Both the position numbers and the translations under genes were made by a program. A stretch of DNA of 32,000 nt from Cylindrospermopsis raciborskii Cr2010 (GTDB lineage Bacteria > Cyanobacteriota > Cyanobacteriia > Cyanobacteriales > Nostocaceae), in contig NZ_CP065936.1 in NCBI RefSeq assembly GCF_003367075.2, positions 2,130,001 through 2,162,000 on the forward strand, written 5' to 3'. The first letter of the stretch is position 1. The number at the start of each line of letters is the position of its first letter. The notes below the pieces were generated by a model. That model had not been told where the DNA came from, did no database searches, and worked only from the letters and a program-made list of their open reading frames with translations. Shown here one piece after another: positions 1 to 32,000 of this stretch.

Positions 1-1410
1 TTCTGTATTAAACCACCAAGGATCGTTAAGATTATTAGTTTTTATTAAGAAAGCCTTGGTTTGGAGGAACTTTTTAAAAACTGAGTTACCCATGCGAGAC
101 CCTCCTAAACCAGAAAATTTTAGGGGATGATTTTCCCCCTCTTGCATAATAGCTGTTAGACCTGCGTCATTAATACTAATGGCGCCCACATCTAATTCCA
201 TACCAATTTCTACCGCTAATTCTTCTGATTCAGCAAATATGGCAGCATTCAATCCATAAATAGAATCATTAGCCAAATTCACTGCTTCTGCAACTGTGGA
301 AAAGCTCATGATGGGCATAATTGGACCAAAGGTTTGTTCCATCATTATTTTCATGGAATGATCTACTTGGGTAAGGACTGTAGGTTTACACCACCAAGTA
401 CCCTCCATCTCTTCAACTTTGCCTCCACAATGAATTACTGCTCCCTTTTTTATTGCATCTTGTAGGTGGTTATTGATAATTTTGGCCTGATTTTCAGACA
501 TAATTGGTCCTATTTCTCCACTTTTAATGTCAGGATAGGCCAATTTTAATTGATGGGATTTAGTGATTAGTAAGTGATAAAACTCTTCATATATAGATTC
601 CGCAACGTAAATTCTTTCAATTGATGAACTACCCCTATTCATAACTGCTGACCATAAAATTGCGGAAGCTGCTAAATCTAAATTGGCAGATTCTAAAATA
701 ATGGCTGGATCTTTCCCTTCTAATTCTAAAAAAGCTGGAATAAAATTCCTAGCAGCATTTTGAGCAACTAATCTCCCCGTTTGTAAACTACCTCGAAAAC
801 AAATTAGATCTACTTCATCTATTAAAATTGCCCCTGTCTCTGGTCCACCTTCAATACAGGTTAATACATCCTTTAGTTTATTAATTTTATTGATGATAGT
901 CATGAGATTGCCAAAAAACCGTGGTGTTAGTTCACTAGGTTTGATAATTACGCTACAACCCGCTAACAGAGCAGGAATAGCATCAACTGTTGATGTCAAT
1001 AAAGGAAAATGACTGGGACTTATGATCCCAACTAGTCTGTAGGGAGCTAGTTGTTGTCTTAAACTAATAAAGGAAAGCGATGTATTTTTGGCCGTTGACT
1101 GTAACAGTTGAGGAGCTAAATTACACCATTTATCAATGTTATTTAAGAAAATATCTATCTCCAATGTTGATGTTCCTAATCTCCCTGTATCACTAACTAA
1201 AGCATTTTTTAATAGACTATACTCGCATACTATAGCTTCTCGAAATTGCTTTATAGTTTCTATTCTTGCTTCAACACCAATTTCCTGCCAAGAGATTTGT
1301 CCCCTACGCAGTCTATGACATTGCTGGGAAAGCAGTTTTGTTGGTGGGGGAACAATCACATAATCAAATTTACCTGTGCGGGGGTTACGCACTTCTATTG
1401 GTGTTATCAT
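1..1410 (-). CDS. aldehyde dehydrogenase superfamily protein (3' end runs off the window; 470 codons visible)
   Basis: My own translation of the minus strand from the ATG at 1410 gives MITPIEVRNPRTGKFDYV... and stays open to position 1. It is absent from the ORF track because there is no stop in the window. ALDH motifs present: KPSELTP, FRGS, ELEGKDP, EQTFGPI, YGLNAAIF. The start lies 3 nt after the bioF stop codon. Confidence 0.8.
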   Translation of the reverse strand, partial: MITPIEVRNPRTGKFDYVIVPPPTKLLSQQCHRLRRGQISWQEIGVEARIETIKQFREAIVCEYSLLKNALVSDTGRLGTSTLEIDIFLNNIDKWCNLAPQLLQSTAKNTSLSFISLRQQLAPYRLVGIISPSHFPLLTSTVDAIPALLAGCSVIIKPSELTPRFFGNLMTIINKINKLKDVLTCIEGGPETGAILIDEVDLICFRGSLQTGRLVAQNAARNFIPAFLELEGKDPAIILESANLDLAASAILWSAVMNRGSSSIERIYVAESIYEEFYHLLITKSHQLKLAYPDIKSGEIGPIMSENQAKIINNHLQDAIKKGAVIHCGGKVEEMEGTWWCKPTVLTQVDHSMKIMMEQTFGPIMPIMSFSTVAEAVNLANDSIYGLNAAIFAESEELAVEIGMELDVGAISINDAGLTAIMQEGENHPLKFSGLGGSRMGNSVFKKFLQTKAFLIKTNNLNDPWWFNTE

Positions 1411-1413
1411 CAG

Positions 1414-2580
1414 TTAGGATATCCGTTGCAAACTATCCACTAGCTTATCAATCTGCTCTCTGTTATGGGTTGCCATTATTGTAATTCTGATCCGACTTGT
1501 GGGAACAGTGGGAGGACGAATAGCTGGAGCAAAAATCCCTTCTTCTCTTAGGTATTTTCCTACCTGCAATGCTGTTGCAGCATCAGGTAGCTCAAAACAT
1601 AATATGGGGGACTGGGTTGGTAATATTTTCAGTTTCCCTAGGTTCTCTTTCACCACTGTTTGTAAATAATTAACATTCTCCCATAATCTTTTTCTTCGTT
1701 CCGGTTCTTTTTGCACTATATTTATTCCCGCAAGTGCAGCAGCGGTGTCTGCTGGTGACAGAGCTGTACTATAAATCCAACTGGGAGCCCGATTTCTAAG
1801 AAAGTCAATCAATGCGCTACTCCCCGCAGCATAACCTCCTAAACTCCCCAGTGCTTTACTTAATGTGCCAATTTGAATTAATTCCCTACCCGTACAATTA
1901 AAATGCTCTACACACCCAGCACCACTTTTACCCATTACCCCAGTTGCATGTGCTTCATCTATCAGTAACATACTGTTGAATTGTTCAGCTAAATCTAACA
2001 AGTTTGGTAAGGGACACAAATCCCCATCCATGCTAAACACACTATCTGTGACTATTAAACAACGACGGTATTTTTGCCGCTCCTCCTGTAGTTTCTTTCC
2101 TAAAACTGTCATGTCACAGTGGGGATATTCTATCACGGTTCCCCCACTCAAAATCCCTCCACTTTTTAAACTGGAATGATTGTACTGATCGGAAAATATG
2201 ATATCTCTTTTCCCTACCAATGCGGTGATTGTACCTATATTAGCTAAGTAACCCGAACTGAATACCAGAGCATCTTCTGTCTGTTTGGTAGATGCGATCG
2301 CCTGCTCTAATTCCCTGTGTAATTGACGATCTCCAGTGAGCAATCGGGAACCAGTGCTTCCCGTACCAAACTGACGAATGGCTTCTATAGCAGACATTTT
2401 GAGATTATGATCAGCAGCTAATCCCAAATAATCATTACTGGCAAAATTGATCATCTTTTGCCCGGATAGGAGCACAACTGCACCCGGGGGACTGTTAATA
2501 GTTTGTACAGAACGATACCAGTCAGCCCGATGAATAGTATTTAATGATTCCTCTATCCAACTGTAAGGATTATTTTTCAT
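1414..2580 (-). CDS. bioF: 8-amino-7-oxononanoate synthase (alpha-oxoamine synthase family, PLP-dependent)
   Basis: 388-aa ORF. It has NDYLGL, SRLLTG....H.ELE, DEAHATG and the PLP-lysine motif [13 protein letters not shown], which are typical of BioF/AONS. Confidence 0.85.
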
Positions 2581-2602
2581 TAGCTTAGGTGATATGGGAA
2601 AG

Positions 2603-3247
2603 TTAAGAGTTGCTCACAGTCTCATTGCTACTAAGATGAGCGATCGCCTGTTTAATCCAGTCCTCGGGGTAGGAATTTTTAGGCAAACCGATATCTTCAC
2701 TGATAACATGGAGAGCATGACTAACTTCGTGAGGAGTATAACCCAAGGCAAAAAGTGTCATTTGCACCTCTTCTAAAATAGCTGGTGGTGGACCACCAGT
2801 AGCAACGAAAAACCCTGCTGACTTGCGCCATTCCACCAATTTACCCTTGAGTTCCAAACACAGACGCTCTGCGGTTTTTTTACCCACTCCCGGGGTTTGA
2901 ACTAGCATAGTAGTATTACCGGAAATAATTGCTTGAACTAGTTCTGGTAATTCTAAAGTGTCTATGAGAGCGATCGCCATAGCTGTACCAATACCAGTTA
3001 CAGAAAGTAGATGTCGAAATAAGTCTCTTTCTGCTGGAGAAGAAAAGCCATAGAGTATAGGTAGTTCTTCTCGTATTTGGTAATGGGTAAAAATATGGGC
3101 TACATCACCGTTATTAGTTAACTGATTAGCCAAACGCTGTGGTATGTAGACATCATAGCCAATACCATTGACTTCCAAAGTCAGGATCCAGCGATTGGGA
3201 CTACCAGTTTGCACTCCAGCAACAATACCTTTGAGATAGCTGATCAT
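2603..3247 (-). CDS. ruvA: Holliday junction branch migration complex subunit RuvA
   Basis: 214-aa ORF starting MISYLKGIV. It has helix-hairpin-helix motifs ([20 protein letters not shown]) and typical RuvA length and layout. Confidence 0.9.
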
Positions 3248-3490
3248 TTGATAAATTCCAAGAATACCCCATTATAGTCCCATCCAAAAATTTGCCTTGA
3301 TTTTCCGGGTTGATTGTGGTCTTTTTTTGAATTTTACCTAGTCTCGTGCGCATCTTAACCGCTCATTAATCATTAATTAACCTAATTAAGATAATTTTTT
3401 TTCTAGGACGATTATTTAATTGTTGCCCATAAAAACAGCGTGACACATCAGGTTTAATCAGCAAAAAGTCAGTTATAGAGAGTAAGAAAA

Positions 3491-6400
3491 ATGACAACAC
3501 CAAAATTAACAAGTTATGAATTTAAAAATCTGCCATCATTGGGAACCACAACTACAAACCAGAATATACTTTTAGGGGGATTTTCTGGACTGTATTTCCA
3601 GGGGGTAGCAAATAATGGCAACCTAAAATTTGTCACCCATACAGACAGGGGTCCCAATGGTGAGCCAACAGGACAAAACAGACCTTTTCTATTACCCAAC
3701 TTTCAACCAGAGATAGTCAGTTTTGAACTGGATAAGGCCAGCGGGGAAATTAACATTACCAGTAGAACTAAGCTATTCCGTGCGGATGGTAAAACTCCAC
3801 TGACAGGACTGCCAAACGTACAAGCTGGTGCAGGTAATACAGCTTACACTGACGAGATTGGTGTTGATTTAAATGGTACAGTTTTACCTAATGATCCTTT
3901 AGGTGCTGACTTAGAAGGGATTGTAGTTGCGGATAATGGTGATTATTGGATGGTAGATGAATACCGTCCAGCAATTTATCGTTTTAATAGAAATGGTATA
4001 CTGGTAAGTCGATTTATTCCCCAGGGAACTGCATCCAAGTCAAACCAACCTGTGGGAACTTTTGGCACAGAAGTGTTACCAGAAGTTTATGCTCAAAGAC
4101 GCAATAACCGAGGGTTTGAAGCGGTAGCTTTAGCAGGTAACAAACTATATGCTTTTATTCAAACGCCAATTGATAATCCGGACAGCACGGGGGATACAAC
4201 TTCCAGAGGTTCCCGCAATTTGCGAATTTTAGAATTTGACATAGTTAGCGAAAAGGTAACTGGTGAATATCTTTACCTGTTGGATGATATTACGGGAGCT
4301 GGTAATGCTAAGACTGATAAAATTGGAGATGCGGTTTTCTTGGGTGGTTTTAGGTTTGCAGTAGTGGAAAGAGATGATAGAAGTGATACAACATCAAACA
4401 AACTGATCTATCAGATTGACCTAACTGGTGCAACGAATATTAATGACACTGGTAAACTCGCCTTACCCCAGGGTAAAACCATTGAACAGTTAACCCCAGC
4501 AGAATTAGGCCCTGCTGGTATTATTCCTGTGAATAAGAGTTTGATAGTTAATGCGGCACAAATTGGCTATACAGGCGTGGAAAAATTAGAGGGTTTAGCC
4601 CTAGTTTCAGCCAATACCCTAGCTATAGTTAATGACAATGACTTCATTACCACAATTCCTGAGAAATTAGGAATAATTGAATTACCTAATAATCTGGTCG
4701 AAGTAATTGGCACTGCTAACAAGGATGAGTTATTTGTCAAAAAAGGTGAATATGTACTTGGACTTGATGGAGAAGATATATTAGATGCCAGTGATGGTTT
4801 AGGAAACAACGTCCTGGATGGTGGTGCAGGAAACGATCAACTTTATGCAGGAAGGTCAGATACCTTAATTGGTGGTGCTGGAAATGACCAATTATATGTG
4901 GTGGAGGGTAATAACAACACACTTTATGGTGGTGCTGGGAATGATCAATTATATGTAGCGGAGGGTAACAATAACACACTTTATGGTGAAGACGGAGATG
5001 ATAACCTCTATATCATAGAGGGTGGTAATAATACCTTGAGTGGTGGTGGTGGAGCTGACAAGTTCTATATTGTTAATGGTGCAATTCCCACTGTTCCTAG
5101 TCGGGTTCTAGATTTCACTCGTGGGAATGATAAGGTGATAATTTCTGGTATTAGCCAGATTAAAAGTTTTGATAACCTCATCTTAGACCAGAATGGAGAT
5201 GACACCATTATCAAAACGAAAGATTTGATAGATGGATCTCAAAAGATACTGGGTATTTTGAAAGCGGTCCTTGCCAATACCTTGACAGCGGATGACTTTA
5301 GAATTGACGATAACCGGGCACCGAGCTTTGTTACTACTACTGCTACTTTCTCTACACCTGAAAATACAACTGCGGTGGGAACTATTATCGCCGCTACAGA
5401 TCCAGATGTAGGTGATGTCCTGAGTTATACCCTGGGAGGAGCGGATGCCAGTAAGTTCGACTTTAATGCCACGACACGTGTTCTGAGTTTTAAAACCGCA
5501 CCTAACTTTGAGTCCCCTGGTAGCGCCGCAGGTACTAATGCTTACACCCTAGTGGTGACTGCAACGGATAGCAAAAATGCGATCGCCACTCAAAATATCA
5601 CGGTCAATGTCACGGATGTGGATGACACCGCCCCCGTTGTAAACGCCAACCAAACGTTCTCCTATGCAGAACGTCAAGTGGCCAACTTCCAAGTGGGAAC
5701 GGTCACAGCTACCGATGCAGTAGGAGTCACAAACTTTGCGATCGCATCTGGAAATAATTCCGGGTTCTTTGCCATTAGTAACAGTGGAGTAATTACCCTC
5801 ACAGCAGCAGGTGCAGCTGCATCAGCCGCGTCCAATGACTTTGAGACTACTCCAAATACGTTTACACTGGGAATAACTGCTAGTGATGCTGCCAACAACA
5901 CCTCTTCTCCTGTAAACGTGACCATCAACGTCACGGATGTGGATGATAATCAAACACCCAATGTATCAGGAACATTTAATATCATTGCTACAGATGGCAT
6001 TCTCACAATAGAAGAAAAGAATGCGGGAGTAACTTTAAGTGGTACAGTAAGCGATCAAAAAGCACAGGTGACAGTTCAATTTGGGGGACAGATCAGGCTT
6101 GCCAATGTGATTGGTACGAACTGGTCTTATAAGCTAACTAGTAACGACTATAACTTCTTCAAAGAAGGGTCAAATCAACTAACTGCTATCTTCACCCTTA
6201 ATAATGTAACCCCCCAGTTTAAGAGTTCCCAGACCCTAACCATTGGTACGGGGGTACTGCCATCACTTGGCAGTCCCACCTTAGATCCCACCCAACCAAA
6301 GGGTATTAGTGCAGAAGTTACTCAAAAAGCACAATCAGCAAATATTGGTCAAGGTATTCTAGGAACTCAAGAAAAGTTAACAGATCCGAACATTGTAGTT

Positions 6401-7588
6401 ATTCCATTTGGAGGTGTTGATACCTTTAACAAAGGAGCAAATGCTGCGATAGAAGATTTTGGTCTGATTAAAACTGGAGCCAATACCACCATTGAAAGTG
6501 TGAGAGTTTTACCCGAGAACACAACTGGTGAGGTTTCAGTTACCTTAAACGATGGAACAGTGGTATTGGCATCTATTCCCCCTGGGATTAGCTCCATTGG
6601 AGATCCCTTGGGGTTAACCATGAGTGGAGTCCTTCCGGGGGGAAGCTCTACTTTAGATTTCTATTTGCCTAAAAATATTCTCAATCAGTTACCCAATGAT
6701 TTACAATCTGCTACATACGCAAAATTTAACTTTGAGGCTAAGAAGTTTGAGCGGTATGCAGATGAACAAGGAAAGCCCTTATATCAGTACAAATTTACTG
6801 ATAAAAATAGCAATGGGATTCGAGACTTTGGAGAACTTTATCTCAGTCTAAATCTTACAGATGGAGATAAATGGGATGGTGATAGAATTCAAAATGGTAT
6901 TATTGTTGACCCAGGACAGTTGGGAATTGCTGTTGCAGTGACAGGAACAGGTGTCACCTACTCATCAACCACAGTTAATCCTGGAAATTCCTTGATTCCT
7001 AAAGAAGCACCTCCCCTATCTAATATTGCTGATAATGTGTTCTATAATTTCCCCAGCACCTATAGGCCAGCGGAAGCAAGACAAGCATTACAAAATGCTT
7101 TAGGTCAAACTGATGCTGCCTTTAAAAACATATTTGGGTTGTATGAGGTGGATAATGCGACAGGAGCAGTCAATGGTATTGCACCTGGACAATCTGGTTA
7201 TGCCAAAGCTGCTTTGGACAAGAGTAAAGTAATTAGCAATTTTACTGTGCGCGCAGGAGGGTCAGTTACCCCCAATATTAATGGTGACTTGATTGGTATT
7301 GGAGGCAAAACTTATGCACCATTTGTGATTGCTAATGGTGGCAATTACTCTGGTAGTATCCAAGAAGCTATTAACGAGTTTTTCAAGGTTAATCCCAATA
7401 ACAGTGCAGCTACTGCTCAAAATTATATGGGTTTACCCGTTGCTTACTTTAGCTTTGGTGCTGCTAACCCAGATGGTGCAGCTCACATCAAGAGCTTTGG
7501 CAATAATATCTTTGGGTTTGAAGATTTACCTGCTGGTGTGGGAGTTAGTGATTACGACTTTAATGATATGGTCTTCTCCTTTGGTTAA
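3491..7588 (+). CDS. large multidomain extracellular/adhesin-like protein: phytase-like esterase N-domain, RTX-type Ca-binding repeats, two cadherin-like domains, C-terminal DUF4114-like domain
   Basis: 1365-aa ORF. The N-terminal ~400 aa resemble the esterase-like-activity-of-phytase family (GGFSGL, HTDRGPNG, DLEGI, ERDD). GGAGNDQLY nonapeptide repeats lie at about nt 4760-5075. Two modules ending VNVTDVDD / INVTDVDD lie at about nt 5318-5950. The C-terminus reads FGFEDL...DYDFNDMVFSF. Confidence 0.8.
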   Translation: MTTPKLTSYEFKNLPSLGTTTTNQNILLGGFSGLYFQGVANNGNLKFVTHTDRGPNGEPTGQNRPFLLPNFQPEIVSFELDKASGEINITSRTKLFRADGKTPLTGLPNVQAGAGNTAYTDEIGVDLNGTVLPNDPLGADLEGIVVADNGDYWMVDEYRPAIYRFNRNGILVSRFIPQGTASKSNQPVGTFGTEVLPEVYAQRRNNRGFEAVALAGNKLYAFIQTPIDNPDSTGDTTSRGSRNLRILEFDIVSEKVTGEYLYLLDDITGAGNAKTDKIGDAVFLGGFRFAVVERDDRSDTTSNKLIYQIDLTGATNINDTGKLALPQGKTIEQLTPAELGPAGIIPVNKSLIVNAAQIGYTGVEKLEGLALVSANTLAIVNDNDFITTIPEKLGIIELPNNLVEVIGTANKDELFVKKGEYVLGLDGEDILDASDGLGNNVLDGGAGNDQLYAGRSDTLIGGAGNDQLYVVEGNNNTLYGGAGNDQLYVAEGNNNTLYGEDGDDNLYIIEGGNNTLSGGGGADKFYIVNGAIPTVPSRVLDFTRGNDKVIISGISQIKSFDNLILDQNGDDTIIKTKDLIDGSQKILGILKAVLANTLTADDFRIDDNRAPSFVTTTATFSTPENTTAVGTIIAATDPDVGDVLSYTLGGADASKFDFNATTRVLSFKTAPNFESPGSAAGTNAYTLVVTATDSKNAIATQNITVNVTDVDDTAPVVNANQTFSYAERQVANFQVGTVTATDAVGVTNFAIASGNNSGFFAISNSGVITLTAAGAAASAASNDFETTPNTFTLGITASDAANNTSSPVNVTINVTDVDDNQTPNVSGTFNIIATDGILTIEEKNAGVTLSGTVSDQKAQVTVQFGGQIRLANVIGTNWSYKLTSNDYNFFKEGSNQLTAIFTLNNVTPQFKSSQTLTIGTGVLPSLGSPTLDPTQPKGISAEVTQKAQSANIGQGILGTQEKLTDPNIVVIPFGGVDTFNKGANAAIEDFGLIKTGANTTIESVRVLPENTTGEVSVTLNDGTVVLASIPPGISSIGDPLGLTMSGVLPGGSSTLDFYLPKNILNQLPNDLQSATYAKFNFEAKKFERYADEQGKPLYQYKFTDKNSNGIRDFGELYLSLNLTDGDKWDGDRIQNGIIVDPGQLGIAVAVTGTGVTYSSTTVNPGNSLIPKEAPPLSNIADNVFYNFPSTYRPAEARQALQNALGQTDAAFKNIFGLYEVDNATGAVNGIAPGQSGYAKAALDKSKVISNFTVRAGGSVTPNINGDLIGIGGKTYAPFVIANGGNYSGSIQEAINEFFKVNPNNSAATAQNYMGLPVAYFSFGAANPDGAAHIKSFGNNIFGFEDLPAGVGVSDYDFNDMVFSFG
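4871..5041 (+). repeat. three tandem 57-bp (19-aa) coding repeats inside the RTX block
   Basis: Units 4871-4927 and 4928-4984 are near-identical (GGAGNDQLYV.EGNNNTLY). Unit 4985-5041 is a degenerate third copy (GEDGDDNLYIIEGGNNTLS). Confidence 0.85.
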
Positions 7589-7608
7589 AAAAACCGTTGT
7601 CGTTCACC

Positions 7609-7647
7609 ACCAAGGTTTTGCTAATTTGGGTTAGTTAAAACCTTGGT
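7609..7647 (+). terminator. stem-loop downstream of the large ORF (possible terminator)
   Basis: An 11-bp perfect stem (ACCAAGGTTTT 7609-7619 / AAAACCTTGGT 7637-7647) with a 17-nt loop lies 21 nt after the stop. There is no clear T-tract after it. Confidence 0.4.
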
Positions 7648-7699
7648 CCCCAATTCAATAAATATATAATAAAATATATCTACCTTTGGAGTTTTTACA

Positions 7700-8269
7700 G
7701 TGAGTCTATTTGATGATCTAAGTCGTTTTCTGGAAGCCCGTTTAGAAGAATTTATACGAAACAATCCTCATATAGAGTTGGAAATGCTCACGGAACAACT
7801 ACAGCGCGAGGAGGAAAAAACAATAAAATTGATTACAGATCTACAATTACAGGAACGACAAGTCCAGGATGAAATTCTGGCAACCGCACAAGAAATACAA
7901 CGATGGCATGCTCGTATTCAAAAAGCTAAGGCAGCAGGTAGGGAAGACTTAGCTGTACCGGCACAAGCAAAAGAAGATTCTTTACTGCGAGAGGGAAATC
8001 AGCAATGGGCAAACATGCAGTCTTTAAAAGAGAAAGTTGTGCAGTCTCAACAGACGTTAACTAAGATTAAACAACGTCGGGAAGAAGTGCAAGTAAAAGC
8101 TAAAGCGATGAAAAGTGATAAAACTAAATCTTCAACCAACGAGGGTACAAAAACCACAGATTCCAAGTTCAACTACTCCAATTCCAAGTTTGATGACTTA
8201 GAAGAAGAGTTTCGTCGTTGGGAAATTCAGGATGAACTAGAAGAAATGAAAAGGAACAGGAAAAAGTGA
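7700..8269 (+). CDS. hypothetical coiled-coil protein (conserved cyanobacterial type)
   Basis: 189-aa ORF with a GTG start. The composition is highly charged (E/K/Q/R-rich) with heptad-like character. The N-terminus MSLFDDLSRFLEARLEEF looks like a conserved cyanobacterial family, but I cannot verify that. Confidence 0.6.
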   Translation: MSLFDDLSRFLEARLEEFIRNNPHIELEMLTEQLQREEEKTIKLITDLQLQERQVQDEILATAQEIQRWHARIQKAKAAGREDLAVPAQAKEDSLLREGNQQWANMQSLKEKVVQSQQTLTKIKQRREEVQVKAKAMKSDKTKSSTNEGTKTTDSKFNYSNSKFDDLEEEFRRWEIQDELEEMKRNRKK

Positions 8270-8295
8270 CGCTTCTTAGGATACTAGAATATTGT

Positions 8296-8316
8296 CCCCG
8301 CAATAGCGGGGCTTTT
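8296..8316 (+). terminator. rho-independent terminator candidate
   Basis: CCCCGC-AATA-GCGGGG hairpin (8296-8311) followed by CTTTTC. It sits between the convergent 7700-8269 ORF and acsF. Confidence 0.6.
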
Positions 8317-8320
8317 CACC

Positions 8321-9409
8321 CTATTTGGGTTGACCTTGGGTTGCCAATACATCAATGGGCTTCATCAAGTACAGTTTGAGGAACTGCCATCCATGGGAAA
8401 TGTAAATGGGTATCTTCTGCAAAAATTGTAGGAATTTGGGACTATTGCCATTGGAAATAGCTGTTAACCTTTCGTTATTCTTAATGCAAATATCCAGACG
8501 CTGATAAAACTCTGGACTTTCCACATCTAAAATTATGGGAAACACGCGACCAGCGGTTTCGTTAGTCTTCTTGATGACATGAATGTCGTACTCTCTAGCA
8601 TCTAAACCAATGGCAGCATAAAAGTCTTTACGCTGAATATCATTGAGATACATGGTGGCAAATACAGACAACAAAAAGAAACGACTCCAAAGTTTACCTT
8701 GCCACCCCCGCAACATTTGTGGTTGGGCCTTCATGATAGCATCAAAGAAATCACCATGACGGTTTTCATCCTGACACCAGTTCTCAAAGAAACGGAAAAT
8801 TGGATAAATTCTATCTTCAGGATGTTTTTCTAAATGACGATAAATGGTGATATACCGCCAGTAACCAATCTTTTCAGAGAGATAGGTGGCATAAAAGATA
8901 AATTTGGGTTTGAAGAAGGTATAACTGCGACTCTTGGTCAAAAATCCTAGATCTAGGGATAGATTAAAGTCCGACATAGCCTTATTCAGAAACCCGGCGT
9001 GACGAGCTTCATCCCGTGACATGAGATTAAAGCACTCTGCTAGAAGAGGGCTTTTATCTTTTAAGCGGCGACCTAGTTCTTTGTAGAGGAGGAACCCAGA
9101 AAACTCTGCTGTGCAGGAGCGTTCTAGAAATTCAATGAACAATTGGCGGGTTTGTCCGTCAATGTGGTCCCAGGACTGTTCAAATTCAGCATCTCGAACA
9201 AAGTGATGACGGTTATAGTCAACGCGAAACTCTTCTAAGATGGCTCGCAGCTCGTCCTCATTGACGGAGATATCCATCCGCGCCATTTCGTCAAAATCGG
9301 TTGTATAGAATCGGGGTGTTAATAGGGTTTCTTTCGCAGGAACTTTCACCCCGGGACGTATTTCTTCAAAGGTTGGTTTTTTTAGGGAATTTACCATCTT
9401 AATTTTCAA
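8321..9409 (-). CDS. acsF: Mg-protoporphyrin IX monomethyl ester oxidative cyclase
   Basis: 362-aa ORF with two diiron E..H motifs ([18 protein letters not shown]) and the typical N-terminus [18 protein letters not shown]. The true start may be the internal MVNSLKK (ATG at 9397). Confidence 0.9.
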
Positions 9410-9548
9410 TTAAGGATAATAATGACATTTGTATAACATCTACTCTATCAAAATCTAGTCCCAAAAAGGGCAAACAAACATTAAGAGTTGCAACAAATCT
9501 TGAAATTTCACCCAGTTTCTCGCTTAACCTCTGTGACTATTTTACGTT

Positions 9549-10310
9549 ATGGTTTATTTAATCAAGTTTAATTCTAAAACGGATAGCTCTCAGCCCCATT
9601 CAGAGCCACAGTTACGTTTATTTTGTTTGCCCTATGCTGGTGCCCGTGCGAGCGTATTTTATCAATGGTCTAAAAATTTACCTTCTACTGTGGAAGTACG
9701 TGGTGTAGAATTACCTGGAAGAGGGAGAGTAAAATATCCTCCCTACAGAAAAATGGAACTTTTGGTCCGAGCAATAGCTGAGCATATTTTGCCATTGTTG
9801 GATAGGCCTTTTGCTATTTTTGGTCATAGCATGGGAGGATTAGTTGGTTTTGAATTGGCTCGGTTATTGCGCTCAGAATATGCTCTGGAATATAAAACCC
9901 TATTACATCTATTTATATCAGCTCGTAATGCACCCCAAAATCACAGTAGGGACGAGGGGATTTATCATCTACCTGATGGGGAGTTTTTGGAGAAAATTGC
10001 TAAGTATAATGGCACCCCTGACGAAATACTCAAGAACCCAGAAATGAGGGAATTATTTTTGCCTATTCTCCGGGCTGATTTTGAGGTTTTAGACACTTAT
10101 ATCTATAAAGTTGAACCACCTTTTGATTTTCCTATTACTGTATTTGGTGGTTCGGAGGATCCCATGGTAAATCATGATGATTTAGTCGGTTGGAAGGAAC
10201 ATACTAATAGGGAGTTTTCTTGCTATACCTTGCCAGGTAATCACTTTTTTATTCGCTCCCATCAAGAGCTGCTTCTACAATATATATCTCAAAAGTTATC
10301 CAACAACTGA
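9549..10310 (+). CDS. type II thioesterase (alpha/beta hydrolase, GrsT/TEII-like)
   Basis: 253-aa ORF. It has LFCLPYAGA near the N-terminus, the GHSMGG nucleophile elbow and the C-terminal GNHFF histidine motif, which is the classic stand-alone TEII pattern. Confidence 0.8.
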   Translation: MVYLIKFNSKTDSSQPHSEPQLRLFCLPYAGARASVFYQWSKNLPSTVEVRGVELPGRGRVKYPPYRKMELLVRAIAEHILPLLDRPFAIFGHSMGGLVGFELARLLRSEYALEYKTLLHLFISARNAPQNHSRDEGIYHLPDGEFLEKIAKYNGTPDEILKNPEMRELFLPILRADFEVLDTYIYKVEPPFDFPITVFGGSEDPMVNHDDLVGWKEHTNREFSCYTLPGNHFFIRSHQELLLQYISQKLSNN

Positions 10311-10593
10311 CATAGGATAGATTTTGGTCATTAAATTGGTGATAAAATAAGCAATCGGTTATCATGGAAGAATCATCAATCAGGTACGGCTATTTCGACT
10401 AGATAGCTATAAAACCGAACGTCTCTAATTTATTATTTTGTGTTACTGTTAGAGCAGGAAGCAAAAAGACCGTGTTTCACAAAGTTAGAGATACCAAGAA
10501 TATCCAGAAATATGCCGGTTTTGCCATTTGTTAATTGTTGAATGTGAAGCTTGAGTTTCAGCATCCACAATCCAAATCGACATTGTATAGGAG

Positions 10594-11094
10594 ATGGTTA
10601 TGGCATTAGTTCGTTGGGATCCCATCCGTGATATTGAACGTTTAGAACCCTTCCGTGATCTGGAACGCTGGGATCCCTTCCGGGAAATTGAGACCCTACA
10701 ACGACGAATGGGTCGTTTATTTGAAAGAATGTTACCCACTGATGGAGGTGAAAGAGCTGGGTTAAATTTTATCCCCGCAGCTGAACTGGAAGAAACGGAG
10801 GATGCTTTTAAACTAAAAGTGGAATTACCCGGATTGACAGCTAAGGACGTAACTGTGGAAGTAACACCCGAGGCGGTTTCTATTACTGGAGAAAGAAAAT
10901 CAGAAACTACTACTGAAAGGGAGGGTTATACTCGTTCTGAGTTTCGCTACGGTAAGTTTCAGCGAGTGATTCCATTGCCTTCAACAGTGAAAAATCAGGA
11001 AGTTAAGGCTGAATATAAGGATGGTATTCTCCGGTTGAACTTGCCTAAAACAGAACCGGAAAAACAAAGAGCTGTCAAGGTTAATCTTGGTTAG
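10594..11094 (+). CDS. hspA: Hsp20/alpha-crystallin family small heat shock protein
   Basis: 166-aa ORF with an alpha-crystallin core (PAAELEETEDAFKLKVELPG..., YKDGILRLNLPK). The likely true start is MALVRW (ATG at 10600). The N-terminus carries a triplicated WDPFR-type motif. Confidence 0.9.
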   Translation: MVMALVRWDPIRDIERLEPFRDLERWDPFREIETLQRRMGRLFERMLPTDGGERAGLNFIPAAELEETEDAFKLKVELPGLTAKDVTVEVTPEAVSITGERKSETTTEREGYTRSEFRYGKFQRVIPLPSTVKNQEVKAEYKDGILRLNLPKTEPEKQRAVKVNLG

Positions 11095-11113
11095 TTCTTG
11101 AACAATTAACTAT

Positions 11114-11147
11114 CAGAAGTCAGACAGTCATTAACTACTGACTTCTG
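11114..11147 (+). terminator. stem-loop downstream of hsp20 (terminator or stability element candidate)
   Basis: A perfect 10-bp stem (CAGAAGTCAG 11114-11123 / CTGACTTCTG 11138-11147) with a 14-nt loop lies 20 nt after the stop. No T-tract follows. Confidence 0.35.
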
Positions 11148-11665
11148 GTAGCCCAGTGGCCCGATGGTTTTTAAAAACTTGGACATGGGGTCTGATAATA
11201 GCGATCGCAGCGGAGATACGATAGATATTGATGAGTCCAGTTAATAACCTAAGAACTATTAACTTTGTGCAAAGTTTTGTACTTGTAATACAGGTAATCA
11301 GATTACATAGAATGATAAGTGAAAAACCTGAAGTTCGAGATTGACAAAGATTCACTGTTTTTGCTCAAGTAGCTTAATATTAAAAGAGCAATATCAAAAT
11401 AGGGTGTATTGACATTAGTTAAATATTGGATATTTTAGAGAGCTTATTTATACAGTCTAATCAATTTTATAGCCCTAGCCACTTGTAAGGGGGGGAGGCG
11501 AGCCAGAACCCTTACCCAGCAACCATAAACCCTGTCCTAATCCCCCCTGGATAAAGCTATATTTTAAGGATTTCAAAAAAACTTGTGGAAAAACAAACAC
11601 TGAAATAACTTTGTTTGCTTGAATAGCTATATTAAGAGTACTGAACAATTCAACGTTTCTTATTT

Positions 11666-11911
11666 ATGGCTACCAAAATTATCCAAGTGAGAGAATATAC
11701 TGTCAGAGCCCATCAAAGACAGATTCATACCCGAATTTTTAACTTTGTCTGTAAGGAGTGTAATCAAACAACAAAACGGGAAACTTTTGGACCAAGACCT
11801 CTCTACTGTGAAACTTGTCGCCCTCCACAACCACCAAAAAAATCCCTTGGTAATTCCAAAAAAGCAAAACCCCGTGTTATGAATTATGAAAGCGATGTCA
11901 CCCTAGAATGA
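11666..11911 (+). CDS. small zinc-ribbon-like hypothetical protein
   Basis: 81-aa ORF with CKEC...(16)...CETC, i.e. two CxxC pairs, and a basic tail. It ends 10 nt before the next ORF on the same strand. Confidence 0.5.
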
Positions 11912-11921
11912 TTGCAGTAAT

Positions 11922-12926
11922 ATGACCTCTCCAGAACAATTAAAACCTCCCTCAGAAGCATTTATTAATCCATTGCTAGAATTACGAAACTACTATGCCA
12001 GTTTGGTACAGAAGTACCAGAAATTATTTATTGAAGCGCGATCGCAATTGGATCACGTGGAAGCTTTATTATCTTCATGGTCCTATTCTGAAGATCATGA
12101 ACCTATTTCAGAGTTAGAAGAAGACCAAGTCGGTTCCCAGCTATTTTTAGCATCGAATCACCAATCCACTTTAGAGTCATTCACATCTAAGAGTCTGGAA
12201 CATAAGAACTTAGACCTGGAGGAAAAGGAAGTATCTCCCGAAACCCTTGAGCCAATTACAGATGCAATAGACGCAACGGTTATTCCCCCTTCAGAGGAAA
12301 CCCACAAGTCCTTTGAGAAAGGGGAGGAAGTTCCTATGATCGCTCAGTACAAATCTCTAAATAGAATGGAAGCTTTAAGACTTTTTTTCGATGAGCACGC
12401 TGGAACTGCTTGTCATATAGATTTCATTTTGCGATCGCTCTATGGCAATTTGGAACCTGCAGTTTTGAGAATTGTTAAGGGTAGACTCCAATCTTCTTTA
12501 ACCCAGGGTAGGGAAAAGGGTGATTGGTATGCGGTTCCTAATGAACCTGGTTGTTACACTTTGGCACTAAATCTATTGGACTATAGCCGTCCTAGTTCAT
12601 CTTCAGCAAGTCATGCCAAAAAGAAAAGGTCTGTTACCACAAGCACATCACCCAGCACCATCATACCGCTGCTGAAACAGTTTGAGGGTCAGTTTCTCGT
12701 TGATGCTATCAGTTTGTTCTTAGAACAACATCGAGGTCAGATCTTTACTGTAAATGAAGTGATCCAGGGAATTTATGGTAACCTTGACGATCAGCAAATT
12801 GCCCGGATCAAAAATAAGACTCTCAACGAATTATCCAGAGGTCATCGCACGGGTAGATTTTCTAGGGTTCCCAATCAAGTTGGTTTTTACACCTGGAATG
12901 CCAACCTACTTCCTAGGGATATTTAG
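11922..12926 (+). CDS. hypothetical protein with acidic linker and two tandem copies of a ~70-aa module
   Basis: 334-aa ORF. Residues 149-219 and 260-330 align clearly (LF..(E/Q)H.G...........(L/I)YGNL...........L..G...G....VPN..G.YT...NLL). Confidence 0.6.
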   Translation: MTSPEQLKPPSEAFINPLLELRNYYASLVQKYQKLFIEARSQLDHVEALLSSWSYSEDHEPISELEEDQVGSQLFLASNHQSTLESFTSKSLEHKNLDLEEKEVSPETLEPITDAIDATVIPPSEETHKSFEKGEEVPMIAQYKSLNRMEALRLFFDEHAGTACHIDFILRSLYGNLEPAVLRIVKGRLQSSLTQGREKGDWYAVPNEPGCYTLALNLLDYSRPSSSSASHAKKKRSVTTSTSPSTIIPLLKQFEGQFLVDAISLFLEQHRGQIFTVNEVIQGIYGNLDDQQIARIKNKTLNELSRGHRTGRFSRVPNQVGFYTWNANLLPRDI

Positions 12927-12961
12927 AGCTTGCTGTAACAAGACACCTCCTGATCCAACAC

Positions 12962-14473
12962 CTATTTAGAGATGTCATACCCAAATAGATTGGGGTTGAC
13001 CTCTCCTAAATTTAATTTGGCTAACCCGTATTCTGCCCAGCGTCTATCTACTAAAGCAGCAATATTAGGATCAGATTCTAAAGCTTCTCCCCATTCGTGT
13101 TCAGTTTCTGGAGGAATTTTGGTAGTCGCGTCTATCCCCATTCTACCACCTAGTCCTAGTTTCTCACTGGCAAAGTCCAGAGTATCAAAGGGTGTATTGG
13201 GCAATATAAATACGTCCCTAGATGGATCAACTTTAGAACTAATTGCCCAAACCACTTGACGTGGATCCCGAATATTGATATTCTTATCCACAATAATCAC
13301 AAACTTCGTGTATGTGAATTGGGGTAAGGCACTCCAAAATGCTAAAGCTGCTCTTCTCGCTTGTCCTGGGTAGGCCTTGTCTATGGAAATAATCGCCGCC
13401 TTATAACTCAAGGCCTCCATAGGGAGGAAGAAATCAACTATTTCCGACACCTGTTGCCTTAAAATGGGCGTGTAAATGCGATTCAGGGCGATGGCCATCA
13501 TGGCCTCCTCTTTGGGCGGACGACCGCTAAAAGTGGTCAAATAAATCGGTTCCCGACGGTGCGTCATGCACCCAAACCTAATTAAGGGGGAATCCTCCAC
13601 ACCACCATAATACCCCATGTGATCACCAAAGGGTCCATCAGGTAACACCTCCCCAGGAGTGATAGTACCCTCTAACACAAATTCAGAATCCGCAGGTACT
13701 TCCAGATCCACTGTCTTACACTTGGCTAATGGCACTCCAGAACCCCCGTATAACCCTGCAAACAACCACTCCGATAAGTCCACAGGAATAGGAGTAGCTG
13801 CTGCCATAATTATTAGGGGATCCACACCTAGGGCAATAGCTACTTCCAACTTTTTGCCTCGTTCAGCAGCTTTACGTAAGTGTCTAGCTCCACCCCGAAC
13901 TGATAACCAGTGTACGGTCATGGTCTGGGCGGACTGTAGTTGTAAACGATACACACCTACATTAGGAGTACCGGTGACACAATCCTTAGTAATTACCAAT
14001 CCCAAAGTAATAATCTTACCGGCATCTCCGGGATAAGGACGTATCAAAGGTAACTTATTTAAATTTAAATCTTCACCTTCCACAACCACTTGTTGACAAG
14101 GGGGGAAAAAATCCCTTCCTGGTTTGGCCTTAAGAACATCAAACAGCACCTTACCAAAATCTATAGCTTGGGAAAGATTTTTAGGAGGTTTAGGTTGTTG
14201 AAGCATGCTTAACTTTTTCCCCAAAGTTTCCAATTCCTCTGGGTGTTGCATATTCATAGCCCAGCAAATTCGCTCCACAGTGCCCATCAAATTTACTGCT
14301 ACGGGGAAAGAAGCACCCTTGACATTTTCAAATAATAGACCTGGTCCTCCTTTTTGCAGCATGCGGTTAGCAATTTCTGCGATCTCCATATCTGGGTTAA
14401 CCAATGCGGAAATCCGCTTTAATTGTCCTCTTTCTTCCAGAATTTTTATAAATCCCCGTAAATCTCGCGCCAT
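12962..14473 (-). CDS. ubiD: UbiD family decarboxylase (prenylated-FMN dependent; quinone biosynthesis type)
   Basis: 503-aa ORF. The N-terminus MARDLRGFIKILEERGQLKRI and the overall length and pattern are typical of UbiD / 4-hydroxy-3-polyprenylbenzoate decarboxylase homologues. Confidence 0.88.
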   Translation of the reverse strand: MARDLRGFIKILEERGQLKRISALVNPDMEIAEIANRMLQKGGPGLLFENVKGASFPVAVNLMGTVERICWAMNMQHPEELETLGKKLSMLQQPKPPKNLSQAIDFGKVLFDVLKAKPGRDFFPPCQQVVVEGEDLNLNKLPLIRPYPGDAGKIITLGLVITKDCVTGTPNVGVYRLQLQSAQTMTVHWLSVRGGARHLRKAAERGKKLEVAIALGVDPLIIMAAATPIPVDLSEWLFAGLYGGSGVPLAKCKTVDLEVPADSEFVLEGTITPGEVLPDGPFGDHMGYYGGVEDSPLIRFGCMTHRREPIYLTTFSGRPPKEEAMMAIALNRIYTPILRQQVSEIVDFFLPMEALSYKAAIISIDKAYPGQARRAALAFWSALPQFTYTKFVIIVDKNINIRDPRQVVWAISSKVDPSRDVFILPNTPFDTLDFASEKLGLGGRMGIDATTKIPPETEHEWGEALESDPNIAALVDRRWAEYGLAKLNLGEVNPNLFGYDISK

Positions 14474-14572
14474 ATTCCCAACAGTTAAGAAATGTAAATT
14501 ATTCTTAATATTATAGCTTTAGCCAGAACGCTATAGACAGGGTTGATGAGTAAAAGTGGGGTGACCACAAGT

Positions 14573-14590
14573 CCCCCGATAAATCGGGGG
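14573..14590. other. short GC hairpin between convergent/tandem genes
   Basis: CCCCCG-ATAAAT-CGGGGG lies 9 nt downstream of the stop of the 14599-15447 minus-strand ORF. A T-rich run is present only on the plus-strand side. Confidence 0.35.
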
Positions 14591-14598
14591 TTGTTGGA

Positions 14599-15447
14599 TT
14601 ATTGAATATGGCAGTATTCCTGAGTAGGAGTAACGGAAACCACTTCCACTTCGACGGGGTTTTCCGCTGTTGGGTTAATAATAAACTCGCTAGGACCCAC
14701 ATGTGGTTTTTGAGGATTACCCCAATCGTATGTATAACCTAGACCCGACCAAGGATAATATTCCTTTTTAGCATTGGTGTAGGAATTGGTATAGATTGCC
14801 TTGATTACAGGACTATTATCAGGTACTGGTAGGGGTAAAAGATGACAACTGGTATCGTTAATTTCCTGATCAATACATGGTCGAATTAAATCTTCTGCTT
14901 TCACCCACATTTCCACAAAATGAGTTTTACTGGAATACTTATTTAAAACCAGTCCCAAATACTGTTGTAGTCTGAGAGAAAGCTCAATATTGTCTGGGAT
15001 AGGTGGTTCTGTGGCTTGATATTTCTGACAAAACTCCTTCACCTGAGGTACTGCTGTAAACCAGGTTTGATACGTCAGTTGTTTTTTAGCTCCTACTGGC
15101 CAATCCACAGCGGGATTAGCTACATATCTCCAACTAGACATGAGATATTCGATTTTACCATTATTCTCCCTCCATTTAATTGGAGGATTATTGGGGGATA
15201 GGGCCCACAGATCACTAACCACTTCCTCCGCGAGGGGTTGTTTTGCGTCTTCAATCGCACCATCTAATTGTTTTTTCAAGAGATTATAAGTTTCTGGTTG
15301 GTATTGCAGGAGATATTCATAAACATTAGTGGGCGTTGCAGTTTGAGCCAATACTCCTGGTTGCCATCCGAAAACTAACAAAGCAAAGAGAATTAAACCC
15401 GTCAAAAATACTTGTTGCCAATTTTTCCTATTGAACTGTTTTTTCAT
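14599..15447 (-). CDS. secreted hypothetical protein
   Basis: 282-aa ORF with an N-terminal signal-peptide-like segment (KKQFNRKNWQQVFLTGLILFALLVFGWQPGVLAQ). I recognise no family. Confidence 0.6.
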   Translation of the reverse strand: MKKQFNRKNWQQVFLTGLILFALLVFGWQPGVLAQTATPTNVYEYLLQYQPETYNLLKKQLDGAIEDAKQPLAEEVVSDLWALSPNNPPIKWRENNGKIEYLMSSWRYVANPAVDWPVGAKKQLTYQTWFTAVPQVKEFCQKYQATEPPIPDNIELSLRLQQYLGLVLNKYSSKTHFVEMWVKAEDLIRPCIDQEINDTSCHLLPLPVPDNSPVIKAIYTNSYTNAKKEYYPWSGLGYTYDWGNPQKPHVGPSEFIINPTAENPVEVEVVSVTPTQEYCHIQ

Positions 15448-15532
15448 AAGTGAGCGATTAGATCAATTCCATCTACAGATTGTATATTTAACCTTGAGAC
15501 TGACACCAATAGTGTCTTTATTTTTTTAACAT

Positions 15533-16660
15533 TTACATATCTTTCTGCAGTGAAAATACTGGGTAATCAGTATAACCTTTTTCTCCGCCTCCATAAAAAG
15601 TTGCTCGTTCGTAGGGAGTTAGGGGGTGGTTTTCTCTCAAACGTTCAACTAAATCAGGATTAGAAATATAGAACCTGCCAAAAGCTACTGCATCAGTTTT
15701 ATGCTCCGCAATTGCCAATAGAGCTTCTGCACGATTATACCCGCCCGACGATATTAGCTTTGTACCTAGGGAACCAGCTTGGATAATTGGACCAAATAGA
15801 ACAGCGGTGCTGGGCGCACTTTCATCGGTTTTATCACTACCACCAGCACTGGTAGAACGTGGTTCAATCAAATGAATATAAGCAAGACCCACATTGCAAA
15901 TCCCTTCAACAACATAGCGGAAAAGATTTACAGGATCGCTGTCCTTCATATCGTTGAAAGTGCCATAGGGAGATAGACGGACCCCCACCCTACCCTTACC
16001 CCAGATTTTGACACATCTTTCAATCACCTGAAAAAGTAATCTAGCTCTATTTTCCACCGACCCACCATACATATCCACGCGTTGATTACTGCCATCTTGG
16101 AGGAACTGATCAAGTAAGTAACCATTAGCACCATGAATTTCCACACCATCAAAACCTGCTTGTTGAGCGTGCTGAGCAGCAAGCTCATATTGATTCAAAA
16201 GATGGGCAATTTGAGTGGCACTGAGAGAGCGAGGTGTTTCAAAAGGAACTTGCTTACCACTACTAGTTAAAGTATTACCTTGGGGAGTAATAGAGGAAGG
16301 TGCCCAGGGAGCTTGACCATCGGGTTGGAAAGAAGAGTGGGAAATTCTGCCCACATGCCATAATTGGAGGAAGATTCTTCCCCCCCTTTCATGAACAGCT
16401 TGTGTTACCAGCGACCAGCCATTAATCTGTTCAGGACTGTGGATTCCAGGAGTAGCAGGGTATCCTTGACCTTCGGGGATGATCTGAGTTGCTTCGCTGA
16501 TTATCAGACCTGCACTAGCTCGTTGTTGATAGTAGGTTGCATTTAGTGCAGTGGGGATGTTACCTGGTTGGTGACTGCGCATCCTGGTTAGCGGAGCCAT
16601 AATTATCCGATTAGGGATATTTAGTTCACCCAGGGTGAGGGAATCGAAAAGACTGGTCAT
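15533..16660 (-). CDS. Old Yellow Enzyme family NAD(P)H:flavin oxidoreductase / alkene reductase
   Basis: 375-aa ORF with PNRIIMAPLTR, LWHVGR and HGANGYLLDQFL motifs, characteristic of OYE/NemA-like enzymes. Confidence 0.9.
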   Translation of the reverse strand: MTSLFDSLTLGELNIPNRIIMAPLTRMRSHQPGNIPTALNATYYQQRASAGLIISEATQIIPEGQGYPATPGIHSPEQINGWSLVTQAVHERGGRIFLQLWHVGRISHSSFQPDGQAPWAPSSITPQGNTLTSSGKQVPFETPRSLSATQIAHLLNQYELAAQHAQQAGFDGVEIHGANGYLLDQFLQDGSNQRVDMYGGSVENRARLLFQVIERCVKIWGKGRVGVRLSPYGTFNDMKDSDPVNLFRYVVEGICNVGLAYIHLIEPRSTSAGGSDKTDESAPSTAVLFGPIIQAGSLGTKLISSGGYNRAEALLAIAEHKTDAVAFGRFYISNPDLVERLRENHPLTPYERATFYGGGEKGYTDYPVFSLQKDM

Positions 16661-16873
16661 AATTGCTGCTTAAAAGATTAACTTGTTTCTCAATACCTTA
16701 CAAAGTCCTGAAACCGCTTTCAACCCAATAAAATCCTAAGGATATCAATAGGGTTTCAGACATATTTGGCAAAATTGGCAATAGTATTCCTGCTAGACTA
16801 GTATATAATCTATATAATCAACCAGCACAATAAATGTTTCTGGATCTTCATCCTGGAGTTATACTAGAAGATC

Positions 16874-17611
16874 ATGGCTACCTTGACTGAACTACCCAAA
16901 ACCCTAGAAGAAGCAATTGCCCAATCCCGTGCAGCGGTAAGATCGGCTTTGTCTGATGGTAAAACGCGAATACAGGTAGAGTTGCTTTTCCCAGAACTGC
17001 AATTTATGCCAGTCGCTGAACAATTTCTCCCCCTATTTACCGAATATGAATCTCGTCTCAAGGTGTTTTTTGCTGATGCGGGTGCTGCTGCTTTAGCTCG
17101 TCGAGATTGGGGTGATATACCCTTCAAAATTATGGATATCGGTACGGGAAGAGCTGCTTCTTCAGAATCAAAAATTCAACCAGAGGATGAAATTTTCTTG
17201 TTTATAGCTCCCACATCAGTGGAAGTAGCTCAATTGGAAAAACTCTGTCAAATTATCGGTGAACGTCCTTTTGTGATGTTAAATCCTCGGTTGGAAGACT
17301 CTAGTGTGGTGGGTATTGGTTATGCTGCACGGGAAACCCGCAGGCGTTTTATTAGTACCATTGAATCTTGCTATTATCTACGTCCTATTGATGAACAAAG
17401 CGCCCTCATGCGTTCCTATCCTGGAAACTGGGAAATATGGTTGGAAACCGATGGTGAGTACCAGAAAATTGCTGAACTACCTCAAAAACCTTCTGGAGAT
17501 GAGATAGACTCAATTTTAATCAAGGGACAACCAGAAACCGGGATCACAGCAAGCAAAAAGCCTACTGTGTTTAAAAGCTTACAAAGATTCATTAAGGCTT
17601 TAAGTAGTTAG
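16874..17611 (+). CDS. DUF1995-like conserved cyanobacterial/plastid protein
   Basis: 245-aa ORF. The pattern (LP.TLEEA..Q...A...AL..G..R..VEL) recalls DUF1995 proteins. The assignment is from memory only. Confidence 0.6.
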   Translation: MATLTELPKTLEEAIAQSRAAVRSALSDGKTRIQVELLFPELQFMPVAEQFLPLFTEYESRLKVFFADAGAAALARRDWGDIPFKIMDIGTGRAASSESKIQPEDEIFLFIAPTSVEVAQLEKLCQIIGERPFVMLNPRLEDSSVVGIGYAARETRRRFISTIESCYYLRPIDEQSALMRSYPGNWEIWLETDGEYQKIAELPQKPSGDEIDSILIKGQPETGITASKKPTVFKSLQRFIKALSS

Positions 17612-17625
17612 TACGCAAAGCTTAA

Positions 17626-19260
17626 TTATAACATTCGGACTAACGAATTATATACAAGTCCCAGCGATGCTAACACTAGCAGTAACGGCATAATCCAGTC
17701 ACCAAATCGCACATACAAGGTTTGGGTTTGAAGTGGATAAATAGTTTCTGCATGAGTTTCATAAACATTATATCCCGACTTCCATAAGGTTTTACCATGG
17801 GGATCCACAAAAGCTGAGTAACCTGTGTTGGTAGACCTAACTGCCCACCTATCTGTTTCAATTGCTCTCATTACATCCTGGGCATGGTGTTGATCCGCCA
17901 TTGCTGCTGTGTAATGAGCATCATTGGATGAACTTAAAATAAATTCTCCCCCATTCTTAGCTTGGTATCTAAATATTTCTGTAAAAGCAGATTCATAACA
18001 AATACCAACAATTGCTCTACCTAATGGAGTATCAAAAACTTGTTGTTTAGCGCCGTGTATTTGGTGTTCATCCAGAGGTGATAGTCTTTTAACTAAATTG
18101 CCAAAAATCTCGGCAAAAGGCACAAATTCACCCAGGGGAACTAGTTTAGATTTATCATATCTGCTGGTAATTTGTCCCTGACTATTGATATTAAATAAAC
18201 TATTGGTGTAGCTCGTTCCAGTTCTGCCAAAACCCCCTATCCAGACCACCACTCCTTTTTGTTTAACTGCATCCAACAGGGGTGTATTAGGCAAGTTCTT
18301 ATCGTATAATGGCAAAGCACCTTCAGGGGTTAATACTCCGTCTACTCCTTGATTTGCTAGGTTGATATAACCATTAGTATAACCTGTAATTGCTTTGGTA
18401 AATCCTTGGGGAAGCAATTTGATTTCATTGGGGATGTTACCTTGAATAATCCCTATTTTTAAACCCGAATTTTGACGATTATTCAGTGGTTGAGAATATG
18501 GCTGGAAATATAGGATTGATCCTAAAATATGGGAGACAATTAATAAAATAACTGCTGAAATAGAATATCTATTAATCAACCCTATCACTACTTTATTAAA
18601 CCTAGTGACTCCATTCCATTGTTTGCCTGTACTGATTAATTCTCTTTTTTTCTGATTTTGCCATATCCATGCTTCACCTATTAGTCCATTAACAGCTACA
18701 ATTACTGCTGTAATGGTATTAGGACCAGAAAGTTGCCCCAAATGCAAAAGTGCTAGATTGTACGGGGACTGTGTGTAAGATAAAGAACTCCACCATAGGG
18801 AACCTGTACTCCACCAACTTTCTAATCCGCACCACAAAGCTGTACCGATTAAAACTCGTAACCAGGGTTTTTGGCGATTTAACCTAACCATCAAAAATGC
18901 CCATAGTCCGACTAATAATGCTCCCCACAAGGTAATGAATGACCAACAAAAGATGGTAATTAATAAACTTGGCCACCAGGGAACATTTAACCAATTCATG
19001 GGGTGAATACCTGTAATCCATGATAAAGCTATTCCATGATAGGCGATCGCCCACCAGCAAGCTGAGGGGAGGGATTTTCGAGTATATTTTACCACGATTA
19101 CCCATAATGGAGCCAGGGCGATCCAGGCTAGAAACCAAGCATTGACAGGAGCAACGGTGACTCCCATCAAAATGCCACTACTTAAAGGTACTATATAGAA
19201 AAGTATAGGTTTTAACTTTTCTTGTATTTGTTTACTCGGACTCTTCACCATCTCCAGCAT
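17626..19260 (-). CDS. lnt: apolipoprotein N-acyltransferase
   Basis: 544-aa ORF. The N-terminal half is polytopic membrane. The C-terminal half is a CN-hydrolase domain with a Glu/Lys/Cys triad context (LTPEGALP, YDKSKLVPLGE, VGICYESAF). Its first 225 nt lie inside the left copy of the 328-bp repeat. Confidence 0.85.
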   Translation of the reverse strand: MLEMVKSPSKQIQEKLKPILFYIVPLSSGILMGVTVAPVNAWFLAWIALAPLWVIVVKYTRKSLPSACWWAIAYHGIALSWITGIHPMNWLNVPWWPSLLITIFCWSFITLWGALLVGLWAFLMVRLNRQKPWLRVLIGTALWCGLESWWSTGSLWWSSLSYTQSPYNLALLHLGQLSGPNTITAVIVAVNGLIGEAWIWQNQKKRELISTGKQWNGVTRFNKVVIGLINRYSISAVILLIVSHILGSILYFQPYSQPLNNRQNSGLKIGIIQGNIPNEIKLLPQGFTKAITGYTNGYINLANQGVDGVLTPEGALPLYDKNLPNTPLLDAVKQKGVVVWIGGFGRTGTSYTNSLFNINSQGQITSRYDKSKLVPLGEFVPFAEIFGNLVKRLSPLDEHQIHGAKQQVFDTPLGRAIVGICYESAFTEIFRYQAKNGGEFILSSSNDAHYTAAMADQHHAQDVMRAIETDRWAVRSTNTGYSAFVDPHGKTLWKSGYNVYETHAETIYPLQTQTLYVRFGDWIMPLLLVLASLGLVYNSLVRML

Positions 19261-19363
19261 CGGGGGGAACCACTGCTACTCCAGTAATTGCGTCATCTTC
19301 ATCTAGTTTTTGCACTCTCACACCCGTAGCTGTGCGGGACTGGATGGAAACGCATTGATTGAC
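19036..19363. repeat. left copy of long direct repeat (duplicated gyrA-3'/lnt-5' junction)
   Basis: Base-by-base comparison with 21409-21737 (offset 2373) shows identity except G/A at 19156/21529 and CG versus TGG at 19351-19352/21724-21726. Confidence 0.95.
19261..19363 (-). pseudogene. gyrA 3'-terminal fragment (duplicate, non-functional)
   Basis: It encodes ...[38 protein letters not shown], identical to the end of gyrA. It has no upstream gyrA body and a 1-nt deletion near its upstream (5') end, next to the cassette junction. Confidence 0.9.
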
Positions 19364-19370
19364 CTACAAG

Positions 19371-20606
19371 TTATTTTAGGACATCCTCAGTCTCCATATT
19401 GAACTCAATGTGACTTTGTAAAACTATTTCCTCAATCACTAAATTTCCTTTGTCTTGTTGCAAGACCAAATTAAATCGACGTATTAGTTCCGGAATATTT
19501 ATAACTTCTTCTATGGATTCCATATATCTCTTGACAATAGCTTTAACACTATATTTTGCGACGGCTTGCTGCTGAATCTTATATAAGATTTCCTTTGATG
19601 TTTGTTCAGTTTTAACAACAAATGTTATGGGGTATCTTTGTACTTTATCAATGTCTAAAAAGTACTTTCCAACATCAACAGTTTCTGTTATTTGAAAAAA
19701 TCTTCCAAGAGGTTTCATTACAAAATCTATACCTCCATCATTTGCATTTGTGCGACCTGTTTTATACAAAATTAGGTATTCAGCATTTATATTATCATAT
19801 GACCATCCCCAGTAAATTTTTTGATCACCATAGTATTGCTTTAAAATCGCATAACTGACAATTTCAAAAATTCTTGCATCGATATTTGGCTTCAATAAGC
19901 TTTGGATGAATTCCAAATATTCAGCTTGGGTTTGAAGTTGCATATTGATCATTCGTTTACAATACATAATGAAGTCAGTAAATGAATTTACCCGTGCATG
20001 TACATAAGCATCAATTATATCTTTTACGGACTGAGCAATATTTATCTGATTCCCATTAACTAAAATTTTAATAAGATTTTCGTTAATCCAATATCTGCTG
20101 GTTTTAGTATCCCTTATTATAGGCACATAGGGTATTGTCGGAAAGTATTTCTTGAATTCTTGATTCAGGCGATGATTTAAAGCGTGATTTTGAAGTTTAT
20201 TACCAAATGGTAGTTCTCTTTGTCTGCGAAAAAGGTTCACAAACTGGGCACCTTGATAATCTTCATACCCCCCATTAATATGAAATTTATGATTGAGATA
20301 GTCTTCGACTAAAACATAAACTGCATAATGATTTGCCAATCCTGCTCGCGATTTTGAACCTCGATTAGCAGCTTGTGTTTTAATGTTTAGATATTGTAAT
20401 AACTCACTAGAACTCAAAACTATAATCCCCTGATCTGGAAAGTGGTAGTTCAGAATTTCAACAATTTTTTCGGTGAATTCATGCTGTCGTGTCAGCATCA
20501 AAGAGACCTCTCTGGATAACATTTGTTTTGTGTCTTTTTTGATTCTTACTAACATAATTCTTCGATGGGGGTAATAGTTTTTCTCCCTTATATTCTTTCC
20601 ATCCAA
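19371..20606 (-). CDS. putative restriction endonuclease / unknown partner of the methyltransferase
   Basis: Longest ORF is 411 aa. The likely real start is one of the internal Met codons at 20555, 20522 or 20498, which gives 375-394 aa and still overlaps the MTase 3' end by at least 20 nt. I recognise no family. There is a weak PD-(D/E)xK-like pattern (FEIV ... NDGGIDFV ... FFQITE). Confidence 0.5.
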   Translation of the reverse strand: MDGKNIREKNYYPHRRIMLVRIKKDTKQMLSREVSLMLTRQHEFTEKIVEILNYHFPDQGIIVLSSSELLQYLNIKTQAANRGSKSRAGLANHYAVYVLVEDYLNHKFHINGGYEDYQGAQFVNLFRRQRELPFGNKLQNHALNHRLNQEFKKYFPTIPYVPIIRDTKTSRYWINENLIKILVNGNQINIAQSVKDIIDAYVHARVNSFTDFIMYCKRMINMQLQTQAEYLEFIQSLLKPNIDARIFEIVSYAILKQYYGDQKIYWGWSYDNINAEYLILYKTGRTNANDGGIDFVMKPLGRFFQITETVDVGKYFLDIDKVQRYPITFVVKTEQTSKEILYKIQQQAVAKYSVKAIVKRYMESIEEVINIPELIRRFNLVLQQDKGNLVIEEIVLQSHIEFNMETEDVLK

Positions 20607-21372
20607 GAATTCTCCTTAACCCAATCTTAAGATATTCTTCCTGAGATTCTATACTAATGGAATTTCTTCCTAACCTTTTGGCTACACAAGCAGAAGTGAA
20701 AGTTCCCGCAAATGGGTCAAGAACAATATTGGACGCATCACTACTGGCAAGAATAATCCTTTCTAACAAAGACTCAGGTTTTTGTGATGGATGATTTTCG
20801 TATTCTTCCATCCGATATCTCACTCGGGGAAAATACCATACATTGCCTGGCACTTTCTCACTATTATATTGTCTAGGAACGGTTTTTCTATAGTCAATTA
20901 ATTTTCGTTTTGCACCAGTTTTCGCCTCTATCTTAATATCATCTGAATTGAAAATATAATTACCTTTATCCTTAACACAATAAAGGATTGGCTCATACAT
21001 TGAGCCAAAGTATTTTGTTGCTTGAACTCCGGAACTGTCGTAATGCCATACTATCCTACTGAGAATGGTCATAGTTTTTCTCAGGTAAAGATCAAAATAT
21101 GGCATGGCCTGAGTGCTTGCCATAACATACATACTTCCATTAGGTTTTAATACACGTATACACTCTTTAAGTATATTGTACACCCATGTCGCATATTTAT
21201 CTTCAGATTCCCACTTGTCATAAAAATTTGAAAAACGTTTTCCTATATTATAGGGGGGATCAACAAAAATAAGGTCCACAGACTGAGAAGCAACCTGATT
21301 CGACAACGTGCTTAAAGCATCACCATGAAATAAAATGTGACCACCATGCTCGTAACGTTCAATGTTCATCAT
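20479..21372 (-). CDS. beta-class DNA methyltransferase, probably N6-adenine (N4-cytosine not excluded)
   Basis: 297-aa ORF. Motif IV (DPPYN, in VDLIFVDPPYNIG) lies near the N-terminus and the SAM-binding motif I (VLDPFAGTFTS) near the C-terminus, which is the beta-class circular permutation. Confidence 0.9.
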   Translation of the reverse strand: MMNIERYEHGGHILFHGDALSTLSNQVASQSVDLIFVDPPYNIGKRFSNFYDKWESEDKYATWVYNILKECIRVLKPNGSMYVMASTQAMPYFDLYLRKTMTILSRIVWHYDSSGVQATKYFGSMYEPILYCVKDKGNYIFNSDDIKIEAKTGAKRKLIDYRKTVPRQYNSEKVPGNVWYFPRVRYRMEEYENHPSQKPESLLERIILASSDASNIVLDPFAGTFTSACVAKRLGRNSISIESQEEYLKIGLRRILGWKEYKGEKLLPPSKNYVSKNQKRHKTNVIQRGLFDADTTA

Positions 21373-21402
21373 GTCAATAATATTCTTTCTTGCTGAACTA
21401 CT

Positions 21403-21633
21403 TCACTGATGATAGGCGATCGCCCACCAGCAAGCTGAGGGGAGGGATTTTCGAGTATATTTTACCACGATTACCCATAATGGAGCCAGGGCGATCCAGG
21501 CTAGAAACCAAGCATTGACAGGAGCAACAGTGACTCCCATCAAAATGCCACTACTTAAAGGTACTATATAGAAAAGTATAGGTTTTAACTTTTCTTGTAT
21601 TTGTTTACTCGGACTCTTCACCATCTCCAGCAT
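21403..21633 (-). pseudogene. lnt 5' fragment (75 native codons + Gln + stop)
   Basis: The 76-aa ORF is identical over 75 residues to the N-terminus of the full lnt at 17626-19260. It terminates just past the repeat boundary. Confidence 0.9.
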
Positions 21634-21737
21634 CGGGGGGAACCACTGCTACTCCAGTAATTGCGTCATCTTCATCTAGTTTTTGCACTCTCACACCCGT
21701 AGCTGTGCGGGACTGGATGGAAATGGCATTGATTGAC
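21409..21737. repeat. right copy of long direct repeat (native gyrA end + lnt start)
   Basis: See the left copy. This copy supplies the functional 3' end and stop codon of gyrA. Confidence 0.95.
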
Positions 21738-24208
21738 TGACGGATGATTATACCACGATTAGTAGCCATCATGATTTCTTCATCAGGGTTAACTATACGC
21801 AAAGTTGCTAGTTGGTCTTTGGTTTTGCGGTTTTTGAATTTCGTCGCTGTAAGTCCCTGACCTGCTCGGTTCTGAAGTCTAAATTGTCCCACTGGCACTC
21901 GCTTACCATAACCTCCTATAGTGATAATTAGTACCCATGGACCTGAGATATTAGCTGGCTCACCAGTAGCTATCTCAATATTAGAGGTTTCTTCAATATT
22001 TTCGCTGAGTTCCTCAACTTCCGTGAGTTCTTCTTCCATTTCTGTATCTGTATTCAAGGTGTTAAGAATTGCAGCAGGCAATATGTCCATACCAATCAAT
22101 TCATCTCCCGTTTTCAGTTTCATGGACTTAACTCCACGGGTAGCCCTACCTAGGGGACGCATTTGATCATTATCACAGCGGAAGTGAATGGCCATTCCCT
22201 GTCTTGAACCAATCATGACACTATCTTCCGGTTTAGCTCGTCTTACCCATCGTAGTTGATCTCCCTCTTCTAGGGATATAGCTATTAATCCATTAGCGCG
22301 AATATGGCTGAATGCTTCCAAGGCGGTTTTTTTGATGTTACCCCCCTTAGTCAGCATAACTAAATATTCTTCACTGCTAAATTCGCTTACAGATACAATT
22401 GAGGTAATTTTCTCTTCCTTGGGTATGGGTAACATCTGAACAATGGGTGTACCCCTGCTAGTGCGTGAACCCTCTGGTACTTGATAGGCTTTAAGACTAT
22501 ACACCACACCCCTATCACTAAAAAATAAAACACTGTCATGATCACAGCAAGTTAGGAAATGCTCAATAGTATCATCATCCTTAACTTTAGCTCCTGCTTT
22601 ACCTCTGGTAGCTCGATTTTGCGCTTCAAAGGTGCTGACTGGCATCCGCTTGATGTAGCCTTGCTGCGTCAGCAGAATTAAAACCTTTTCATTGGCGATT
22701 AAATCAATATCATCTATTTCCCCTTCTGCATGGGTAATAGTTGTGCGTCTTGGTGTGGCAAACTGGGTCTTAATTTGCCCAGCTTCAGTCTCGATAATTT
22801 CTAGTACCCTTTCCCGTCTGTCTAAAATATCCCGTAGGTCAGTAATTTGCAACTGCAATTCTTCGTGTTCCAAGCGAATTTTATCTGCTTCTAAAGCTGT
22901 TAATCTTCGTAACTGCATCTGTAGTATCGCATCTGCTTGAACCTCTGATAGACCATAGCTATTAATTAATTCTCCTTTGGCAGTGGGGGCATCTGGAGCA
23001 CTTCTAATTAGATTAATAATTGAATCTAAATGAGCAAGCGCAATTAATAAACCCTGTAATAAATGGTCTCTTTCCTCAGCCTTTCTGAGTTGGTAACGAG
23101 TACGTCTATTAATTGTTTCTATGCGAAAATCCAGAAAGACCGTGAGAAAATTCTTGAGAGTTAGTATTTGAGGTTCTCCATTTACCAAAGCCAACATATT
23201 GGCACCAAAATTGGTTTGTAACGGAGTTTGTTTATAAAGGTTATTTAATACTACACGAGGATAGGAATCGCGTTTTAGTTCAATAACAATGCGCATACCA
23301 TCGCGATCGCTCTCATCTCGAATGTCCGCAATTCCGTCAATTTTCTTATCATTAACCAACTCAGCGATTTTTTCAATTAATGCTGCTTTATTAGTTTGGT
23401 ACGGTAATTCAGTAATAATGATTGCTTCTCTTTCCGGTCGGTTACGTTGCTGAATGGTTTCAATTGTAGCCACACCCCGCATGGTAATTGATCCTCTACC
23501 GGTGGTGTAAGCCTCCTTAATGGCTGATGTTCCTAGAATTTGCGCCCCTGTGGGAAAATCGGGACCGTGAACATACTGCATTAACTGAGTATCTGTTATT
23601 TCCGGATTATGAATCAGTGCTACCAATCCATCTATCAGTTCTCCCAAATTATGGGGAGGAATATTAGTCGCCATTCCCACAGCAATTCCCGAGGAACCAT
23701 TGAGTAGTAACTGGGGAATTCGGGAAGGTAAAACCGTTGGTTCTTGTTGGGAACCATCGAAGTTATCAATAAAATCAACAGTTTCCGACTCAATATCTTG
23801 TAACAGAGAGGAACTGGTTAAAGCTTGAAGACGACATTCCGTATATCGCATCGCTGCTGGTGGATCATTGTCAATCGATCCAAAGTTCCCATGACCATTA
23901 ATCAGAGGCGATCGCATGGAAAAATCTTGTGCCATTCGCACCAGAGCATCATATACAGCGGTGTCACCATGGGGGTGATATTTACCCAGTACTTCCCCCA
24001 CCACACGAGCGCATTTTCTGAAGGGGCGATCATGTAATAAACCTAGTTCGTGCATAGCATAGAGGATGCGGCGGTGTACAGGTTTAAGACCATCCCTAGC
24101 ATCTGGTAGCGCCCGACCGACAATGACGCTCATAGCGTATTCTAGGTAAGATTGTGACATCTCTTGTCGTAAATCGGTCGGGATAATCCTCTCCTGTGAG
24201 GTTGTCAT
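21605..24208 (-). CDS. gyrA: DNA gyrase subunit A
   Basis: 867-aa ORF with [17 protein letters not shown], the active-site AAMRYTE, C-terminal beta-pinwheel repeats and an acidic tail. Confidence 0.95.
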
Positions 24209-24705
24209 AGACTTTAAAACTCCAAAAATCCTAGATTTTAACCTGGTTAGTTGACAAAATGCAAAATTACTTCCAACTAATTTTGAAAAGTTGTCATGTT
24301 TCAGCTATAATTCTAACACATTGTTGCTAAAACTTGTGGTCAAAATGGCTCAACCCAGATATTATATCACTAAACATCATCAAAGGGTAATAATAAACGA
24401 TAGGGAATAGTTAAGAGCGAACATGGCATAAGAATAGGTGTAGCCCATGGGTCGGAAAAACCCTATATTTACTTTTCGTTAATTTTAACCGTATAATTTC
24501 GGAATGTAGAGTTTATTAAGAGTTTATAATTAGAATGTTGTTCTATAGGAAATTGAGTTTTAATGCCAGGAAAAGTCCCAGTTAAACAAACAGTTCTCCT
24601 GGCTAGTATAGAGTTGGGAGGGTGAATACACTACATTTCACCAAAAAACATGCTATGTAAGTTAATCTTAAATGATAGAACCTGAGTATTTTTCTTTCCC
24701 CATCC

Positions 24706-25614
24706 ATGTTACCAGTCATCTATTCTCCGGAATTTTTAGACCATCAAACTGGGAGCTATCACCCAGAAAGACCAGAAAGGTTAACAGCAATTGTCCAGTC
24801 TTTGAAAACGGCAGAATTTGCTCAGAAAATCCGGTGGTTATCTCCCACCCCGGTTAATCCCCAGTTAATGTCTTGGATAGAAATGGCCCATAGTCCGAAT
24901 TATATTCATAAACTGGCACAGATAGCTGGTCGAGGAGGCTATTTGGATGGAGATACTCCCATCTCTCCCCGTAGTTATGATATAGCTTTATTAGCCGTCA
25001 GTGCCTGGTTAGATGGGATAAATCAGGTATTGATTGAGAAAAATCCCGCTTTTGTGTTGGCACGTCCACCTGGACACCACGCCGAAAGTAGTATGGGTAT
25101 GGGATTCTGTTTATTGTCTAATGCTGCTATTTCTGCCCTATATGCTTTAAAACAACCAGGAATTAATCGAGTTGCCATTTTAGACTGGGATGTACATCAT
25201 GGCAATGGTACCCAATCCATAGTGGAGGGCTATCGAGAAATTGCCTATTGTTCCCTACATCAGTATCCTGCTTATCCAGGAACAGGGAAAGCTACGGAAA
25301 CTGGCTTCCATCAAAATGTTTTAAATTTACCCTTGGCACCCGGTAGTGATATTAATGATTATCAACCCCTATGGAAATCTCAAATCCTACCGTTTTTAAA
25401 AAGTTTTAACCCCGATATATTAATTATTAGTGCTGGTTATGACGCAGTAGAAAATGATCCCCTGGCCAGTATCCGGTTGCAACCGGAAGATTTTGGCTTA
25501 TTTACTCAGTATTGCCTAAGCGTTACCCGAAAAATTCTCTTTGGTTTAGAAGGTGGTTATGATTTGGAATCCTTGTCTAAATCAGTTAATGCTACCATTG
25601 CTGCTTGTCTATGA
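24706..25614 (+). CDS. histone deacetylase family protein (AcuC/acetylpolyamine amidohydrolase-like)
   Basis: 302-aa ORF with RPPGHHAE, DWDVHHGNGTQ and SAGYDA motifs of the class I/II Zn-dependent deacetylase fold. Confidence 0.85.
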   Translation: MLPVIYSPEFLDHQTGSYHPERPERLTAIVQSLKTAEFAQKIRWLSPTPVNPQLMSWIEMAHSPNYIHKLAQIAGRGGYLDGDTPISPRSYDIALLAVSAWLDGINQVLIEKNPAFVLARPPGHHAESSMGMGFCLLSNAAISALYALKQPGINRVAILDWDVHHGNGTQSIVEGYREIAYCSLHQYPAYPGTGKATETGFHQNVLNLPLAPGSDINDYQPLWKSQILPFLKSFNPDILIISAGYDAVENDPLASIRLQPEDFGLFTQYCLSVTRKILFGLEGGYDLESLSKSVNATIAACL

Positions 25615-25849
25615 TTTACTATATCGATTGTAATTCTAATAGATGGATATAAATGTAGTCCATGACTTCAAAAATGGGGAACTTTTGGCAAAAAAGATAA
25701 ATTTCTTCACAAAAGAGGTAATTAGCTAAAGTTTTGTTAAGATATGATTACTGGGAAACTTAATTAGCAAAATCTGGCTACCAGAGTGTGAATCCGTAAA
25801 TAGCACTACATGGCAAAAGTAATCCCATAATGTTTCTGAAGGTTAACCC

Positions 25850-26017
25850 ATGACCACCTATATTTTCTTCGACAGGGCCCTATATATGTTAACTAATGCC
25901 TATTTACTTTCGGTAATTGCTTTAATTCTGCTTTCTAGTATAGGTTTGGCACTGATTGAAACCATCGAGAAAACAGCAGAACATTACAGCAGTTTTCATG
26001 TAAATAAACCACAATGA
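25850..26017 (+). CDS. small hydrophobic ORF whose 3' end now runs into the IS630 terminal repeat
   Basis: My own translation gives MTTYIFFDRALYMLTNAYLLSVIALILLSSIGLALIETIEKTAEH + YSSFHVNKPQ, with one predicted TM-like stretch. It is below the 60-aa cut-off of the track. Coding status is unproven. Confidence 0.3.
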   Translation: MTTYIFFDRALYMLTNAYLLSVIALILLSSIGLALIETIEKTAEHYSSFHVNKPQ

Positions 26018-26373
26018 TTGAACCAATTAAGCGCATCCTCTGCTGTAATATAATTTACTGCACTTGTCATGGCCTCATTTAGGGCTTCTAATGTTCGTGC
26101 CTCCCGACTACGGAGAAATTGCTTTAATTTTGACCAACACAATTCTATCGGAGATAAGTCTGGAGAATAGGGGGGTAAAAACTTAACTTTTGCACCGACT
26201 GATTCAATTGACAATCTCACGCGCTCGGCATAATGAACCTTTAAATTATCCATAACAACAATAGCCCCTTTCCATAATTGAGGTACTAAAACCTGATTTA
26301 CATAAGTGAGAAATACTTCTGTATTTGTGCTTCCCTCTACAGTCATTGCTGCCAGAATTCCATCCATATTTAA
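25996..26373 (-). pseudogene. IS630-family transposase, C-terminal fragment
   Basis: The fragment ...LNMDGILAAMTVEGSTN...VVMDNLKVH...PYSPDLSPIELCWSKLK carries the second Asp and the Glu of the DDE triad. It is in frame with the upstream fragment across the ATTTAA duplication. Confidence 0.85.
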
Positions 26374-28572
26374 CCCACATTCCGCACCCTCAACTATCGG
26401 GGAGGGAAATTACTGAGATAAAAATCAAAGTTAGCATAAAAATAAACATAGAGAGTGAAAAAAGCATTCGAGAAACAGTAAATCAGCAAAAATGTCATCA
26501 AAATCTATTCTCAATAAGCAGCAATAAGAATTCACATTACCCAGAGAGGTGAACAAATAAATAAAATTAAGATATTCAAGGTAAAATCATAAAATAGACT
26601 AATTTTTCCAGGGTAAAAACAAGATTATAGACATAGCAAAATGGAGCTGTAAATCAAATAGCTCATTTAAACATGATAAATTAAATTGATAGAGACAATA
26701 ATTAAGTTACTAATCGATAGTAACGTAAACAATCATTTGGCAAAAGATTCAAGATAAAATCTCTATCTTTAGTCCAATTAGAGACTTGTTTTTCATTGTT
26801 ATATTCAACTAAATGAATACCCTGAAAGCATTGAAAAATCCAGCGTAAAGTAGGGCGGTTAGTTAGTTTACCTAATTGGTCTTTAATTGTTGATTTAGAC
26901 TCTCTGAGTGCGGCTCTAATTTCACGTTGAGCCAAAGTATAAACCAGTAAACATAAACCCATAATCATCCCCATTGACTCTATTCTTTTAGGACTTTTGA
27001 GGAAAATACTGTCTGCAAAAAATAATGGGTCTTTGAGAAAACGAAACCCTCTTTCACAACACTGCTGGGCTTTATATTCACTGAGCATGGAATCATTGCT
27101 CAGTTCCTTTGAATCCAAAACATTAGTAGCAATAATAAAACGTCCCGCACTCAGGGATTCTCTATTAATTTTACGTTCATCTTCCGAGACTTTTGCTAAT
27201 ATTTGATAGGATGTTTCTCCTGAACTATCTTTTTTATTAGATTTGACTTGAGTAACTGTACTCTCGTTAATTTTATGATATTTGAACTGTTTTGATAATT
27301 TTGATAATGCCTTGATAGCATCTGCTTCACAAGCAAATTCTTCTTGTGATAATTTTCTCAAATCTTGCACGGCTTTTGATTCTGATTTGATAATTTTTTG
27401 GGTGAGCTTACGCAAGTCTGATTCTCTCCTCTCTTGACTTTGCACTACTAACCATCTTTGTTCTATTCCGGCATAATTTTCTATTTTTGATGCTAGTTTA
27501 TATCCTGGTATTGTACTATCAATAAATTCTGATTCTGGTATTGTTAAGATTAATGATTTTGCCGCTTTTATACTTACTGGTACTCGACACAGCCAAGATA
27601 ATTCTGACATCATTTTCAGGTTTGATTCTGTATATAAAGCCGAATCAGCCACCATAAGACTATTAACTTCTAATTGTTTTTGATATTCTACTGCTATTTG
27701 ACCAAAACATGATGAATCTACTTGGTTGCCCGATGCTAGTTTTAAAAATATTGGCATGTCTCCATCTCCCGAACATATCATTTCTATAATGAATTGTTTT
27801 AAGTCTGGACGATGGTCACGAGAATAACCATAACTAATAGTTATTTCTTTTGGTAATTTCGCTGTCATTTCCTCTAATTCTTGGTTATCTCCTATTTTTT
27901 GACTCTCAAATATTACTTCTTGTAAGCTAGTGTTATACTTCCCATGTACGTGCATTGATGATGAGTCTAGATGTGATGTTGATAGTGATACTCCAAATTT
28001 TTGGGCAGCTTTTACTGCGATGATAAAAAAGATTGTACTCAATCCTTTTTCAAACATCTTATCCATGACTCTCCCCAGTTTATCATCGTTGAGATATTCT
28101 GGTTTTACTCCTGCTCCTATTAGATGTTCACAGGCTATTGTTTCAAAATATTCAGGAAACATATATAACGGTTTTGAGACAAATCCTAACCCGTTTATTA
28201 TCATGGCTTTTACTACTTGACCTGCATTTACTTTTTCGTCTTTTTCGACTCCTATCAATTCATTTATTATTTCCACTATTCCGATTGAATCTATTATTCC
28301 TGCTACTATCCCTAGATGGTCTATATTCTGAATTTCTATTTCTTCACTTTTTAATTTCACAACAGTTTCCTCTACTATTTCTGTTGCAATCAATTATTTC
28401 TTATTTGGTTATCAATTCTCTTTTTTGTTACCAAACTTTACTTTCTCACACCATGTCTCTATTAATGCTATTTATTCTCATTAAGCCCTTTAATCCCTGA
28501 ATTAATTTTAGTTATTATGTACTACATTAGGATCCTCTTTGATCTGTCACAGCTTAGGGTGCGGAATGTGGG
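26374..28572 (-). mobile_element. IS1634/IS4-type insertion sequence nested in the IS630 element
   Basis: Perfect 17-bp terminal inverted repeats: CCCACATTCCGCACCCT at 26374-26390 and its complement at 28556-28572. It is flanked by the direct 6-bp duplication ATTTAA (26368-26373 and 28573-28578). Length is 2199 bp with one long transposase ORF. Confidence 0.9.
26702..28393 (-). CDS. IS1634-family (IS4-related) DDE transposase
   Basis: 563-aa intact ORF. The N-terminal NIDHLGIVAGIIDSIGIVEIINE segment is typical of IS1634-group transposases. The family call is from memory. Confidence 0.85.
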   Translation of the reverse strand: MIATEIVEETVVKLKSEEIEIQNIDHLGIVAGIIDSIGIVEIINELIGVEKDEKVNAGQVVKAMIINGLGFVSKPLYMFPEYFETIACEHLIGAGVKPEYLNDDKLGRVMDKMFEKGLSTIFFIIAVKAAQKFGVSLSTSHLDSSSMHVHGKYNTSLQEVIFESQKIGDNQELEEMTAKLPKEITISYGYSRDHRPDLKQFIIEMICSGDGDMPIFLKLASGNQVDSSCFGQIAVEYQKQLEVNSLMVADSALYTESNLKMMSELSWLCRVPVSIKAAKSLILTIPESEFIDSTIPGYKLASKIENYAGIEQRWLVVQSQERRESDLRKLTQKIIKSESKAVQDLRKLSQEEFACEADAIKALSKLSKQFKYHKINESTVTQVKSNKKDSSGETSYQILAKVSEDERKINRESLSAGRFIIATNVLDSKELSNDSMLSEYKAQQCCERGFRFLKDPLFFADSIFLKSPKRIESMGMIMGLCLLVYTLAQREIRAALRESKSTIKDQLGKLTNRPTLRWIFQCFQGIHLVEYNNEKQVSNWTKDRDFILNLLPNDCLRYYRLVT

Positions 28573-28578
28573 ATTTAA

Positions 28579-29150
28579 AGCCCCAATCAGAGAAATATTT
28601 TTGCCCTTGTTTCCTGGTACGCTACCAATTGCTCTTTGTCCATCTTGGCTTCTGGCAAACAACCTTGACATCCCTAAATTTATCCCCGATTCATCTAAAA
28701 ACACTAAATTTCTAATATCAACTGTATCTACCCAACGACGATAATCATGCCTTAATTCTTGAACACGTGGAGTCTCCTGTTCACTGGCATTTAGACTTTT
28801 TTTTTATGACGTAGACCCAACTTTTCTAAGGCTCGATGCATGGTTGTGATACTAACACTAGTGCCCGTCGTTTCTCTCAGGCGATCGCACAATTCTGAAA
28901 GTAGTAAATCATTTTTCTCATCCAGCCAAGACTTGATCATGTTTAAATATTGGCCTGCAATTACAGGCTTTTCATATCCTCCACATTGCTTTGGCTCAAC
29001 TTGCCCAGTTTCACGATAACGACGTACTAAATTTCTCACAAATGATAAGCTGACCTTGAATCTTTCTGCCAACTGGCGTTGAGATCCCTCTTGAGCAACC
29101 CATGCTACAATCACGCGATTACGCAAATCTATTGAATAAGGTTTTGGCAT
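28579..29150 (-). pseudogene. IS630-family transposase, N-terminal part (HTH domain, then -1 frame continuation to the first DDE Asp)
   Basis: Frame 0 (29150-28791) gives MPKPYSIDLRNRVI...LGLRHKKKV*. After an A9 run (28797-28805), the -1 frame continues as SLNASEQETPRVQELRHDYRRWVDTVDIRNLVFLDESGINLG...KNISLIGALN up to the nested-IS junction. Confidence 0.8.
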
Positions 29151-29342
29151 ATAATTTGACAGTACTTCTACTCTATTTTAGTTTATTACCCTTATTATAG
29201 CTTATCTTATTTTGTAGTTTAACTACATGAAAATTGCTGTAAATTTAGCTCAATACTAAATCCCAGCTAGATATATTGGGAAAGTGGATACATGATATTG
29301 TATGATCAACGCAATTAACTGCTGGTTATACCCCTAGTCCCT

Positions 29343-30698
29343 ATGACTGTTACGGCCACTTTGTCCCAATTAGCTGCTGTTCTCTCAGCTTCTCTCGTAA
29401 ATATACCTTCATCCAGCCTTTCTCAAATTATTGTGGGTATTCAAACAGATACCAGGGTGTTGCAACCGGGTGAAGTTTTTCTAGCCCTAGGAGGTGAAAA
29501 ATTTGATGGACACCAGTTTGTCGAAATGGCGATCGCCCGAGGTGCTGTTGCTGCTATTGTAGATTATACTTACAATTATCATAATTTACCTGTAATAAAA
29601 GTATCAAATACTTTAAATGCATACCAGGAACTGGCTAAATGGTGGAGAGGTCAGTTTGGGATTCCTGTAATTGGAGTGACTGGGTCAGTGGGGAAAACCA
29701 CAACCAAGGAGTTAATTGCAGCGGTATTGGGGACAAGAGGAAAAGTTCACAAAACCCATGGAAATTTCAATAATGAAATTGGTGTTCCTAAAACCTTGTT
29801 GGAATTATCTCAGGGGGATGATTTTGCTGTGATAGAAATGGCTATGCGAGGGAGAGGGCAAATTGCAGAACTAACCCATATCGCTAAACCGAATATAGGT
29901 GTAATTACTAATGTGGGAACAGCACATATTGAATTACTAGGTTCGGAACAGGCGATCGCTGAAGCTAAATGTGAGCTATTGGAGGAAATGTCTAATGATA
30001 GTGTGGCGGTTCTTAACTATGATAATCCCCTATTAATGGCTACTGCTAAGCAGGTGTGGTCGGGTGAAGTAATTACTTATGGATTTTCTGGAGGAGATAT
30101 TCAAGGGAAGTTAGTGGATTATCAAAAGATAGAGGTAGGGGGAATGACTTTACCCCTACCCCTAGCTGGAGTTCATAATGGGAGTAATTTTTTAGCAGCA
30201 CTAGCAGTGGCTAAAGTATTAGGTGTGGATTGGAAACTGTTAGAAGCTGGAATAAACGTGACTATGCCACAAGGGCGATCGCAAAGTTGGAAGTTGCCCA
30301 GGGACATTATGATTTTAGATGAAACCTATAATGCTGCACCAGAAGCAATGTTAGCAGCTTTAGAGCTATTGGCACAGACTCCTGGAAGGAGAAAAATTGC
30401 TGTTTTGGGTGCTATGAAGGAATTGGGGGAAAGATCTACTAAACTGCATCAACAAGTGGGGGAAACAGTGAAAAAATTGAACCTGGATGGTCTATTAGTT
30501 TTAGTTGATAGTCCAGATGCAGAAACAATTGCTACTAGTGCTCAGGGGATACCCTGCGAACGTTGTCATAACCATAGTGATTTGGTTTCCCTGTTAAAAA
30601 CCTACGTACAACCAGGCGATCGCTTATTATTTAAAGCTGCTCATTCCGTTGGATTAGAAAAAGTTGTTCAGCAATTCTGCGGGGAGATAAATTCTTAA
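29343..30698 (+). CDS. murF: UDP-N-acetylmuramoyl-tripeptide--D-alanyl-D-alanine ligase
   Basis: 451-aa ORF with the Mur ligase P-loop GVTGSVGKTTTKE and typical MurF layout and length. Confidence 0.9.
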   Translation: MTVTATLSQLAAVLSASLVNIPSSSLSQIIVGIQTDTRVLQPGEVFLALGGEKFDGHQFVEMAIARGAVAAIVDYTYNYHNLPVIKVSNTLNAYQELAKWWRGQFGIPVIGVTGSVGKTTTKELIAAVLGTRGKVHKTHGNFNNEIGVPKTLLELSQGDDFAVIEMAMRGRGQIAELTHIAKPNIGVITNVGTAHIELLGSEQAIAEAKCELLEEMSNDSVAVLNYDNPLLMATAKQVWSGEVITYGFSGGDIQGKLVDYQKIEVGGMTLPLPLAGVHNGSNFLAALAVAKVLGVDWKLLEAGINVTMPQGRSQSWKLPRDIMILDETYNAAPEAMLAALELLAQTPGRRKIAVLGAMKELGERSTKLHQQVGETVKKLNLDGLLVLVDSPDAETIATSAQGIPCERCHNHSDLVSLLKTYVQPGDRLLFKAAHSVGLEKVVQQFCGEINS

Positions 30699-30730
30699 TA
30701 ATGGACAAATTTATGAAAGCAGGTTGAAAA

Positions 30731-31851
30731 ATGACCATTGGAATTTGGATTTTAGGAGATCAACTCAGTTTTCACCACCCAGCTTTACAAGAGTTGACCA
30801 TGGAACGTGACCAGATCTCGATTATTCTCATCGAATCCATGGCCTATGCCCAGAAACGTCCCTACCACCGTCAAAAACTGGTGTTGGTATGGTCAGCAAT
30901 GCGCCATTTTGCCCGGGAACTGGGCCAGCAGGGATGGCAAGTTACCTATGAGATAGCTCCCGAGTTCTTCAGTGCCCTGACTAACTGGCAACAAACCCAT
31001 AGTATTACCGAACTATGGATCATGGAACCGGGCGATCGCCCCTTCATCCAATTTATCAATCAGCTCAACCTAACCTGTTCTATCCACTGGTTACCCAATA
31101 ACCTATTCTTATGGAAAGAGTCAGAATTTACCCACTGGGCCCAGGGACGCAAGCGATTACTTTTGGAAGACTTTTACCGGGAGGGACGCAAGCGGTTTAA
31201 TGTATTAATGGAAGAGGGTAAACCCGTTAGTGGGCAGTGGAACTTAGATAAACAGAATCGCAAACCACCAAAGAAGGGTCTCGCATCTCCCCCTGCTCTT
31301 TGGTTCCCTCCTGACCCTACCACCCAAGCGGTAATTACCCATGTGCGTAACCACTTTCCCCATGGTTATGGAGAGGTGGACACTTTTAGATGGGCAGTGA
31401 CCCGATCCCAGGCCCGCAAGGTTTTATCCCACTTTCTGGAAACCCGCTTACCGAATTTTGGTCCTTACCAAGATGCTATGGTGACGGGTGAAGACACTCT
31501 ATGGCATGCCCTCCTATCCCCCTATCTGAACCTGGGTTTACTGCACCCTATGGAAGTAATTCAAGCTGTCCAAGAAGAATACAACAGACACCAGCTAAAT
31601 CTCAATAGTGTGGAGGGGTTCGTCCGGCAAATTTTGGGGTGGCGTGAGTACATGCGCGGAGTATATATCTACCAAAGCCACTTTATTGGGATTTTTTAGC
31701 CCGTCACCGACAAAAACTCCAGTCCCAAGGGCGACTAAATTTAATCCTATCCCAGTTAGATCGAATTCCTCCTGAAGAATTAGCCATGATGCAAAACCAG
31801 TCTGATGCGTACAGATTAAATCATCTTGGTCTTCCTAATGTAGTAATATAG
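30731..31851 (+). pseudogene. cryptochrome/photolyase family gene of the FeS-BCP (PhrB/CryB, COG3046) type with internal out-of-frame deletion
   Basis: The N-terminal 322-aa ORF (WILGDQLS..., EGFVRQILGWREYMRGVY) stops at 31699. The family's C-terminal end (PLYWDFLARHRQKLQSQGRLNLILSQLDRIPPEE...) reads on from ~31675 to 31851 in a different frame. The intervening part of the family is absent. Confidence 0.75.
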
Positions 31852-32000
31852 ACAACTGCCTCATCAATAGGAATACCTAAAATATCATTAACCTGATTAT
31901 CAAAAAAACCACCAACACCACTAACACCTAAATTAAGATGAATTGCTGCCAAATTTAGTCTTTGTCCTAGGTGACCTGCATCAAGATGTAAATAACGGTA
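31821..32000 (-). CDS. C-terminal end of a nitroreductase-fold (SagB/ThcOx-like) protein; 5' part outside the window
   Basis: My own translation of the minus strand gives YRYLHLDAGHLGQRLNLAAIHLNLGVSGVGGFFDNQVNDILGIPIDEAVVYITTLGRPR*, open to the window edge. The family call is from pattern memory only. Confidence 0.5.
   Translation of the reverse strand, partial: YRYLHLDAGHLGQRLNLAAIHLNLGVSGVGGFFDNQVNDILGIPIDEAVVYITTLGRPR

Follow-up and report, generated by a model that had tools for sequence, protein, structure and literature searches.

How a two-gene insert came to lie between gyrA and lnt of Cylindrospermopsis raciborskii, two genes that natively overlap, with both of them still complete, is the question raised by this locus. 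It was analysed within a window of 32 kb (the whole stretch of DNA under study), in which gyrA, a fragment of lnt, the two inserted genes (designated M and R) and lnt are all located on the minus strand. Very probably, a minimal Type II restriction-modification (R-M) unit was captured once at the gyrA-lnt junction through insertion with long target duplication, after which it underwent recombinational spread and probable loss, with decay of the R gene.

Structure of the gyrA-lnt junction

The insert is bordered by two direct repeats, both read on the minus strand. The downstream copy (D; 19036-19363, 328 nt) consists of the functional 5' end of lnt, preceded by 104 nt of the sequence natively found upstream of it, and a dead fragment of the gyrA 3' end, and the upstream copy (U; 21409-21737, 329 nt) consists of the functional 3' end of gyrA and a dead 5' fragment of lnt. 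The copies differ at 3 positions and are 99% identical over 328 nt, far beyond chance. One difference is a substitution (19156 G versus 21529 A; ACC versus ACT, threonine either way in lnt), while the other is CG at 19351-19352 versus TGG at 21724-21726. In each repeat, the final 133 nt of gyrA run by 29 nt into the initial 225 nt of lnt, and the 328-bp segment occurs in only two copies in the 32-kb window and in a single copy at each empty locus. The difference at 19351-19352, which lies 12-14 nt from the junction with the inserted DNA and combines a substitution with the loss of 1 nt, is a copy-specific scar; all filled strains have it in their D copy, and it is absent from all U copies and all empty sites, the U copy at this position being the same as the single copy of the empty-site genomes.

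The gyrA gene (24208-21605, minus strand) is predicted to encode a protein of 867 amino acids with the same sequence as GyrA of C. raciborskii Cr2010 (PF00521 and PF03989; NCBIfam gyrA equivalog, 1185 bits), and is complete only through the U copy. The lnt gene, encoding apolipoprotein N-acyltransferase (19260-17626, minus strand, 544 aa; TIGR00546, 253 bits; PF20154 and PF00795), is complete only through the D copy. A truncated open reading frame, lnt' (21633-21403, minus strand, 76 aa; PF20154, LNT_N), ends in ...AYHQ*, two codons inside the inserted DNA; this 76-aa frame is annotated as "hypothetical protein" in several Cylindrospermopsis genomes. Because of the 29-nt overlap between gyrA and lnt, one of the two would be lost in a plain insertion. 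The 328-bp duplication restores the 3' end of gyrA on one side of the insert and the 5' end of lnt on the opposite side, and it keeps both genes whole.

The inserted cargo itself (19364-21408, 2045 bp, minus strand) is made up of 36 nt before the start codon of M, M, R and 7 nt past the stop codon of R, and has a GC content of 0.340, lower than that of the window (0.399), gyrA (0.428) and lnt (0.391). An earlier note on this DNA had described the repeats with both of their differences, the dependence of gyrA on the right copy and of lnt on the left, and a two-gene, AT-richer insert of this length, and all of these features were seen again here. The same note had remarked on HIP1 palindromes (GCGATCGC) near the repeat edges; these were located at 19043-19050 and 21416-21423, but their closeness to the edge is probably a matter of chance.

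Genes of the restriction-modification unit

Judged by their sequences, M and R form a minimal Type II R-M unit in which a YhdJ/AvaIII-like methyltransferase is followed by a restriction endonuclease. M (21372-20479, minus strand, 297 aa) is a beta-class N6-adenine DNA methyltransferase with a DPPY motif, which matched PF01555 over its full length (3e-56), was called MTase_II by PADLOC and scored 484 bits against NCBIfam PRK11524 (the YhdJ equivalog model; cut-off 292). Its motif IV (VDLIFVDPPYNIGK, containing DPPY) is near the N-terminus and DPFAGTFTS is near the C-terminus, which places motif IV ahead of motif I. R (20498-19371, minus strand, 375 aa from the ATG at 20498, with alternative starts at 20522 and 20606) was identified as a Type II restriction endonuclease (PADLOC REase_II PDLC03455, E=2.6e-188). 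It has more than 6000 homologs, often bearing the name 'restriction endonuclease' in their sources, and the family is also found on small enterobacterial plasmids, where it is annotated as type II restriction endonuclease. M was directly upstream of R in 73 of 80 metagenome loci, the remaining 7 being contigs that begin too near R to show M. When an AlphaFold model of R (pLDDT 76) was searched with Foldseek for a nuclease fold such as PD-(D/E)XK, no match was obtained at E<0.2; the best matches included Cap4 and four restriction enzymes (PspGI, MspJI, Ecl18kI and Kpn2I), all with E>0.2.

M and R are 75% and 71% identical, respectively, to a pair in Nostoc PCC 7120, a strain with AvaIII-type activity. 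Family membership, as judged by the YhdJ equivalog model together with the homologs in Nostoc PCC 7120, predicts ATGCAT as the target of M; M would methylate this site and R would cut it where unmethylated, with phage defence and post-segregational killing as the putative outcome. YhdJ methylates ATGCA*T (PMC9239280). In the genome region, ATGCAT was not depleted relative to pentamer composition (2 observed versus 3.5 expected, 21st of 64 palindromic hexamers). The unit resembles the AvaIII, NsiI and EcoT22I-type Type IIP systems in having an N6-adenine methyltransferase with motif IV ahead of motif I and an adjacent endonuclease from a recognised REase family, and resembles the orphan methylase YhdJ in that M lies above the equivalog cut-off. 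It differs from the AvaIII/NsiI type in that its ATGCAT specificity and cleavage are predicted and in that ATGCAT is not specifically avoided in the genome region.

The unit is co-directional with gyrA and lnt and brings just 36 nt of upstream DNA of its own, so that transcription by read-through from gyrA appears most likely; no obvious promoter for the unit was found in the sequence. The start of R and the end of M have 20 nt in common, as they do in two homologous units (L120 and L122), and this overlap would couple translation of the two genes.

Empty and filled sites in relatives

Single-copy empty sites were found in Raphidiopsis brookii D9 (L007), R. curvata NIES-932 (L105) and C. raciborskii strains (L106-L111), where gyrA overlaps lnt by 29 nt and the single copy aligns with both window repeats. 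The R-M unit was absent from all 18 Nostocales loci, and gyrA adjoined lnt in each of the 15 that reach upstream of lnt. At least 8 other assemblies are filled; the boundaries of their cargo are identical and all have the scar in the D copy, which indicates one insertion event. Among them, three closed chromosomes carry both repeat copies at the filled site (CP060822.1, CP073250.1 and CP091284.1), and several metagenome contigs likewise span the two. These comparisons indicate, at the level of sequence, that the cassette was captured once in the C. raciborskii lineage. The proposal of the earlier note, a methyltransferase/nuclease unit inserted at gyrA-lnt with a 328-bp target duplication, is supported by the empty sites: the single copy with overlapping genes that it had suggested looking for was present in close and distant relatives, and the spanning sequences carry both U and D.

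The note had also stated that the insert lacks a transposase, an integrase and terminal inverted repeats. There were no terminal inverted repeats, and a family-model search of the insert gave no transposase or integrase domain; in addition, no tRNA or tmRNA was found in the whole window and no Rfam family in 17000-25000. No defined terminus of the cargo could be recognised, its ends having no DNA similarity to those of homologous units elsewhere, which points to an element without defined termini. An integrase-mediated genomic island was rejected (no integrase domain, no tRNA/tmRNA), as was a transposon, IS or MITE (no inverted repeats; a duplication of 328 bp here and of ~400 and ~140 bp elsewhere). 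An integron gene cassette was likewise rejected (no attC 3' site, no inverted repeat). One member of the M-R family (L095) is a compact promoter-less unit between 52-nt attC-like repeats, whereas the window cargo has no attC-like element, with only 7 nt between the R stop codon and host sequence, and its flanking repeats are made up of host gene sequence.

A search for the cargo in other genomes, also suggested in the note, yielded homologous R-M units, on two unrelated contigs, that again lie between long duplications of unrelated targets: a 407-nt duplication of the smc 5' region (L122) and a ~140-nt duplication of a thiolase 3' end (L101). One R-M family is associated with long target duplications at three unrelated targets (gyrA-lnt, smc and thiolase).

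Decay and probable spread of the cassette

Copies of the cargo diverge by up to 0.93% between filled strains. In L112 and L114 the cargo is 0.00% divergent, with flanks that are 1.6% and 2.9% different. Filled and empty alleles are intermingled on both mosaic flanks; the upstream flank of the filled strain L116 is 0.5% from that of the empty strain L106, and the downstream flank of the window is 0.77% from that of the empty NIES-932. Within a strain, the U and D copies have variable sites in common. The interleaved alleles on mosaic flanks and the identical cargo on diverged flanks indicate that the cassette has moved, by spread or loss, through homologous recombination, for which the flanking repeats would supply built-in homology (later RecA-type recombination). 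On this reading the cassette spread between strains and was probably lost from some. In some strains R has decayed. In three sister strains (L001, L003 and L124) a segment of R of ~277 bp (19640-19916) is deleted at a 3-nt microhomology, leaving an R remnant of 198 aa; remnants of 174 aa and 198 aa occur in some strains. The earlier note had described the unit as recently acquired, which holds in a relative sense only; as judged by sequence divergence the insertion is not very recent, a single event being common to diverged lineages, with cargo divergence of up to 0.93% and decay of R.

Origin of the insertion

We infer that a foreign linear fragment became joined at either end to target ends each carrying the same 328 nt, and that this joining would have required neither homology nor a recombinase. 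A possible route is a staggered break with fill-in; alternatively, two copies of the chromosome in a polyploid cell may have served as partners for the joining.

In its topology the locus is precisely what integration by one crossover would leave, with direct repeats arising automatically, and a Campbell-type origin would have a circle of ~2.37 kb (cargo plus one 328-bp gyrA-lnt segment) enter by a single homologous crossover. We consider this rather unlikely as the origin. In the D copy the scar is at the end next to the cargo, which in such a model would be derived from the donor, and secondary spread between strains would fit. The cassette also appears as a 2373-bp cycle in draft assemblies (L128, 2451 nt with an exact 78-nt terminal overlap; L129, 2388 nt with a 15-nt overlap), but such cyclic contigs are the de Bruijn product of a collapsed flanking repeat and are no evidence of a physical circle. 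The first circle would still need two illegitimate joints of foreign DNA to target, so that this model explains spread better than origin. Compared to integration of a laboratory suicide vector, the window has the same reversible arrangement of an insert between direct repeats of a homology segment; it differs in having no vector backbone, and its first formation still calls for illegitimate joints.

It is improbable that the filled state was ancestral to the whole Cylindrospermopsis/Raphidiopsis clade, with each empty site a precise excision between repeats. The outgroups Sphaerospermopsis, Anabaena, Dolichospermum, Trichormus and Calothrix are all empty, as is D9, the most divergent member of the genus; cargo diversity (at most 0.93%) is well under the 2.4-4.7% flank divergence from D9, and the window repeats differ at 3 positions only. 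These observations stand against the interleaving of filled and empty alleles on the flanks and the fact that recombination between the repeats would re-create the native junction and leave no trace, both of which an ancestral filled state would accommodate.

Mobilisation of the cassette as a non-autonomous element by a transposase or integrase in trans is very improbable. IS elements are common in these genomes, and the window contains a nested one at 25984-29242 (IS630-like, with 31-nt terminal inverted repeats, broken by a second IS encoding a DUF4277 protein). However, no other filled strain has this nested IS, which is 4.2 kb from the cassette and cannot therefore explain the R-M insertion. 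Furthermore, the termini of the cargo are neither inverted nor defined, a duplication of 328 bp is far beyond any known transposase stagger, and the length of the duplication is not fixed, the three independent cases having ~400, 328 and ~140 bp. An assembly artefact, that is one junction wrongly duplicated around a misplaced contig, can be dismissed even though short-read assemblers break or cycle at the gyrA-lnt repeats, given that both copies are found together on each of three closed chromosomes and on several metagenome contigs, that U and D carry fixed copy-specific differences in every strain, that gyrA and lnt would both be truncated without the duplication, and that shared cargo boundaries and the shared scar rule it out.

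Comparison with known systems

Capture by insertion with long target duplication places the cassette beside a documented class of R-M insertions; Nobusato et al. (2000) reportedly described R-M insertion of this type. The mode was defined by Furuta, Abe and Kobayashi (2010), who found that start or stop codons frequently fall inside the repeats (46-423 bp), so that the target gene is kept intact, and that R-M units of this kind can enter operon-like clusters (PMC2853133). Their criteria (R and M homologs, an insert of <20 kb, direct repeats of >30 bp and an empty-site relative) were applied to the window. The cassette has R and M homologs, an insert of 2045 bp, repeats of 328 and 329 nt, and empty-site relatives (D9, NIES-932 and L106-L111) whose single copy aligns with both repeats; the insert also shows neither a linked mobility gene nor a tRNA as its target nor inverted termini. 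Like the published insertions, it is a small insert of M and R alone without a mobility gene, is AT-richer than its host, lies in an operon-like gene pair and is flanked by long direct repeats corresponding to a single copy in an empty-site relative; its repeat spans gene ends, leaves the target genes intact and, at 328 bp, is within the published range. The cassette is thus a well-documented new example of a known insertion mode and not a new kind of element. The earlier note had known of no cyanobacterial example, but Microcystis aeruginosa NIES-843, with an 88-bp duplication, was already listed (PMC2853133).

Relative to those insertions, the window cassette adds a new host within the Nostocales (C. 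raciborskii), a target that is itself a 29-nt gyrA/lnt overlap, so that both genes depend on the duplication to stay complete, and population-level evidence for one origin, recombinational spread and decay of the R gene; the R-M family to which it belongs adds the same pattern at three unrelated targets.

Structure of the insertion at the gyrA-lnt junction

The locus is a real and very clean case of a known phenomenon, the insertion of a restriction-modification (R-M) unit with long target duplication; its host is new for this phenomenon, and its target is instructive. The direct repeats claimed in an earlier note on this DNA were borne out at 328 nt (19036-19363, the downstream or D copy) and 329 nt (21409-21737, the upstream or U copy), and the 328-nt segment was found to occur only twice within the window. 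As had been described, the copies differ at two places: position 19156 has G where 21529 has A, a synonymous change, and CG at 19351-19352 corresponds to TGG at 21724-21726. The repeat unit was also correctly recognised as the native junction, made up of a 133-nt 3' end of gyrA and a 225-nt 5' end of lnt, which overlap by 29 nt; the need for a duplication is obvious here because the two genes overlap.

All five reading frames lie on the minus strand: gyrA (24208-21605), a 76-aa lnt fragment (21633-21403) which ends two codons inside the cargo, the methyltransferase gene M (21372-20479), the endonuclease gene R (20498-19371) and lnt (19260-17626). The cargo (19364-21408, 2045 bp) is minimal, with 36 nt ahead of the M start codon and 7 nt past the R stop codon, and no promoter was found in its leader. 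It is AT-richer than its surroundings, as claimed (GC of 0.340, compared with 0.399 for the window and 0.428 for gyrA), and the description of the locus in the earlier note was right in every detail checked. The duplicated lnt fragment carries a hypothetical-protein annotation in several genomes.

Identity of the M and R proteins

The M protein (297 amino acids) has an identical counterpart annotated in other C. raciborskii genomes. It matches PF01555 (E=3e-56), contains the DPPY motif and scores 484 bits against the NCBIfam model PRK11524 (the YhdJ equivalog, cut-off 292); on this sequence evidence it is a beta-class N6-adenine methyltransferase. YhdJ methylates ATGCA*T (PMC9239280). The R reading frame had no match among Pfam or PDB sequences, and was matched by the PADLOC Type II restriction enzyme model PDLC03455 (E=2.6e-188). 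Its family is very conserved, with more than 6000 proteins, many of which are named 'restriction endonuclease' by their sources. A structure model of R (pLDDT 76) gave non-significant hits only, several of them to restriction enzymes. M was found directly upstream of R and in the same orientation in 73 of 80 metagenome loci, the other seven contigs starting too near R to tell. The 20-nt overlap between M and R was seen again in Nostoc PCC 7120, whose pair is 75% (M) and 71% (R) identical, and in L122, a metagenome-assembled genome (MAG) locus with a homologous pair. From these similarities we conclude that M and R form a Type IIP R-M unit, the specificity of which is probably ATGCAT (AvaIII/NsiI type).

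Avoidance of ATGCAT was rejected as a gauge of specificity or age, being uninformative: two sites were observed in the window against 11.6 expected from dinucleotide shuffles and against 3.5 on a pentamer-based expectation (rank 21st of 64 palindromic hexamers); the latter outcome was the same in empty-site strains. The two sites in the 32-kb window are at 28836-28841 and 29617-29622, one of them inside a strain-specific insertion sequence (IS).

Empty sites in relatives

A single-copy site with overlapping gyrA and lnt, which had been proposed as a check on the insertion, was found in several relatives. One copy of the segment with the 29-nt overlap is present in Raphidiopsis brookii D9 and R. 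curvata NIES-932, as well as in the C. raciborskii assemblies GCA_002893185.1 and GCA_002893155.1 and in four Logan contigs. A scan for Lnt using one genome per species yielded 18 Nostocales loci, none of which (0/18) carries the unit; gyrA directly precedes lnt in all 15 of those that extend upstream of lnt. The GyrA protein is identical to GyrA of Cylindrospermopsis raciborskii Cr2010. A gene for an Old Yellow Enzyme-type oxidoreductase downstream of lnt (15533-16660) is absent from the empty C. raciborskii loci L106 and L107, which is another presence/absence difference in the gyrA-lnt neighbourhood.

Single origin and decay in filled strains

The same insert, with both repeat copies and identical boundaries (cargo 1-2045), was found in the closed chromosomes CP060822.1 (C. 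curvispora GIHE-G1), CP073250.1 and CP091284.1, in CR12-type contigs and in several metagenome contigs; the duplicated arrangement is not an assembly artefact. In every filled strain the D copy lacks the same 1 nt and carries the same substitution, both at 12-14 nt from the cargo junction; these changes were found in no U copy and in no empty site, and therefore point to a single ancestral insertion event. They may be the scar of the joining reaction.

The cargo copies fall into two groups, up to 0.93% apart, and R function is lost in some strains. In L001, L003 and L124, sister strains of 99.7-100% identity in which M is intact, a deletion of approximately 277 bp (window positions 19640-19916, with 3-nt microhomology) has reduced R to a 198-aa remnant. 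A 174-aa R remnant was found in another strain, and in CR12-type strains 8 bp are missing from the 3' end of M. The suggestion that the unit was recently acquired thus holds relative to the genus only; given the 0.93% cargo divergence, the shared event and the decay of R, the acquisition was not very recent. The contig L002, from another sample, begins exactly at the edge of the R deletion, which suggests that intact and deleted R variants coexist in that sample.

Exchange between strains

Divergence of the flanking DNA does not follow the presence or absence of the cargo. The upstream flank of the filled locus L116 differs by 0.5% from that of the empty L106 and by 1.6% from that of the filled L118, and the downstream flank of the window differs by 0.77% from that of the empty L105 and by 1.4-2.2% from those of the filled L112-L117. 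The filled loci L112 and L114 have cargo identical over 2045 bp, with flanks that differ by 1.6% and 2.9%. Such mismatches mark a recombinational mosaic, and the cassette or its flanks have therefore been exchanged between lineages. Within the repeat, polymorphic sites are common to both copies of one strain (TT/TT in the filled locus L113, CC/CC in the window), which suggests gene conversion. Judged from these alignments, this defence cassette apparently moves between strains by homologous recombination, without a mobility gene; its loss by recombination between the repeats, leaving no trace, is also plausible. Strains with and without the cassette are likely to show different DNA methylation patterns, and also different barriers against phage and foreign DNA. 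With filled, empty and R-defective alleles in one culturable, bloom-forming species, the locus is a useful natural system and adds useful population-level detail to a known phenomenon.

Candidate mobility functions and signals

In agreement with the earlier note, no transposase or integrase domain was found in the insert, nor were inverted termini. No tRNA or tmRNA was found in the window, and no Rfam family at the locus. Outside the reading frames, the DNA of the window shows no resemblance to that of L122 or L025-L031, loci of homologous units; conserved cargo termini were thus rejected, and the dissimilarity of the cargo ends to those of homologous units elsewhere indicates that there are no defined element termini. 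A vehicle of phage origin was also rejected, since the M-R family had no match in 50,697 phage records; homologues are found on plasmids of other phyla. Microhomology at the junction could be read from a TCAGT present both at the cargo start and at the left target breakpoint; so short a match was given no weight.

A nested IS at 25984-29242 lies 4.2 kb from the cassette and is missing from L001 and from all other filled strains examined. It consists of an IS630-like element with 31-nt inverted ends, the transposase of which (HTH part at 28791-29150, DDE_3 part at 25996-26367) is interrupted by another IS, whose product is a 563-aa DUF4277 protein (26702-28393).

The HIP1 palindrome noted 7 nt from the junction was treated as a chance occurrence. 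In the window HIP1 averages about one site per 1.8 kb, and it was rejected as a recombination signal because 13 other cyanobacterial M-R loci show no systematic closeness of HIP1 to the unit, L025 alone having it near both unit ends. HIP1 (GCGATCGC) is nearly missing inside the M-R units of these 13 loci (L025-L069), with one site in 13 units, compared with one per 0.7-6.5 kb in the host DNA around them; this scarcity is consistent with a foreign origin of the units.

Proposed mechanism

Insertion with long target duplication was defined (Furuta, Abe and Kobayashi 2010, PMC2853133) as the case in which R and M lie in an insert of less than 20 kb without mobility genes, the repeats exceed 30 bp and a relative has the empty site. 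The present locus agrees with this mode on every criterion tested. The published repeats measure 46-423 bp and come from many phyla, including an 88-bp case in Microcystis aeruginosa NIES-843; they often span start or stop codons, so that the target gene survives, and insertion into operon-like clusters was described (PMC2853133). The pattern was described in Helicobacter pylori. For its mechanism, Furuta and co-workers propose double-strand breaks and a cycle in which units are inserted, amplified and released (PMC2853133).

In the present case, a foreign linear fragment was probably joined without homology to two target ends, each bearing the 328 nt, which could come from a staggered break with fill-in or from joining to two chromosome copies. 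The event would have been kept by selection because gyrA and lnt both remain intact. The unit would be transcribed by read-through from gyrA, with M and R translationally coupled, and could provide defence and addiction through methylation and cleavage of ATGCAT. Later spread would have used the flanking homology of the cassette itself, and excision would be tolerated mainly after R becomes defective.

For the origin, the chief alternative is that a circle carrying the segment integrated by the Campbell route; this model suits the spread of the cassette better than its first formation. Two draft contigs (L128:1-2451 and L129:1-2388) do close into a 2373-bp cycle of the cassette and one repeat, their ends overlapping exactly by 78 and 15 nt; they were rejected as evidence for a physical circle, since a de Bruijn graph in which the repeat has collapsed yields such cycles too. 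Such 'circular' draft contigs could pass for a small plasmid.

Homologous units and other modules at other targets

The M-R family was also searched for long duplications of unrelated targets, which were found in L122 and L101. L122 holds the closest homologue outside the genus (R 77%, M 79% identical), as a 2156-bp unit between 407-nt direct repeats of 91% identity. The repeat is one of four directly oriented copies of the 5' end of the smc gene (L122:1989-10414, 95-98% identity), which separate three different cargo blocks: an unknown 262-aa reading frame; the AvaIII-like M-R pair; and an HTH gene, a C5-methyltransferase, an NgoBV-like endonuclease and a ParE-like pair. The arrangement suggests that insertions with long target duplication occurred one after another at a single gene start. 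In L101, a stretch of approximately 140 nt from the 3' end of a thiolase gene, including the stop codon, lies on both sides of a block with a homologous M-R pair. A gene end duplicated on either side, as read from L122 and L101 (no empty sites for comparison), is the expected signature.

In Nostoc PCC 7120 (BA000019.2; L120:6226-7389), a 104-aa reading frame and a ParE-like gene lie beside the AvaIII-like R gene. They are flanked by a 179-nt direct repeat (94% identity) which is the 5' end of a NACHT/NB-ARC gene, and an upstream 56-aa reading frame copies the N-terminus of that protein; the pair would be a toxin-antitoxin-type module with long target duplication.

These loci give hints that other small selfish modules in cyanobacteria use the same route. 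A further reading, which we regard as unlikely, is that the long target duplication is a working part of a recombinase-free mobility cycle, beyond a mere by-product, and that this route is general to such modules in cyanobacteria. The duplicated host segment would then serve as portable homology arms, and a repeat-cargo-repeat fragment or an excised 2.37-kb circle could install the cassette by ordinary homologous recombination in any relative sharing the conserved gyrA-lnt junction. The generality of the route is supported by the ParE-like pair with its duplicated NACHT gene start in L120 and by the three modules between four smc gene starts in L122.

Flanking repeats in L054, L057, L075, L079 and L088 were rejected as target duplications, as they look like dispersed repeats. 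The M-R family also travels by other means in other settings, among them plasmids of other phyla. In L095:49-4889, one 52-nt repeat, present in three copies of 96-98% identity, bounds both the homologous M-R pair and a BsuBI/PstI-type system next to it; the repeat resembles integron attC sites in its internal palindrome and TAAC...GTTA ends. The 6704-nt metagenome contig L064, which carries a homologous M-R pair, has identical 123-nt ends, consistent with its possibly being a small circular replicon of approximately 6.6 kb.
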